Assembly (NCBI GenBank): GCA_037444405.1
Contig: JBBIML010000016.1
Location: 15,875-79,874, forward strand
Length of the DNA: 64,000 bases
Source: Armatimonadota bacterium
Lineage (GTDB): Bacteria > Armatimonadota > Fimbriimonadia > Fimbriimonadales > GBS-DC
Direction of reading: 5' to 3'
Of this stretch, positions 1 through 64,000 are shown one piece after another. The position numbers and the translations under genes were made by a program. Position 1 is the first letter of the stretch. Every line of letters begins with the position of its first letter. Under the pieces are notes generated by a model, which had not been told where the DNA came from, did no database searches, and worked only from the letters and a program-made list of their open reading frames with translations.

Positions 1-371
1 TAGACGCCAAGATGCGTCGCGATGCCCATCCGTCGTGGGTGGGCAATCCCCTGTCCGTCCACCATCAGCAGGTCGGGCGCAAAGCGCAGGCGGGCGATGG
101 CTTCTAACAGCGCAGGCGCCTCCCGAAACGCCAGCAGCCCCGGAATGTAGGGAAACGACACAGGCAGCTCGGCGACCGCCTGATCAAGCGGAATCATGTC
201 GGGATAGCGGAGGGCGACCGCCGCGGCGTGCGCCTGCTCACCACGAAAACCCACATCCAGCCCCACCACAATCGCGCCGGGCGCGGGCGGCTCACCCTCG
301 CAAAGAACCCGCGCCCGCAACTGCTGCTGGATCGCGATTGCCTCCTCGGGCGATACATCCCAGCGGTGCAT
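1..371 (-). CDS. nfi: Endonuclease V (runs off the left edge, partial)
   Basis: Not in the ORF track. Manual translation from ATG at 371 gives [18 protein letters not shown]...GLDVGF...[12 protein letters not shown]...[22 protein letters not shown], the EndoV signature motifs. Confidence 0.93.
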
Positions 372-379
372 AGCTGCCT

Positions 380-1000
380 CTATTCGCCTTCGACAGGCGC
401 GCCTGCCTCCGCTGCAATCTCCTCTGCCACCTCCTCCTCGACAGCCACCTTCGGCGCCTCTACCGTCGCGACCGTCTCGTCAGGATCGTCCAGCACCTGC
501 ACATTCGGCGGCAAAACCAGATCGCGCACATGGATCGAATCGCCGAACTCTTTGAGCGCGCTCAAATCGACCGTGATGGCTTCGGGAATGTCCTTCGGCA
601 GGCAGCGCACAGTGAGCTTCTCGATAGGGTGGATCAGTGTGCCGCCCATGCGCATCGCGTCCGATTCGCCCACGAACACAATCGGCACCTCGGTCTCGAT
701 GGGTTCGTCCATCGGCAGTGCCCAGAGGCTCACATGGCGGATGCGGGCGGTGATTGGCTCGCGATCCACCTCACGTAGCAGGGTGGCAATACGCTTGCTA
801 TCCAGCTCCACCTCGATCAGATGCGTCGTACCCGCTTCGTGCAGCACATGGAGCAGCTCGCGCTCGTTGAACTGCACCGGCTGCGACTGCCCCTTGCTGT
901 CATAGATGGCGCCGGGCACGATGCCGTTACGCAACAGCCGCCGGCTCTTCTTGCCCGTCAGCGTGCGCGGTTCCGCTTTCAGCTGCAGGGTTTTCGTCAT
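380..1000 (-). CDS. rplY: 50S ribosomal protein L25/general stress protein Ctc
   Basis: [33 protein letters not shown], a C-terminal beta domain ([14 protein letters not shown]) and an acidic tail. GGAGG RBS upstream of ATG 1000. Confidence 0.95.
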
Positions 1001-1023
1001 ACAGCTCACCTCCCGCTATTGTT

Positions 1024-2442
1024 TTACCCGATAAGGCGGGAGCGCTCGCGCCAGCGGGAGGGGAGGATTCGATGCCGATTGCGGTACTTGCTGACCGTGC
1101 GGCGGGCGATGTGGATGCCCATCTCGGCAAGCTTGTCGGCAATCTCAGCGTCGGTCAGGCTGCGACCGCCGCACTCGTTCTCATCGATAATCTGATGGAT
1201 GAGCATGGCGACGCGATAGGAGGCGTCAAAGAACACGTCGAGGGGCACAAGCGAGCCGCTGGGCAACTGAAGCCATTTGTTGCGCACGGCGCGCCCGACA
1301 GTGGAGCGGTGCAGACCCGTCGCCTCCGCCAGCTCCGCACGGGTCATCGGCTGCAAAAAGCGCGGGTCGCCCGTGAAAAGGAACGGGAACTGACGCTGCA
1401 CCAGCACCTCCATGATGCGCTTGAGCGTCTGCTGCCGCTGCTGAAGCGCCTGCAGGAAGATTCGGGCGCGGCTGACATACTGGAAGATATGCTCGCGCTC
1501 CTCACGCGAGAGAGCAAAAGATTTTTCGCCGCCACTGTCCGCCCGGCGTGCCACCAAGTACTGCTCAGCGTAGCTGCGGCTCAGGCGTATCGTTTCGGGC
1601 GACGGTCCACGCAGCTCCACGCTCAGCCCTGCTGGCTTCCTGTAGCGCACAATAATATCGGGTTCTATCGGGGGCGATTCGGTGGACAGCGTCAGGTTCT
1701 CTCCGAACCCATCGCCGGGGTAGGGCGACAGCGTATTGCGAATGAACCGCAACACCCGCTGGATGGTGGCTTCATCGGTTTTCAGCTTGCGGGCGACCGC
1801 CGACAGGCGCGCACTGGTCAGCTCGTGCCAGGCGTCTTTGACCACCCGATAGGTAAGTTCCACCAGCTCCTGATCCACCTGCGGGTTGCCCATCAATGCT
1901 CGGAGCTGGATCAGCATGCACTCACGCAGGTCGCGCGCACCCACACCCGGCGGGTCGCACCGCTGCAACTCGGCTAACACCCGCATCACCGCTTCAGGCG
2001 AGCAGTTCAACTGCAGCGCGACCTCCTCCACAGAAGCCTGAAGATAGCCACGCGGGTTCAGCGACTCGACCAGATAGTCGGCAATCGGGTGCAATTCAGA
2101 TGGCAGGTTCAGCAGCAGCTGCTCGCGCACATGCTCCTTCAGCTCCAGCGGCGGCACCGCCAGCCACTCCTCGCTCGCCTCCTCTTCTTCAAACCAGCTG
2201 TTCTCGACATCCTCATCGGGATCGCTGGTATCGGTGGAGATAATCACAGGCTGGAATGCGGGGGTGAACGGCTGGGACTCATCGGTGGGTTCCAGCGCGG
2301 GGTTCTCCTCCAGCTCCTGGGCGAGCAACTGCTCCAGCTGCTGGACATTGAGTTCGAGCATACGCGCCAGCAGCTTCAGTCCGGGGCTGGCTTGCACCCC
2401 GACCTTGACCTGCGCTTTAGCCCCTGCCCTTATTTGAGCCAT
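1024..2442 (-). CDS. rpoN: RNA polymerase sigma-54 factor
   Basis: ELEENPALE, DPPGVGARDLREC, HTH HRSTVGRAVRNK and the RpoN box ARRTVSKYR. Start placed at MAQIR. Confidence 0.92.
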   Translation of the reverse strand: MAQIRAGAKAQVKVGVQASPGLKLLARMLELNVQQLEQLLAQELEENPALEPTDESQPFTPAFQPVIISTDTSDPDEDVENSWFEEEEASEEWLAVPPLELKEHVREQLLLNLPSELHPIADYLVESLNPRGYLQASVEEVALQLNCSPEAVMRVLAELQRCDPPGVGARDLRECMLIQLRALMGNPQVDQELVELTYRVVKDAWHELTSARLSAVARKLKTDEATIQRVLRFIRNTLSPYPGDGFGENLTLSTESPPIEPDIIVRYRKPAGLSVELRGPSPETIRLSRSYAEQYLVARRADSGGEKSFALSREEREHIFQYVSRARIFLQALQQRQQTLKRIMEVLVQRQFPFLFTGDPRFLQPMTRAELAEATGLHRSTVGRAVRNKWLQLPSGSLVPLDVFFDASYRVAMLIHQIIDENECGGRSLTDAEIADKLAEMGIHIARRTVSKYRNRHRILPSRWRERSRLIG

Positions 2443-2462
2443 CGTGCCCTCCAGTAGCCTGT

Positions 2463-2498
2463 CTATGGAGTGCTGAAGCCCTGCTTCAGCACCCATAG
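2463..2498. repeat. REP-like palindrome, family A (TGGA-GTGCTGAAGC-nnn-GCTTCAGCAC)
   Basis: ctatggagtgctgaagccctgcttcagcacccatag. Related copies at 4949-4979 and 18150-18180, all intergenic. Confidence 0.7.
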
Positions 2499-2502
2499 TC
2501 TG

Positions 2503-3909
2503 CTATTCGACGCCTGCGCCGATTTTCCTGCTTTCGGATGGCTCAGCGGCGCACACGCAGTTGCGCCCGCTGGCTTTGGCGCGATAGAGCGCCTGGTCAG
2601 CAGCCTCGATCAGCTCCTGCGGACTTGCCATCCCCGGCTGATAGCTGGCGACGCCGAAGCTGGCGGTGACGGGTCCCTGTGGAGCGCAGAGGCACGACTC
2701 CGACCCCAGCGCCTCCCATGCGCCTGCGGCGATGGCTTCACGCAACCGTTCCGCAACAGTGAGGGCGCTGGTCAAATCGGTGCTGGGCAGCACCACAGCA
2801 AACTCCTCACCGCCATAACGCGCCACAAAGTCGCTCTGGCGCACCGTCTGAACAAGTATCCGGGCAACCTGCTTCAGCACCTCGTCGCCCACAAGATGAC
2901 CGTAGGTGTCGTTCAGCCGCTTGAAATGGTCGACATCCAGCAGAATGAGCGAGAGTGGGCGGTTGTGGCGCTGCGCCTCGGCGAGCTGCTGACGCAAAAA
3001 ATCCTGAAAGGCGCGATGGTTGGGAATGCCCGTCAGCCCATCCGCAAGCGCCATCCGCTGCAGATGGCGCTCGTACTCCACCCGATCCGACGCATCGACC
3101 ACCGCCACGATGCCGCCGACCACCTCGCCATTCGGATTGCTCAGCGGGAACGCACTGCGCATCACCGAGCGAATCTGACCTGACGCGGTGGGGATCTCCA
3201 CAGGCTCCTTATCGCGCACAGTCTCGCCTGCTAACACGCCTTCGACGAGCGAACGCATATCGGCGGTGGCTCCCTCACGGAACACCGTTTCATAGACGGG
3301 ACGGAACAGCACCTGCTGCTTGGGATAGCCGAACAGCTGCTCCGCTGCCTGGTTCCACTCGTGGAGCGTGCCTTCGGCGTCGAAGGTGAAGCAGGCGATG
3401 GGCAGGTTCTCGAACAGCTCGGTGAAGCGGCGATTCGCATGGATGAGCAGTCGCTGAGAATGCTCCAGCTCCTCGGCGCGTGCTTTCAACTCCTCGTTGA
3501 GCGATTGCAGATGCTGGCTCTGCGTACGCAGCCGCTCCTCCATCTCCAGAATGCGGCGGGCGACGCTGAGGCGGGCGCGTAGCTCGGCGCTGTTGACAGG
3601 CTTGTAGAGAAAGTCATCCGCTCCCGCTTCTAAAGCCATGAGCTTGGTCGTCTCATCGCCACTGCCTGTGAGCATGATCAGGTACACATAACCCTCACAG
3701 GCATGGGCGCGCAGCCGCCGACAGAGTTCGATGCCGTCCATGTGGGGCATCAGCCAGTCGGTCAGCACCAGTGGCACTGGCTCCTGCTGGAACAGCTGCC
3801 ACGCCTGCTCACCATCATGAGCCATGCGCACCTCGTAGCCCTCCCGTCGCAGGAGGCGCTCCAGTCCGCGCGCAACCACCCGATCATCGTCCACCACCAG
3901 CGCTCGCAT
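2503..3909 (-). CDS. Response regulator / PAS / GGDEF diguanylate cyclase
   Basis: Receiver domain (VVDDD...DWLMP...KP), PAS (WNQAAEQLFGY), intact ARYGGEEF with RxxD I-site (RQSD). Confidence 0.92.
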   Translation of the reverse strand: MRALVVDDDRVVARGLERLLRREGYEVRMAHDGEQAWQLFQQEPVPLVLTDWLMPHMDGIELCRRLRAHACEGYVYLIMLTGSGDETTKLMALEAGADDFLYKPVNSAELRARLSVARRILEMEERLRTQSQHLQSLNEELKARAEELEHSQRLLIHANRRFTELFENLPIACFTFDAEGTLHEWNQAAEQLFGYPKQQVLFRPVYETVFREGATADMRSLVEGVLAGETVRDKEPVEIPTASGQIRSVMRSAFPLSNPNGEVVGGIVAVVDASDRVEYERHLQRMALADGLTGIPNHRAFQDFLRQQLAEAQRHNRPLSLILLDVDHFKRLNDTYGHLVGDEVLKQVARILVQTVRQSDFVARYGGEEFAVVLPSTDLTSALTVAERLREAIAAGAWEALGSESCLCAPQGPVTASFGVASYQPGMASPQELIEAADQALYRAKASGRNCVCAAEPSESRKIGAGVE

Positions 3910-4058
3910 CGTTCGTTCCTCTTGTGGGGTTATTCCATGCGCGCTGCCCAATCTCTCATGAAAATCGGCGTGTCGCCGCCCCGCAAAAGGATGTCGTTCC
4001 CGCGTTAGCATTTTCAGGCGCGGGCATGCCATCCTCTCCATCGAGGAGGAAAATAGCG

Positions 4059-4892
4059 ATGCGCTGGACAGTTGCGATGGGTTTGATGGGTCTGATGGCG
4101 TTGCTGTGCGCTCAACAGAGCTATCAGGCGCAGCCGACGGACGATGTATGGTACTACGATAACGCTTTCAATCCGGGCTTCACAGCGATTTTGCGCTGCT
4201 GGGGCGACGGCACGAACGCAGTCGACCCCACAGGCGACCGACCCCGACTGAACTTCTCTTACTCGCTGGCGAAATGGAGTTTGTCGCCCTTCCAGTCCGG
4301 GGTACGCTATCAGCTGTTAGAAGCCCGAATCGTCGTGACCCAGACCCAGCCGCCTGGCTACACGCGCGAGGAGGGCGAGCAATATCCGCTGGAGGCGCGC
4401 GATCTGAGCCACACAAACTGGAACGAAGCCACATGGGACTATAATGCGCCCGATAACCCCTATCCCGGCACCCAGATTTTCGGCACAGGCTCCATGCTCA
4501 ACTATCGCACCGACGCGCCCTTCACCATCCCCATCGATCTGCTCGCCGAAGGGAGCGATTTTGAAGCCTACTTCCATCAGGCGGTGAACACAACGGGCGA
4601 GCTGGGGATTGCGTTTGTGTCGACGATGAATCCAGCAGAGCAGGGCGGCACGCGCTTCTATCGCTTCTATTCGCGCAACGATGCGGGCGGGCGCGGTCCA
4701 ATCCTTCAGCTGGTCTATCGCGTGGCGGGCGATGTGGACGGCAACGGCTGCACCGACGATGCCGACCTGCTGAGCGTGCTGTTCGCCTTCGGGCAATCGG
4801 GGAGCAACCTGCCGCAGGATTTGAACGGCGACGGTATCGTGGACGACGCCGACCTGCTGACTGTGCTGTTCAACTTCGGCAATGGGTGCTAA
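4059..4892 (+). CDS. Secreted protein with C-terminal dockerin-like double EF-hand repeat
   Basis: GAGGAGG RBS, signal peptide, and GDVDGNGCTDDADLLSVLFAFG...DLNGDGIVDDADLLTVLFNFG. Confidence 0.8.
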   Translation: MRWTVAMGLMGLMALLCAQQSYQAQPTDDVWYYDNAFNPGFTAILRCWGDGTNAVDPTGDRPRLNFSYSLAKWSLSPFQSGVRYQLLEARIVVTQTQPPGYTREEGEQYPLEARDLSHTNWNEATWDYNAPDNPYPGTQIFGTGSMLNYRTDAPFTIPIDLLAEGSDFEAYFHQAVNTTGELGIAFVSTMNPAEQGGTRFYRFYSRNDAGGRGPILQLVYRVAGDVDGNGCTDDADLLSVLFAFGQSGSNLPQDLNGDGIVDDADLLTVLFNFGNGC

Positions 4893-4933
4893 CCCTCACC
4901 CCCTGCCCCTCTCCCACGCTGTGGGAGAGGGGA
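4893..4933. repeat. REP-like palindrome, family B (CCCTCTCCC...GGGAGAGGG / CCCTCACCC)
   Basis: ccctcaccccctgcccctctcccacgctgtgggagagggg. Related copies at 16647-16724, 46473-46613 and 49565-49653. Confidence 0.75.
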
Positions 4934-4948
4934 GTTTCTGGATAGTTC

Positions 4949-4979
4949 TGGAGTGCTGAAGCGCAGCTTCAGCGGTCCA
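4949..4979. repeat. REP-like palindrome, family A
   Basis: tggagtgctgaagcgcagcttcagcggtcca. Confidence 0.65.
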
Positions 4980-4996
4980 CAGAGAGCGAGGTTCAC

Positions 4997-5731
4997 ATGG
5001 CACGCAGGGGTTTCACGCTGATTGAGCTGCTGGTCGTGATGGCAATTATCGCCATTCTGGCGTCAGTGCTGTTCCCCGTGCTGGCGCAGGCGCGCGCTAA
5101 AGCCCGCCAGAGCCAGTGCATGAGCAATCTGCGCCAGATTGCCATCGCCGCCCAGCTCTATCTGCAGGATTACGACGAGCGGTTCTTTCCCGCCTACTAC
5201 ATCGGGCAGGGCGGTCAGACCCAGCCGAATAATTACGGCTACTTCTTCTGGCCGTGGCTGCTGCGTCCCTACACGCAGGCGTTCAACCTCTTCTGGTGCC
5301 CCGACGAGCCGCCCAGCAACTGCCGCGAGCTGAGCCATCCCTACTTTGGCTATGTGTTCGGTCGCTTCCCCGCGTGGGGCTATCATCAGGTGCTGTTCTC
5401 GCCCGGTATCGATGTCTATAATCCGACCGAATATCCGTTCCAGCCGATCGCGCTCGGCAAAGTGGCGCGTCCAGCCGAGATTGTGCTGTTTGTGGAGAGC
5501 ATCACGCTGGCGACCAGCGGGCAGGGCAGCACCTGCACAGGCTATCAGCAGCTGGGCTATGCGATGGTCTATCCCCCTCAATACTGGCAGGGCGAGCCGC
5601 CCCTGCGCCCGATGAGCTACGGGCACTGCTGGCACCGCCATTTCCAGCGGTTCGCCACCACCGCCTTCACCGACGGGCACATCAAGCCGATGACGCTCGG
5701 CGAGCTGCGTAAAACCTCGTACTGGGAATAG
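4997..5731 (+). CDS. Prepilin-type N-terminal cleavage/methylation protein (DUF1559 / H-X9-DG type)
   Basis: [35 protein letters not shown] and C-terminal RH...FTDGH. Confidence 0.9.
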
Positions 5732-5737
5732 CCTGTC

Positions 5738-7741
5738 TCAGCTCAGCAAGGGCGCGAACACCAGCGCGACGATGCTCATCAACTTGATGAGGATATTCAT
5801 GCTGGGACCGGTGGTGTCCTTGAAGGGGTCGCCGACCGTATCGCCGACGACGGCGGCTTTGTGCGCCTCACTCCCCTTGCCGCCCTCGTGCCCTTCCTCA
5901 ATCCACTTTTTGGCGTTGTCCCATGCGCCGCCTGCATTCGCCATCATCAGCCCGATGACAACGCCCGTGGCGAGCGCGCCCGCCAGGAAGCCGCCCAGCG
6001 CCTCCGCACCAAGCAGGTAGCCAACCGTTAGCGGCGCGGCAACGGCAATCGTGCCCGGCAGCACCATCTCGCGCAGAGCCGCCGCCGTCACAATATCGAT
6101 ACAGCGGTTATAGTCTGGTGTGCCGCGCCCTTCCAGCAGACCCAGCTCATGGAACTGGCGACGCACTTCCGCCACCATCTGGTCCGAAGCGCGGGCGACC
6201 GCCCTCAGCGTGAGCGCGGCGAACAGGTTCGGCAACGCGACACCGATCAGCAACCCGATCAGCGTCTGGGGATTGGTCAGGCTGATGGCTTTCAGCCCCG
6301 TCTGGCTCTGGTAGGCGGCGAACAGCGCGAGGGCGGTGAGCGCGGCGCTGCCAATTGCGAAGCCCTTGCCAATCGCTGCCGTCGTGTTGCCCAGGGCGTC
6401 GAGACGGTCGGTGATTCTGCGCAGCGACTCGCCGAAGCCCGCCACCTGCGCGATGCCGCCCGCATTATCGGCGATGGGTCCGTAGCTGTCCGCGCTCATC
6501 ACGATGCCAATCGTCGCCAGCATGCCGACGCCTGCCAGCGCGATCCCGTACAGCCCGCTGCTAATATAGGCGAGCCAGATGGCGCCCGCAATCCCCAGCA
6601 GGGGCAGCACGGTGCTGAGATAGCCCACCGCCACGCCCGACAGAATGTTGGTCGCCGTCCCATAGCGCGAGGAGCGCGCAATCTGGCGGATGGGCGGTCC
6701 ACTGGTGTAATACTGGCTCACCGCGCCGATAAATAGTCCCGCGAGCAACCCTGCCAGCACCGCCCAGTACGGCTTCAGCGAGCCGAGCATCGCCTGCACA
6801 AGCCATGCCGCGCCTGCCGCGAACAGCGCCATCGTCAGCAGGGTCGCGCCGTTCAGCGCCCACTGCGGCTCCATCCCGCGAAAGAGGCGAATAGCCAGCA
6901 CGCCAATCACCGACGCCAGCAGTCCGCAGGCAATCAGCGCGAGCGGCAACAGCAGATAAGCCAGGGGTCTGCCTTCGGCAGCGCCCACCGCCGCGCCAAT
7001 GACCGCTGCCGCCACCACCGAGCCGACATAGCTCTCGAACAGGTCCGCGCCCATCCCGGCGGTGTCGCCCACATTATCACCCACATTGTCCGCCAGCACA
7101 GCGGGGTTGCGCGGATCGTCTTCAGGGATGCCCGCCTCCACCTTGCCCACCAGATCGGCGCCCACATCGGCGGCTTTGGTGTAGATGCCGCCGCCCACCC
7201 GCGCGAACAGCGCGACCGACGACGCGCCCATCGAATAGCCCGTCAGGTACTGCACCAGCATCGGCATCGCCAGCGACTGACCCAGCAGGATTAGCAGTCC
7301 AATTCCAAACAGCCCCAGCGCGGCGACCGATAGCCCCATCACCGAGCCGCCCGTGAACGCAACCACCAGCGCACGCTCTATCCCGCCAAGCCGCGCCGCC
7401 TCCGCCGAGCGCACCCCACTGCGCGTGGACGCCTTCATACCGATATAGCCCGCCAGCATCGAACTGACCGCCCCGAACAGATAGGCGGCGCCCACCAGCG
7501 GCGCACGCGCATAAAACGCCCCCGTCAATACCACCGTCAGCGCGAGTGCGAAAAGGGCGATGGCTCTATACTCGCGCCGCAGGAAGGTCATCGCGCCGTC
7601 GTGAATCGCCTGCGCATAGCGGCGCATCGCCTCCGTGCCGTCAGGATGGCGCTTGATGGCATAGTAGTTCAGCCCTGCCAGTAATATGCCCGCGCCACCC
7701 AGCCCTGTCGCCATATAGGGAATCTCAGGGAACCACTCCAT
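5738..7741 (-). CDS. hppA: Membrane-bound ion-translocating pyrophosphatase (K+-dependent type)
   Basis: [46 protein letters not shown] (Ala marks K+-dependent enzymes) and [11 protein letters not shown]. Confidence 0.96.
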
Positions 7742-7894
7742 CGCGAGTAAGTATACCCAGCATCCTGACCCTCTCCCTCACACCATGTGATCAAGAAGAG
7801 GGGTTCAGCAGGGGCGGACTGGCTCTGTGTGAGCACCCGCCTCCTGCAGGCGTTGCGCCCAGTAGGGCAGACCCTCAGCCGGCACCAGCAGACC

Positions 7895-8297
7895 CTGCTC
7901 CAGAATAATGACGCATATTCCCCGTCGCCACACCAATCCCCAGCACCCGTGTCGTCGCCCCTATCAACACATCCGCATCATCCAGACGCGCCCCACGCAG
8001 CGACGGCGGCACATCAAGGGGCATCGATCTCAATCAAGTGCCCGCCTACTACTCTGCGTCAACAGATTTCACCCCGTTCCATCCCACGCCGCGCTGTCCC
8101 GGTTCGTGAAAGCGGTCAGTTTGGGGTCGTGTATCACGCAGGGCTTGCGCGGCTTGCGGGAGGGCGCTCTCGCTCGGAGCCGCCTGTGTCAGTTCCTATC
8201 GCAGTTGCTGCAGGGCTTCCTCAATCACTGTCAGGCGCTCAGTGGGGCTGAGCTGGGTCAGTGCCTGCAGAACCTGCAGAATATGCGCTGTGTCCAT
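7895..8297 (-). pseudogene. Degraded toxin-antitoxin remnants (antitoxin-like with internal stop, MazF-like start, PIN C-terminal fragment)
   Basis: ATG 8297 gives MDTAHILQVLQALTQLSPTERLTVIEEALQQLR* with an in-frame continuation. ATG 8082 gives MERGEIC*. About 7900-7990 reads LDDADVLIGATTRVLGIGVATGNMRHY, a PIN-like tail. Confidence 0.5.
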
Positions 8298-8446
8298 CGG
8301 TTTCACCTGAATGGATTATATCCCTGCCCTTGCGGAATGCCTGCTTGAGGGGGTAACGGCTTTGCTCAGGTCAGTGTCAAATGATTTTCTCTGGCTCATA
8401 GTGGGGTGATTATGTCCGATTCACTTTCTTGGAGAGAGAGAGTCTC

Positions 8447-8827
8447 TCATTGCTTGTTCACTTCCTTGGAGGGTCTCTCGGTTTCTTCAATTTCTTCGCG
8501 TTTACCAATCAGTAAAGATACTGTGGAATATTTCCAATAAAACAACTGTATAAATGTGAAAATAAATATTATAATAAATATTTTCAAACCAAAATCGAAT
8601 AATCTAAATAGTGTAAACCAGCTTAATATAATAAATATACCAAAAATAAGATGAATTAAATCCGCTATTAGATTTCGGCAAGACAAGTAATAGCCTTTCT
8701 GTGAAAGCAAGCGGCACCGCGTACGACGCCCCATCAATTCAGGAATAGATCCCAAGACTAAGGCTATTCCCAATGCCAGGACCATGTAATCCATAAGCTG
8801 GTACAGTAACAGCAGCATATCCACCAT
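8447..8827 (-). CDS. Putative immunity protein (membrane, very AT-rich)
   Basis: Directly downstream of the Rhs toxin tip, with about 3 hydrophobic helices and a sharp drop in GC. Confidence 0.6.
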   Translation of the reverse strand: MVDMLLLLYQLMDYMVLALGIALVLGSIPELMGRRTRCRLLSQKGYYLSCRNLIADLIHLIFGIFIILSWFTLFRLFDFGLKIFIIIFIFTFIQLFYWKYSTVSLLIGKREEIEETERPSKEVNKQ

Positions 8828-8840
8828 TCGCAAATATCCT

Positions 8841-9572
8841 TCACCACCCCAACCCATAAAACGGAAGGCTTTCTGCGCGATCGTGTTCTGTCGGATCGGC
8901 AACCACCAGATAAGCCAAGGTGAGCTGCGTCACTGCGTAGATAGTAGTCAAAGAAGCTAAGGCCCCCTCAATCATTATTGCCCGAACACCTGTAGCTGCA
9001 ACATCACCTCTGGTTTTTCGAAATGCCTCATAAATCTTCATCATATTACTAAGACCTGCTAGCGATGCTACTAACGCTTCGATTCCCTCAAGAACATGCT
9101 GGATCGCTTTCCACCCTGCCCAATCCAAGCCATGCAGATTAGCAAGCTTGGTCAGGAAATAAAAGACTAAAGCACCTATACGCCATTTATTCCCAAGTTT
9201 AGTCAATTCCCACAGGTCTGGCTGCGAGGAGGTTCCTTCCGCATCCACCTTCCCCACTGGATTCCCATCGGCATAGAGATACCAGTTCACCCCATCCCGT
9301 GAAGGGTCTTCACTGATAAACCGACCTGTCAAAGGCTCGTAATATCGCGCCCGCATATAGACCAAGCCCGTCTCATCCTCAGGGTGTCCCAGATTGGTGC
9401 AATAGCCCCTGCCTGTACCCAGCGAACCCTGCACCTCACCCCATACCCCACGCCACTGAAAACTGGAGAGCGCATAGGTAGACGCCATCGTGCGCACCAG
9501 GTTGCCATGCCCATCATACAGCAACCAGTTCAGGCTCGCCTGATTACCTCGCGTATGGTCTATCGTCAACAC
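8841..9572 (-). CDS. Orphan Rhs-repeat core with variable C-terminal toxin domain (5'-truncated)
   Basis: YDGHGN, TGLVYMRARYYEPLTGRFISEDP, NWYLYADGNPVGKVDAEG (DPxG-like cleavage motif), then a hydrophobic lower-GC tip. Confidence 0.88.
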   Translation of the reverse strand: MLTIDHTRGNQASLNWLLYDGHGNLVRTMASTYALSSFQWRGVWGEVQGSLGTGRGYCTNLGHPEDETGLVYMRARYYEPLTGRFISEDPSRDGVNWYLYADGNPVGKVDAEGTSSQPDLWELTKLGNKWRIGALVFYFLTKLANLHGLDWAGWKAIQHVLEGIEALVASLAGLSNMMKIYEAFRKTRGDVAATGVRAIMIEGALASLTTIYAVTQLTLAYLVVADPTEHDRAESLPFYGLGW

Positions 9573-9577
9573 CGCTT

Positions 9578-10003
9578 CTATCCCTCCTCCCGCCAGTTCA
9601 CTACACGCAACGGATAACCCAGCGCCTGTATACGCGCGTAATGCTCCACATTTCCCGACACCAGCACCAGATCATAACTTATCGCCAGAGCCGCTACCAT
9701 CGGATCCGCACGCCCTATCCGCTGACCTACCCGACACAGATCCCCATCAATCCGCCCTGCCAGCACCGCACTCTCTTTATCCAGCATCAGCACCTCCATC
9801 GCCTGCAACGCCTGCAAAAACCGCTCCAACTGTTCCCAGCGTTCCACTCGCTGCAGCCCACTCACCACCTCCATCACCGACACTACCGAAACCGTCAGCA
9901 CCCTGTGCTGTGCCAGATACACCTGTGCCTGCGCCACCACCTGTGGATGGCGTCCCTTGAGTACCTCCGAGAGCATATCGGTATCAAGTAAGGCTTTGTC
10001 CAT
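9578..10003 (-). CDS. PIN-domain (VapC-type) toxin
   Basis: ALLDTDMLSE, SVMEV, ADPMVAALA and LVSGNVEHY. Confidence 0.9.
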   Translation of the reverse strand: MDKALLDTDMLSEVLKGRHPQVVAQAQVYLAQHRVLTVSVVSVMEVVSGLQRVERWEQLERFLQALQAMEVLMLDKESAVLAGRIDGDLCRVGQRIGRADPMVAALAISYDLVLVSGNVEHYARIQALGYPLRVVNWREEG

Positions 10004-10217
10004 CGTCTCCACGCAGGGGGCGCGTCTCGCGTTCGTGCATCACGGTTTCTATCAGGCAATCCAGCAGGTCAGCGTCTTCCGCAAACAGTCCAATCAGGCG
10101 GTGGCTGTCGGGTGCCGTCAGCGGCTGAATCAGCACCCGCACCCGCGTGCCCTGTGGCAGGTTGACCGGTTCTTCCAGTTCGATTCGGTTGCCGTGAACG
10201 GTTCCGATGTGGGTCAT
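9984..10217 (-). CDS. Antitoxin (AF2212/DUF104-like AbrB fold)
   Basis: GTVHGNRIELEEPVNLPQGTRVRV, overlapping the PIN gene start. Confidence 0.75.
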   Translation of the reverse strand: MTHIGTVHGNRIELEEPVNLPQGTRVRVLIQPLTAPDSHRLIGLFAEDADLLDCLIETVMHERETRPLRGDDGQSLT

Positions 10218-10222
10218 TCCTA

Positions 10223-10552
10223 TCACCTCATAAGGAAGTGTACCCTAACAGTGGGAGAGTGGTTATCCCAATATGGATTGGCAGGCGGTTTGCGCAAAGG
10301 CTCCAGATAGGATGTCGGTATCAAGGGATGGCAGGTTTCATCGGGAGTTCTGCAGAGCTGGATGGAGCGCTCCTGCATCATCTGGCGTAGGGCTTCGATT
10401 AGTTCGGACTGGTCTGCCAGCGGTCCCCAGAGGGGGTCAGGCAGGAGCGTGCGCAGTTCCACTTCCACCTGTGTGCCGTCGGGCAGGGGCGGTTCCTGCT
10501 CCAGTTCAATCGTGCGCCCGCGTATCACTCCGCGTAAACCCATCACGCTCAC
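10223..10552 (-). pseudogene. Second paralogous antitoxin running into a frameshifted PIN remnant
   Basis: GVIRGRTIELEQEPPLPDGTQVEV parallels the 9984 ORF. ATG at 10341 reads MKPAI then, after a +1 shift, LDTDILS. Confidence 0.6.
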
Positions 10553-10749
10553 CTAAAAAGAGGATACCTTACTCTGGCACTGGGCGCGGCAAACTGGGAA
10601 CCCTGTTCATCCTGCGCTCTCATCCATCAGCTGCCCCTCGTGCCTGCAAGGCTCCTCTGAAGATTCCAGAGCCAATCTCATCGCTTCCCGAAGGTGCTGC
10701 AGAGCTTTTTCGCCCTCGCGGATGCAGTCTACTGGCTGTAATAAGAGCC

Positions 10750-10900
10750 GCCAATTGGATTACCCCGCGTATGGTCTATCGTCGGCACAGCCTCTATCCC
10801 TCGTGCGCCAGGAAAGTCGACCCGTGTCGCGCGCAAAGTGCTGCCCACAAACTCCTGCTCGCACCCCGGCATCTGCCCATCATACAGATACTCCACTCGC
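10750..10900 (-). pseudogene. Rhs core fragment
   Basis: VEYLYDGQMPGCEQEF...GARGIEAVPTIDHTRGN, whose end overlaps the start of the 8841-9572 Rhs ORF in sequence. Confidence 0.65.
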
Positions 10901-10969
10901 GAAGATTTTCCTGCTTCCTTCCCAGCAGGATGTGGTAGATGGAGCGGGAATGATAGCCACCAGGAACTG

Positions 10970-13015
10970 ATGGGGGCACGCAATCGAGCCATTCGCGGGG
11001 CTGGCGTGGGCTGGATGTGGGCGGTATGGGCGGTGGTGCCGCTGCTTGTGCTGCTAATTTATGTGCCGACGGTGGGCTTCGGCTTCGTGTGGGACGACGA
11101 GCAGGTGCTGTTCGGCAGGGCGGACTATCACGACCCGCGCCGCTGGCTGGAGGCGGTGCGCCAGCCGCTCGATTTCTCGCCGAACTATTTTCGCCCGCTC
11201 GCGCTCAGCACCTTGCTGGTGCAAATCTGGCTCTGGAAGGCGAACCCTGCGCCGTTCCATGTGGCGAATGGGCTGCTGCATGCGCTGAACACCGCGCTGG
11301 TGATGGTGCTGGCATGGCGGCTGTGGCGGCACGGCTGGGTCACCGCGCTCGCAGGGCTGCTCTACGGGCTGCATCCCGCCCTGACGGAAAGCGTCGCCTT
11401 CATCGCCTCGCGCTACGACCTGACGGTCACTACCTTTCTCCTGCTCGCGTTGATTATCAGCACCAGTGCGAGCCGCTGGCGATGGTTGGGCGTGGGACTG
11501 TGCTTTTTGCTGGCGGCGCTGTGCAAGGAGATGGCAGTCGTGCTGCCCCTGTTGCTGCCCGCGTGGCACCTCGCGCACAGCTATCAGACCCAGCCTGATC
11601 TCCACTGGCGCGAGCAGGTTCGACAGATTTTTCAGGCGGAAGGACGCACCTATCTGGCGATTCTGATAGCGGGCGTGGTCTATCTAAGCGTGCGCTACGC
11701 CGCGCTGGGCTATCTGTATCAGCCGCCCGTGTCGGAAGCGCGAATGGAGGTCGGCACTCCGCTTCAACATCTGCTGCTGATCGGGCGCACCTTCGCGACG
11801 CTGATCGGGCTGGTGGGGTTCCCATTTTTCAGCATCAGCCCTGCCCATCATTCGGCGTTGCCCGTGCCGCTGAATGACGGGCTGGCATGGCTGCAACTGG
11901 GCTTCACAGCTGCCTGTTTAGTCGGGGCGATGTGGCTGATTCGGCGGGCGCCAGCGGTCGGCTGGTTGCTGATGGCAGGTATCATCAGCCTTCTGCCCGT
12001 GCTGAACCTACGCCCGCTGGAGATGGCGAAGGGCATCTACACGGCGGAGCGGTTCTTGACCTTTCCGCTAACACTGTTTGTGCTGACAGCGTTCCAGGCG
12101 GCTCTGTCGGTCGCGTGGGAGCGCCAATCCGCGCCGAATCGCCGGGCGACAGCCTGGCTCCAGAAGGGATTGAGCGGGCAGCGGCTGCTAATGCTGGGCG
12201 CATCGGTATGGCTCGGCGCATCGCTGATAACCGTCGCTCTGAACATGCCGAACTGGAAGGAGAACCTGACGCTGTGGGAGTGGATGACCCGCGCGTCGCC
12301 GCGCTCACCGATTGGCTTTTCCAACCTCGCCGATATGTATAATAAGCTGGGGCGGCATGAGGAGGCGCTCAAAGCGGCGGAGCGAGCAATCCAGCTCGCG
12401 CCCGATTCGGGCATGGGATGGGTCAACAAGGGCGTCGCACTGCTCAAGCTGGGACATACCCGCGAAGCCGAGCAACACTTTCGCAGGGCAACCGAGATCG
12501 AGCCAGCGAATGTGATTGGCTGGAACAATCTGGCGATTATGCTGGGCGAGCGGGGCGAGTTCGCAGAGGCGGAGCGCATCGTGCGCCAGCATGTAATCGG
12601 TCGCCCTCCGCTGTTTATGGGCTATCAGGCGCTGGGCATCCTCTATCTCAAGCAGGGTCGCCCCGATAAAGCGGAGCCAGTGCTGAAGCAGGCATCCCAG
12701 GCGTTGCCGCTGCCAGGCAGCCTGCCCGAACAGCTGCTGAAAGATTTGAGCCGTCCGGGCGTGTGGCTGGCAGGTGCGCTGGTCAACATCGAGCGGGGCG
12801 AACTGGATGTTGCCGAGCAGCTCTATCGGCGTGCCGAGCAGCTGGGGGGCGACCGTGTGGCGCTCGCCTATGTGCGCGGCAGACTGCTGATTGCAAAGGG
12901 GCGCTCGCAGGAAGCCGAGCGGCTCGCCCGCGAGTTGATCGAGTACGGCTGGCAGGACCCCCGCCTGAACGAAATCCTGCGCCTTGCCCGCCAGCAACCC
13001 GCCTCCACACGCTGA
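10970..13015 (+). CDS. GT-C fold membrane glycosyltransferase with C-terminal TPRs (TMTC-like)
   Basis: FVWDD, YFRPL, FHVANGLLH, HPALTESVAFIASR, CKE and ERF motifs, many TM helices, then TPRs. Start uncertain (10970 or 11015). Confidence 0.8.
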   Translation: MGARNRAIRGAGVGWMWAVWAVVPLLVLLIYVPTVGFGFVWDDEQVLFGRADYHDPRRWLEAVRQPLDFSPNYFRPLALSTLLVQIWLWKANPAPFHVANGLLHALNTALVMVLAWRLWRHGWVTALAGLLYGLHPALTESVAFIASRYDLTVTTFLLLALIISTSASRWRWLGVGLCFLLAALCKEMAVVLPLLLPAWHLAHSYQTQPDLHWREQVRQIFQAEGRTYLAILIAGVVYLSVRYAALGYLYQPPVSEARMEVGTPLQHLLLIGRTFATLIGLVGFPFFSISPAHHSALPVPLNDGLAWLQLGFTAACLVGAMWLIRRAPAVGWLLMAGIISLLPVLNLRPLEMAKGIYTAERFLTFPLTLFVLTAFQAALSVAWERQSAPNRRATAWLQKGLSGQRLLMLGASVWLGASLITVALNMPNWKENLTLWEWMTRASPRSPIGFSNLADMYNKLGRHEEALKAAERAIQLAPDSGMGWVNKGVALLKLGHTREAEQHFRRATEIEPANVIGWNNLAIMLGERGEFAEAERIVRQHVIGRPPLFMGYQALGILYLKQGRPDKAEPVLKQASQALPLPGSLPEQLLKDLSRPGVWLAGALVNIERGELDVAEQLYRRAEQLGGDRVALAYVRGRLLIAKGRSQEAERLARELIEYGWQDPRLNEILRLARQQPASTR

Positions 13016-13066
13016 CCCGTTATGCCTGGGCGGCGACGCCCGGTCCACGCAGGGTATACTGCAAGT

Positions 13067-14101
13067 ATGCCAGAAGAATACACCTATCGGGATGCGGGCG
13101 TCGATATCGACGCCATGAACCGCGCCCTCACCCAGATCAAGGAGAGCGTCCATCGCACCTTCACGCCTGCTGTGCTGACCGAGCTGGGCGCGTTCGCGGG
13201 CTGTATGCAACTGCAAACCGAAGGTTTTGAGCAGCCCGTGCTGGTCGCCAGCATCGATGGCGTGGGCACAAAGGTGCGCGTCGCCCGCATGATGAACAGC
13301 TATCGCGTTCTGGGGCACGATGTGGTGGTGCATGGGGTCAACGACCTGCTGGTGCATGCGGCACGCCCCCTGCTGTTTCTGGACTATCTGGCGATGGCGA
13401 AGCTGGAGCCAGAGGTGCTGACGCAGGTGGTGGAGGGCGCGGCGGAAGCGTGTCAGGCGCACGGCATCGCGCTGATTGGCGGCGAGACCGCCGAAATGCC
13501 CGATGTGTATATGCCTGGCGAAATCGATGTGGCAGGCTGTATTATCGGCATCGCGGAACGCGCACGCATCCCGACGCCCGCACTGGTGAATGTGGGCGAC
13601 GCCGTCATCGGCATCGCCTCCAACGGCTTGCACACCAACGGCTATTCGCTCGCCCGCAAAGTGCTGTTCGAGGCGGCGAACCTGCGCCTGGATGAATATC
13701 TGCCTGAAGTGGGTCTGATGCTGGGTGAGGCGCTGCTATTGCCGCACCGCAGCTACTTCCACGCCGTCTATCCCCTGCTGGAGACAGGCGCGATTCACGG
13801 CATGGCGCACATCACAGGCGGCGGACTGTACGAAAACATCCCGCGCGTGCTGCCCAGCGACCTGCGGATCGCCATCGACCGACGCAGCTGGGAGGTGCCG
13901 CCCCTCTTTCAGCTCATTCAGCAGCTCGGCAATGTGCCCGACGCCGAGATGTTCCGCGTGTTCAATATGGGCATCGGCTTTGTGCTGATTGTGGCGCGCG
14001 AGCGCATCGGCGAGATTCTGGACGCGCTCCAGCGAGCGGGCGAGACCGCATGGCTCATCGGCGAGGTGCAGCGCGGCCCGCGCGAGGTGCAGATTATCTG
14101 A
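13067..14101 (+). CDS. purM: Phosphoribosylformylglycinamidine cyclo-ligase
   Basis: YRDAGVDI, DGVGTK, GGETAEMP, SNGLHTNGYSL, HITGGG and FNMGIG. Confidence 0.97.
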   Translation: MPEEYTYRDAGVDIDAMNRALTQIKESVHRTFTPAVLTELGAFAGCMQLQTEGFEQPVLVASIDGVGTKVRVARMMNSYRVLGHDVVVHGVNDLLVHAARPLLFLDYLAMAKLEPEVLTQVVEGAAEACQAHGIALIGGETAEMPDVYMPGEIDVAGCIIGIAERARIPTPALVNVGDAVIGIASNGLHTNGYSLARKVLFEAANLRLDEYLPEVGLMLGEALLLPHRSYFHAVYPLLETGAIHGMAHITGGGLYENIPRVLPSDLRIAIDRRSWEVPPLFQLIQQLGNVPDAEMFRVFNMGIGFVLIVARERIGEILDALQRAGETAWLIGEVQRGPREVQII

Positions 14102-14240
14102 CGCAGGGGGGAAAGGGCATAAAGTTTCCGACGCCCACTGCCAAAATAGGCTTATGACAGCAGGCGAGCCAGGACACACCCCACGCTCGCCAGCCAGATA
14201 AGGGCGCGGTCACCGCGCCCCTTGGAGGGGGGTTCACGCT

Positions 14241-15419
14241 ATGGAAGGCTTCGACTGGAGAAAACTGGTGGGGCTCGAATCGGACGAATCGGGCGAACAG
14301 CCTGCAGGCGCCACCGATGTGGAACTGCGCGTCGCAGGCGAAGAGAAACCTATCGACGATGTGATTCTGGACGATCTCTTGCGCGAGTGCGTGGAGCGCG
14401 GCGGTTCCGACCTGCACATCACCGTCGGACTACCGCCCACCATCCGCCTGAACGGGCAGCTAACTCCACTCCCCTATAAACCGCTCACTGCCAGCGACAC
14501 GCGCCGACTGGTCTACGATGTGCTGAACGACCAGCAACTGGAGCAGTTCGAACGCCATCACGAACTCGACTTCGCCTATTCGGTGCATGGCGTCGCCCGA
14601 TTCCGCTTTAATGTCTACATGCAGCGGGGCAGTGTCGGCGCCGCCATGCGCGTCATCCCATCCCGAATCCCCTCTATCGAATCGCTGCACCTGCCGACCG
14701 TCATCTACGACCTGGTCAAAAAGCACAGCGGGCTGATCCTGGTGACGGGACCCACCGGCTCCGGGAAGTCGACCACACTCGCCTGCATGATCGACCTTAT
14801 CAATCAGACGCGCTCGTGCCACATCATGACCATCGAAGACCCGATCGAATATTTGCACACGCACAAGCGGGCGATGGTCAATCAGCGCGAGGTGCACAGC
14901 GATACCGAGAGCTTTCATAATGCGCTACGCGCGGTGCTGCGCGAAGACCCCGATGTGATCCTGATTGGCGAGATGCGCGACCTGGAGACAATTCAGGCGG
15001 CGCTCACCCTCGCCGAGACAGGGCACCTCGTGTTCGCAACCCTGCACACCCGAAACGCACCCCAGACCATCGACCGAATCATCGATGTGTTCCCGCCTCA
15101 TCAGCAGGAGCAGATTCGCGTGCTGCTGGCGAACACCATCGAGGCGGTCTTCGCGCAGCAGCTGATCCCGATGCTGGGTGGCGGGCGCATCGCCGCGATA
15201 GAGGTGATGATTGCCAACGCCGCCATCCGCAACCTTATCCGCGAGGGCAAAACGCACCAAATTTACTCCATCATGGAGACCAGCGCGAACCAGGGCATGA
15301 TCACGATGGATCGCGCCCTTGCCGACCTGCACCGCAACGGCTACATCAGCTTCGAGGAGGCAATCAACCGCGCGATGGACAAAGAGAACTTCACCCATCT
15401 GCTGAAAATGGCAGGCTAA
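14241..15419 (+). CDS. pilT: Type IV pilus retraction ATPase
   Basis: GPTGSGKSTT, TIEDPIE, LREDPDVILIGEMRD, TGHLVFATLH and AIRNLIRE. Confidence 0.93.
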   Translation: MEGFDWRKLVGLESDESGEQPAGATDVELRVAGEEKPIDDVILDDLLRECVERGGSDLHITVGLPPTIRLNGQLTPLPYKPLTASDTRRLVYDVLNDQQLEQFERHHELDFAYSVHGVARFRFNVYMQRGSVGAAMRVIPSRIPSIESLHLPTVIYDLVKKHSGLILVTGPTGSGKSTTLACMIDLINQTRSCHIMTIEDPIEYLHTHKRAMVNQREVHSDTESFHNALRAVLREDPDVILIGEMRDLETIQAALTLAETGHLVFATLHTRNAPQTIDRIIDVFPPHQQEQIRVLLANTIEAVFAQQLIPMLGGGRIAAIEVMIANAAIRNLIREGKTHQIYSIMETSANQGMITMDRALADLHRNGYISFEEAINRAMDKENFTHLLKMAG

Positions 15420-15431
15420 GGAGGCGAAGCG

Positions 15432-16643
15432 ATGCCACTCTATTCGTACGAAGCCATCGACTCCAGCGGGCGCACCCTGCGCGGTACCTTAGAGGTCGAC
15501 AGCGAGCAGCTGCTGATCAGTCGCCTGCACGAGCAGGGGCTGCATGTGGTGCGCGTCACGCCGCAAAAAGCGCGCGTGGCAGCTTTCAGCGCCATGCGCA
15601 AGCCCAAAAAGCCCAAACTGCAGGCGATGGTCGTCTTCTCCCGACAGTTCGCCACCATGATCGACGCGGGCATCCCCATCCTGCGCTGCCTCGACATCCT
15701 GCACAGCCAGACCCGAGATGCCGCGCTCAAACACGCACTCGACACCGTGCGGAAAGATGTCAAGGCGGGCATGGCGCTCAACGAGGCACTCGAAAAACAC
15801 CCTGGCGTCTTCTCCACGCTCTATGTGAACATGGTGCACGCTGCCGAGGTCGCCGGTATCCTGGATCAGATTCTCGACCGACTGGCGACCTTCCTGGAGA
15901 AGGACCTGGAGGTGCGCCAGAAGGTCAAATCCGCGATGATGTACCCCGTGATGGTGCTGATCTTCTCCTTTCTGGTGCTGATTGCGATTTTTATGTTCGT
16001 GCTGCCGAAGTTCAAGGAGATATTCGACAGCATGAAGGTGGAGATGCCCGCCACCACGCAGTTTCTGTTTGCGGCGAGCGATTTCCTCGTGAGCTACTGG
16101 TGGGCGCTGGCAGGCGCTATCATTGGTGGTCTGCTGGTGTTGCGTCGCTACATCCGCACGCCCAAAGGACGCTATCAGTACGACTACTTCAAGCTGAAGA
16201 TGCCGATTTTGGGCGATCTGGTGCTGAAGTTGGCGGTGGCGCGTTTCGCCCGCACCTTCGGCACGCTGGTCGCCAGTGGCGTGCCGCTGATGCGCACGCT
16301 GGAGATTGTCGGCGAGACCTCCGGCAACGCGGTGCTGGCTGCCGCCATCGAGGGCACGCGCTCCAGCATCCGCGAGGGTCAGCCGCTCAGCACGCCATTC
16401 GCCGCCACCGGGCTGTTCCCGCCGATGGTCATCCACATGATGGACATCGGCGAGGAATCGGGTCGCCTCTCCGAGATGATGGTGCGCATCGCCGACTTCT
16501 ATGAGCAGGAGGTGGACGCCGCCATCAAGGGGCTGACCTCGATGATCGAACCGATGCTGATTGTGTTTCTGGGCGGCATCGTCGGCTTCATCGCCATCTC
16601 CATCATGATGCCGATGTTCAAACTGGTCAGCGCGATTCAATAA
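15432..16643 (+). CDS. pilC: Type IV pilus/T2SS platform protein (GspF family)
   Basis: FSRQFATMIDAGIP, KVKSAMMYP, GEESGRL and IEPMLI. Confidence 0.92.
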   Translation: MPLYSYEAIDSSGRTLRGTLEVDSEQLLISRLHEQGLHVVRVTPQKARVAAFSAMRKPKKPKLQAMVVFSRQFATMIDAGIPILRCLDILHSQTRDAALKHALDTVRKDVKAGMALNEALEKHPGVFSTLYVNMVHAAEVAGILDQILDRLATFLEKDLEVRQKVKSAMMYPVMVLIFSFLVLIAIFMFVLPKFKEIFDSMKVEMPATTQFLFAASDFLVSYWWALAGAIIGGLLVLRRYIRTPKGRYQYDYFKLKMPILGDLVLKLAVARFARTFGTLVASGVPLMRTLEIVGETSGNAVLAAAIEGTRSSIREGQPLSTPFAATGLFPPMVIHMMDIGEESGRLSEMMVRIADFYEQEVDAAIKGLTSMIEPMLIVFLGGIVGFIAISIMMPMFKLVSAIQ

Positions 16644-16646
16644 TCA

Positions 16647-16724
16647 ACCCTCTCCCCCACAGGGGGCGAGGGCGGCTGGAACCCCCTCTCCCGCAGTGTG
16701 GGAGAGGGAGCGCGGGGGTGAGGG
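16647..16724. repeat. REP-like palindrome pair, family B
   Basis: ccctctccccc-aca-gggggcgaggg and ccctctccc-gcagtgt-gggagaggg...gggggtgaggg. Confidence 0.7.
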
Positions 16725-16772
16725 CAACCTCATCCGAAACCACGGAGGCTTGTTGGCTCAGGAGGAGCGAAC

Positions 16773-18062
16773 ATGAAGAAGTACGACACAGAAGAGCTGG
16801 TGCAGGAATATTGCCGCACGCGCGACCTAAATGTGCGCGACATGATCACCATCCAGCTATCAGGTCTGGTCGAGAGCATCGCCCGCAAATTTATCGGCTC
16901 TGGCGAACCCATCGAAGACCTGATCCAGGAGGGCTATCTCGGCTTGCTCAACGCGCTCGATTTGTACGATCCGGGCAAGGGCGTGAAGTTCACCACCTAC
17001 GCGACGCACCTCATCATCGGACAGATCAAACACTACCTGCGCGACAAGGGCAAAATCATCAAGGAACCCGCCTGGCTGCAGGAACTCAACTCCAAAATCA
17101 ACCGTGTGATTAATGAACTCACAGCTCAGCTGGGTCAGCCGCCTACCATCCAGCAGATTGCCGACTTTCTGGGCATGACGCCCAAAGCCGTCGAGGAGGT
17201 GCTGCTCACCCGTGAGGTGTTCAAGGTCAGCTCCCTCGATGCGATCGAAGATGATGAAGACGAGGACAGCTACGGCTATGACCTGGAGAAGCTGCCCGTC
17301 GAATCGATTCACGGGTTCAACCTGCCAATAGAGGAGCGCCTCGTGGTGGAGAGCGCGATGCAGCGCCTCAAGCAGATCGAACAGCAGGTTCTGCACCTGT
17401 TCTTCAATGAGGGCTACAACCAGACCGAGATCGCCCATCGGCTGGGCATCTCCTGCAACTATGTGTCGCACATTCTGCGCAACGCGACGCAGAAGCTGCG
17501 CCGTATCATCAGCGAAGAGGAGTGGATTGACCAGCAGCGGATGCGGGCGCGAGCGGAGGCGCGCGGCGAGTTCGAAGCGCGCATCCTGGACCCGCAAACG
17601 GGGATGTATTCCGCGGACTATCTGCAGGTGCGCCTGCGTGAGGAGCTGCAGCGCTCCGCCCGCTATCAGAACGCCGTCGGGTTCGCCATCTTCGAGTTCG
17701 TGTGCGATCGGCAGCTGCTCCACACGCTGGGCGAACTGGCGATTGGCGAGCTGCTGCTGCAGGCGTCGGCGATTGTGCGGCAGGTGGTGCGCAAAGCGGA
17801 CATCATCGGGCGCTACGGTCAGGCGATGCTGGGCGTGCTGTTGCCCTATGCCGGCGAACACACCCCTGCCGTCGCCGAGCGCGTGTACGAAGCCCTGCAG
17901 GAGTGGCTGCAGACCTGCTTCACCGCGAATCTCGCGGCACGGTTCACCGTGCGCTACGGCTGGGCTTACTACCCGGATGAAGGCAGCGATTGTGAGGCGA
18001 TTCTGACCCTCGCCGAGCAACGCCTGAGCATCGACCGCACCCAGCAATCCAACGCCGCATAG
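16773..18062 (+). CDS. Sigma-70 group 3 (SigB/SigF/FliA-like) factor fused to a C-terminal degenerate GGDEF domain
   Basis: EDLIQEGYLGLL...FTTYATHLIIGQIKHYLRD and region 4 QTEIAHRLGISCNYVS, followed by DPQTGMYS...EELQRSARY...RKADIIGRYGQAML. Confidence 0.85.
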   Translation: MKKYDTEELVQEYCRTRDLNVRDMITIQLSGLVESIARKFIGSGEPIEDLIQEGYLGLLNALDLYDPGKGVKFTTYATHLIIGQIKHYLRDKGKIIKEPAWLQELNSKINRVINELTAQLGQPPTIQQIADFLGMTPKAVEEVLLTREVFKVSSLDAIEDDEDEDSYGYDLEKLPVESIHGFNLPIEERLVVESAMQRLKQIEQQVLHLFFNEGYNQTEIAHRLGISCNYVSHILRNATQKLRRIISEEEWIDQQRMRARAEARGEFEARILDPQTGMYSADYLQVRLREELQRSARYQNAVGFAIFEFVCDRQLLHTLGELAIGELLLQASAIVRQVVRKADIIGRYGQAMLGVLLPYAGEHTPAVAERVYEALQEWLQTCFTANLAARFTVRYGWAYYPDEGSDCEAILTLAEQRLSIDRTQQSNAA

Positions 18063-18149
18063 GAGCGCATACCAGCAGGAAATACCCGCCAAATCCCGTA
18101 TCTTTACAGGGCGACCAGTCGTCCAAAAGCGTGTATCATGAACAGGATA

Positions 18150-18180
18150 TGGACTGCTGAAGCGCGGCTTCAGCAGTCTA
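18150..18180. repeat. REP-like palindrome, family A
   Basis: tggactgctgaagcgcggcttcagcagtcta. Confidence 0.65.
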
Positions 18181-18279
18181 AAAAAGCACCGGCATGGAGG
18201 CGAAGGGGTGGACTCGCGGGCACTGAGGGTGGTGGAAGGGCTGTTGCCCTTCTCTGGCAAAGGAGTGAACCACCGTGCG

Positions 18280-19569
18280 ATGCCGCGCCCAGCGCGCGAG
18301 CTGCTTATGCGCACAATCGCTCATCTCATCAAACCAGCACGGGTCTGGGTCAACCCCGATCACACGGTGGAGACCGCCCTGATCCTGCTGCGTGGACACG
18401 GACTGAGCGGGCTGCCAGTGATTGAAGGCGGCGAGATTCGCGGCATGCTCGAACTGCAGCAGCTGCTCGGCGCCCCGCCCGATCAGCCCGTGAAGACCCT
18501 CATGCAGACCGACATCCCCGTACTTTCACCAGCAACACCGCTCAAAACCGCCGCCGAATGGTTTAACCAGCACCGCCAGACCACCCTGCCCGTAGCGCAG
18601 GAAGGGCAACTGATAGGGCTGCTCACCGTGTACGACCTCCTGCCCGAAATCGGGCGCAGCCACGACCCGATGACCGGGCTGCCATGGTCCGACTTCCTGC
18701 GCGAATGGAGCATCGAACAGCTCGCACAGGGACGCGAAATCAGCATTATCTTCTTTGATCTGGATAACTTCGGCATGTTCAACAAGCGGTACGGGCATCT
18801 GGTGGGCGATGAGGTGTTGCGTCGGGTGGCGCAGGTGCTGCAGGCGGAGACCGACCCTGAAACGGAGGTGGTGTGCCGCTGGGGTGGCGACGAGTTCGCG
18901 ATAGCCACGCTGCGCCGTCGCGAGGAAGCAGGCTTGCTGGCGCACCATATCAGCCGTCAGATCACCGCCATCGAGTTGCCCGATGTGGACACGCCCATCA
19001 CCGCCTCCTACGGCTATCAGGGTGGCAAGCGCACCCGCGAGCGCGAGCAGGTCCACTACGCCGCCACCGTGGACAACCTCATCAATCTCGCCAGCCAGGA
19101 GTGCCTGATGATGAAGGCGTCGCAGGCGCAAGCGCAGGGCGCACAGCTCGCGCTACCGATTCAGGCGGTAGTGGAAACACGCCCACCCGAACGGCGCGTG
19201 CGCATCCAGAGCGTCAGCTACGAACGCGAGGGGCGCCGCGCCCAGGCACGGGTCTACCTGCAAATCGATGGCATGCCGCTCAGCGGCTCCGCCGAAGGCG
19301 AGCCGAACCCGCTCCGACTCGTCGCCGAAGCCACCCTCAACGCCCTGCGAACCCGACTGCCCGCCGCCGTTTCGATCACCCTGCTCTCCATCACGCAGGC
19401 AACCGTTGACGAAGGGCGCACCATCATTAACGCCGTGCTGCTCTGGGAGTCGGACGAAACGCGCCAGGAGCTGGTGGGCAGCACGCTGGTGCGCGACGAT
19501 GTGCCGCGCAGCGCCGCCGCCGCTGTTCTCGACGCGCTCAATCGCCCGCTCGCCCAGCTGCTGGCATAG
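18280..19569 (+). CDS. CBS-pair / GGDEF diguanylate cyclase with extra C-terminal alpha/beta domain
   Basis: CBS repeats (GLPVIE...LPVAQEGQLIGLLT), DPMTGL, DLDNFGMFNKRYGHLVGD and RWGGDEF. C-terminus resembles the LeuA regulatory-type domain (AAAAVLDALNR). Start 18280 or 18307. Confidence 0.82.
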   Translation: MPRPARELLMRTIAHLIKPARVWVNPDHTVETALILLRGHGLSGLPVIEGGEIRGMLELQQLLGAPPDQPVKTLMQTDIPVLSPATPLKTAAEWFNQHRQTTLPVAQEGQLIGLLTVYDLLPEIGRSHDPMTGLPWSDFLREWSIEQLAQGREISIIFFDLDNFGMFNKRYGHLVGDEVLRRVAQVLQAETDPETEVVCRWGGDEFAIATLRRREEAGLLAHHISRQITAIELPDVDTPITASYGYQGGKRTREREQVHYAATVDNLINLASQECLMMKASQAQAQGAQLALPIQAVVETRPPERRVRIQSVSYEREGRRAQARVYLQIDGMPLSGSAEGEPNPLRLVAEATLNALRTRLPAAVSITLLSITQATVDEGRTIINAVLLWESDETRQELVGSTLVRDDVPRSAAAAVLDALNRPLAQLLA

Positions 19570-21352
19570 CTAACTGCTCAAACCGCTCAATATCGCGGCG
19601 AATCACATCGAAACTGCTGCGCCAGAAGGCGGGCGTGCGGATATCGAAGCCGAAAGCGCGAGCCAGATCGACCGCGGTCGCCATCCCCGTCTGCGAGAGC
19701 AGGTCATCATAGCGGGCGCGGAAGCCATCAGGGTCGTCCTCATAGAGCGCGTACAGCCCCAGCCCGAACAGCAGCCCGAACATGTAGGGATAGTTATAGA
19801 AGGTGCTGCCGTAATAGTGGGGTTTCGCCGCCCACATATACGGATGCAGCGCATTCTCGTCCAGCCCATCGCCGTATGTCTCGCGCTGTGCCTCCCGCAT
19901 CAGTTCGCACAGCTCCTGCACGCTCAGCTCGCGCTGCTCCCGCCGTTCGAACACCGCCTTCTCGAACAGAAAGCGGCTCGTGATGTCAACCACCACCTGA
20001 CACATGCCCTGCAGAGCGCCTTCCAGAATGGCGATGCGCTCCTCGGGGTCAGCATCGCGCAATGCCGCCTGACGGATAATCGTCTCGCAGAAGATGCTGG
20101 CAGTCTCGGCAAGCGTCATGGGCAACTGGCGCTGCATATAGGTGCGCGGCGCCAGGCACAGGTTATGATAGGCGTGCCCCAGCTCGTGTGCGAGGGTGCT
20201 GACCGCGCCGAAGGCAGGCTTGTAGTTCACCAGGATGCGCGATTCGTCGCGGCGCAGGCGCATGCAGAAACCGCCGTCGCGCTTGCCGGGGCGCGGCTCG
20301 GCGTCGATCCAGTTCTCACGGAACGCCCGCGCCGCAAACGCGCTCAACTTATCGGAATAGGTGGCGAAATGCTCAATAATAAACTGCGTCGCTTCGGCGT
20401 AGTCCCACGCGCGCGGCTCCTTGCCGACAGGGGCGAACAGGTCGTACCACGCGCACCGCTCGATGCCCAGCAGCCGCGCTTTGGCGTGCAGGTAGCGGCG
20501 GAAGTCGGGGAACGCCTCGTACGCGGCGGTGAACATCGCCTCCAGCGTCGCCTCGTCGATGGCGCTGCGAAAGAGCGATTCCTCCAGCGGGGACGCCCAG
20601 CCGCGCTTGCGGGTCAGCAGAAGGGTCTCGCCCTTGATGCTGTTGAGCGCGCTGGCGATGGGCAGAGCGTGCTGCTCCCACGCGCGCAGCTCGGCTTCAT
20701 AGGCGGTGCGCCGCACCTCGCGGTCTGCATCAAACGCCAGATTGCGCACCATGCTGATGGGCATCGTCTGCCGCTCGCCCCGCAGTTCAATCTCCACCAG
20801 AATCTGCGAGGTGAGGTTGCCGTAGAGCTTGCTCCATGCGTTGCTGCCGGTGAGGCGCATCTCGGCGGCGAGCGCCTCTTCAGCAGGCGACATCATATGC
20901 TGGGCGGCAATCTGGCAGCGACGCAGCCAGTAGGCATGCGCCCGCGCCTGCTCGGAACGCTCGATGAGCGCGTCCACATCCTGTGTGCCCGCCCAGGCGA
21001 CCCAGCGCGTGCCCAGCTTCGACAGGCGCACCATCTGCTTCTCCATCTCGCTCAAGCGCGCCTGCGCAAACTCATCCCGCGAATCGGTCGTTACAAAACT
21101 GTAGATATAGGCGTTCAGCGTCCACGCCTGCTCGTTCAGCGCGTTATAGCGCGGGGTCAGCGCATCAAACAGTTGCACCGCCACCTCCGGCGGCAGCGGC
21201 TGCTCCATCCGATCGATGCGGGCTTCATCAAACAGCCCCTCCAGCTCGTCAATCGCGCGGGCAAAGGCGCGAAAATCGCGCTCAAACTCTGGCGAATCGA
21301 GCCCCGCATACACAACGCTCATATCCCAGCGCGGCAAAGTGGTCGTTGCCAT
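19538..21352 (-). CDS. pepF: Oligoendopeptidase F (M3B)
   Basis: LPRWD, WIDAEPRPGKRDGGFC, HELGH, AETASIFCE and FYNYPY. Confidence 0.92.
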   Translation of the reverse strand: MATTTLPRWDMSVVYAGLDSPEFERDFRAFARAIDELEGLFDEARIDRMEQPLPPEVAVQLFDALTPRYNALNEQAWTLNAYIYSFVTTDSRDEFAQARLSEMEKQMVRLSKLGTRWVAWAGTQDVDALIERSEQARAHAYWLRRCQIAAQHMMSPAEEALAAEMRLTGSNAWSKLYGNLTSQILVEIELRGERQTMPISMVRNLAFDADREVRRTAYEAELRAWEQHALPIASALNSIKGETLLLTRKRGWASPLEESLFRSAIDEATLEAMFTAAYEAFPDFRRYLHAKARLLGIERCAWYDLFAPVGKEPRAWDYAEATQFIIEHFATYSDKLSAFAARAFRENWIDAEPRPGKRDGGFCMRLRRDESRILVNYKPAFGAVSTLAHELGHAYHNLCLAPRTYMQRQLPMTLAETASIFCETIIRQAALRDADPEERIAILEGALQGMCQVVVDITSRFLFEKAVFERREQRELSVQELCELMREAQRETYGDGLDENALHPYMWAAKPHYYGSTFYNYPYMFGLLFGLGLYALYEDDPDGFRARYDDLLSQTGMATAVDLARAFGFDIRTPAFWRSSFDVIRRDIERFEQLAMPAAGRAGD

Positions 21353-21405
21353 CTCTCTCCTCCACAGGGCAGAGTGTACCCCGTAGCGGGTATCATAGAG
21401 AGGCT

Positions 21406-22446
21406 ATGAAGGCGGTTCGCATTCATGAGTTCGGCACGGCAGAGAAGCTGGTCTACGAGACTGATGTGCCCGACCCCGTTCCACAGAAAGGCAAGGTGCT
21501 GGTGCGGGTACGCGCCTGTGCGCTCAATCATTTAGACCTGTGGGTGCGCAACGGCATTCCCGCCTACAACACGCCTCTGCCCCACATCCTGGGCAGCGAT
21601 ATTGCTGGCGAGGTCGTGGAGGTGGGCGAAGGCGTCAAAGAGTGGCGCCGGGGCGACCTGGTGGTGCTGTATCCGATTCTGAGCTGCGGGCAGTGCCGCT
21701 ATTGCCGCATGGGTCGGGAGAACCTCTGTCTGGAGGTGCAGGTGATCGGGGCGCATCGGGACGGCGGCTACGCCGAGTATATCGCGGTGCCCGCGCGCAA
21801 TCTTTTGCCGAAGCCCACCACGCTCAGCTTTGTAGAAGCGGCAGCGGTGCCTCTGGTGTTTCTGACCGCATGGCACATGCTCATCCATCGGGCGCGATTG
21901 CAACCGGGCGAGTGGGCGCTGATCATGGGTGGCAGCAGCGGCGTGGGCAGCGCCGCCATCCAGATTGCCAAACTGCGCGGCGCACTCGTCGTCGCCACCG
22001 CTGGCAGCGAGGCGAAGATGCAGCGCGCCCTGGAGCTGGGCGCCGACGCCGTGGTGAACCATAACGACCCCGAATGGTGGCGCGCGGTGAAAGAGAAGAC
22101 CGAAGGCGAGGGCATCGATGTGGTATTCGAGCATATCGGGCAGGCGGTGTTCGACTCATGCGTGCGCCTGCTCAACAAAGGCGGGCGGCTCGTCACCTGC
22201 GGCGCCACCACTGGTCAGACAGGGCAGTTCGACATCCGCTACCTGTTCAGCCGTGAGCTGGAAATTTACGGCGCCTATCTGGGCACCCGCGCGGAACTGG
22301 CGAAGCTCCTGCCCTATGTGGAGAAGGGGCAGCTCAAGCCAGTGGTGGACAGCGTGTTCCCGCTTGCTCAAGCCCGCGCCGCCCACGAAAAACTCGAAAG
22401 CCGCGACTTCTTCGGCAAAATCGTGCTGACCATTGACGAGGCATAA
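21406..22446 (+). CDS. Zinc-binding dehydrogenase / quinone oxidoreductase (MDR family)
   Basis: ALNHLD, PHILGSD, CGQCRYC, GGSSGVG and FGKIVL. Confidence 0.9.
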   Translation: MKAVRIHEFGTAEKLVYETDVPDPVPQKGKVLVRVRACALNHLDLWVRNGIPAYNTPLPHILGSDIAGEVVEVGEGVKEWRRGDLVVLYPILSCGQCRYCRMGRENLCLEVQVIGAHRDGGYAEYIAVPARNLLPKPTTLSFVEAAAVPLVFLTAWHMLIHRARLQPGEWALIMGGSSGVGSAAIQIAKLRGALVVATAGSEAKMQRALELGADAVVNHNDPEWWRAVKEKTEGEGIDVVFEHIGQAVFDSCVRLLNKGGRLVTCGATTGQTGQFDIRYLFSRELEIYGAYLGTRAELAKLLPYVEKGQLKPVVDSVFPLAQARAAHEKLESRDFFGKIVLTIDEA

Positions 22447-22539
22447 GAAAATCAAAAAGCGAGAAGAATCTATTGCCTGCCCTCCAGAAGGCAGGAGTGA
22501 TGCATCGAATAATGAATATTTAGAGGGGAGGAGAATCGG

Positions 22540-23043
22540 ATGGAACAGCAGGGTTCACCGATGGAGCAGCAGGAGTCCCAGCTTGAACTGCAGAAAGCGG
22601 CTCTTGCCCAGGCGGGTTCTGCGGGCGCCAGCTGGTTCTACTGGATCGGTGGGTTGTCGCTGGTCAACACCGCAATCGCCTTATTTGGAGGCACAGTCCG
22701 CTTCGTGTTTGGGTTGGGCATCACCGACCTGATCAGTTCACTGGCTGCCTATGCGCGACAGGAGCAGGCGGATGTCGCCGAGCCGCTCAGCTGGGTTGCG
22801 GTGGTGACCACGGTCATCGCTGCAGCGGTGCTGGCGCTGTTCGGCTGGCTCTCCCAGAGACGGCTGTTGTGGGCTTACGCCATCGGCATGGCACTCTATC
22901 TGGGCGATGGAATCCTGTGCCTTATTTTTCAGGATTACCTCGCAGTAGCGGTCCATGCCATTGCACTGTTCCTGCTCTTTCGCGGCTTTTTAGCCTACAC
23001 GCAGCTGGCGCGACTGGAGCAGACAGGTGGCAGCCTCTCATAG
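22540..23043 (+). CDS. Hypothetical membrane protein
   Basis: GASWFYWIGGLSLVN and 4-5 hydrophobic segments, with an RBS-like GGAG. Confidence 0.7.
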   Translation: MEQQGSPMEQQESQLELQKAALAQAGSAGASWFYWIGGLSLVNTAIALFGGTVRFVFGLGITDLISSLAAYARQEQADVAEPLSWVAVVTTVIAAAVLALFGWLSQRRLLWAYAIGMALYLGDGILCLIFQDYLAVAVHAIALFLLFRGFLAYTQLARLEQTGGSLS

Positions 23044-23054
23044 CGACCGCTGTT

Positions 23055-24209
23055 TCAGAGTGGACGCCAGTATAAATCGCGCGTCTCCACAATCGTGAAC
23101 GGGTCGTGGCACTGAATGGCGATGTGCCCCTCCCGAAACTCGCGGTCGCGCACATCCACTACCTTCTGCCCGTTCACAAAAATCTGGATATGCTCCCCCT
23201 TCGCCACGATGCGCATCGAAAACCACGCCTCATCGCGGGTGAGCAGCCGGCTGGCGCGTGCCTGATGATAGAGTGAACCCGTGAAAGGCTGATTCTCAAT
23301 GTGGTTGAACACCTGCGCCTCGTAGCCCACGGGCCAGCTGTCGCGATTCGTAGGGTTCGGCTTCGCGCGGAAATAGATGCCGTTATTCGGCTTGAACTGC
23401 TCTGGTCGGAAGGAGCGAATGCGAATCATCGCGCGAAGCTCAAAATCGCGGAAGGTCTTCTCGGTGAACAGGTGTCCCATCCCACCCTGTCCGATCAGCA
23501 CGCCGTCTTTGACCTCCCAGCGTGCCCAGCCCGTTGCAAACCAGCCCGTGAGGTCTTTGCCATTGAACAGCGGTTGCCAGCCCTCGTCGCACTCGCCGGG
23601 CTTGAGCGGCTTGATGCGGATATTGCGAAAGCGCACCGTCACGCCCGGATGGTGCTGTTGAAAGCCGATCACGCCTCTGGAGAACTCGTGCAGGTCGGCG
23701 TCCTGCACCATCTCGCCGTTGATGCTGACCTGAATACGGCTGCCGCAGGCGCGAATCTCGAAGCGGTTCCACTGCTTTTCGGGCGCGATCTCGCGCATGC
23801 GTTCCAGATGGGTGGGCACGCGCCCGTAGATGCTGCCTGTGGGGTTATTGGGGTCCTGCAGGCTAATCTGAATCTCATAGCCATCGACCCACGGGGTGGC
23901 TGTGCGCTGGGCGCGAATGAAGATGCCGCTGTTCGATTCGTGCGTGTCGCCTTTATCGATCCAGTATTCGCCGCGCAGGATGAAGTTATCATACTCAGCC
24001 TCGGTGCCGATCCAGCCGGCGCTCTGGCTGGGTCCGACCAGCTCGCCATTCTCCACACGCCAGTCGGGTCCGGCGTACACCTTCCAGCCCGTGAGGTCTT
24101 TGCCGTTGAACAGGAGACGAAAGCCCTCGCGCCGTTCCGCACGGCTGAGCTGTGCCGAAGCCAGATTCAGCGCAACCATCAAACCGAGCAGACCGATAAC
24201 GATTCGCAT
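23055..24209 (-). CDS. Secreted tandem DUF1080 (3-keto-disaccharide hydrolase-like) protein
   Basis: Signal peptide and two repeats of LFNGKDLTGW...NSGIFIR/NNGIYFR...YEIQ/YEAQ...GxIxxQxH. Confidence 0.9.
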   Translation of the reverse strand: MRIVIGLLGLMVALNLASAQLSRAERREGFRLLFNGKDLTGWKVYAGPDWRVENGELVGPSQSAGWIGTEAEYDNFILRGEYWIDKGDTHESNSGIFIRAQRTATPWVDGYEIQISLQDPNNPTGSIYGRVPTHLERMREIAPEKQWNRFEIRACGSRIQVSINGEMVQDADLHEFSRGVIGFQQHHPGVTVRFRNIRIKPLKPGECDEGWQPLFNGKDLTGWFATGWARWEVKDGVLIGQGGMGHLFTEKTFRDFELRAMIRIRSFRPEQFKPNNGIYFRAKPNPTNRDSWPVGYEAQVFNHIENQPFTGSLYHQARASRLLTRDEAWFSMRIVAKGEHIQIFVNGQKVVDVRDREFREGHIAIQCHDPFTIVETRDLYWRPL

Positions 24210-24233
24210 GGCAGGCGTATTATTATCACCTAT

Positions 24234-24332
24234 CGCCTCGATTCCTGCCAGACGCGCCACATGAAGCGGGGCAGGTTGCGCACTTTGGCGATTTTGCGCG
24301 GGTCCTGCAGCAGCCGCCAGAGCCATTCCAGC
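24234..24332. repeat. 99-bp direct repeat, copy 1 (3' end of tagA/wecB)
   Basis: Identical to 26132-26230. Imperfect similarity extends to 24350/26248. Confidence 0.95.
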
Positions 24333-24376
24333 TCACAGCGCTGCATCCAGAAATGCACAATGGCGCAAATATATGC

Positions 24377-24403
24377 ACGAGTCGTTATCTCGTAACGACT
24401 CGT
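24377..24403. terminator. Perfect 11-bp inverted repeat just after the Schlafen-like gene
   Basis: acgagtcgtta-tctcg-taacgactcgt, starting 6 nt past the stop. There is no U-tract, so function is uncertain. Confidence 0.4.
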
Positions 24404-24409
24404 CGTTAA

Positions 24410-26107
24410 TTACGCACGGAGTTCATACCAGGCGCCCTTCTTCTGCCCATGTCGGACAAGTTTGCCGCTTTTCACCAATCGCTGCAGAAGTCGGTAGGCT
24501 TGAGGTAAGGAAAGCTGGCACAATTCTGCCGCTTCCGATCGGGTAATGCGCCCATATTTTTGCACATACTGTAAGATCATTTGCTCTTGTTGCAGCGGTT
24601 CAAAACCGCGCTGGCGGACATAAGCGGAGGGAATGCCCAGGCGCCGATAGGTCGCTGCTGAAAGGTGATAGGCGCGCCCTTTGCGCTCACCTCGTCCTTC
24701 CAGCAGTCCCGCTTCCACTAACCGCTCCAGCACAGCGCGGGCGTCGGTTTCGGGCTTTTGAAGAATCCGGGCTGCCTGCGCCGCTGTGATGCTCCGTTCC
24801 TGCCAGAGGGCGTTAAGGAGCAGCAGTTCGTCCAGCCTCAGAGGGCGACCCGCCTGGTTTTCCTCCACCACCAGCCGCACAAAAGCCAGATTCGCTTGCC
24901 CACCAGGCAAAATCAGGATAACATCCGTTGGGGTACTCCGCTCATACGAGGGTGCGGGACGCCCGTTGCGGAGTTGCTCGGTAAAGAGAATATCGATGCC
25001 CCGCCCTGTTCGCTCCACCACGCCCGCGCGTTTGAAAGCGTCTGCCAGAAGAGGGTTGCGGGGACGGGGTGGAGTGACCAGAATGTTGCCCAGATGAACC
25101 CCTTCAGGGAAGCCGCCAGGGTTCGTAATCTCTATGCGGTCCTCATACCACTGGATGTGAACAGCCCCCAGACGGGTGTAGTCGCGATGGATTAGAGCGT
25201 TAGCAACGGCTTCCCGGAAGGCTCGCTCAGAATATTCAGGCACACCCACGCGCAAGAGACCCACCATAATCTCCTCCTCACGATAGCGGGCGCGGAAACG
25301 CTGGAGAACCTCCTCCATCACCCGCAACAGGGGGTAGCGGAAAAAGTCGTTGACTTCTACCCGCTGTTCCCGCAGCACCTGAAAGGCGACTTCATGAGTG
25401 GGCAGGAAATGGCGCAACGCCGCTTCTTTGCCAAACAGCAACAGTCCCAGCACACGAATGCGCGTGATAGCATGGTTGGCTTCTACGGCTCCCAGCGCTT
25501 TCGCCAGCTCCTCGTCGGGAAGTTCCAGAAGGGTCTCATCACCCTGTCCCCGACTTTCGCGCACGAACCGCCGAAATCGCTCCAGTTCCAGTGGGTCCAG
25601 GTCGTGCCAGGTGGCGCCATCCACGATGGCGGTGGAGTAATCCAGAAGCCCGCGTGACGCTTGCAAAGACTGCATTTCGTGGAAACGCATGGGAATGCAC
25701 TCCGGCATACCGCGCCCGCCGATAGCACGCCGCAGATAAACCCCATCGGTCGTGCCCACTGGCGTTCGAATCGGCGGAACCTCAATGGCGATAATCTCCA
25801 CGCCCTCTGGCTGCAGAGGCACCACATGCACCTGCACCGTGAGGGAGGGGCTGGTTCGGTTCGCAATAAGCGCCTGCAGGCGGAGTGGATCCGTCGTCGC
25901 ACCATGGCGGGGGCGGGCGCCCGTGGGTTGCCCATCATCTTCGACGCCAATCAAAACCCAGCCGCTGTGGAGGCTGGAGCGATTCGCCATGCAGACGACC
26001 AGTCGCACGATTTCATCGTCTGACAGCTGGCGCTGTTTCTCGCTCTTGAACTCCACATCCAGGTTTTCGCCCTGCTGAATGAGTTGACGAAGCCGCTGGG
26101 GACTCAT
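24410..26107 (-). CDS. Schlafen/AlbA_2 + HATPase_c_4 (RecG-C-like) + wHTH protein
   Basis: GENLDVEFKS, MAN...GWVLIGVEDDG, REAVANALIHRDY, NPGG, PRNPLLA, ERTGRGI and two C-terminal wHTH domains. AGGAG RBS. Confidence 0.88.
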   Translation of the reverse strand: MSPQRLRQLIQQGENLDVEFKSEKQRQLSDDEIVRLVVCMANRSSLHSGWVLIGVEDDGQPTGARPRHGATTDPLRLQALIANRTSPSLTVQVHVVPLQPEGVEIIAIEVPPIRTPVGTTDGVYLRRAIGGRGMPECIPMRFHEMQSLQASRGLLDYSTAIVDGATWHDLDPLELERFRRFVRESRGQGDETLLELPDEELAKALGAVEANHAITRIRVLGLLLFGKEAALRHFLPTHEVAFQVLREQRVEVNDFFRYPLLRVMEEVLQRFRARYREEEIMVGLLRVGVPEYSERAFREAVANALIHRDYTRLGAVHIQWYEDRIEITNPGGFPEGVHLGNILVTPPRPRNPLLADAFKRAGVVERTGRGIDILFTEQLRNGRPAPSYERSTPTDVILILPGGQANLAFVRLVVEENQAGRPLRLDELLLLNALWQERSITAAQAARILQKPETDARAVLERLVEAGLLEGRGERKGRAYHLSAATYRRLGIPSAYVRQRGFEPLQQEQMILQYVQKYGRITRSEAAELCQLSLPQAYRLLQRLVKSGKLVRHGQKKGAWYELRA

Positions 26108-26127
26108 CGCCGTTGCTCCTGATAATA

Positions 26128-26889
26128 TCAACGCCTCGATTCCTGCCAGACGCGCCACATGAAGCGGGGCAGGTTGCGCACTTTGGCGATTTTGCGCGGG
26201 TCCTGCAGCAGCCGCCAGAGCCATTCCAGCCCGTAACGCTGCATCCAGCGGGGCGCACGCCTCACCACGCCTGCGTACACATCGAAGCTGCCGCCCACAC
26301 CGACCGACACGGGCACGCCCAGCTGGTCTTTGTGGCGGGCAATCCATTTCTCCTGACGCGGCATGCCCATCCCGACCAGCAGCACATCGGGCTGGGCGGC
26401 GCGGATGCGGGTCAGAACCTCAGGCTCCTGTTCGGGCGTGAAGTAGCCGTGATCCGCGCCCACAATCCGGGCGCCGGGGAAGCGTTGAAGCAGGTTCTGG
26501 GCGGCGCGCTGTGCCACGCCTGGTGCCGCGCCCACAAAGTAGAGCCGATAGCCCCGTTCGTGGCTGAGCTGAGTAAGTCGCGCCACCAGCTCCACGCCCG
26601 GCACGCGCTCCGGGAAAGGTGTCCCGCGCCGCCGCGCCGCCCACAGCAAGCCAAACCCGTCGGGCGTAACCAGATCCGCTGTCGCCAGCAGGTGCCGAAA
26701 CTCGCTATCGTCCTGTGCCAGCACCAGCGCGTTCGCATCGGCGGTAATCACCATGCGGGGGGTACGCTCGCGAATCCAGCCCTCGATGCAATCGAGGGTC
26801 TCCTGCATCCCCACCCGATGCACGCGCACGCCCAGAATGGTGACCGCTAACAGGGTGGCGCGCCCTGCCTCCGTCAGCGTGCCCTCCAT
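26128..26889 (-). CDS. WecB/TagA/CpsF family glycosyltransferase
   Basis: TPDG, ERVPGVEL, HGYF, VGMGMPRQEKWI, GVGGSFD and RAPRWMQRYGLEWLWRL. Confidence 0.93.
   Translation of the reverse strand: MEGTLTEAGRATLLAVTILGVRVHRVGMQETLDCIEGWIRERTPRMVITADANALVLAQDDSEFRHLLATADLVTPDGFGLLWAARRRGTPFPERVPGVELVARLTQLSHERGYRLYFVGAAPGVAQRAAQNLLQRFPGARIVGADHGYFTPEQEPEVLTRIRAAQPDVLLVGMGMPRQEKWIARHKDQLGVPVSVGVGGSFDVYAGVVRRAPRWMQRYGLEWLWRLLQDPRKIAKVRNLPRFMWRVWQESRR
26132..26230. repeat. 99-bp direct repeat, copy 2
   Basis: Identical to 24234-24332. Confidence 0.95.
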
Positions 26890-26930
26890 GCCACCCCAGA
26901 GCATACCCGAAAACGGGTAGAATCGGGGCT

Positions 26931-29504
26931 GTGAGCGCGAGGGTTGCCGCGGGAGTGAAGCCGACGCCAGAGGAGATGGGCGCATGGCTGCTGACAGAGC
27001 GCACGCGCCTGATCGAACGCCTCTGGGAGCAGAATGATGAGAACGCCTTCGCCCGCGAATACACCGCGCTCATCGATTCGGCTTTACAGGCGCTCTATCA
27101 GTGGGCGTACGAACAGGCGGCGCAGGAGGTCGCCCTGATCCCTGACCAGTCGCTCGCCATCTTCGCCACCGGCGGCTACGGACGCGCCGACCTCGCCCCC
27201 TGCTCCGATATTGACCTCACCTTCGTCCCGTTGCACGAGAACGAGCCGTTCACCGAGCGGCTGGTGAAGCACCTGTTTCAGGCGTTGATGAATGTGTTGC
27301 ACACGCAGGCGCGGCTCAGGGTCGGCTACGCCTATCGGCTGATGGACGACTGCCCCACGCTGGACGACAAGACGCGCACGGGTCTGCACGAAAAGCGGCT
27401 GGTGGCGGGCAGCAGCGCGGTTGCCGAGCAGTTCGAGACGCGATTCTGGCACACGCTGGACCCGACAGGCTTCATGCTGGAGCGCTATCAGGAGTATCGG
27501 GCGCGCTGGGCGAAGCAGGGCGAGGGCGTGCTGCGCATGGAGCCGAACCTGAAGGAGGGGCGCGGCGGCTTGCGCGACCGCCACACGCTCAACTGGCTCG
27601 CACAGGTGCGCTACGGCGTACCCTCCCACGCCGTGCTGGCGACCCTGACCGCCGAAGGCGTTCTCAGCTCGACGGAAGCCGAAGCGCTGGAGCGGGCAAC
27701 GCGCACGCTCGCGCGCGTGCGTGCATGGCTGCACGCCATCACGGGCGAGGCGCGCGACATCCTCACACGGAGCCGTCAAGCTGAAATCGCCGAACGGCTG
27801 GGTCTCGAAGCGAGCGCGTTCACCCGCATGGTGATGGACGCGCTGGCGACGCACGCCCGCCTCACTCGCCGCGCCGTTGAACAGCTCATCCGCTCGCCGC
27901 TCGTGCTGGGGCTGGGGCTGGACAGCGTGAACCTGCAGATTGAGCCTGCACCCGCGCTGGAGCGCGAATCGCCCGAATGGTGCCTGTGGGTGTTCCGACT
28001 GGCGCAAAAGTATCGCCTCGCGCTCAGCCCGCAGATTGAGGCGCGGATTGAAGCCGTGCTGCGCGATTCGCCGCGCCCGCCTGACCCGCGCGAGGTCGGG
28101 CAGTGCCTGCGCGAGATTCTGAGCCAGCCCGGCGAGGTGTATCGCGTGCTGGAGCCGATGGCGCGACTGGGCGTGCTGGGCTGGGCGCTGCCCGCCTTCA
28201 AAGCGGTGATGAGCCTGCCCGCAGGCGACCCCACCCACGAGTTCACCGTCGGCGAGCATACCCTGCAGGCGATCCGAATACTGGACAGCTTCGCGCAGAA
28301 CCCATCGGAGCCGCCGTCGCCCCTAACGCTCATCCTGAGCCAGTTGCCGCGCCCGGAGGTGCTCTACCTCGCGCTGCTGCTGCACGATGTGGGCAAGCAG
28401 GACGGCACGCGCCCCCATTCAGAATCGGGCGGCGAAATCGCCCGCGAGACCGCCCTGCAGCTGGGCTGGGACGAACATGCCGCCGATATCGAGTTTCTGG
28501 TGCGCCACCACCTGCTGATGGCGCAGACCGCTCGCCAGCGCGATCTGCACCTGCCCGAAACGATTCGCGACTTCACCCGCATCGTGAACGACCCCGAACG
28601 GCTGCAGATGCTCTACCTGCTCACCTGCGCCGACACGCAGGCGGTCGGCGAGCGTATCTGGACGCCCGCGCAGGCGGCGTTCCTGCAGGAACTCTATCGG
28701 CGGGCGATGCGCGCCCTTGAGGAGGGCGAGCCAGTCGCCGCGCCGAACCTCACCGCTCTGCGCAAACGGCTCCAGCGCGAGCTGTCGCGCCATCCGCTGC
28801 CACCCGAACTCATCGACCAGCACATCCAGCAGATGCCCTCCGCCTACCTGCTCAACACCCCCACCGAGCAGATTATGCTGCACATCCGCTACATCCAGCG
28901 CGTGCGCGAAGGCAAGGGACCCGTGATCGAGTTCCATCAGGCGCAGGGGTCGCCCTACACCGAGCTGACCATCTGCACCTTCGATGACCCGCAGCCAGGT
29001 CTGTTGAGCAAAATAGCGGGCGTGCTATACGCGCTGGACGCGGAGGTGAGCGCGGCGCGGGTGCTGACCCGCGAGGACGAGCCGCGCGTCGCGCTCGACA
29101 CGCTCTGGATTACCATCCGCCATCGCCCCCTCTCGCCCAATCAGTGCGCCCTTGTAGAGAAAGCGCTGCGCCGCGTGCTGACAGGCGAGCAGTCGGTGAG
29201 CGACCTGTTGCGCGAGCATCAGAAAGACCCCGAAAGCCAGCTGCGCGTGCGCCAGCTGCAGGTTCACGACGATGCGTCGGAGAGCTACACGGTGGTCGAT
29301 ATGCAGACGGAGCCGGACGCGGGCGCGCTCTATCGGGCGGCGTATCGCCTCTCGCGACTGGGCTGGAACATCCACAGCGCACGGCTGGGTCAGTGGGCAG
29401 GGCGCACCCTGCTCAGCTTCTACTGCACCGACACGCAGGGACGCAAAATCCCACCCGAACAGTACGAACGCCTTCTCAAGCCCGCCTCTGCACCCGATTC
29501 CTGA
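26931..29504 (+). CDS. glnD: [Protein-PII] uridylyltransferase/uridylyl-removing enzyme
   Basis: ATGGYGR...SDIDL, EPNLKEGRGGLRD, HEFTVGEH, HD domain LLHDVGK, LTCAD and two C-terminal ACT domains. Confidence 0.9.
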   Translation: MSARVAAGVKPTPEEMGAWLLTERTRLIERLWEQNDENAFAREYTALIDSALQALYQWAYEQAAQEVALIPDQSLAIFATGGYGRADLAPCSDIDLTFVPLHENEPFTERLVKHLFQALMNVLHTQARLRVGYAYRLMDDCPTLDDKTRTGLHEKRLVAGSSAVAEQFETRFWHTLDPTGFMLERYQEYRARWAKQGEGVLRMEPNLKEGRGGLRDRHTLNWLAQVRYGVPSHAVLATLTAEGVLSSTEAEALERATRTLARVRAWLHAITGEARDILTRSRQAEIAERLGLEASAFTRMVMDALATHARLTRRAVEQLIRSPLVLGLGLDSVNLQIEPAPALERESPEWCLWVFRLAQKYRLALSPQIEARIEAVLRDSPRPPDPREVGQCLREILSQPGEVYRVLEPMARLGVLGWALPAFKAVMSLPAGDPTHEFTVGEHTLQAIRILDSFAQNPSEPPSPLTLILSQLPRPEVLYLALLLHDVGKQDGTRPHSESGGEIARETALQLGWDEHAADIEFLVRHHLLMAQTARQRDLHLPETIRDFTRIVNDPERLQMLYLLTCADTQAVGERIWTPAQAAFLQELYRRAMRALEEGEPVAAPNLTALRKRLQRELSRHPLPPELIDQHIQQMPSAYLLNTPTEQIMLHIRYIQRVREGKGPVIEFHQAQGSPYTELTICTFDDPQPGLLSKIAGVLYALDAEVSAARVLTREDEPRVALDTLWITIRHRPLSPNQCALVEKALRRVLTGEQSVSDLLREHQKDPESQLRVRQLQVHDDASESYTVVDMQTEPDAGALYRAAYRLSRLGWNIHSARLGQWAGRTLLSFYCTDTQGRKIPPEQYERLLKPASAPDS

Positions 29505-29510
29505 TCCTGC

Positions 29511-32066
29511 TCACACCCCCACACACTGGAAGCCCGCCCAGTGATAAGGGTGCGCGAAGGGGCGTTCAGTGGGGTTCTGCGACTCCAGCACGCGACGCAT
29601 CGGCGCAATATCCACCCACGCCAGCCGTTCCTCACGCAGCTCCGCCTCTTTCTGACGAACCAGCGCCAGCGCCTCGCCCGCTGTAAGGTCGCGCAACCAG
29701 AGCTGCGCCTCACGCAACGCCGCACCCTTCGGCTTGCCCACCTCCAGCAACTCATACGCCTTCATCATCAGCAACGCCGTCGACAGGTCGTTCACCGTCC
29801 AAAGGCTGCCGTACACCGTCGGCGCGCCCGCATACAGAAAGCCCACAGGCAGCCCGTAATGCTCGTCGGCTATCTCGCGAAAGTCCACCAGCCCCGTCTC
29901 GCACGCCGACAGCACCACCAGCCACGCCTGCGGCAGATGCACGCCCTCCAGTATCTCGCCCAGCGTCAGCGTATCGCCTGCCAGCTGGAGCGCCGACTCC
30001 AGCGGGTTGTCCAACCGATACTGCCCGTGGCAGGCAAAGTGCAGGTAGCCGCGCCCCTGCAGCCACCGGCGCACCTCCGACTCGGTCGCCTGATCGCGCC
30101 AGAGCATCAGGCAGCGCGCGTTGCCCAGCCGCCGCTCAATCGCCTCGCCCTCCCACTCGGAAGCGGTCAGGTCGCCCGGCGGGTCGGGGTTGACAACGCC
30201 GAGCAGCGTCTCGCGGTTGCGTCCCGCCTGCTCGCGCTCGCAGCAGCGATGGAAGATGGTCAGGCTCGGCGCATAGCGAACCTCGCACTCGTCCATCAGA
30301 TAGCGCCGTGCGCCGTTCTCCTCCCACCAGCAGGCGTGCAGGGGCAGGATCGCCAGCCCCTTGTTCGGCACAATCACCAGCGACCGAACCCTCTTCTGCT
30401 GCAGGCGCGCATGCACGGGCTGCACCAGCTCCTCATACAGTACGCCCAGTGTCGCGTCCATACCCTCCAGCCATCGCTGACGCGCTTGCCCTATCGCCCC
30501 TCTATCTCCCAGCGCAAGCGCTTTTTGATAAGCGTAGTAGCGCGCCACCCAGCCGTCTACCGCCTCCCCATCTTCAAACCGAACCAGTAGCTCATACAGC
30601 CGCTCGGTCGTGAAGTCGGGAACCGACACCACCTCGGTTTGCTCGTCGGGGTAGACCAGGAAGGCGAAACTGCCCTCGTCCGTGACCCGAAACAGCAGCA
30701 GGGTGGATTGGGCTTTCTGGGCAAGCGCGCGGATTTGCGTCAGGTTCAGCGGCTTCGCGTGCGGCAGGAAGTCGGGGTCGTGCTGGCGGATTTGCGCTAC
30801 CAGTTCATCCAGGCGCCGCATCGCCTCCCGCCGTTCCTGCTGGAGCTGCGCCATCCGCTCCTCGCGGGATTGCCCATCGTCAAGTTGCCCATCGCGCCCG
30901 TCGCGGCGCAGCGCGTCCTCCAGCGCGCGGGCGCGGAACAACATCTGCTCGTACTCCGCCACCAGCTCAGGCGGCGCGTTCTGGGGGCGCAAATCGCGCA
31001 GGGTCAGCAGGTCAATCAGCGTGCGGCTCTTGCCCTGCTCGGCGACCTCCAGCGCACGCTCGTAGCGCCCCTCGCGCATCAGGCAGAGAATGAGGTTCTC
31101 GAAGATGTGCAGGTTCTCGCGCATCACCGTTTCGCGCCGTTCGAGGCTGAGCGCTTCCGTGCGCAGCTGCTCCACCTGTTGCACCGCCTCTTCCAGCGCC
31201 TTAATCGCCTCTACCCAGCGTGCCTGCGCCATCAGGAGTTGACCGAGGTTGGAGAGCAGTTTTGCTTTGAGGTCTGGGGCGTCGTAGTTCTGGAGCAGCG
31301 CCTGCGCCTCGCGGTAGGCTTGCTCCGCCTCGTCATACCGACGCAGACTGCGAAGCGCGTTCCCCAGATTGTTGAGGGTCATCGCCACATCGGGGATGTA
31401 GACTTCGGGCTGCTGCTGGGCAAGTTCGCGATATAACGCCAACGCTTCCTGATACGCCGCCACCGCCTCGTCATACCGACGCAGCTCATCAAGCGCAACC
31501 CCCAGATTGGTGAGGGTTCTTGCGACCTCAGGTGTGTAAACTTCGGGCTGCTGCTGGGCAAGTTCGCGATATAACGCCAGCGCCTCTTGATACACCGCCA
31601 CCGCCTCGCCGTACCGACGCGCATGGTAGTAGCCCCTACCCATCAATCCGAAATAGAACGCCACGCAGGGCAGGTCGTTCAGCGCGCGGGCAATCCTCAA
31701 TGACTGCTCACACGCTTGCAGACCCACCTCCCACATCTGCGCTTGCAGCTCAAGCGGGAAATGCTTGAACCTCTCCACAAGCGCCGCTCTCAGAAACAAC
31801 GCGATGAGCCTGACAGTCTGCGCCTCTTCCGTGCGTCCCGCGCTCTGCAGGGCAGGAAGCAGGGCTGCCGCGATTGTGTCCACACTCTGCTCGTCTCTCT
31901 GCTGAAACGCGCGCAGCAGCTGAGCAATCGCCGTTTCGCCCGCCGTGTCCGCCGCCTGAACCGCCTGCTCCAGCAGTGCGGGTTTCTGCAGGGCGATATA
32001 CTGACGGGCGAGTTGCGCCCATCCGTTAGGTTGCCTCATCATGTTGCCGTTCCTCACTGTTCTCAC
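29511..32066 (-). CDS. TPR-repeat / CHAT (caspase-like) protease
   Basis: 46-aa TPR-like repeats, AEQGKSR, catalytic HFACHG and LSACETG, SLWTVND, and PYHWAGF. Confidence 0.92.
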   Translation of the reverse strand: MRTVRNGNMMRQPNGWAQLARQYIALQKPALLEQAVQAADTAGETAIAQLLRAFQQRDEQSVDTIAAALLPALQSAGRTEEAQTVRLIALFLRAALVERFKHFPLELQAQMWEVGLQACEQSLRIARALNDLPCVAFYFGLMGRGYYHARRYGEAVAVYQEALALYRELAQQQPEVYTPEVARTLTNLGVALDELRRYDEAVAAYQEALALYRELAQQQPEVYIPDVAMTLNNLGNALRSLRRYDEAEQAYREAQALLQNYDAPDLKAKLLSNLGQLLMAQARWVEAIKALEEAVQQVEQLRTEALSLERRETVMRENLHIFENLILCLMREGRYERALEVAEQGKSRTLIDLLTLRDLRPQNAPPELVAEYEQMLFRARALEDALRRDGRDGQLDDGQSREERMAQLQQERREAMRRLDELVAQIRQHDPDFLPHAKPLNLTQIRALAQKAQSTLLLFRVTDEGSFAFLVYPDEQTEVVSVPDFTTERLYELLVRFEDGEAVDGWVARYYAYQKALALGDRGAIGQARQRWLEGMDATLGVLYEELVQPVHARLQQKRVRSLVIVPNKGLAILPLHACWWEENGARRYLMDECEVRYAPSLTIFHRCCEREQAGRNRETLLGVVNPDPPGDLTASEWEGEAIERRLGNARCLMLWRDQATESEVRRWLQGRGYLHFACHGQYRLDNPLESALQLAGDTLTLGEILEGVHLPQAWLVVLSACETGLVDFREIADEHYGLPVGFLYAGAPTVYGSLWTVNDLSTALLMMKAYELLEVGKPKGAALREAQLWLRDLTAGEALALVRQKEAELREERLAWVDIAPMRRVLESQNPTERPFAHPYHWAGFQCVGV

Positions 32067-32086
32067 CTTCCTTCTTGCAGTATACC

Positions 32087-33334
32087 CTATCTTCGCCTGA
32101 GCCAGAGGTAGAGCAGCAGGAAGAGGGGCAGGGTGAACCCCAGCATCGCCAGCCGCACCTGCCAGGTCAGCACATCCCCGAACAGATCGGCGACGGAGAT
32201 GACCACGAAGGCGGTTGCCACCAGCGCGATGCGCCGCTCCCAGTGGGTGCTGCGGATGCTGGCGATGGTGAGCAGGCTCTGGAGCGCTCGATCCGCCTGC
32301 TCGCGGGTAATCTGCAGGTAGCGCAGGTCTGCCTCCAGCTGTTCAATCAGGAGCTGGAGTTCACTGGCGAAGAGCCTTTCGGCTTCTGCGCTGCACCCGC
32401 CCCACAGGGGGTCATCAAACAGAAGTTGCAGGTTGCGCAGGCTGATGCGCAGGGTCTGCAGCAGCTCCTCCAGCGTGCTGATAGTTTCGATGAAGTGCAT
32501 CTGCTGGTCGGAGATGCGGGCGCTCAGGGTTTCCAGCTGCTCCAGTTTCAGGCGGGGTTCGGCGCTCTGCTTGAGCAGGCTGTCGATTTCCTGCTCCTGC
32601 CGATGCGCCTGGGCAATCAGGGGTTCATACTGCTGGGCGACGCCGCGCCGCTTGAGCAGGCTCAATATCAGCTGGGGCAGGATGGCATGCAGGAACCGCG
32701 CCGCCCGCTCCCCTGCCGTGTTGTGGTAGAGCAGGATGAAGGTCTCGCGCGTTTCATCGGGCACGGTCGCCAGATAGCCGATGGGGAGCAGGACGCCGTT
32801 TATGGGGGCATCCGTTCCTGCCGCCGCGCAGGGGCGATGGGGGGCAATCTCGGCGCAGAGGGCATGCAGCTCCGCCTCGCTCAGCCCCTCCTGCACTTCG
32901 GCGCAGAGGCAGAGCGCCTCGCCCAGGAAGTTATCGGGCTGTTGGGACGGGCGCCAGAGAGTGGGTTTGGCGAAGGTTTTGGGTTCGGCGTCGCCCTCGA
33001 ACGCCTGCCCCAGCTGGAGGTAGAAGGTGTCGAGCAGAGTGCGCGATTCCAGCTCGCGCAGGACGCCGTTATGTTCGCGCCACTCCACGCTGGCGATGCG
33101 TTCGCTATATGCCGACGCCTGCGGGGAGGCGGAGCGCGGCGCGGGGCATGCGTCAGGGTTCTCACCTGCCCAGCCGAACGCATCCTGTAGCACGCGGTGG
33201 AAGTTTTCAGCGTTCTGCCGCCTCTGCTCCTCGTTGTCGCGGCTGCACCAGCGCAGGTAAAACAGCCACTGGTAAAGGCTCGCGTCGCGCAGGACGGGGC
33301 TACCGCTCCTTTTTCTCCTTGTGCGCCGCTTCAC
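32087..33334 (-). CDS. Hypothetical protein with long coiled coil and two C-terminal TM helices (CorA-like topology, no GMN motif)
   Basis: Soluble N-terminus, heptad-rich middle, and a hydrophobic hairpin ending in RRR. Overlaps the upstream gene. Confidence 0.7.
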   Translation of the reverse strand: MKRRTRRKRSGSPVLRDASLYQWLFYLRWCSRDNEEQRRQNAENFHRVLQDAFGWAGENPDACPAPRSASPQASAYSERIASVEWREHNGVLRELESRTLLDTFYLQLGQAFEGDAEPKTFAKPTLWRPSQQPDNFLGEALCLCAEVQEGLSEAELHALCAEIAPHRPCAAAGTDAPINGVLLPIGYLATVPDETRETFILLYHNTAGERAARFLHAILPQLILSLLKRRGVAQQYEPLIAQAHRQEQEIDSLLKQSAEPRLKLEQLETLSARISDQQMHFIETISTLEELLQTLRISLRNLQLLFDDPLWGGCSAEAERLFASELQLLIEQLEADLRYLQITREQADRALQSLLTIASIRSTHWERRIALVATAFVVISVADLFGDVLTWQVRLAMLGFTLPLFLLLYLWLRRR

Positions 33335-33677
33335 CTTGCGCCCCTCCCGTCTGGCTGGCGGTCGCTAACTGCTGGAAGCGGTTGCGAATCTGGCGTGCCG
33401 TCTCTTTATCGCTGAGCGTGCTTCTGGCAGAGGCGATGATTCGCTCGTGGTATGCGCCCAGCCAGCCCTGCAGCAGCCCCCGTGTGTAGTCGCGCTGTCC
33501 CAGCAGTGTGCAGATAGCATCCGCCGTATGCTCCAGCTCCTCTATGCTCGGTTCTTCGGGAAGATCCCCGACAATCTGGCGGTACTCGGTCAGGAACTCG
33601 TTCCAGCCCTCCCCCAGATTCTGGCGAATGGCGTCCCACTGGCTCTCCAGCAGGTTCAGAATATCCTGCACATGCAT
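33300..33677 (-). CDS. Small helical hypothetical protein, first gene of the CHAT cassette
   Basis: 125-aa ORF with a GAGGTG RBS, co-oriented with and overlapping the next gene. Confidence 0.7.
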   Translation of the reverse strand: MHVQDILNLLESQWDAIRQNLGEGWNEFLTEYRQIVGDLPEEPSIEELEHTADAICTLLGQRDYTRGLLQGWLGAYHERIIASARSTLSDKETARQIRNRFQQLATASQTGGAQGEAAHKEKKER

Positions 33678-33706
33678 GTTCAGATCACCTCTTCTGCGCC
33701 CCTATT

Positions 33707-35086
33707 TTACCACCCATAGCGTTCGGGTCCCCAGTCGCGATAGATGAGTTCCTGCTTGAGCAGCACCAGTTTGCGGCTGGGGATGTCTTCATAGACCACA
33801 ATGCCTGCGCCGACGCAGCTGTACGCGCCAATCTTGACGCCGGGCATGGTGATGACATTCACGCCTGTGCGGGAGAAGTCGCCGAAGTAGGTGCCGTTCG
33901 CGCCGAACTCTGGTCGTTCGCGTCGTCCGCGCACCAGATGCATGGTGTCGCCATCGTCGAACCGCAGGGTGCCGCACACGGTCGCCGCGCCGATGTCCAC
34001 CCGCTGACCCACCACGCCCATAATCTCGCAATAGTGGAACAGGAAGGAGCCGTCGAGCATCACGCCGTCCATTTCGGCGTCGTGCCCCACGATGCAGCCG
34101 TTGCCGATGACGGTCGTGCCGCTGATGAGGCAGTAGTCGCTGATGCGGCTGCGAGCGCCAATCGCGAGGTTGCCCCTGAGAATCGCGCCGTTGGTGATGC
34201 GCGTCTGGCGCCCGATGAAGGCGTTGCCCGCAATCACCACGCGCCTGCCAATCGATGCGCCCTCCTCCACCACGATGCGCCCCTCAATCTCGGCGGAGTC
34301 GTCGATCTGCACCTCTTTGCCGATGCGGTCGGCGTCAAGCTGCTGGGCTTCCCAGTCGAGCCAGCGGGCGTTCGCCTCCCAGATGTGCCACGGCTTGTCG
34401 ATGTCCACCAGGAAGCCGTCGGGTTCGACACAGGGGATGTCGTGCCCCTGTCGGAGCAGCATCGGCAGGCACTCGGCGAGTTCGGCTTCGACGGGCGGCA
34501 TGCCGCCGACAGGCACGCTGGTCATCAGTCCCGGATGGGCGTTCAGCACGGGCGCGATATGCGGGCTGAAGGCGAACAGCCCGCCCGGCCGATGGGTGGT
34601 GTCCGCGCTGTGCCCCTCCACGCTCATCAGGCGCCCCTCGCGCACATAGGCGCCAATCCAGTCGCGTGGGTCATGTTCCTGCAGGTAGGGCTGGGCGACG
34701 ACCGCCGCGATTGCCCCTGTGCGCTGGAAGGTCTCCATCAGGCGGCGAACGGTGCCTGGCGGCGTCGCGATATCGCCATACGCCACGAGGAACGGCTCCT
34801 CGCCGATCAGGGGCAGCGCGCTCTGTAAGGCGTATGCTGTGCCTGCGGGCGGGTTCTGACGGATGAAGGCGACGGGGCAGGGCAGGTCGTGCAGCGACGC
34901 CCGCACGGACGCCTCGAACGCGCCCACCACCACAATCAGCCGCTCGATGCCACCGGCTATCAGGCTCTCGGCGAGGCGGCGCACATTCGGGCGGTTCATC
35001 ACGGGGATGGCAACCTTGTTGCGCACCTCGTTATAGGGCCAGAATCGTCTGCCCTCGCCTGCAGCCATAATCACCGCCGTCTTCAT
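33707..35086 (-). CDS. Sugar-phosphate nucleotidyltransferase with hexapeptide-repeat domain (GlmU-like)
   Basis: AVIMAAGEGRR, GTA, YGD, DIDKPW and a left-handed beta-helix repeat region. Confidence 0.85.
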   Translation of the reverse strand: MKTAVIMAAGEGRRFWPYNEVRNKVAIPVMNRPNVRRLAESLIAGGIERLIVVVGAFEASVRASLHDLPCPVAFIRQNPPAGTAYALQSALPLIGEEPFLVAYGDIATPPGTVRRLMETFQRTGAIAAVVAQPYLQEHDPRDWIGAYVREGRLMSVEGHSADTTHRPGGLFAFSPHIAPVLNAHPGLMTSVPVGGMPPVEAELAECLPMLLRQGHDIPCVEPDGFLVDIDKPWHIWEANARWLDWEAQQLDADRIGKEVQIDDSAEIEGRIVVEEGASIGRRVVIAGNAFIGRQTRITNGAILRGNLAIGARSRISDYCLISGTTVIGNGCIVGHDAEMDGVMLDGSFLFHYCEIMGVVGQRVDIGAATVCGTLRFDDGDTMHLVRGRRERPEFGANGTYFGDFSRTGVNVITMPGVKIGAYSCVGAGIVVYEDIPSRKLVLLKQELIYRDWGPERYGW

Positions 35087-35098
35087 GGGGTGCCCCCT

Positions 35099-35413
35099 TT
35101 ACGGCAAGCGGATTGCGGACTGGTTCTCGCGTGTGGTCTCCAGCGTGCGCACGCGCTCCTGCAGGTTCTCCAGATTGTCCTGCAGGCTCAGGTGATGCTC
35201 CATCGTGGTGCGGCGCAGTGCCTCCATCTCGTTGCGCAGGGCTTGCAACTGTTGCAGGAGCGTTTCGTTATCGGCGCCGAGCCGCTTCATCTGGCGCCGA
35301 TGCTCCAGTATTATTTCCACCAACCCGATGCACCACATGGGCACAAAAATCACGCTGGCGGTGCCCAGCAGTCCCAGTGCGATCCAGCGTGCCAGTTCCA
35401 CCCATTCACCCAT
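35099..35413 (-). CDS. Small single-TM coiled-coil protein
   Basis: N-terminal TM helix, then SLQDNLENLQERVRTLE. Paralog of the adjacent gene. Confidence 0.75.
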   Translation of the reverse strand: MGEWVELARWIALGLLGTASVIFVPMWCIGLVEIILEHRRQMKRLGADNETLLQQLQALRNEMEALRRTTMEHHLSLQDNLENLQERVRTLETTRENQSAIRLP

Positions 35414-35425
35414 TGGGTTCCCCCT

Positions 35426-35731
35426 TCAGAAAGTGCGCAGCTGGGCGCGCTCGCTCAGTTGCTGTTCCAGCGTGCGCACGCGCTCCTGCAGGTTCTCCAG
35501 ATTGTCCTGCAGGCTCATGTCGTACTCGGTGGAGGTACGGCGCAGTTCGGCAAGCTCGCGGCGCAGCGCTTCGATCTGCGCGATCAGCTCCTGGTTCGCC
35601 ACCGCGCGTCGCTCCAGCTCCATCCGCGCCATCTCCTTGCGATGCTTCAGCACCATCGCTGTCACCGGGATAATGACAGCAGGTCCGAAGATAAACAGCA
35701 CAGCGACCAGTCCTGTCAGTTCGCCAATCAT
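35426..35731 (-). CDS. Small single-TM coiled-coil protein
   Basis: MIGELTGLVAVLFIFG..., with the same SLQDNLENLQERVRTLE segment. ATG overlaps the upstream stop. Confidence 0.78.
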   Translation of the reverse strand: MIGELTGLVAVLFIFGPAVIIPVTAMVLKHRKEMARMELERRAVANQELIAQIEALRRELAELRRTSTEYDMSLQDNLENLQERVRTLEQQLSERAQLRTF

Positions 35732-36495
35732 TCTTCGTCCCCCATATAGTATACCTCGCTTTTGTGTGCGCGAGGGTTCACGATTTCGCCGTTGAGTTCC
35801 CAGTCGGTTTCCCAGCGGGACAGGCGCAGGATGCCCACGCCGCGCGCGAAGGGTCTCGCCTGCGCAATCCACACGCGCCCGACGCGCTCTGGCGTCTTGA
35901 GCGGCGTGTGTGAGTGCCCACCGATGATCAGATCCAGCAGCGGGCACGCCTCCGCCAGTTTGCGGTCCTGCCCAACGCCGATGTGGGTGAGCGCAACGAG
36001 CAGGTCGACATCGGGGCGCAGGCGGCTCGCCCACTCCTGCGCGACGCTCAGTGGCGGGTCGAACAGGTACGCGCTGACGGACGCACTGCGCATGTGGGGC
36101 GTAATCATCGGCACGGTCAAGCCGATGATGCCGATGCGCACGCCTGCATGCTCACCCTGCCAGATGGGTTGCACAGGCAGTGGTGTGTCGGGCTGTTTCG
36201 AGCGCAGATTGGCGCACAGCAGCGGGCAGGGCGCGCCCCGCACCTTCGCCAGAAAGCCCGACGGCAAAAAGTGAAACTCACGGTTGCCAATCGTCGCAGC
36301 GTGATAGCCTGCCTGACGCATAAACTCCCACGCCGATTCGGGCTTGAGCGGGATGGCGAGGTTGCCCGCGCGGATGCAGTCGCCCGCGTCGAGCAGCAGC
36401 GCGTTCAGTTGCTCGCGCAGCTGGCGCAGCGCGTCGGCGAACGGCTGGCTCCAGCGACCATGCACATCGTTGGTGTGCAGGATAGTGAGCGTCAT
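35728..36495 (-). CDS. Calcineurin-like metallophosphoesterase (5'-nucleotidase N-terminal type)
   Basis: LHTNDVHG, DAGD, GNRE, THIG and GGHSH. Confidence 0.88.
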   Translation of the reverse strand: MTLTILHTNDVHGRWSQPFADALRQLREQLNALLLDAGDCIRAGNLAIPLKPESAWEFMRQAGYHAATIGNREFHFLPSGFLAKVRGAPCPLLCANLRSKQPDTPLPVQPIWQGEHAGVRIGIIGLTVPMITPHMRSASVSAYLFDPPLSVAQEWASRLRPDVDLLVALTHIGVGQDRKLAEACPLLDLIIGGHSHTPLKTPERVGRVWIAQARPFARGVGILRLSRWETDWELNGEIVNPRAHKSEVYYMGDEE

Positions 36496-37283
36496 CGGCA
36501 GGCTCGCATCCATTCGGCGATCAGCGGGCGCGGGTCGTTCGCGCGCATCAGCGTCTCGCCGACCAGAATCGCCTTCACGCCCGCCTGCTGGAGCGCACGC
36601 ACCTGCTCGGCGGTCTCGATGCCGCTCTCGCTCACCAGCAGGCAATCGGCGGGCACGCGCGGCAGCAGGTCGAAGGTGGTCTGCAGGCTGGTCTCGAAGG
36701 TGTGCAGGTCGCGGTTGTTGACGCCGATGAGCGTGGCGCCGCTGGCGAGGGCGCGCTCCAGCTCGCTGGCGGTATGCACCTCCACAAGCGCGTCCAGCCC
36801 CAGCGATTCGGCAAGCTCGCGCCATTCGCGCAGGGCGGAATCGCTCTCGATGGCAGCCACAATCAGCAGGATGGCGTCGGCGCCCATCACGCGGCTCTCA
36901 TAAATCTGGTAGGGGTCAACGATGAAGTCCTTGCGCAACAGGGGCAGTGGCACCTGCGGACGGATAAGGTTCAGGAACTCCAGTCGCCCACCGAAGAACG
37001 GCTCGTCGGTTAGCACGCTGAGCGCGTCCGCGCCCGCCTCGTGGTAGCGGCGGGCAATCGCGAGCGGGTCGAACTGCGAGCGAATCACGCCTTTGCTGGG
37101 CGAGGCGCGTTTCAGTTCAGCAATCAGCGCGATGGGGTTCGGCGTACGGCGCAGCGCGTTCAGGAACCCGCGCGTGGGCGGCAGGTCGCGCAGCCGCGCC
37201 CGCAGCTCCCGCTCGGGCAGCCGCGCCTGGCAAGCCGCCACCTCCGCCCGCTTCGATTCCAGAATGCGCGTCAGCACCGTCAT
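36492..37283 (-). CDS. trpC: Indole-3-glycerol phosphate synthase
   Basis: IAELKRASPSKG, SVLTD, LRKDF, GVNNRDL and VSESGI. Confidence 0.97.
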   Translation of the reverse strand: MTVLTRILESKRAEVAACQARLPERELRARLRDLPPTRGFLNALRRTPNPIALIAELKRASPSKGVIRSQFDPLAIARRYHEAGADALSVLTDEPFFGGRLEFLNLIRPQVPLPLLRKDFIVDPYQIYESRVMGADAILLIVAAIESDSALREWRELAESLGLDALVEVHTASELERALASGATLIGVNNRDLHTFETSLQTTFDLLPRVPADCLLVSESGIETAEQVRALQQAGVKAILVGETLMRANDPRPLIAEWMRACR

Positions 37284-37406
37284 CGACTGGCGAAAGCATA
37301 CCCGAATCGCACACGAAATAGAGCTGTGAGACGCGCTACCCGCGAAATTAACGACCGAATCGGCGCAAAAACCCCAAAAAGTGGGTCAGGTAGACAAATG
37401 TACCAC

Positions 37407-37435
37407 TTGACAAATGGCTTCGAGCGTGCTATATT
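37407..37435 (+). promoter_or_regulatory. Near-consensus sigma-70 promoter
   Basis: TTGACA-17 bp-TATATT with an extended TG. The direct repeat GACAAATG occurs at 37393 and 37409. Confidence 0.7.
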
Positions 37436-37517
37436 AATTAATATCGGCGGCTTGAAGCCTCCTATCAGGCATGGCTTATGGGCTGCTGAGGTGATTCTGT
37501 CAAACGGAGGGTCAACG

Positions 37518-38849
37518 ATGAAGCGATACAATCGCTGGATTGCTGGAGCGAGCGCCTTTACAATGGTGGCGCTGATAGGCATTTCGTTTGCGCAGCCCGT
37601 CACGGCTCAACCAGCCGAACCTTTCACCCCGTCGATTGTTGTTCAAGAACAAGGTCCCGTTGACCTCAACCTGAGCTGGGAGCTGGTTCCGCGTTCTCCC
37701 ATTAAGTTCACCCCGTTTGACATGGTGGACCCGAATACGGGGAAACCTGTTAGCCCCGATGATTGGATCGAAGTGAACGGTGTCAGAGTCAAGGCAGGCG
37801 AGTTTTATCGCCGTTTGAACGAGATGGAGCGCTGGCTCAACGAGCGTGGTTATTCTCTCCGCACGGACACCTACTTTGAGTACTTCTCTCCAGAGCTGGA
37901 AGCCCAGATCGCCGATTCGGAGCGTCGCCTGCGCGAGTTTGAGGCGCAGATGCCGATAGAAGGCGAGCCCGGGGAAGATCAGTTCTATCCCGCCGCCTGC
38001 GTAGGCGATAGTCGAAGTTTCGACACGGGCTGGTATGGAAACAGCCTGTGGGGGCTTCGCCTGTATGGTTCCGGGAGTTTTCAAGCCTGCTTCCCTGGCT
38101 CAAACGGAACCATTGCTTCGGCAAATGTGAATGGCAATGCTACCTTGCAGGGACGCCTTGCCAACTTCACAGCAAATGTTGCCGAAGCAACTGGAAGTGC
38201 CTCAGCCTCTATTACCAGCAATAGCTGTTTTAACTACAGCTACAATGTGAGCGTCCGTGCCTTTGGAAATCAGGTGTGGGGCCCAAGCGGCTCTGGTAGT
38301 TACTGCGCTCGCTACCAGAACAGCTGGAACTGGCAGATTGCCAGCTTTAACTGGCGTAGTCCAACTATTCGGCTGGGATGCATCTCAATACTCGGTATCC
38401 CCGTCTGTCTGGATGGGCAGGTTGGCGTTAGCGGCTCTGCCTATCTATCAGCAGGGGTCGATATTGGGGTGTTCGCTCAAATCGCTTCTGTGCGCCCCTA
38501 TGGCTCCGCCAGTGGCTGGGCAGCGGCATGGATTGGTGTGAACGCTGGCATAGCCCGTGCAGAAGCGGGTGTGCGCGGCACACTCAACTTCTTCAACGGC
38601 GGCATTGAAGGGCGTGCCATTGGCAATCTCAGTATCGACTCTAACTGCGTGCGCTATAACTTCAATGCCCAGCTTAACGCCTCTATCTCTGCTCTAAGCG
38701 GTCATGTGGAAGCCTTCGCACGCGGCTGCATCTGGTTCTTCGGCTGGCGATGCGTGGAAGGCTCCATTCGCCTCTTTTCCTGGAGCGGTCTGAGCTGGAA
38801 CGGAACCATAGGGCAGTTCTCGCGAACCTACACGATCAACTGCTGGTGA
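37518..38849 (+). CDS. Secreted protein with charged N-terminal region and Cys/Gly/Ser-rich amphipathic beta-strand C-terminal domain
   Basis: GGAGG RBS, signal peptide (SFA-Q), 10 Cys in the C-terminal two thirds, alternating beta patterns. Confidence 0.8.
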   Translation: MKRYNRWIAGASAFTMVALIGISFAQPVTAQPAEPFTPSIVVQEQGPVDLNLSWELVPRSPIKFTPFDMVDPNTGKPVSPDDWIEVNGVRVKAGEFYRRLNEMERWLNERGYSLRTDTYFEYFSPELEAQIADSERRLREFEAQMPIEGEPGEDQFYPAACVGDSRSFDTGWYGNSLWGLRLYGSGSFQACFPGSNGTIASANVNGNATLQGRLANFTANVAEATGSASASITSNSCFNYSYNVSVRAFGNQVWGPSGSGSYCARYQNSWNWQIASFNWRSPTIRLGCISILGIPVCLDGQVGVSGSAYLSAGVDIGVFAQIASVRPYGSASGWAAAWIGVNAGIARAEAGVRGTLNFFNGGIEGRAIGNLSIDSNCVRYNFNAQLNASISALSGHVEAFARGCIWFFGWRCVEGSIRLFSWSGLSWNGTIGQFSRTYTINCW

Positions 38850-38860
38850 ACCTGACTATA

Positions 38861-38890
38861 ACCCTCCCACGGGTTTTCCCGTGGGAGGGT
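38861..38890. promoter_or_regulatory. Strong intercistronic hairpin
   Basis: accctcccacggg-tttt-cccgtgggagggt, a perfect 13-bp stem just before the AAGGAGG RBS of the next gene. Confidence 0.7.
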
Positions 38891-38904
38891 CTAAGGAGGT
38901 TTCC

Positions 38905-40764
38905 ATGATTCATCTGATAGCAATTGCCATCATAGCTATTCTTTCTTCTTATAGTTCCTTCTCGCAGGTAAGAAATCTCGAACTCCACTACAAAGTGGAC
39001 GGAGAGAGCCGCTCTCACTTCTGGATGCAAGGGCTTCAGAATCAACCACCCACCAAACAGCCTGAGTGGAGCGCTATTAATCGTTTTTCTTATGATATTA
39101 TATTAACCTTGCTAAGGAAGAATCTGTGGCGAATAGATTGGAAAAACTGGCAGGTTAATGGCTTCATTCCCGAATCGTTCAAGCCACTGCTGGATTATGT
39201 TCAAAAAATCACTCCTGTATATGTGCATTGCTATTCTGGTGGACACCTGCAATTTGCATGTCCACGCATCAAGGAGGTATGGCAGCGCCAAGCCGTTGGT
39301 GGTATACTCTGGTACTTTCAGTTTGTACGCCCATCTCGCGATGCCTCAGAATGGCGCGTGAAGGAGGCACATCCAAGTGGAATGATTATTTGCCGATATC
39401 GACTGGTACGCCAAACCAAAACGGTTCGCATCTACCGCAAGAGTGTTGAGGAGGTTTTGATCCCAGCTGCCGAGAAGCAAATGGGCAAGCAACATCGAAT
39501 AGAGGGTTACTTAACTTACGAAATCAATCGCGAGGGTGTCATTATTCGGGTTAATGGAGCTCTCCGGGAGCGTGTAAATATGAATGGTATCCCAACTACG
39601 GATACAAAACAGACGATTCGAATCACTCTTCAGAAGCGTCGCCAGCTTGCTTCTTCGCGTTTATTAGTTTTGCAAAGTCAGGCGGAGCAGATTTTTCAGT
39701 CTCATTCCCGTTACTCACTATATGCCCCACCAACTGAAGAGGAACAAAGTCGCCTTCGGGCTCAGGGCATTCTTCAGGGCACTCAACCGGAGCAACTCTT
39801 GAAAGAGGCGGAGATATTCCGCCGAAACATGCCCAGCGACCCCCAGAAGCGTCAGGATTTGTTGACGGAACTGTCGCTGCGGCTGGAATCGGCTCTTATC
39901 CTGTATCCTGATAAAATGTTCCCAGCTATAAAAAAATGGCTGGAACAATCTGAAGCAGCTGATGAGTTTTACTGGACTCTCCTACGGCTTCTGACCGATT
40001 CATCCTCAGCTGAAGCGCAAGCCATTCTGCTGGAGCAATTAGACGCTTCCTCAGAAGAGAAGCGCTTAGCCGCAGCGCGTCAAATCGCCTGGTTGCGCCG
40101 ACCGTCACCCGACACTTTCCAAAAGCTCTGGCAGAGAGCGCAGAGCGCCGATGCCGGGCTACGCCCAACGCTGGAAATCAGCCTCAGTATCCTTGCTAAA
40201 TCTCTTCCTGATAGTGCGAAAAATCTGGTTGATCAGTTTGCTACCTGGGCGGCAAACAACCTGCAAAGCGCGATCGACGAAAATAATGAGCCGAACCAGA
40301 TTCACTGGCTGCGTGTGGCGATTAACCTGGCACATCCTATCTTCTGGGATACTGTAGCGAAGCTGGTGAAAAGTGGAGCGGAACAAGTGCGCCTGCTGGC
40401 TGTGGAAGCGTTAAGCAAGCAAGATATCAAGCGTGCGTTCCCTGTTCTGCGATCGAGTTTCGAAATGGAGCCGTCTCTATCGGTACGCGAAGCAATTGTT
40501 TCCTATGCTGCGCAGCACGGCTGGGAACTACCCGAGGTGCGCGTTTTCATAGAGTGGGTTGCATTTAACGATCCCGAATTGCGTATACGCAAGGCATGTG
40601 TACAGGGCCTGCTGGAGCTGGTGCCGAAAAATCAACAGGCTATCGATCTGCTGGCTCAGATTGCGGAGCGGAATTCGATGCCGGCTATTCGGCGCGAAGC
40701 GATGATCGCGCTGGCGGCTCTACATGCCAGCGGTATCAAAGTGCCCGATGTCAAGGGACGCTAA
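38905..40764 (+). CDS. Secreted protein: N-terminal beta domain + HEAT-like helical solenoid (vitellogenin/MTP N-terminal-like)
   Basis: AAGGAGG RBS, signal peptide, a beta-rich first ~260 aa, then HEAT-type repeats (VRLLAVEAL, VREA, IRKACV, IRREAMIAL). Lower GC than the flanks. Confidence 0.75.
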   Translation: MIHLIAIAIIAILSSYSSFSQVRNLELHYKVDGESRSHFWMQGLQNQPPTKQPEWSAINRFSYDIILTLLRKNLWRIDWKNWQVNGFIPESFKPLLDYVQKITPVYVHCYSGGHLQFACPRIKEVWQRQAVGGILWYFQFVRPSRDASEWRVKEAHPSGMIICRYRLVRQTKTVRIYRKSVEEVLIPAAEKQMGKQHRIEGYLTYEINREGVIIRVNGALRERVNMNGIPTTDTKQTIRITLQKRRQLASSRLLVLQSQAEQIFQSHSRYSLYAPPTEEEQSRLRAQGILQGTQPEQLLKEAEIFRRNMPSDPQKRQDLLTELSLRLESALILYPDKMFPAIKKWLEQSEAADEFYWTLLRLLTDSSSAEAQAILLEQLDASSEEKRLAAARQIAWLRRPSPDTFQKLWQRAQSADAGLRPTLEISLSILAKSLPDSAKNLVDQFATWAANNLQSAIDENNEPNQIHWLRVAINLAHPIFWDTVAKLVKSGAEQVRLLAVEALSKQDIKRAFPVLRSSFEMEPSLSVREAIVSYAAQHGWELPEVRVFIEWVAFNDPELRIRKACVQGLLELVPKNQQAIDLLAQIAERNSMPAIRREAMIALAALHASGIKVPDVKGR

Positions 40765-40773
40765 GGCGCACCA

Positions 40774-42147
40774 TTAGAACAAGATGGCCTTCGCTACCAA
40801 AAAATAGATGAGCAGCCCTGCGGCGTCTATTAAGGTGGTGATGGCGGGCGCGGACATCACCGCCGGGTCGATATTGAGCCGTTTGGCGAGCAGGGGCAAC
40901 ATCGCGCCCACCAGCGTCGCCAGCAGAATAATCAGCATCTGCGCGATGCCGACGGTGAGCGCCAGCCCAAATGCGATAGCGCGATGGCGGGGGTCGATCC
41001 ATGTCCAGAAGAAGGCGTTGGCGATGCCGATCAGTCCGATAATGGCTCCAAGCAGCAGCCCTGTCAGCGCCTCGCGCCCCATCACGCGCAGAATCTGTCC
41101 CCAGCGCACCTCACCCAAGGCGATCGCGCGGGTGACGGTGGTGGTGGTCTGGGCGCCCGCGTTGCCGCCCGTACCAATCAGCAGCGGCACAAACCACGCC
41201 AGTGCCGTCACCGCGCTCAACTCCTCATCATAGTGGCGCAATACCGTGCCCGTGAGCCGCTCGGCAATAAACAGCAGAATGAGCCAGCGCACCCGCTTGC
41301 GCACCAGATCCCACGGCGACTGGCTCAGATACGGCTCTTCGGTCGCCTCCACCGCGCCCAGCTTCAGCACATCCTCCGTGCTTTCACTCACCAGAATATC
41401 GACCACATCGTCGATGGTTACAATCCCCAGCATGCGCCCCAGCTCGTCCACCACTGGCACGGCTAACAGGTCATACTTGGAGAGCAGGTTCGCGACCTCT
41501 TCCTGGTCGGTGGCGGGCTGAACCACCACCAGGTCGGTCTCCATAATCTGCTCGATGCGCTTGCTGGGGTCTGCCAGCACCAGCTCGCGCAGGGAACAGA
41601 CGCCCACCAGCCGCTGGCGCGTGTCCACCGCATAAAGATAGTAGATGGTCTCGATGTCGGGTCCGATCTGGCGCAGGTGGTCGAGGGCTTGTTCGACCGT
41701 CCATTCGGGTCGCACGCGCACATACTGGCGCACCATCAGGCGTCCAGCGGTGTTGGGGGGATATTCGAGCAGTTCGCGCACATCGCGGGCTTCAGGCGGC
41801 GCCATCTGCTGGAGCAGGGCTTCGGCTTTTGGCTCCTCCAGCTCCTCAAGAATCTGAGCAGCGTCGTCGGCGGGCAGAGCCTGCAGCAAGCGGGCGGCTT
41901 TGTCCAGCGGGATATGCTCGAAAATCTCTTCCACCAGCACGGGTTCGAGGTAGTCCAGCGCTTCGGCTGCCTGTTCTTCGGGCATCTGGACAAGCACCAG
42001 CGCCTGCTGGGCGGGGTCATCCAGCAGGGTGAGCGCTTCGGCGATATCCTGTGGCGGGATGTCCTGCACAATCGCAGGGATCAGCCCGTCGGTCGCCTGC
42101 AGTTCCTCGCGCAATCGCTCCGCCAGTGCCTCCACACGCTCCGGCAT
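40774..42147 (-). CDS. mgtE: Magnesium transporter MgtE
   Basis: YPPNTAGRLM, a CBS pair, GTGGNAGAQ and DPAVMSAPAITTLID. Confidence 0.96.
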   Translation of the reverse strand: MPERVEALAERLREELQATDGLIPAIVQDIPPQDIAEALTLLDDPAQQALVLVQMPEEQAAEALDYLEPVLVEEIFEHIPLDKAARLLQALPADDAAQILEELEEPKAEALLQQMAPPEARDVRELLEYPPNTAGRLMVRQYVRVRPEWTVEQALDHLRQIGPDIETIYYLYAVDTRQRLVGVCSLRELVLADPSKRIEQIMETDLVVVQPATDQEEVANLLSKYDLLAVPVVDELGRMLGIVTIDDVVDILVSESTEDVLKLGAVEATEEPYLSQSPWDLVRKRVRWLILLFIAERLTGTVLRHYDEELSAVTALAWFVPLLIGTGGNAGAQTTTTVTRAIALGEVRWGQILRVMGREALTGLLLGAIIGLIGIANAFFWTWIDPRHRAIAFGLALTVGIAQMLIILLATLVGAMLPLLAKRLNIDPAVMSAPAITTLIDAAGLLIYFLVAKAILF

Positions 42148-42216
42148 CCTCTCACCTCCGTGCGGGGGAAGATAAACCCATAGAGTATACCCCCTCTGGA
42201 GGTATCCTGATTCGGG

Positions 42217-43512
42217 ATGCAATCGAGTCTGTTTGGGGAGAATCGGGCGGCGGCGCGGTTGCCGCTGGCAACCCGCATGCGCCCGCGCACCTTCGACGAG
42301 TTCGTGGGTCAGCAGCACCTGCTCGCGCCCGGCATGCCTATCCGTCAGGCAATCGAGCAGGGCACGCTGGGGTCGGTGATTCTGTGGGCGCCGCCAGGGT
42401 GTGGTAAGACCAGCCTCGCCTACCTGATCGCACACTATTCGGGCGCGTTTGTGGAAGCGCACAGCGCTGTCAGCGTCGGCATCGCCGAGATTCGCAAATT
42501 GGCAGAACGCGCCCGCCACCGCCAGCGCACCAGCGGTCAGCCCACCCTGCTGGTGCTGGACGAAATCCACCACTTCAACCGCACCCAGCAGGACGCCCTG
42601 CTGGGCTATCTGGAGGACGGAACCTTCACGCTGGTGGGCGCGACGACTGAGAACCCGTTTTTTATTCTCTCCAACGCCCTGCTCTCACGGGCGCGGGTGC
42701 TGACCCTCCAGCCGCTCAGCGATGAGGAGGTGCGCCTGCTGATTGAACGCGCGCTCCGCGATACCGAGCGCGGACTGGGCGAGCTGAACCTGCAGATGGA
42801 ACCCGACGCGCTGAGCCACCTGATACGGAGCGCGAACGGCGACGCCCGCCTCGCGCTCAATATCCTGGAGACCGCCGCCATGCAAACGCCACCCAGCGGC
42901 ACCATCCCGCTCGCGCTGATCGAGCAGCTCCTGCAGAAACCGATGGTGCGCTACGACCAGCAGGGCGACTATCACTACGACACCATCTCGGCGTTCATCA
43001 AGTCGGTTCGGGGCAGCGACCCCGACGCCGCCCTGCACTATCTGGCGCGAATGCTGATAGCAGGCGAGGACCCACGCTTCATCATGCGACGGCTGCTGAT
43101 TCTGGCGAGCGAGGATGTGGGCAACGCGAACCCGCTGGGGCTGGTGGTGGCATCGGCGGGCGCACAGGCTATCGAGCGCGTCGGCATGCCCGAAGCCCAG
43201 CTCATTCTGGCGCATGTGACGGTCTATCTGGCAACCTCGCCCAAGAGCAACGCCTGCTATCGCGCCCTGCAGCGGGCACTGCGCGATGTCCAGCAAAAAC
43301 CTCTGCCACCCATCCCGTTGCATCTGCGGAACGCGCCCCATCCCGCGCTCAGAGAGATGGGACATGCGGAAGGCTGGGCGCCCCAAACTTACCTGCCCGA
43401 AGGCGACTGGCAACTGCCCTACTACGAACCCACCGCGCGCGGCGACGAAGCCCGTATCCAGGAATTCCTCAACTATTTACGCCATTTAAAGACTGCTCAG
43501 AAAAACGAGTAA
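42217..43512 (+). CDS. rarA: Replication-associated recombination protein A
   Basis: PLATRMRP, PPGCGKT, DEIH, GATTENP, SAFIKSVRGSDPDA and ASEDVG. Confidence 0.95.
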   Translation: MQSSLFGENRAAARLPLATRMRPRTFDEFVGQQHLLAPGMPIRQAIEQGTLGSVILWAPPGCGKTSLAYLIAHYSGAFVEAHSAVSVGIAEIRKLAERARHRQRTSGQPTLLVLDEIHHFNRTQQDALLGYLEDGTFTLVGATTENPFFILSNALLSRARVLTLQPLSDEEVRLLIERALRDTERGLGELNLQMEPDALSHLIRSANGDARLALNILETAAMQTPPSGTIPLALIEQLLQKPMVRYDQQGDYHYDTISAFIKSVRGSDPDAALHYLARMLIAGEDPRFIMRRLLILASEDVGNANPLGLVVASAGAQAIERVGMPEAQLILAHVTVYLATSPKSNACYRALQRALRDVQQKPLPPIPLHLRNAPHPALREMGHAEGWAPQTYLPEGDWQLPYYEPTARGDEARIQEFLNYLRHLKTAQKNE

Positions 43513-43583
43513 GGCATAGCCCCATCGCGAACCTGCAGCAACCCTGTAGCCTGATGGCGGCTGGCAGGGGTATACTGTTTCCC

Positions 43584-44393
43584 ATGCAGACGCGCGTCCT
43601 GATTGTGGCGATTGCAGCGGGTCTCTTTGCGCTGGCAGCCGATAACAAGCCGAAGACCTTCACGGAACGCCTGCCCGGCACCACCGTGCAGTTCGAGATG
43701 GTGGAAATCCCGGCGGGCACGATAGAGATGTCCGATCCCGGCGACCCGAACAGAACCCTCACCGTTTCCATCAAACGCTTCTGGATTGGCAGGACGGAGG
43801 TCACCTGGGACGAGTACGGCACCTACGCTTTCAATCAGGAGATTGCGTCGGTGGAAAAGGAGCGCGGCGCCGACGCGATTGCCAAGCCGAGCAAGCCGTA
43901 TGGCGCCATCGACCGCGGCTACGGCTATGAGGGCTATCCTGCGATCGGCATGACCTATGTGGCTGCCCAGCGCTACTGTGAATGGCTCAGCCGCATGACG
44001 GGCAAAAAGTATCGCCTGCCAACCGAAGCCGAGTGGGAGTACGCCTGCCGTGCAGGCGTGCTGAAGCGCGAACCCCTGCCCGCCGAACAACTGCAAAAGA
44101 TGGCGTGGTACAGAGAGAACTCTAACAACAAGCCCCAGCCTGTGGGCAAAAAGACGCCGAATGCGTGGGGCTTGTATGACATGCTGGGCAATGTGATGGA
44201 GTGGTGTCAGGGTCTGGATGGCAAGCCCATCGCCTGCGGCGGCTCCTTCAAAGACCCCGCCGAGAAGGTGCATCCGGGCGCCCGCGAACGCCAGACACCC
44301 CAGTGGAACATGACCGACCCCCAGTACCCCAAAAGCCGCTGGTGGCTCTCCGATGCACCCTTCGTGGGTTTCAGGGTTATCTGCGAGGAGTAG
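43584..44393 (+). CDS. Secreted SUMF1/formylglycine-generating-enzyme family protein
   Basis: TEVTWDEY, RLPTEAEWEYACRAG, PNAWGLYDMLGNVMEW and GFRV. Confidence 0.9.
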   Translation: MQTRVLIVAIAAGLFALAADNKPKTFTERLPGTTVQFEMVEIPAGTIEMSDPGDPNRTLTVSIKRFWIGRTEVTWDEYGTYAFNQEIASVEKERGADAIAKPSKPYGAIDRGYGYEGYPAIGMTYVAAQRYCEWLSRMTGKKYRLPTEAEWEYACRAGVLKREPLPAEQLQKMAWYRENSNNKPQPVGKKTPNAWGLYDMLGNVMEWCQGLDGKPIACGGSFKDPAEKVHPGARERQTPQWNMTDPQYPKSRWWLSDAPFVGFRVICEE

Positions 44394-44489
44394 GTTCGCT
44401 GGCACTTTTTCAGCCAGCATGCGGTATAATCCTTATGGCGAGCAGTCGATAATGGAGCGTATAACCAAATCGGTTTCTACAGGAGGCGT

Positions 44490-46436
44490 ATGTTGAGCAA
44501 GAATGCACGGTCTGTTGTGACCCTGGTGGGGCTGGTGGTGATTGTGCTGATAGTGATGCAGTACCTGACCCATCTCCAGCCTCAGGGTGTCCGCGAGTTG
44601 AGCTATACCGAGCTGGTGCGCGAGGTGAGCAGCCGCACCGTGGCGGAGGTGACCGTTCAGGGCACGCGGCTCAACGGCACTTTCAAAGACGGTTCGCGCT
44701 TCTACGCCACCCTGCCCCCTGAAGGCGAAGCCCGCAACCAGCTCTACAAGCTGATGACCGACGCCAGCGTGCGGCTGAAGTTCTCGGAAGACAGCCGCAT
44801 GCCCGATTTTGTGGGGCAGGTGCTGGTGATGTTCTTCGTGCTGGTGCTGGCGGGGCTGCTGTTCTATTTGCTGCTGGTGCGCCCCGCGCAGGCAGGCAAC
44901 AACCAGGCGTTTTCGTTCGGCAAAGCGCGCGCCCGCCGCTACAACGAGAGTATCCCGCGCGTGACCTTCGACGATGTGGCGGGCGTGGACGAAGCAAAAC
45001 AGGAGCTCGCCGAGATTGTGGACTACCTGAAAAACACGCGCAAGTACCAGGCGCTGGGCGCCAAAATCCCCAAAGGCGTGCTGCTGCTGGGACCGCCCGG
45101 CTGCGGCAAGACGCTGCTGGCGCGGGCAGTGGCAGGCGAGGCGGGCGTGCCCTTCTTCCATATCAGCGGCTCCGACTTCGTGGAGATGTTCGTCGGCGTG
45201 GGCGCTGCCCGCGTGCGCGACCTGTTCGAAAACGCCAAAGCGAACCGCCCCGCGCTCATCTTCATCGATGAGATCGACGCCGTCGGACGCCTGCGCGGCG
45301 CAGGGCTGGGCGGCGGACACGACGAACGCGAGCAAACGCTCAACCAGCTGCTCGTGGAGATGGACGGCTTCGACCCGAACCTCGGCATCATTGTGATTGC
45401 CGCGACGAACCGCCCCGATATTCTGGACCCCGCCCTGCTGCGACCAGGACGGTTCGACCGCCATGTGGTGGTGGATCCACCCGATGTGGAGGGACGCCGC
45501 AAGATTCTGGAAGTTCACACGCGCGGCAAGCCGCTCGGACACGATGTCGACCTCGACCTGCTGGCGAAGCGCACGCCGGGCTTCACAGGCGCCGATTTAG
45601 CCAATCTGGTGAACGAAGCCGCGCTGATCGCCGCCCGACGCAACAAGACCCGCATCACAATGGAAGATTTCGAGGAGGCGACCGACCGCGTCATCGCCGG
45701 TCCTCAGCGGCGCAACCGCGTGATTGACCAGCAGGAGCGCACGATGATTGCCTACCACGAGGTCGGGCACGCGATTGTGGGCGAGACGCTGCCGAACGCC
45801 GACCCCGTGCATAAGATTTCGATTTTGCCGCGCGGCATGGCGCTCGGCTACACGGTACAGATGCCCGAACGCGACCGCTATCTCTACACAAAGGCTGCCC
45901 TGCTGGATCGGATCACAGCGCTGCTGGGCGGGCGTGTGGCGGAAGAGATTGTGTTCGGCGAGGTGGGCACAGGCGCCCAGGACGACCTGCGCCGTGCCAC
46001 CGAAATCGCCCGCGCGATGGTCACCGAGTACGGCATGAGCGAACGGCTCGGACCGCTCACCTTCGGGCGACGGCACGGCAGCCCCTTCCTGGGACGCGAC
46101 CTGATGGAAGACCGCAACTACAGCGAGCAAATCGCCTACGAGATCGATCAGGAAGTGCGCCAGATTATTGAGAGCTGCTACGAGCGGGCGCGGCAAATCC
46201 TGCTGGAGAACCGCGACAAAATGGATCGGATTGCGCAGGCGCTGCTGGAGCAGGAGAGCCTCACACGCGAGGAGTTCCTCGCGCTGCTTCAGGGCGAGGC
46301 GGCGCCCGCTGTGTCGCCAGCGCCCGCCACGACCGCGCCTGCCGAAACCAGCCCCGCTGAACCCGCCGAGAAGGGCGAATCGGCGGAGGCGTCGCCCACC
46401 TCCAAGCGCCTCAAGCCGCGCACCGCACCCGGCTAA
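44490..46436 (+). CDS. ftsH: ATP-dependent zinc metalloprotease FtsH
   Basis: Two TM helices, [30 protein letters not shown] and HEVGH. Confidence 0.97.
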
Positions 46437-46472
46437 CCGCGCAGTTCGCGGCACAGAAGCACCGTTCCATGC

Positions 46473-46636
46473 TCCCTCCCCCTCCGGAGAGAGGGTACGG
46501 GTGAGGGGCAAACGCAAAAGCGGGTATAATTGCATCGCGTCTGGGGAGAGGGTACGGGTGAGAGGGCATTCTTGGGCGAGACGTCCAGGTCACGCAAGGG
46601 TACGGGTGAGGGGCAAACGCAAAAGCGGGTATAATT
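46473..46636. repeat. Family-B REP cluster with an exact 40-bp direct repeat
   Basis: agggtacgggtgaggggcaaacgcaaaagcgggtataatt at 46492-46531 and 46597-46636. Confidence 0.85.
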
Positions 46637-46689
46637 AAGCACAGACCGCCCTGACGCTGACCAGCGGCAGGGAACTGACCTGAAAACGA

Positions 46690-46763
<74 letters not shown>

Positions 46764-46848
46764 ACCACAGATTGATACCTCCCCATCACAGCCCACAATA
46801 GAGGGTATACTGCAACTGTTCAGCAACGCAGGAGAGAAGCCGATAACG

Positions 46849-49113
46849 ATGGAGCTCGCGACCCTGGAAAACTGGCTCTGGGAAGCAGCGTGCGCGATTC
46901 GCGGTCCCGTAGAGGCGCCAAAGTTCAAAGACTATATCTTGCCGCTGGTCTTTCTCAAACGCCTCTCGGATGTGTTCGACGACGAGATGGCGCGCCTTGC
47001 GCAGGAGTATGGCAGTCGCAAGGCGGCGGAGCAGCTGGTAGAGGGCGAGCGTGAGCACGGGACTATCGCGAAGGGCAGCGGCATCGTGCGCTTTTACATT
47101 CCCCCCAACGCACGCTGGGACGCCATCCGTCGCCATGCACGCGCAGGGCTGGGACAGTTCCTCACCGATGCCGTGCGCTCGGTAGCGAAAGAAAACCCGC
47201 GCCTGCACGGAGTCATCGATGTGGTGGACTTCAACGCCACCGCCGCCGGTCAGCGCATTATTGCCGACGAGTATCTCTACAAGCTGGTGGAGGTGCTGTC
47301 CAAACATCGGCTGGGGCTGAACGATGCGGAGCCTGATATTCTGGGGTGCGCCTATGAATACCTCCTGCGCAAGTTCGCCGAAGGGCAGGGACAGAGCGTG
47401 GGCGAATTCTACACCCCACGCGAGGTCGCGATTCTGATGGCGCGACTTCTGGAACCCGAACCCGGCATGACAGTGTATGACCCTGCCTGCGGTTCGGGCG
47501 GCTTGCTGGTCAAGTGCCACCTGCGCCTGCTGGAAACACACGGCGTGCTGGAGAACGGTCGGCGCGTCCTACCCTCTCAGTATGCGCCCCTGCGTCTCTA
47601 TGGGCAGGAGATTAACCCCACCACCTTCGCAATTGCCCGCATGAACGCCGTCATCCACGATATGGAAGCCGACATCCGCCTGGGCGATACCATGCGCCAG
47701 CCTGCTTTCAAAGACCACGCAGGGCGCCTGCAGACCTTTGACCTGGTGGTGGCGAACCCGATGTGGAACCAGAAGTTCCCAACCGGGCTGTACGAAAATG
47801 ACCCCTACGACCGCTTCCGCTACGGAGCGCCGCCCTCCTCCAGCGCGGATTGGGGCTGGCTCCAGCACATGCTCGCCTCGCTGAAAGAGGGCGGGCGCAT
47901 GGCGGTGGTGCTGGACACAGGCGCGGTCAGTCGCGGCAGCGGTAATCAGGGTTCCAACCGCGAGCGCGATATCCGCAAAGCCTTCGTGGAAAAAGACCTC
48001 ATCGAGGCGGTCATCCTGCTCCCCGAAAACCTTTTCTACAACACGACCGCGCCCGGCATCATTCTCATCATCAACCGCCGCGCCAATATCTTTGTGTTGA
48101 TTGATGAGGCGCACCGCACCACAGGGGGCGATCTGGGCAACTACCTGATGGGCGCACTGCCGAGTGCCACCTTTATCGGCTTCACTGGCACGCCTATCGA
48201 TAAAACGCAATACGGCAAGGGCACTTTCAAGGTCTTCGGGGGGAACGATTCGGACGGCTATCTGGACAAATATTCGATTCGGGAATCGATTCAGGATGGT
48301 GCGACCGTGCCCCTGCATTATCAGATGGCGCCCAACGACCTGATTGTGGATCGCGAGGCGATGGAGCGCGAGTTCTGGGCAGCCGCCGAGCGGGAGGAGA
48401 CCTACGAGATTCTGTCGCCCGACGCCTTCCTGCGCCCCTATCTGGACGATTACCAGCGCCTTGTGGAGATGTATCGCCTGCTTCGGGGTGCGTATGAGCC
48501 GCATATCCCTGTGGAGAAATCGTTCCTGCGCAAGACCGCCGAGATTGTGCAGCAGCACACCTCCACGCAGAAAGTGCAGGAGGCGGGCGCAACCTACCAT
48601 ATTGGGGTGGAGGCGTTGCTGGCGCTGGTGAAAGAATCGAAGTCCGACACCGTGAAGGTGTTCAACCTGTTGCGGGAGTTGCACCGCCTTGTGGAAGCCG
48701 AGGGGCGCAGGCAAGCCCATCTAATCCCGATTGGCGAGCGGGCGGAGGCGTTGCGCCGCGCGTTTGAGGAGCGCCAGTTCGAGAGCCAGCAGGCGCTCGC
48801 CGAACTGGAGAGCCTGGTGTGCAGTTTGAAAGAGGCGCAGAAGCAGCGTCGCCAGAGCCAGCTCTCTTCCGAGGCATTCGCTGTGGGATGGTGGGCGCGA
48901 CTGCAGAAAGGGCTGGAGCCAAAAAAGGCGGAGCAACTGGCGCGTGCGGTAGAGCCGTTGCTCCAGCGGTACCCGTATTGGGCAACCAGCGTCCAGCAGG
49001 AGCGTGAGCTGCGCCAGGCGCTCTACAAGGCGCTTATGGGTTGTGGTGTGCAGAAGGAGGTCGTCGAATGGGTAGAAGGAATACTGGAGCTGCTACGGAA
49101 GGCACTCGCGTGA
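46849..49113 (+). pseudogene. Type I R-M remnant: HsdM fused in frame to internal and C-terminal HsdR fragments
   Basis: HsdM motifs (LWEAAC, EFYTP, DPACGSGG, NPMW, LPENLFYNT) switch at ~48080 to HsdR IDEAHRT/FTGTP/YSIRESIQDG, then jump at ~48390 to the HsdR C-terminus. No hsdS. Confidence 0.85.
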
Positions 49114-49418
49114 ACAGCCCCTCGCCGCTGGGCGAGGCGGTGGCGTGCGATGTTCTTGTTGCTGAGGCGCGCGCGTGGGCACGGCGTATCGGCGTGGAGG
49201 AGCGCCTGCGCGAGATTCACATACGCCCCATGCGGCGCAAGTGGGCGAGCATCTCCACACGCGGACGCCTGACCCTCAGTCGCGACCTGCTGACCCAGCC
49301 CGCCGCGTTCCGCGCGCAGGTGATTGTGCATGAGCTGGTGCATCTGAAGCTGGGCAACGGCTCGCATGGGCGGCTGTTTCGCGCGCTGGTGCGGGCATAT
49401 CTGGACGACAGGGTTTGA
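49110..49418 (+). CDS. Short YgjP/DUF45-like (M48) metallopeptidase associated with type I R-M
   Basis: IRPMRRKWASIS, VIVHELVHL and HGRLF. GTGA overlap with the upstream stop. Confidence 0.85.
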   Translation: MNSPSPLGEAVACDVLVAEARAWARRIGVEERLREIHIRPMRRKWASISTRGRLTLSRDLLTQPAAFRAQVIVHELVHLKLGNGSHGRLFRALVRAYLDDRV

Positions 49419-49448
49419 ACCGCTGTATGCCGGCTCCAGAATAAAAAC

Positions 49449-49522
49449 TGGCTGCGGGGGGTGGATTCGAACCACCACTACCAGATCCAGAGTCTGGCGT
49501 CCTGCCGTTAGACGACCCCGCA
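49449..49522 (-). tRNA. tRNA-Gln (CTG)
   Basis: Reverse complement TGCGGGG...ccaga-ctCTGga-tctgg...GGTTCGAATCC...CCCCGCAGCCA. Confidence 0.97.
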
Positions 49523-49564
49523 GCGCATGACGATTGTACCCGTTCCACCCCGCACCGTGTCAAG

Positions 49565-49653
49565 CCCCTCACCCCAACCCTCTCCCCAGCGGGGAGAGGG
49601 AGAAACGAAGCCCCTCTCCCCCGCCTGCGGGGGAGAGGGTACGGGTGAGAGGG
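49565..49653. repeat. Family-B REP doublet
   Basis: ccctcaccc...ccctctcccc-agc-ggggagaggg and ccctctccccc-gcctgc-gggggagagggtacgggtgagaggg. Confidence 0.8.
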
Positions 49654-49778
49654 CTTCACTCAGGTTGATATTATGCCCCAAATTTTCGAACAGCCTCAGC
49701 CCTTATGAGGGAGCCAGGTTAACTCCTCTCCCCCTTCAGGGAGCAGAGGTATACTGAAGGTGTGGGGAGCGCTCGCGT

Positions 49779-50990
49779 ATGGTGAGGCGATTCCGCGATT
49801 TCTGGATGCTGGCGCTCGCCGCGGGCGGGCTGCTGGCGACGGCATCCCCGCAGAACTGGAACCTGCGGGTGCGGGGAACCGTGCTGGAGATTTTCTACCA
49901 GAGCGGCAGTTCCGCGCCGCAGTATGCCGCCCTGCACCTCGACAGCAGCTACTTCCGCATGAACTACGGTCCCGGCTCCAGCTGGGGCACTTCGGTGATT
50001 TTGATGCCCGCTTTCTGGTCGGGCGGTCGCTACTATCAGGGTGCGCCCGTGAGCTGGAGCCACCGGGTCGAAGGCTCCGATCTGGTGCTTCTGCTTTCGG
50101 GTACCATCGCCACGCTGCAGGTGAATCTGCAGGTGCGCCTCCTGCCGCCCCGCCCGAACGAGCTGATTGCGTTCGTGAGCGCGTCGGTCAGCGGTTCTAT
50201 CCCCATCGATAACCGCCCGGGCGAGGCGTTCAAACCCGTGATGCTCTCCTCGATGCATGTCTCCAGCACGCAGTGGGACGCGCAAGCTGCCTACGCCGAC
50301 TGCAACCGCTATTCGATCCCCGCTTCGGGCTGGATTATCTATCCGCCTGTGAGCGGACGCATGCTGGGATTACTGGGCGGCAGCTCGGCATGGCAATCGA
50401 ACACGCCCACCATCGAGGTGATGCTGCCCTACCCGCTCCAGATTACAGGCTGGGTCACCTATAGCACGAACCCCAACGACGATAATGTGGGGTTCTGGGC
50501 GGCGTCCAGCCAGCTGATGCCGTCGTGGAGCTACGCGCTGCGCGCCGCGCCTGACCGCACCTATCGCCTGTCGGGACAGATCACGCTGGGACAGTATCAG
50601 GGCAGTCCGGGTGGTCAGCCCATCCGCGTGGAGCTGCGCCCGCCGGGCAATCCAAACCCGCTGCGAGTCGAAACGGTGGTGCTGCAGGCGGACGGTCGCT
50701 ACTTCCTCTATCAGGTGGCGGCGGGCACCTACGATGTGGCATTTCAGGGCACGCACTGGCTGCGCAAGCTGGTGCGAAATGTGAGCGTGAGCGACTGCCT
50801 GATGAACCTCAACGCCACCCTGATCAACGGCGATGTGAACGGCGATAATCGCATCGATGACGCCGACCTGCTCCGCGTGCTGTTCGCCTTCGGCAGCAAC
50901 AGCCCAGCCGAAGACCTGAACGGCGACCGGCGCGTGGACGACGCCGACCTGCTGATTGTGCTATTCCATTTCGGGCAGACAGGAGAGTAG
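49779..50990 (+). CDS. Secreted protein with C-terminal dockerin-like repeat
   Basis: Signal peptide, GTHWLRK linker and NGDVNGDNRIDDADLLRVLFAFG...DLNGDRRVDDADLL. Confidence 0.82.
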   Translation: MVRRFRDFWMLALAAGGLLATASPQNWNLRVRGTVLEIFYQSGSSAPQYAALHLDSSYFRMNYGPGSSWGTSVILMPAFWSGGRYYQGAPVSWSHRVEGSDLVLLLSGTIATLQVNLQVRLLPPRPNELIAFVSASVSGSIPIDNRPGEAFKPVMLSSMHVSSTQWDAQAAYADCNRYSIPASGWIIYPPVSGRMLGLLGGSSAWQSNTPTIEVMLPYPLQITGWVTYSTNPNDDNVGFWAASSQLMPSWSYALRAAPDRTYRLSGQITLGQYQGSPGGQPIRVELRPPGNPNPLRVETVVLQADGRYFLYQVAAGTYDVAFQGTHWLRKLVRNVSVSDCLMNLNATLINGDVNGDNRIDDADLLRVLFAFGSNSPAEDLNGDRRVDDADLLIVLFHFGQTGE

Positions 50991-51026
50991 CCGAAGGGCG
51001 CGAATCGCTCTCGACGGAGGCAAGCG

Positions 51027-52493
51027 ATGCGGCACTACGGTCTGTTCATCGATGGCGAATGGCATCCAACTTCGGAGCAGTACGAAGTGCGCAACCCTGC
51101 CAGCGGCGAGGTCATCGCGCTCTGCGCCATAGCCGGGTCGGCAGAAGTGGACGCGGCAGTTCAGGCGGCTCACCGGGCATTCCCCGACTGGTCTGCCCGT
51201 TCGTACGAGGAGCGGGGCGAGATTCTGCGAGCGGTCGCCGCCGCGCTCAAAGAGCGATTTGAAGAGTTCGCCTTCACCGAAAGCCAGCAGACGGGGCGGT
51301 GCATTCGCGAGACGATGGCGCACGATGTCCCCGCCACCATCAGCGTCTTCGAATATTTTGCAGGGATTGCGCCCGCCATTCACGGCGAGACGCTGCCAAT
51401 ACCGGGCAACTATCTGAACTACACGCGGCGGGAGCCGTACGGCGTGGTGGTAGCGATTACGCCGTGGAACTTCCCGCTGTGGCTGGCAGCGATTAAAATC
51501 GCGCCCGCGCTGGTGGCAGGCAACACGATGGTCATCAAGCCTGCGCCCACCACCCCGCTCACCACGCTGATGTTAGCCGAGCTGATGGCGCAGGCAGGCG
51601 TGCCCGCCGGTGTGTTCAATGTGCTGACCGACCCGACGCCGGGCACCGTCGGGGACTTCTTGACGGCGCACCCGCAGGTGAACAAGATTGCCTTCACTGG
51701 CTCCACCGCGGTGGGCGTGCGGGTGATGCAGCGCGCCGCGACCAATGTGGTGCCCGTGTCGCTGGAGCTGGGCGGCAAATCGCCCTTTATTGTGTTCGCC
51801 GACTGCGACTTTGAGCGCACGCTCGCCTACGCGCTGTTAGCCAACTTCTTCGCGCATGGTCAGATGTGTACCGCTGCCACCCGAATCTTTGTGGAGCGCC
51901 CGCTCTATGAGCGGTTCCGTGAGGCGTTCGTGGCGCGCGCCGCCCGCCTGCAGATTGGCGACCCGCTGGACCCCACCACTGAGTTCGCCACTCTGCACAA
52001 GCGCGAGCAGCTGGAGAAGATACTCCACTATCTGGAGGTGGCGCGGCAGGACGGCGCAGCCGTGCTGACAGGGGGCAACCGCATCACCGAACCGCCCTTC
52101 GATAAGGGCTTCTACTTCCAGCCAACGGTGCTGGAGTATGTGCCGCCCGATTCCCGCGTCGCCTGCGAGGAGATTTTCGGACCTGTGGCGATGCTGTTCC
52201 CGTTCGAGAGCGAGCAGGAGGCGATTGAACGCGCGAACGCCACCGAGTACGGGCTGGCAGCAGGCATCTGGACGCAGGACATCGGCAGGGCGCACCGCGT
52301 CGCCCACCAGATTCAGGCGGGCAAGGTGTGGATCAACTGCTACAATATGATTCCGCCCGGCGCGCCGTACGGCGGCTACAGGAAAAGCGGGTTCGGACGC
52401 GAGCTGGGACTGCACTGCCTGCTCGACCTCTATACGCAGGTCAAAAATATTCAGGTTGACCTCAGCCCCGACTACTTCGAATGGTTCAGCTAA
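51027..52493 (+). CDS. Aldehyde dehydrogenase
   Basis: PWNFP, FTGST, LELGGKSP, GQMC, EEIFGPV and GGYRKSGFGRE. Confidence 0.96.
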   Translation: MRHYGLFIDGEWHPTSEQYEVRNPASGEVIALCAIAGSAEVDAAVQAAHRAFPDWSARSYEERGEILRAVAAALKERFEEFAFTESQQTGRCIRETMAHDVPATISVFEYFAGIAPAIHGETLPIPGNYLNYTRREPYGVVVAITPWNFPLWLAAIKIAPALVAGNTMVIKPAPTTPLTTLMLAELMAQAGVPAGVFNVLTDPTPGTVGDFLTAHPQVNKIAFTGSTAVGVRVMQRAATNVVPVSLELGGKSPFIVFADCDFERTLAYALLANFFAHGQMCTAATRIFVERPLYERFREAFVARAARLQIGDPLDPTTEFATLHKREQLEKILHYLEVARQDGAAVLTGGNRITEPPFDKGFYFQPTVLEYVPPDSRVACEEIFGPVAMLFPFESEQEAIERANATEYGLAAGIWTQDIGRAHRVAHQIQAGKVWINCYNMIPPGAPYGGYRKSGFGRELGLHCLLDLYTQVKNIQVDLSPDYFEWFS

Positions 52494-52496
52494 AGC

Positions 52497-52522
52497 AGGG
52501 GCGCAGTGCCCTGCGCCCCTAC
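52497..52522. repeat. GTAG-type REP-like hairpin between convergent genes
   Basis: aggggcgcag-tgcc-ctgcgcccctac, whose reverse strand starts GTAG. Confidence 0.6.
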
Positions 52523-53811
52523 TACAGCATGCGAATGACCTGCAGGCGCAGGTCGGCTCGCTGGCGCAAGGGCGCAAGGCGTGCCTGCACCATGTTTTCG
52601 GGCGCAGGCGCGGTCAGAAACAGCTGCTCGACGCCGCCGGGCACTGGCTCTGGCGGATGACGCTGTTCTAACAGCCAGTCGGCAAGCGCATCGCGTACTG
52701 CCTGCAGCGTGTCGGCGTTCGTGCCCACGGCGCGCACATAGTAGCGGAAGATGAGCGCCTCGATCGGCGCGGTCTCGCCCGGTTGCAGGCACGGCTGGGG
52801 CTGTTTACCCGTAGCGCCCAGCATCAGGTTGCGAGCCACCAGAATCAGGTCGCCCACGACGGCGCTGGCGGTTGGGCGCGCGCCCGCCGCGAAGCCGTGA
52901 ATGAACAGCTGCTGGAAGCCGTTGCCCTGTAGGAAGATGCCACTGTTGGCGTCTTTGAGGCTGCAGAGCGGATGATCGCGGGGCAGCAGCAGCGGATGCA
53001 CACGCACATTCAGCCGTCCATCGGGCAGGCGCTCCGCCGTGCCGATAAGCTTGATGCCATAGCCGAGCTCGTGCGCCCACATTAAATCGCGCCCATCCAG
53101 ATGGGTGATGCCCTCGCGATAGACCGCCTCTACGGGCACATACTGCAGGAACGCCAGCCGCGCCAGTATCGCCATCTTATACTGAGCGTCGTAGCCCTCC
53201 ACATCACTGCTGGGGTCGGCTTCGGCGTAGCCCAGCTGCTGCGCCTGCGCTAATGCCGTCGCATAGGCTTCTTCGGCGGGCGTGCCGTCCGCTAATGCCT
53301 GCTCCATGCGCGTCAGGATGAAGTTGGTGGTGCTGTTCACGATGCCGACGACGCGCTCGATGCGGTTGCCAGCAAGCGCGCCCTGCAGCAGGGTGAGAAT
53401 CGGCAGGCTACCCGCCACGCTCGCCTCATAGAGCAGATCGACGCCGCGCTCCATCGCCAGGCGCAGCAGCTCCTCGCCCGCAATCGCCATCACCATCTTG
53501 TTGGCGGTGATCACATTTTTGCCCGCCTGCAACGCCTGACGGATGAGGCTGCGCGGGGGTTCCAGCCCGCCCATCACCTCGATCACAATCTCCACTTCGG
53601 GGTCGCTGATGGCGCGTTCAGCGTCGGTGGTGAGCAGTTCAGACGGTATGGGCACGGCACGCGGCTTAGCGGGGTCGCGCACCACCACATGGCGCACCTC
53701 AAACTGGCAGCCCGTTTGCGCCGTCAGCAGGTCGGCGTTCTCGCGGAGCAGGCTCAACACGCCGCCGCCGACCGTGCCAGCCCCCAGCAGCGCAATCCGC
53801 ACCGTTCTCAT
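52522..53811 (-). CDS. hom: Homoserine dehydrogenase
   Basis: GAGTVGGG, TANK, EASVAGSLP, GYAEADPSSDVEGYD and AGARPTASAV. Confidence 0.94.
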   Translation of the reverse strand: MRTVRIALLGAGTVGGGVLSLLRENADLLTAQTGCQFEVRHVVVRDPAKPRAVPIPSELLTTDAERAISDPEVEIVIEVMGGLEPPRSLIRQALQAGKNVITANKMVMAIAGEELLRLAMERGVDLLYEASVAGSLPILTLLQGALAGNRIERVVGIVNSTTNFILTRMEQALADGTPAEEAYATALAQAQQLGYAEADPSSDVEGYDAQYKMAILARLAFLQYVPVEAVYREGITHLDGRDLMWAHELGYGIKLIGTAERLPDGRLNVRVHPLLLPRDHPLCSLKDANSGIFLQGNGFQQLFIHGFAAGARPTASAVVGDLILVARNLMLGATGKQPQPCLQPGETAPIEALIFRYYVRAVGTNADTLQAVRDALADWLLEQRHPPEPVPGGVEQLFLTAPAPENMVQARLAPLRQRADLRLQVIRML

Positions 53812-53821
53812 CTGGCTCTCC

Positions 53822-54247
53822 TTATTCGGGCGGCTCCAGCAGCATCAGAATCTCGCCCTGCTGAACCAGCGAGGCGTTCTGCGCCACGATTCGGCGCACG
53901 ACGCCTGTGGCGGGCGATGGGATTTCGTTGAACACCTTCATCGCCTCGATCAGCCCGATGGTTTGACCCTCGTGAACAAGGTCGCCCTCTTCCACATAGG
54001 GCGGCTCATTCGGCGAGGGACCGCGATAGAACATGCCCGTCATCGGCGCCTCGATGGGAATGAAGTTGGGCTGTTCGGCGACCTCTCGAACGGGCGCGGG
54101 TGTCACGATGGCGGTGGCAGGCGCAGGCGCGGGCGCCGCACGCTCCAAATGCACGCTCATATCGCCCATCTCCACGCTCAGCTCCTGCAGCTGATGGCGC
54201 TCCATCAGCTCCAGACACCGCTCCACCAGCTCAATCGGCAGCCGCAC
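53822..54247 (-). CDS. accB: Acetyl-CoA carboxylase biotin carboxyl carrier protein
   Basis: APMTGMFY and EAMKVFNEI biotin motif with a Pro/Ala linker. GTG start inferred. Confidence 0.92.
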   Translation of the reverse strand: MRLPIELVERCLELMERHQLQELSVEMGDMSVHLERAAPAPAPATAIVTPAPVREVAEQPNFIPIEAPMTGMFYRGPSPNEPPYVEEGDLVHEGQTIGLIEAMKVFNEIPSPATGVVRRIVAQNASLVQQGEILMLLEPPE

Positions 54248-54563
54248 GCGCCTATTATACCTGCCGTCAGGAGCAGGCACAGACCCACGCATCCACCCCC
54301 TTGCCAAATCTTGTAGTCTGCGAAAAAGTCTCCACAACAGGTAGAAAAAAGCGAGAAAAAGCACGAACAGGCGCGGAAAAGGTCAGGAAAGCGGGAAAAA
54401 TCTTCTCAGATGTTGCTGAGGGCGTTCATCGGCTGTTATCGGCTCATTTTCTGGGGCGACTACAGGCAGGAGTCGGCAGGAGGGCATGCTATTATATGGC
54501 TCTGCAGGGGTGCGCTTCCGCCCCTGCAACGACCCCACTCACAGAGGCAGGGATGCGATCGGA

Positions 54564-55973
54564 ATGACGCGGCGCAGGGAAGAGAGCGAGCTGGAGCAGT
54601 TGCGTTTCGGGGAGAGCGAGACGCAGGTGCAGTTGCGGCGGGCGTGGCGCAATGTGCTGCAGGCGTTGCTCCCACAGGTCGCCATCAGCAGTCGGCGCTA
54701 TCTGGAAGCAGTCGAGCCAGTGGAGCTGGAAGGCGACCTCCTGCGCCTGCGGCTGGATAACACCTTCGGACGCCAGTGGATTTATCATCGCCTGCGCCAC
54801 GAGATTGAAAGCCTGTTCAGCCAGCAGCTGGGCTTCCCCGTGCGCATCGAGCTGATTGGCGAGGAGCAGCTGGCGGAGTCGGCGCCGCCTGCGCAGGCAG
54901 TGGCGATGCCGCTCGATACGCCCGCTGCTGCGCCACCCCTGCCGCCGCCCCGATTCAATCGCGACTACACTTTTGAAACCTTCGTGGTGGGGCGCAGCAA
55001 TCGGCTGGCGTACGGCGCGGCGCAGGCGGTGGTCGATTCGCCTGGCAAACGCTACAATCCGCTTTTTATCTATAGCCTGCCAGGGCTGGGCAAGACGCAC
55101 CTGCTGCACGCGATTGGGCAGGCGTTTCTACAGCGGTTCCCGCAGGCGCGGGTGCTTTATATCAGCGGGGAAGAGTTCCTGCGCCACTATGTGCAGGCGG
55201 TACGGCAGGGTCAGGCGGACGAGTTCCGCGAGCGCCACCGCAGCGTGCATCTGTGGCTGGTGGATGATGTCCAGTTCCTTGCGGGGCGCGACCGCACGCA
55301 GGAAGAGTTCTTCCATATCTTCAACACGCTATTTGCTACCGCGTGCCCGATGGTGCTGACCAGCGATAAGCCGCCGCGCGAGCTGCTCGGTCTCGAAGAG
55401 CGGTTGCGCTCGCGCTTCGAGCAGGGCTTGTGCGCCGATATTGCCCCGCCCGATTTCGAGCTGCGGGTGGCAATCCTGCTTGCCAAAGCGGAGCGGGAGG
55501 GCGTCGCCCTGCCGCTGGAGATTGCCGAGTTTATCGCTGACAAGGTGCAATCGAATGTGCGGGCGCTGGAGGGCGCGCTTACCCGCCTGATCGCGCACAG
55601 CTCGCTCCACCGCGAGCCGCTCAGCCTGGAGCTGGCGGCGGAGGTGCTGCGCACCTTCTTCGTGGACGCCAGACCGCAGCCCGTGAGCGTCCAGCGCGTG
55701 CTGGAAGCCGTCTGTCAGGAGTTCGGCATCGAGCCGCAGGAACTGACAGGTCGCAGTCGGCGCGGCGATATCGTGCCCATTCGCCAGATCGCGATGTACG
55801 CTGCGCGTGATCTGACAGGCGAGCCGTGGGCACGAATCGCCCAGGCGTTCGGACGCAACGACCATACCACCATCCTGCACGCCTATCAGCAGGTGAGCCG
55901 CCGCCTGCCCCGCGACCCCCATCTGCGCGCCCGCATCGAGGCGATCCGCCGCCGCCTGCACAACTGTCCCTGA
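54564..55973 (+). CDS. dnaA: Chromosomal replication initiator DnaA (possibly a paralog)
   Basis: YTFETFVVGRSN, YNPLFIY..GLGKTHLL, DDVQF, QEEFFHIFN, RLRSRF, NVRALEGAL and DHTTILHA. Confidence 0.9.
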   Translation: MTRRREESELEQLRFGESETQVQLRRAWRNVLQALLPQVAISSRRYLEAVEPVELEGDLLRLRLDNTFGRQWIYHRLRHEIESLFSQQLGFPVRIELIGEEQLAESAPPAQAVAMPLDTPAAAPPLPPPRFNRDYTFETFVVGRSNRLAYGAAQAVVDSPGKRYNPLFIYSLPGLGKTHLLHAIGQAFLQRFPQARVLYISGEEFLRHYVQAVRQGQADEFRERHRSVHLWLVDDVQFLAGRDRTQEEFFHIFNTLFATACPMVLTSDKPPRELLGLEERLRSRFEQGLCADIAPPDFELRVAILLAKAEREGVALPLEIAEFIADKVQSNVRALEGALTRLIAHSSLHREPLSLELAAEVLRTFFVDARPQPVSVQRVLEAVCQEFGIEPQELTGRSRRGDIVPIRQIAMYAARDLTGEPWARIAQAFGRNDHTTILHAYQQVSRRLPRDPHLRARIEAIRRRLHNCP

Positions 55974-56086
55974 AGAAATCACCTGCTCTTGCCGATAATA
56001 AAACTGACTGTGCTTGTCGCACAAGCACCACCGCGCCACGGGGAACCATCCGCCTGGCAAACGGGGTATATGTCTCCCGAAGGGAC

Positions 56087-56116
56087 TTGACTTTTCTGCC
56101 CCGTATGGGGTATGCT
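56087..56116 (+). promoter_or_regulatory. Putative sigma-70 promoter
   Basis: TTGACT-18 bp-TATGCT, preceded by GG like other -10 boxes in this window. Confidence 0.5.
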
Positions 56117-56372
56117 TAAAGCGTTGCTGGAGAGGCGATAGGAAACCCCATCTGCACCAGGCATGGATGCCACCCATAGAGAAGCGCGTCACGCTCCCGA
56201 TTGCAGTGGAGCATCACGGGTCAAACCCGAAAGGCTCTGTGATGGACGGCTATCGGGTGGCACGGTAGCTGTCGGTTGAAATGGTCTGCTTGTGCGCTCC
56301 AAACTGCCACAGTCTGAAAGTGTCTGTAAGACACTGACAAAGCTATCTACTGTGTTCTGGAGGTGAAGTTGA

Positions 56373-57599
56373 ATGATGAGGGACAAGGCTATGGACATCC
56401 GACCGCAGGTCGCGTTTGTGAGCACCTACCCGCCCACGGAGTGCGGGCTGGCAACTTTCACAGCCGACCTGTTGCAGGCGGTGGAGCAACAGGGCTGGAG
56501 CGGACGGGTCATCTCGGCAGACCATGAGGAGCGAACGGAGCATTCCGACCCGCGTGTCATTTATCAGATTCGGCGCGAGCGGATCGGCGACTATGTGGAA
56601 GCCGCCGAACTGCTCAACCGCTCCGCTGTGCAGGTGGTCAGCCTGCAACACGAATATGGCATCTTCGGCGGGGAGATGGGCGAATATATCATTCCGTTCG
56701 TGCGTCGGCTGGCAGTGCCGCTGGTGACCACGCTGCACACCGTCGTGCCGCGCCCGACCGACCTCATGCGCGACCTGCTGCGCAAGGTCATCCTTCACTC
56801 CGATGCGGTGGTGGTGATGGCGCGCACGGCAGTGCATCTGCTGCGCACGGTGTACGATGTGCCCGTGCATCATGTGTATGTGATTCCGCACGGGGCGCCC
56901 CAACCGCTGCCGATTAGCCCGCAACAGGCAAAAGCGCAACTCAAACTCAGCGGGCGCATCGTGTTGAGCACCTTCGGACTGGTGAACCCCGGCAAGGGAA
57001 TCGAAGATGTGGTTCGGGCGATGCCCGCCATTGTCAAGCAGTTCCCGAACGCGCTCTATCTGGTGCTGGGCGAGACCCATCCCAAAGTGCGCGCCCGCGA
57101 AGGAGAGCAGTATCGCCAGATGCTCGAATCGGAAGTGAAGCGATTGCGCCTGGAAAACCATGTGCAGTTCATCAATCGCTACCTGACGCTGGACGAGATT
57201 CGGCTCTATCTGCGGGCGACCGATCTGTATATCACGCCGTATCACAATCCTGATCAGATTACCAGCGGCACGCTGGCGTACGCGCTGGCATCGGGCTGCG
57301 TGATTATCTCGACGCCCTATCTCTACGCGCAGGAGGTGCTGGGCGATGGGGGCGGTCTGCTGGTGCAGTTCAAGGATCCCACCTCCATCGCGGACGCGGC
57401 GATCCAGCTGCTGTCCGACCCGTACCTGATGCGCTATCATCAGGCGGTGGCGCAGCGCAAGGCGGCGGGCATGAGCTGGCAGGCGGTCGGGCAGGCGTAT
57501 GCCCAGCTGTTCGCCCAGCTGCGCCGCCCGCTCCAATTCCCGCTCAGCGCCGTTCAGCCGCAGCCTCCTTACGCCGAGCTGGAGCGGGCGGTCGTCTAA
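56373..57599 (+). CDS. Glycosyltransferase family 4
   Basis: STYPPTECGLATFT, QHEYGIFGG, TTLHT, IPHG, KGIE and SGTLAYA. GGAGG RBS. Confidence 0.92.
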   Translation: MMRDKAMDIRPQVAFVSTYPPTECGLATFTADLLQAVEQQGWSGRVISADHEERTEHSDPRVIYQIRRERIGDYVEAAELLNRSAVQVVSLQHEYGIFGGEMGEYIIPFVRRLAVPLVTTLHTVVPRPTDLMRDLLRKVILHSDAVVVMARTAVHLLRTVYDVPVHHVYVIPHGAPQPLPISPQQAKAQLKLSGRIVLSTFGLVNPGKGIEDVVRAMPAIVKQFPNALYLVLGETHPKVRAREGEQYRQMLESEVKRLRLENHVQFINRYLTLDEIRLYLRATDLYITPYHNPDQITSGTLAYALASGCVIISTPYLYAQEVLGDGGGLLVQFKDPTSIADAAIQLLSDPYLMRYHQAVAQRKAAGMSWQAVGQAYAQLFAQLRRPLQFPLSAVQPQPPYAELERAVV

Positions 57600-57623
57600 G
57601 CCCCCGACAGGTACAATCGGGGC

Positions 57624-57989
57624 GTGGATCGGCTCTTTATTGAGGGCATCGAGTTCTACGCCTATCACGGCGTGCCCGACGCCGAACAGCAGATCGGGCA
57701 TCGCTACCGCGTGGATGTGGTGCTGGAGCTGGACCTGTCGCGGGCAGGGCGCACCGACCGACTGGACGATACGGTCAACTATGGGGAGGTCGCCCGACTG
57801 GTTCAGCAGATAGGCACGCAGTCGTCGGTGCGTCTGATGGAGACGCTCGCCGAGCGGTTGTGCAACGCGATACTGGAGCGGTTCCCGCCTGTTCAGCGCG
57901 TACAGGTGCGCGTCGCCAAACGCCTGCCCCCCACGGGCAATGTGGTCGAGCTGGCAGGCGTCGAAATCACCCGCACCCGCGAGGGCTGA
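57624..57989 (+). CDS. folB: Dihydroneopterin aldolase
   Basis: FYAYHGV...E...D.LDDTVNY...LMETLAE...K. Confidence 0.95.
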   Translation: MDRLFIEGIEFYAYHGVPDAEQQIGHRYRVDVVLELDLSRAGRTDRLDDTVNYGEVARLVQQIGTQSSVRLMETLAERLCNAILERFPPVQRVQVRVAKRLPPTGNVVELAGVEITRTREG

Positions 57990-58006
57990 AAGCAGGATAA
58001 ATCAGG

Positions 58007-58621
58007 CTACCACTCCCGACGCGATTGGACGGCGAGGCGGACGGCGTCCCAGTGCAGGCGCAGCAGCTGCTTGATGAGACGAATGCCCTGCTCGCACTCC
58101 TCCTGAGAGAGGGCACGCACCGCTGCCCCACAAAAATACGCCAGACACTGCATCGGACGCAACTCGTTCGGCAGGCGACAGCCCTGACAAGTCAGCTCAT
58201 TACAGCAGCCCTCTGCCCGTGCCACGCCCGAATGCAGAACCCGCTGCCGCGCCTGCGCCAGCTGGAAGCCGACCATTTCGCTCGTGCGCCGTCGCGCACC
58301 CAGATGCTCCGTCTGCGGGTTCTGCAACACGCGATCCAGGAACGCGTCGCGCTCGCGCGTGCCTTTGCAACAGTGCCCACACTGAGCGCACACATGGGCG
58401 TGGCTGCGACTGATTTCGCCCAGCCCGCGCTGAATCTCCATTCGGCGCAGGTTGAGCTGCGCCAACCGACGCTGATAACGCGCATCGCTCAGCGCGCGCC
58501 GATTGGTCAGCCAGCGTGCGAGGTGATTGCAGGCAATCTCCCACGCGCGAAACAGGGGACGCGCGTAGAACAGGAACAGCAGACGCGTCCACCAGTGTGC
58601 CGGGGTGCGGTTCGCCTCCAT
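58007..58621 (-). CDS. Cys-cluster hypothetical protein (YkgJ/CxxCxxCC-like)
   Basis: CAQCGHCC and C...GCRLP..LRPMQCLAYFC. Confidence 0.7.
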   Translation of the reverse strand: MEANRTPAHWWTRLLFLFYARPLFRAWEIACNHLARWLTNRRALSDARYQRRLAQLNLRRMEIQRGLGEISRSHAHVCAQCGHCCKGTRERDAFLDRVLQNPQTEHLGARRRTSEMVGFQLAQARQRVLHSGVARAEGCCNELTCQGCRLPNELRPMQCLAYFCGAAVRALSQEECEQGIRLIKQLLRLHWDAVRLAVQSRREW

Positions 58622-58749
58622 GCTGGGGATAGTTTACCTGCGTCCGATCTGGTCTTGAGCGGGACGCTCAGGCTACTCCGACGCTCAAACCACTCCGTTT
58701 ATGAATCGTGCCGAGCGATATGGAATAAGCCCCTCGGTTGGGGACGACG

Positions 58750-59595
58750 ATGGAACTGAGCGCGTTGCAGATTCGGGTGGCTCGCACGCCAGGGCTGGGC
58801 ATGCTGCCCCAGATGACAGTGCAGATTCTGAAGCTGGTGGACAGCCCCGACGCCTCGCCGCGTCAGGTTGGGGCGCTCATCGAGCGCGATGCGGGGCTGG
58901 CGTCCAAACTGCTCAAGACCGCCAACAGCTCCTACTACGGCATGCAGGGCAAAATCCGCACCGTCTCGCAGGCAATCTCGGTGCTGGGGCTGTCCGCCGT
59001 GCGCTCAGTGATTGTCAGTCAGGTGTACCACCAGATGGCGTCGGGGCGAGCGCACGCCCGACGATTCGATAAGGTGGCGTTCTGGCAGCATTCGCTGGCG
59101 ACGGCGGTCGCCGCGCGGATCCTGGCACGCTTCAAAGGCTGGCGTGACCCCGAAGAGGCGTTCCTCGCAGGGCTGCTGCACGATGCGGGGCGACTCGTGA
59201 TGGATCGCTTCCTGACCAGCGAGTTCGACCAGGCAATCGCGCTCTCGCTCTCCAACGGTTGCAATCTCATCGATGCGGAGCGGGAGATACTGGGCTACAC
59301 GCATGTGGAGGTGGGCGCGATGCTGGGCGAACAGTGGCAGCTACCCGATAGCCTGCAGGAGGGCATGCAGCTCCATCATACGGCAGCCGACTACGAGACC
59401 GCGCCAATCGGTTGCCTCGTTTACACGGCGAATGTGCTGGCGCATCAGGTGGGTTTCGGCGTCGGTGCGCCCGTCGCGTACGAGCTGGACCCCGAAACGG
59501 TCGAATCGCTGAGGTTGCCGCCAGAGCAGTTTGAGGGCATCCGGCAAGTGCTGGCGAAGGAGGTTGCCCGCACGCAGGAGCTGCTCAAGATTTAG
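58750..59595 (+). CDS. HDOD domain signalling protein
   Basis: D..LASKLLKTANSSYYG, FWQHS, AGLLHDAG and THVEVGA..W.LP. Confidence 0.92.
   Translation: MELSALQIRVARTPGLGMLPQMTVQILKLVDSPDASPRQVGALIERDAGLASKLLKTANSSYYGMQGKIRTVSQAISVLGLSAVRSVIVSQVYHQMASGRAHARRFDKVAFWQHSLATAVAARILARFKGWRDPEEAFLAGLLHDAGRLVMDRFLTSEFDQAIALSLSNGCNLIDAEREILGYTHVEVGAMLGEQWQLPDSLQEGMQLHHTAADYETAPIGCLVYTANVLAHQVGFGVGAPVAYELDPETVESLRLPPEQFEGIRQVLAKEVARTQELLKI

Positions 59596-64000: not shown

Follow-up and report, generated by a model that had tools for sequence, protein, structure and literature searches.

Yolk formation and lipoprotein assembly depend on large lipid transfer proteins (LLTPs) such as MTP, vitellogenin, apoB and apolipophorin. 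Vitellogenins, taken here with lipovitellin (PDB 1LSH, 9ENR/9ENS; PF01347), consist of one chain 1,000 to 1,800 residues long, which has further domains besides a large funnel cavity, and apoB-100 (PDB 9BD1, 9BD8) is a giant single chain around a lipoprotein particle. MTP (microsomal triglyceride transfer protein; PDB 6I7S, 8EOJ) is the smallest LLTP, an ER-resident heterodimer of an alpha chain and PDI. In PMC6717300, MTP alpha is described as a half beta-barrel (21-297), a helical domain (298-603) and a C-terminal lipid-binding domain (604-884), in which the strands of the A-sheet are twice as long as those of the six-strand C-sheet before it. A natural LLTP-derived hydrophobic cavity made from separate polypeptides is described for dibilinoxanthinin (PDB 9KUE; PMC12167979), where three fragments per protomer arise by proteolysis of one precursor and hold bilin, lutein and phosphatidylcholine as cargo. 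A search of the literature available without subscription found no publications on bacterial LLTP-like proteins.

The gene pair described here comes from a hot-spring-type Armatimonadota bacterium. Two adjoining genes for predicted exported proteins lie on the forward strand of the window, i.e. the whole stretch of 64,000 nucleotides that was analysed, between IGPS/trpC (4.3e-91) and MgtE (1e-32). The GC content over the pair is 0.47-0.57 compared with 0.62-0.68 in the flanks. A promoter upstream of gene 1 agreed with the consensus at 11 of 12 positions and was the top-ranked of six sites in the region 37200-41000, for which shuffled sequences gave 3.2 ± 1.7 sites. The GC drop, the flank identities and this promoter bear out an earlier note on this DNA, which had described a low-GC operon between trpC and mgtE with its own near-consensus promoter. 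The strings quoted there were all found in the translations, namely WRVKEAHPSGMIICRY, SSSAEAQAILL, LRRPSPDTF, ISLSILA and LRVAINLAHP for gene 2 as well as GIPVCLDGQVGVSGS, AEAGVRGTLNF and ALSGHVEAFA for gene 1. The features of the locus are listed below; Shine-Dalgarno sites and N-terminal signals were read from the sequence.

37407..37435, + strand: sigma-70-type promoter (TTGACA, 17-nt spacer, TATATT, TG extension)
37506..37510, + strand: Shine-Dalgarno GGAGG of gene 1, 7 nt 5' of its ATG
37518..38849, + strand: gene 1 with its stop codon, for a protein of 443 aa from an unnamed family that is predicted to be exported
37518..37610, + strand: putative signal peptide of gene 1, from about residues 1-26 to 1-31 (...ISFAQ/PVTAQ)
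37665..37952, + strand: N-terminal alpha/beta domain of gene 1, residues ~50-145 (family alignment)
37968..38846, + strand: beta-hairpin domain of gene 1, residues 151-443, ~290 residues (AF2 model)
38861..38890, + strand: intercistronic stem-loop with a 13-bp stem and a TTTT loop
38893..38899, + strand: Shine-Dalgarno AAGGAGG of gene 2, 5 nt 5' of its ATG at 38905
38905..40764, + strand: gene 2 with its stop codon, for a protein of 619 aa that is homologous to the N-terminal module of LLTPs and predicted to be exported
38905..38967, + strand: putative signal peptide or N-terminal anchor of gene 2, residues 1-21
38977..39645, + strand: beta-barrel of gene 2, residues 25-247 (AF2 model)
39652..40728, + strand: HEAT-like helical solenoid of gene 2, residues 250-608 (AF2 model, Pfam HEAT_2, Vitellogenin_N)

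Each product begins with a hydrophobic signal-type segment, in agreement with the two signal peptides claimed earlier, and judged by these N-termini both proteins are predicted to cross the inner membrane. The segment was modelled as a helix in gene 1 (residues 5-22, pLDDT <50) and in gene 2 (residues 2-21). Relatives of both products likewise start with hydrophobic segments of the signal or anchor type, which in those of gene 2 are either signal peptides or longer segments resembling an anchor. The stem-loop between the genes has a folding energy of -35.4 kcal/mol (z -5.8), and none of 200 shuffled sequences was equally stable. It contains a GTG at 38881 and is not followed by a T-run. A hairpin with an altered loop lies at the equivalent place in the related locus L060, and one with a different sequence was recognised by eye in L062. 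Possibly, this element controls how much of each protein is made relative to the other.

Gene 2 was modelled by AF2 with a pLDDT of 94.6 and a pTM of 0.80. In a Foldseek search of the PDB, ranks 1 to 11 were LLTP entries without exception, with MTP (8.9e-17) followed by lipovitellin (8.5e-13, TMq 0.52), apoB100 (1.4e-12) and honey-bee vitellogenin (6.7e-12), while rank 12 was a designed ARM protein (6.5e-6). In a Foldseek-independent structural scan of 48,161 chains, apoB beta/alpha1 came first with a Z of 18.9 and lipovitellin second with 17.9. The latter gave the best full-length superposition, in which 536 residues were aligned (22-598 against 19-619) with an rmsd of 6.8 Å. MTP alpha was matched over its residues 30-610 (Z 16.6, 517 residues), thus over half-barrel and helical domain. 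The alignments with lipovitellin, MTP and vitellogenin began at residues 22-24 of the model, and barrel and helices were co-linear with four LLTP families over 508-536 residues. The apoB barrel alone (9bd8_A) aligned with a Z of 18.5 over 302 residues (22-374 against 47-393; Foldseek 1.1e-8). Many HEAT and ARM proteins (HEAT_2, HEAT) superposed at Z 12-18 on residues ~290-619 and left the barrel uncovered. Among the best 50 rows of the scan, both domains in order were covered by the four LLTP entries only, and the remaining rows were confined to ~277-619. The likeness to lipovitellin and MTP, for which a comparison of models had been proposed, goes beyond generic HEAT repeats.

At the level of sequence profiles, Pfam HEAT_2 matched gene 2 in three stretches (9.5e-13), in the helical half only and with the barrel unaccounted for. 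Vitellogenin_N matched the window protein with 3.8e-4 and 19.6 bits, which is below the cut-off of 24 bits, but it was found in 40 of 49 family members (best 4.6e-21). All ten relatives encoded next to a gene 1 matched this family, eight of them above 24 bits. Most Pfam matches of the family fall in the HEAT-like helical part. A profile of the gene 2 family retrieved lipovitellin with 5.9e-14 in a single stretch that starts inside the barrel (130-539 against 82-509), and the MTP helical domain with 2.4e-11 (382-563 against 353-546); synthetic HEAT proteins scored above lipovitellin in this search. A barrel-only profile from 17 sequences found no LLTP among the PDB sequences, and the likeness of the barrel to LLTPs is one of fold only. 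In the alignment of the 49 members, W150, E154, Y165 and N474 vary hardly or not at all. The homology is independently supported by sequence profiles and by fold, and there is strong support for gene 2 as a true homologue of the LLTP N-terminal module, a barrel followed by a Vitellogenin_N-type helical solenoid. The chain stops at residue 619, and the end of its structural alignments falls on lipovitellin 619 and MTP 610, the domain boundary before the lipid-binding sheets. The C- and A-sheets that follow there are absent from the gene 2 chain, which compares with the first ~600 residues of a vitellogenin only.

Gene 1 is the constant genomic partner of gene 2. Of 25 loci, counted without duplicates, 23 have open reading frames like the two genes side by side, and Acidobacteriota as well as a third lineage are represented. 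The pair also adjoins in four of six Acidobacteriota genomes, one time in convergent orientation. The gene-pair conservation that the earlier note had proposed to check was thereby found. The trees of the two genes have their major clades in common, and pairwise distances correlate with r 0.90 (22 pairs). At the 25 loci no third conserved gene was found, and no lipid-metabolism gene was a conserved neighbour at the loci examined. Fused homologues, also sought on the suggestion of the earlier note, did not appear: there was none in five near relatives of gene 2 with 616-641 aa or in proteins of 1823-5000 aa, and the barrel-containing matches among the best 150 of a library search were at most 741 aa long. 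Matches to the gene 1 family occur in 56 of 131 genomes of one bacterial class, so the underlying biology is not limited to a single rare genome.

By sequence, gene 1 stands apart from described families. A search gave 44 homologues. The N-terminal domain is the most conserved part of the family (PFxMxDPxTGKPV ... YxxLNxxExWLNxxGYSLR) and in distant relatives the only part that matches, and a named relative of this domain was sought and not found. Gene 1 had no match in Pfam, NCBIfam, PDB sequences and PADLOC, and sequence and profile comparisons gave no link to any LLTP or named family. The strands are amphipathic with a period-2 hydrophobicity power of 326, compared with 69 ± 25 in shuffled sequences and reached in none of 1000 shuffles. 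All ten cysteines lie within residues 161-442. The amphipathic strands and ten cysteines noted earlier are thus confirmed.

The AF2 model of gene 1 is of moderate confidence (pLDDT 77, pTM 0.56). It shows a hairpin domain of 15 strands, of which the initial ones span 12-16 residues and later ones 24-30. In Foldseek against the PDB, just two chains were matched at E<=1e-3, both of MTP (6i7s_G with 4.2e-5 and another with 1.5e-4). Lipovitellin (1.2e-2, prob 0.92) was also within the top 13, as were honey-bee vitellogenin and another entry of MTP, and the list includes perforin/MAC hairpins. The matches had a TMq of at most 0.28 (6i7s_G 0.28) and an rmsd of at least 8.7 Å. In VIA-align, MTP was outside the best 50 rows. 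The leading rows there had Z 6-8.4 and consisted of small lipid-binding folds and outer-membrane barrels; the tool states this level as background. It also applies to the second-best row of the Foldseek-independent scan, dibilinoxanthinin light chain D (Z 8.0, 97/107 residues, rmsd 5.2 Å), and to residues 268-443 against apoB 819-1031 (Z 6.2). The hairpin domain (~293 aa) resembles the C-sheet/A-sheet domain of MTP in size and in its order of short and then long strands. The earlier proposal that gene 1 forms the lipid-cavity sheets therefore gains from the Foldseek match to MTP, the size and the strand order, and is weakened by the background-level VIA-align scores and the missing sequence link. 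That gene 1 supplies lipid-binding sheets in trans is plausible but unproven.

The same model can be read differently. Gene 1 could be a secreted sheet protein that forms pores, or else a beta-barrel of the outer membrane, with gene 2 as an LLTP-like periplasmic carrier or chaperone that docks to it, so that cargo would cross the outer membrane and no soluble pocket would be formed. Barrels and translocators among the top VIA-align rows (PapC Z 8.4, FapF 8.2, BAM/TamA/porins 6-7.5), the perforin/MAC hairpins and the amphipathic strands are consistent with this. The last residue of gene 1 is W, and in many close relatives it is F, W or Y; a C-terminal aromatic residue is typical of outer-membrane beta-signals. 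In other relatives, however, it is R, Q or L, and some distant ones extend for 100-500 further residues after the sheet domain with Ig-like (Big_1) domains. The long barrel alignments have an rmsd of 18-22 Å and the good ones span only ~100-140 residues, all at background level, and the Foldseek matches at the threshold given above are to MTP alone. Strands of 24-30 residues and ten cysteines are also unusual for membrane barrels. Overall, we consider a barrel or pore unlikely. A comparable alternative, a beta-pore toxin and its chaperone, had been put forward in the earlier note.

The pair could also serve a function apart from lipids. The LLTP-like barrel and HEAT-like solenoid of gene 2 would then be a scaffold to which proteins bind, and gene 1 would be its protein ligand or a surface or adhesion component. 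The HEAT_2 match, the synthetic HEAT proteins as top sequence matches, the adhesin-like Big_1 domains of long gene 1 relatives and the lack of a lipid gene nearby would fit. The animal module binds proteins as well, as in the case of MTP with apoB and PDI (PMC6717300). This reading appears still less probable, as gene 2 ends exactly at the LLTP domain boundary and the amphipathic sheet domain of gene 1 is as large as the lipid-binding domain of MTP, and MTP is what it matches best in Foldseek. Convergence as the source of the likeness between gene 2 and LLTPs, with a generic HEAT solenoid behind an unrelated beta domain, is very improbable. It would suit the barrel-only profile and the sub-threshold Pfam score of the window protein, but not the co-linearity of both domains with four LLTP families, the Z score of the apoB barrel alone, the single-stretch lipovitellin match from within the barrel or the eight of ten partner-encoded relatives above the Pfam cut-off.

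We regard a two-subunit bacterial version of an LLTP as a somewhat probable description of the operon, and as the best one. The split lipid carrier of the earlier note has strong support in its gene 2 half, which is Vitellogenin_N/LLTP-like by profile and by fold; the gene 1 half is plausible and just suggestive. Gene 2 has the half-open beta-barrel and a two-layer helical solenoid that ends where the LLTP lipid-binding sheets start. The ~290-residue amphipathic hairpin domain of gene 1 would act as the C- and A-sheets, clamped by the helical domain of gene 2 and docked in the barrel pit by analogy to MTP. Such a heterodimer would enclose a hydrophobic pocket, in which lipid or another hydrophobic cargo could be carried, either in the periplasm or extracellularly. 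The conserved N-terminal domain of gene 1, an addition compared with MTP, is probably a docking or bracing element.

This arrangement would differ from the described systems in several respects. MTP is a heterodimer too, but its partner PDI is unrelated to gene 1; here the sheets, if they are those of gene 1, are on a separate chain that is encoded upstream. The bacterial pair is predicted to be exported to the periplasm or beyond, unlike the ER-resident MTP. In dibilinoxanthinin, the separate polypeptides derive from one precursor, whereas gene 1 and gene 2 are two genes. In comparison with apoB, there is no hint of particle formation for the gene pair.

A conserved bacterial module with a clear homologue of the LLTP N-terminal part raises the question of the origin of the LLTP machinery. 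As a speculative and rather doubtful extension, the module might be the ancestral prokaryotic LLTP. A gene fusion that placed the sheet gene after the barrel-helix gene would then have given rise to the eukaryotic single chain of MTP, vitellogenin and apoB, and bacteria would use the module in the periplasm or outside the cell as a soluble carrier that shuttles lipids or other hydrophobic molecules, on a route distinct from known bacterial lipid-trafficking systems. If the two-subunit reading is true, the pair would lend itself, as a small and possibly thermostable system of two pieces, to studies of how a helical clamp and sheets make a lipid pocket. It also hints at an undescribed route for hydrophobic cargo outside the cytoplasm in diderm bacteria.

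Two genes on the same strand form a unit flanked by trpC (IGPS, 4.3e-91) on one side and by convergent mgtE (1e-32) on the other. The elements of this unit are listed in order of position.

37407-37435: promoter, TTGACA-17-TATATT with a TG extension, the best site of the region
37518-38849: gene 1, same strand as gene 2, 443 aa
38861-38890: intercistronic stem-loop, downstream of the gene 1 stop codon and ahead of the ribosome-binding site of gene 2
38905-40764: gene 2, same strand as gene 1, 619 aa

Strong Shine-Dalgarno sequences precede both genes, and a signal-type hydrophobic segment opens both products which, judged from their sequences, look exported. The operon described in the earlier note was confirmed in its position, promoter, GC dip and signal-type N-termini. 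A sequencing-run search found the stretch in four DNA runs of one study and listed no RNA run with it. All sequence strings quoted there are present in the two products, as are the ten Cys of gene 1. The stem-loop has a GC-rich stem of 13 bp (−35.4 kcal/mol, z −5.8) and is not followed by a T-run. A hairpin with a changed loop occupies the equivalent position in the sister genome, and one of differing sequence, as judged by eye, was seen in an HR15-type relative. By attenuation within the operon or by an effect on mRNA stability, the element could set the ratio of gene 1 to gene 2.

Two further ORFs adjoin each other elsewhere in the window.

35099-35413, minus strand: small protein with a single hydrophobic segment and a tail resembling a coiled coil
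about 35426-35800, minus strand: similar small protein with the same two features

The string SLQDNLENLQERVRTLE is common to both tails, and the two ORFs look like a tandem duplicate of a membrane-anchored protein.

The AF2 model of gene 2 is very confident (pLDDT 94.6, pTM 0.80) and consists of a β-barrel (residues 25-247) followed by a helical solenoid (250-608). In Foldseek, ranks 1 to 11 were all entries of large lipid transfer proteins (LLTPs), from MTP with 8.9e-17 down to the apoB barrel with 1.1e-8, followed at rank 12 by a designed ARM protein (6.5e-6). VIA-align was run twice, once on the candidates from Foldseek and once, without recourse to them, on 48,161 chains, and apoB β/α1 (Z 18.9) and lipovitellin (Z 17.9) came out on top in both runs. 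Lipovitellin was aligned over 536 residues (22-598 against 19-619) with an rmsd of 6.8 Å; honey-bee vitellogenin (Z 15.6, 530 residues) and MTP (Z 13.5-16.6, 508-517 residues) were likewise matched across both domains. Since LLTPs top the fold searches and span both domains, gene 2 carries the conserved N-terminal LLTP module and is shown to be a homologue of it. Its C-terminus coincides with the MTP boundary at residue 604, where the lipid-binding domain begins according to PMC6717300.

On the sequence level, the evidence for gene 2 is firmer for the family than for the single protein. In Pfam, the protein itself matched HEAT_2 with 9.5e-13 and Vitellogenin_N (PF01347) with 3.8e-4 at residues 352-505, the latter below threshold (19.6 bits, cut-off 24). 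Vitellogenin_N was matched by 40 of 49 aligned family members, the best with 4.6e-21. The profile of these 49 sequences found lipovitellin (1LSH) in one stretch (130-539 against 82-509) with 5.9e-14 and MTP with 2.4e-11; synthetic HEAT proteins outscored both. A search of 1.84 billion representatives with the gene 2 profile returned a family of approx. 500-740 aa, matched in one piece from the barrel through to the C-terminus, together with many unrelated HEAT giants; a barrel-only profile of 17 sequences found no LLTP among the PDB sequences. Gene 2 as a plain HEAT protein was rejected because the barrel is present and the full-length matches are LLTPs only, the other VIA-align rows covering only residues ∼277-619 among the matches listed. 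The earlier reading of gene 2 as a Vitellogenin_N-type barrel with helices was right, as family profile, AF2 model, Foldseek and VIA-align agree.

Gene 1 is shown to be the conserved genomic partner of gene 2. A full-length gene 2-like ORF lies downstream on the same strand in 12 of 13 Armatimonadota loci with a gene 1 match. The species-genome collection yielded 14 loci, among them one from a Blastocatellia MAG and one from a MAG labelled proteobacterium; one locus is truncated by a contig end, and in each of the other 13 such an ORF follows gene 1. Among 25 non-duplicate loci, the only widely shared ORF clusters were gene 1 (25/25) and gene 2 (23/25), and the next clusters after them were opposite-strand shadows. 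In several pairs, the two genes share a few bases. The adjacency in 23 of 25 loci bears out the gene-pair conservation that the earlier note had proposed to check. One of the two misses is cut at a contig end; the other, the singleton L058, has no partner. Its gene 1-like ORF (L058:3294-4535, genome G012) encodes 414 aa without an obvious signal peptide or a downstream gene 2, and may be a copy that has decayed or been re-used. A defence-system reading was rejected, as gene 1 had no match in PADLOC and no third gene is conserved among the 25 loci.

In Acidobacteriota, gene 2 adjoins gene 1 in four of the six carriers. One of L076 (G505) and L078 (G539) has gene 2 convergent to gene 1, and in the other gene 2 is read in two frames that overlap, possibly through a frameshift or an error of assembly. 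Of the remaining two carriers, one has no gene 2 within ∼0.9 kb and one lacks coverage on the relevant side.

The trees of the two genes, compared over 22 pairs after nine duplicate or truncated loci were left out, contain the same major clades with a distance correlation of r 0.90. Such agreement is expected of neighbours and shows co-inheritance, not binding. The pair lies in a low-GC island (37250-40800; 0.47-0.57 over the gene pair vs 0.62-0.68 outside) amid housekeeping genes, and in both trees the copy from Blastocatellia (L074) branches within those from Armatimonadota. These features and the patchy distribution of gene 1, found in 14 of 401 Armatimonadota and 6 of 301 Acidobacteriota genomes, suggest that the cassette has spread horizontally. 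PF01347 was matched in 41 of the 401 Armatimonadota genomes, 16 of them above cut-off, and in none of 14 control genomes. In the class of G402, the 'proteobacterium' MAG (G703-G832), the gene 1 family occurs unusually often, namely in 56 of 131 genomes. Several matches per genome are common there (up to seven), some with in-frame stops.

Gene 1 matched no family in Pfam or NCBIfam, and neither the single protein nor its profile found anything among the PDB sequences. In the ESM Atlas, the whole protein led to unnamed clusters only and the N-terminal domain to no usable match. The searched length band contained 44 relatives. Among twelve distant ones, Pfam gave only sub-threshold Big_1 matches in three long proteins of 942-1041 aa (L048:2587-5709, L049:5078-7903 and L057:2267-5137). 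These invasin-type, Ig-like matches lie C-terminal to the sheet domain and may hint at a variant of the module that is adhesive or exposed at the surface.

The gene 1 model is moderately confident (pLDDT 77, pTM 0.56). It shows a small α/β domain (∼50-145) and then 15 amphipathic strands, the first ones of 12-16 residues and four later ones of 24-30. The structural evidence from this model is mixed. In Foldseek, two PDB matches reached E ≤ 1e-3 and both were MTP chains (4.2e-5 and 1.5e-4); the top 13 also included lipovitellin (1.2e-2, prob 0.92), a second MTP entry and honey-bee vitellogenin, with TM values of at most 0.28. VIA-align did not support the likeness to MTP. Its best rows were small lipid-binding folds and outer-membrane barrels (Z 6-8.4, with an rmsd of ∼20 Å where the alignment is long). 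The vitellogenin-derived dibilinoxanthinin light chain scored Z 8.0 and apoB Z 6.2, and all these gene 1 scores are within the tool's stated background. The barrel rows speak for the main rival explanation, in which gene 1 would form a barrel or pore in the membrane and gene 2 would serve it; the Foldseek matches to MTP speak against it. The sheet domain of ∼293 aa is similar in size to that of MTP (281), and its short-then-long strand order fits the MTP C-sheet followed by the A-sheet. This fit amounts to a resemblance, not to proof.

The earlier note had proposed a vitellogenin/MTP-type protein split over the two genes. Its gene 2 half is supported by sequence and fold, and its gene 1 half is plausible. 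Fused homologues, a further check named there, were found neither among near relatives nor among proteins of 1823-5000 aa, nor, at 1085-1822 aa, among the best 150 matches of a length-free library search. No paper on bacterial LLTP-like proteins was found in the openly available full-text literature.

The two genes are a real, conserved bacterial LLTP-like module. Gene 1 would supply the pocket-forming sheets in trans, and the two products may act together as a heterodimeric carrier of hydrophobic cargo.
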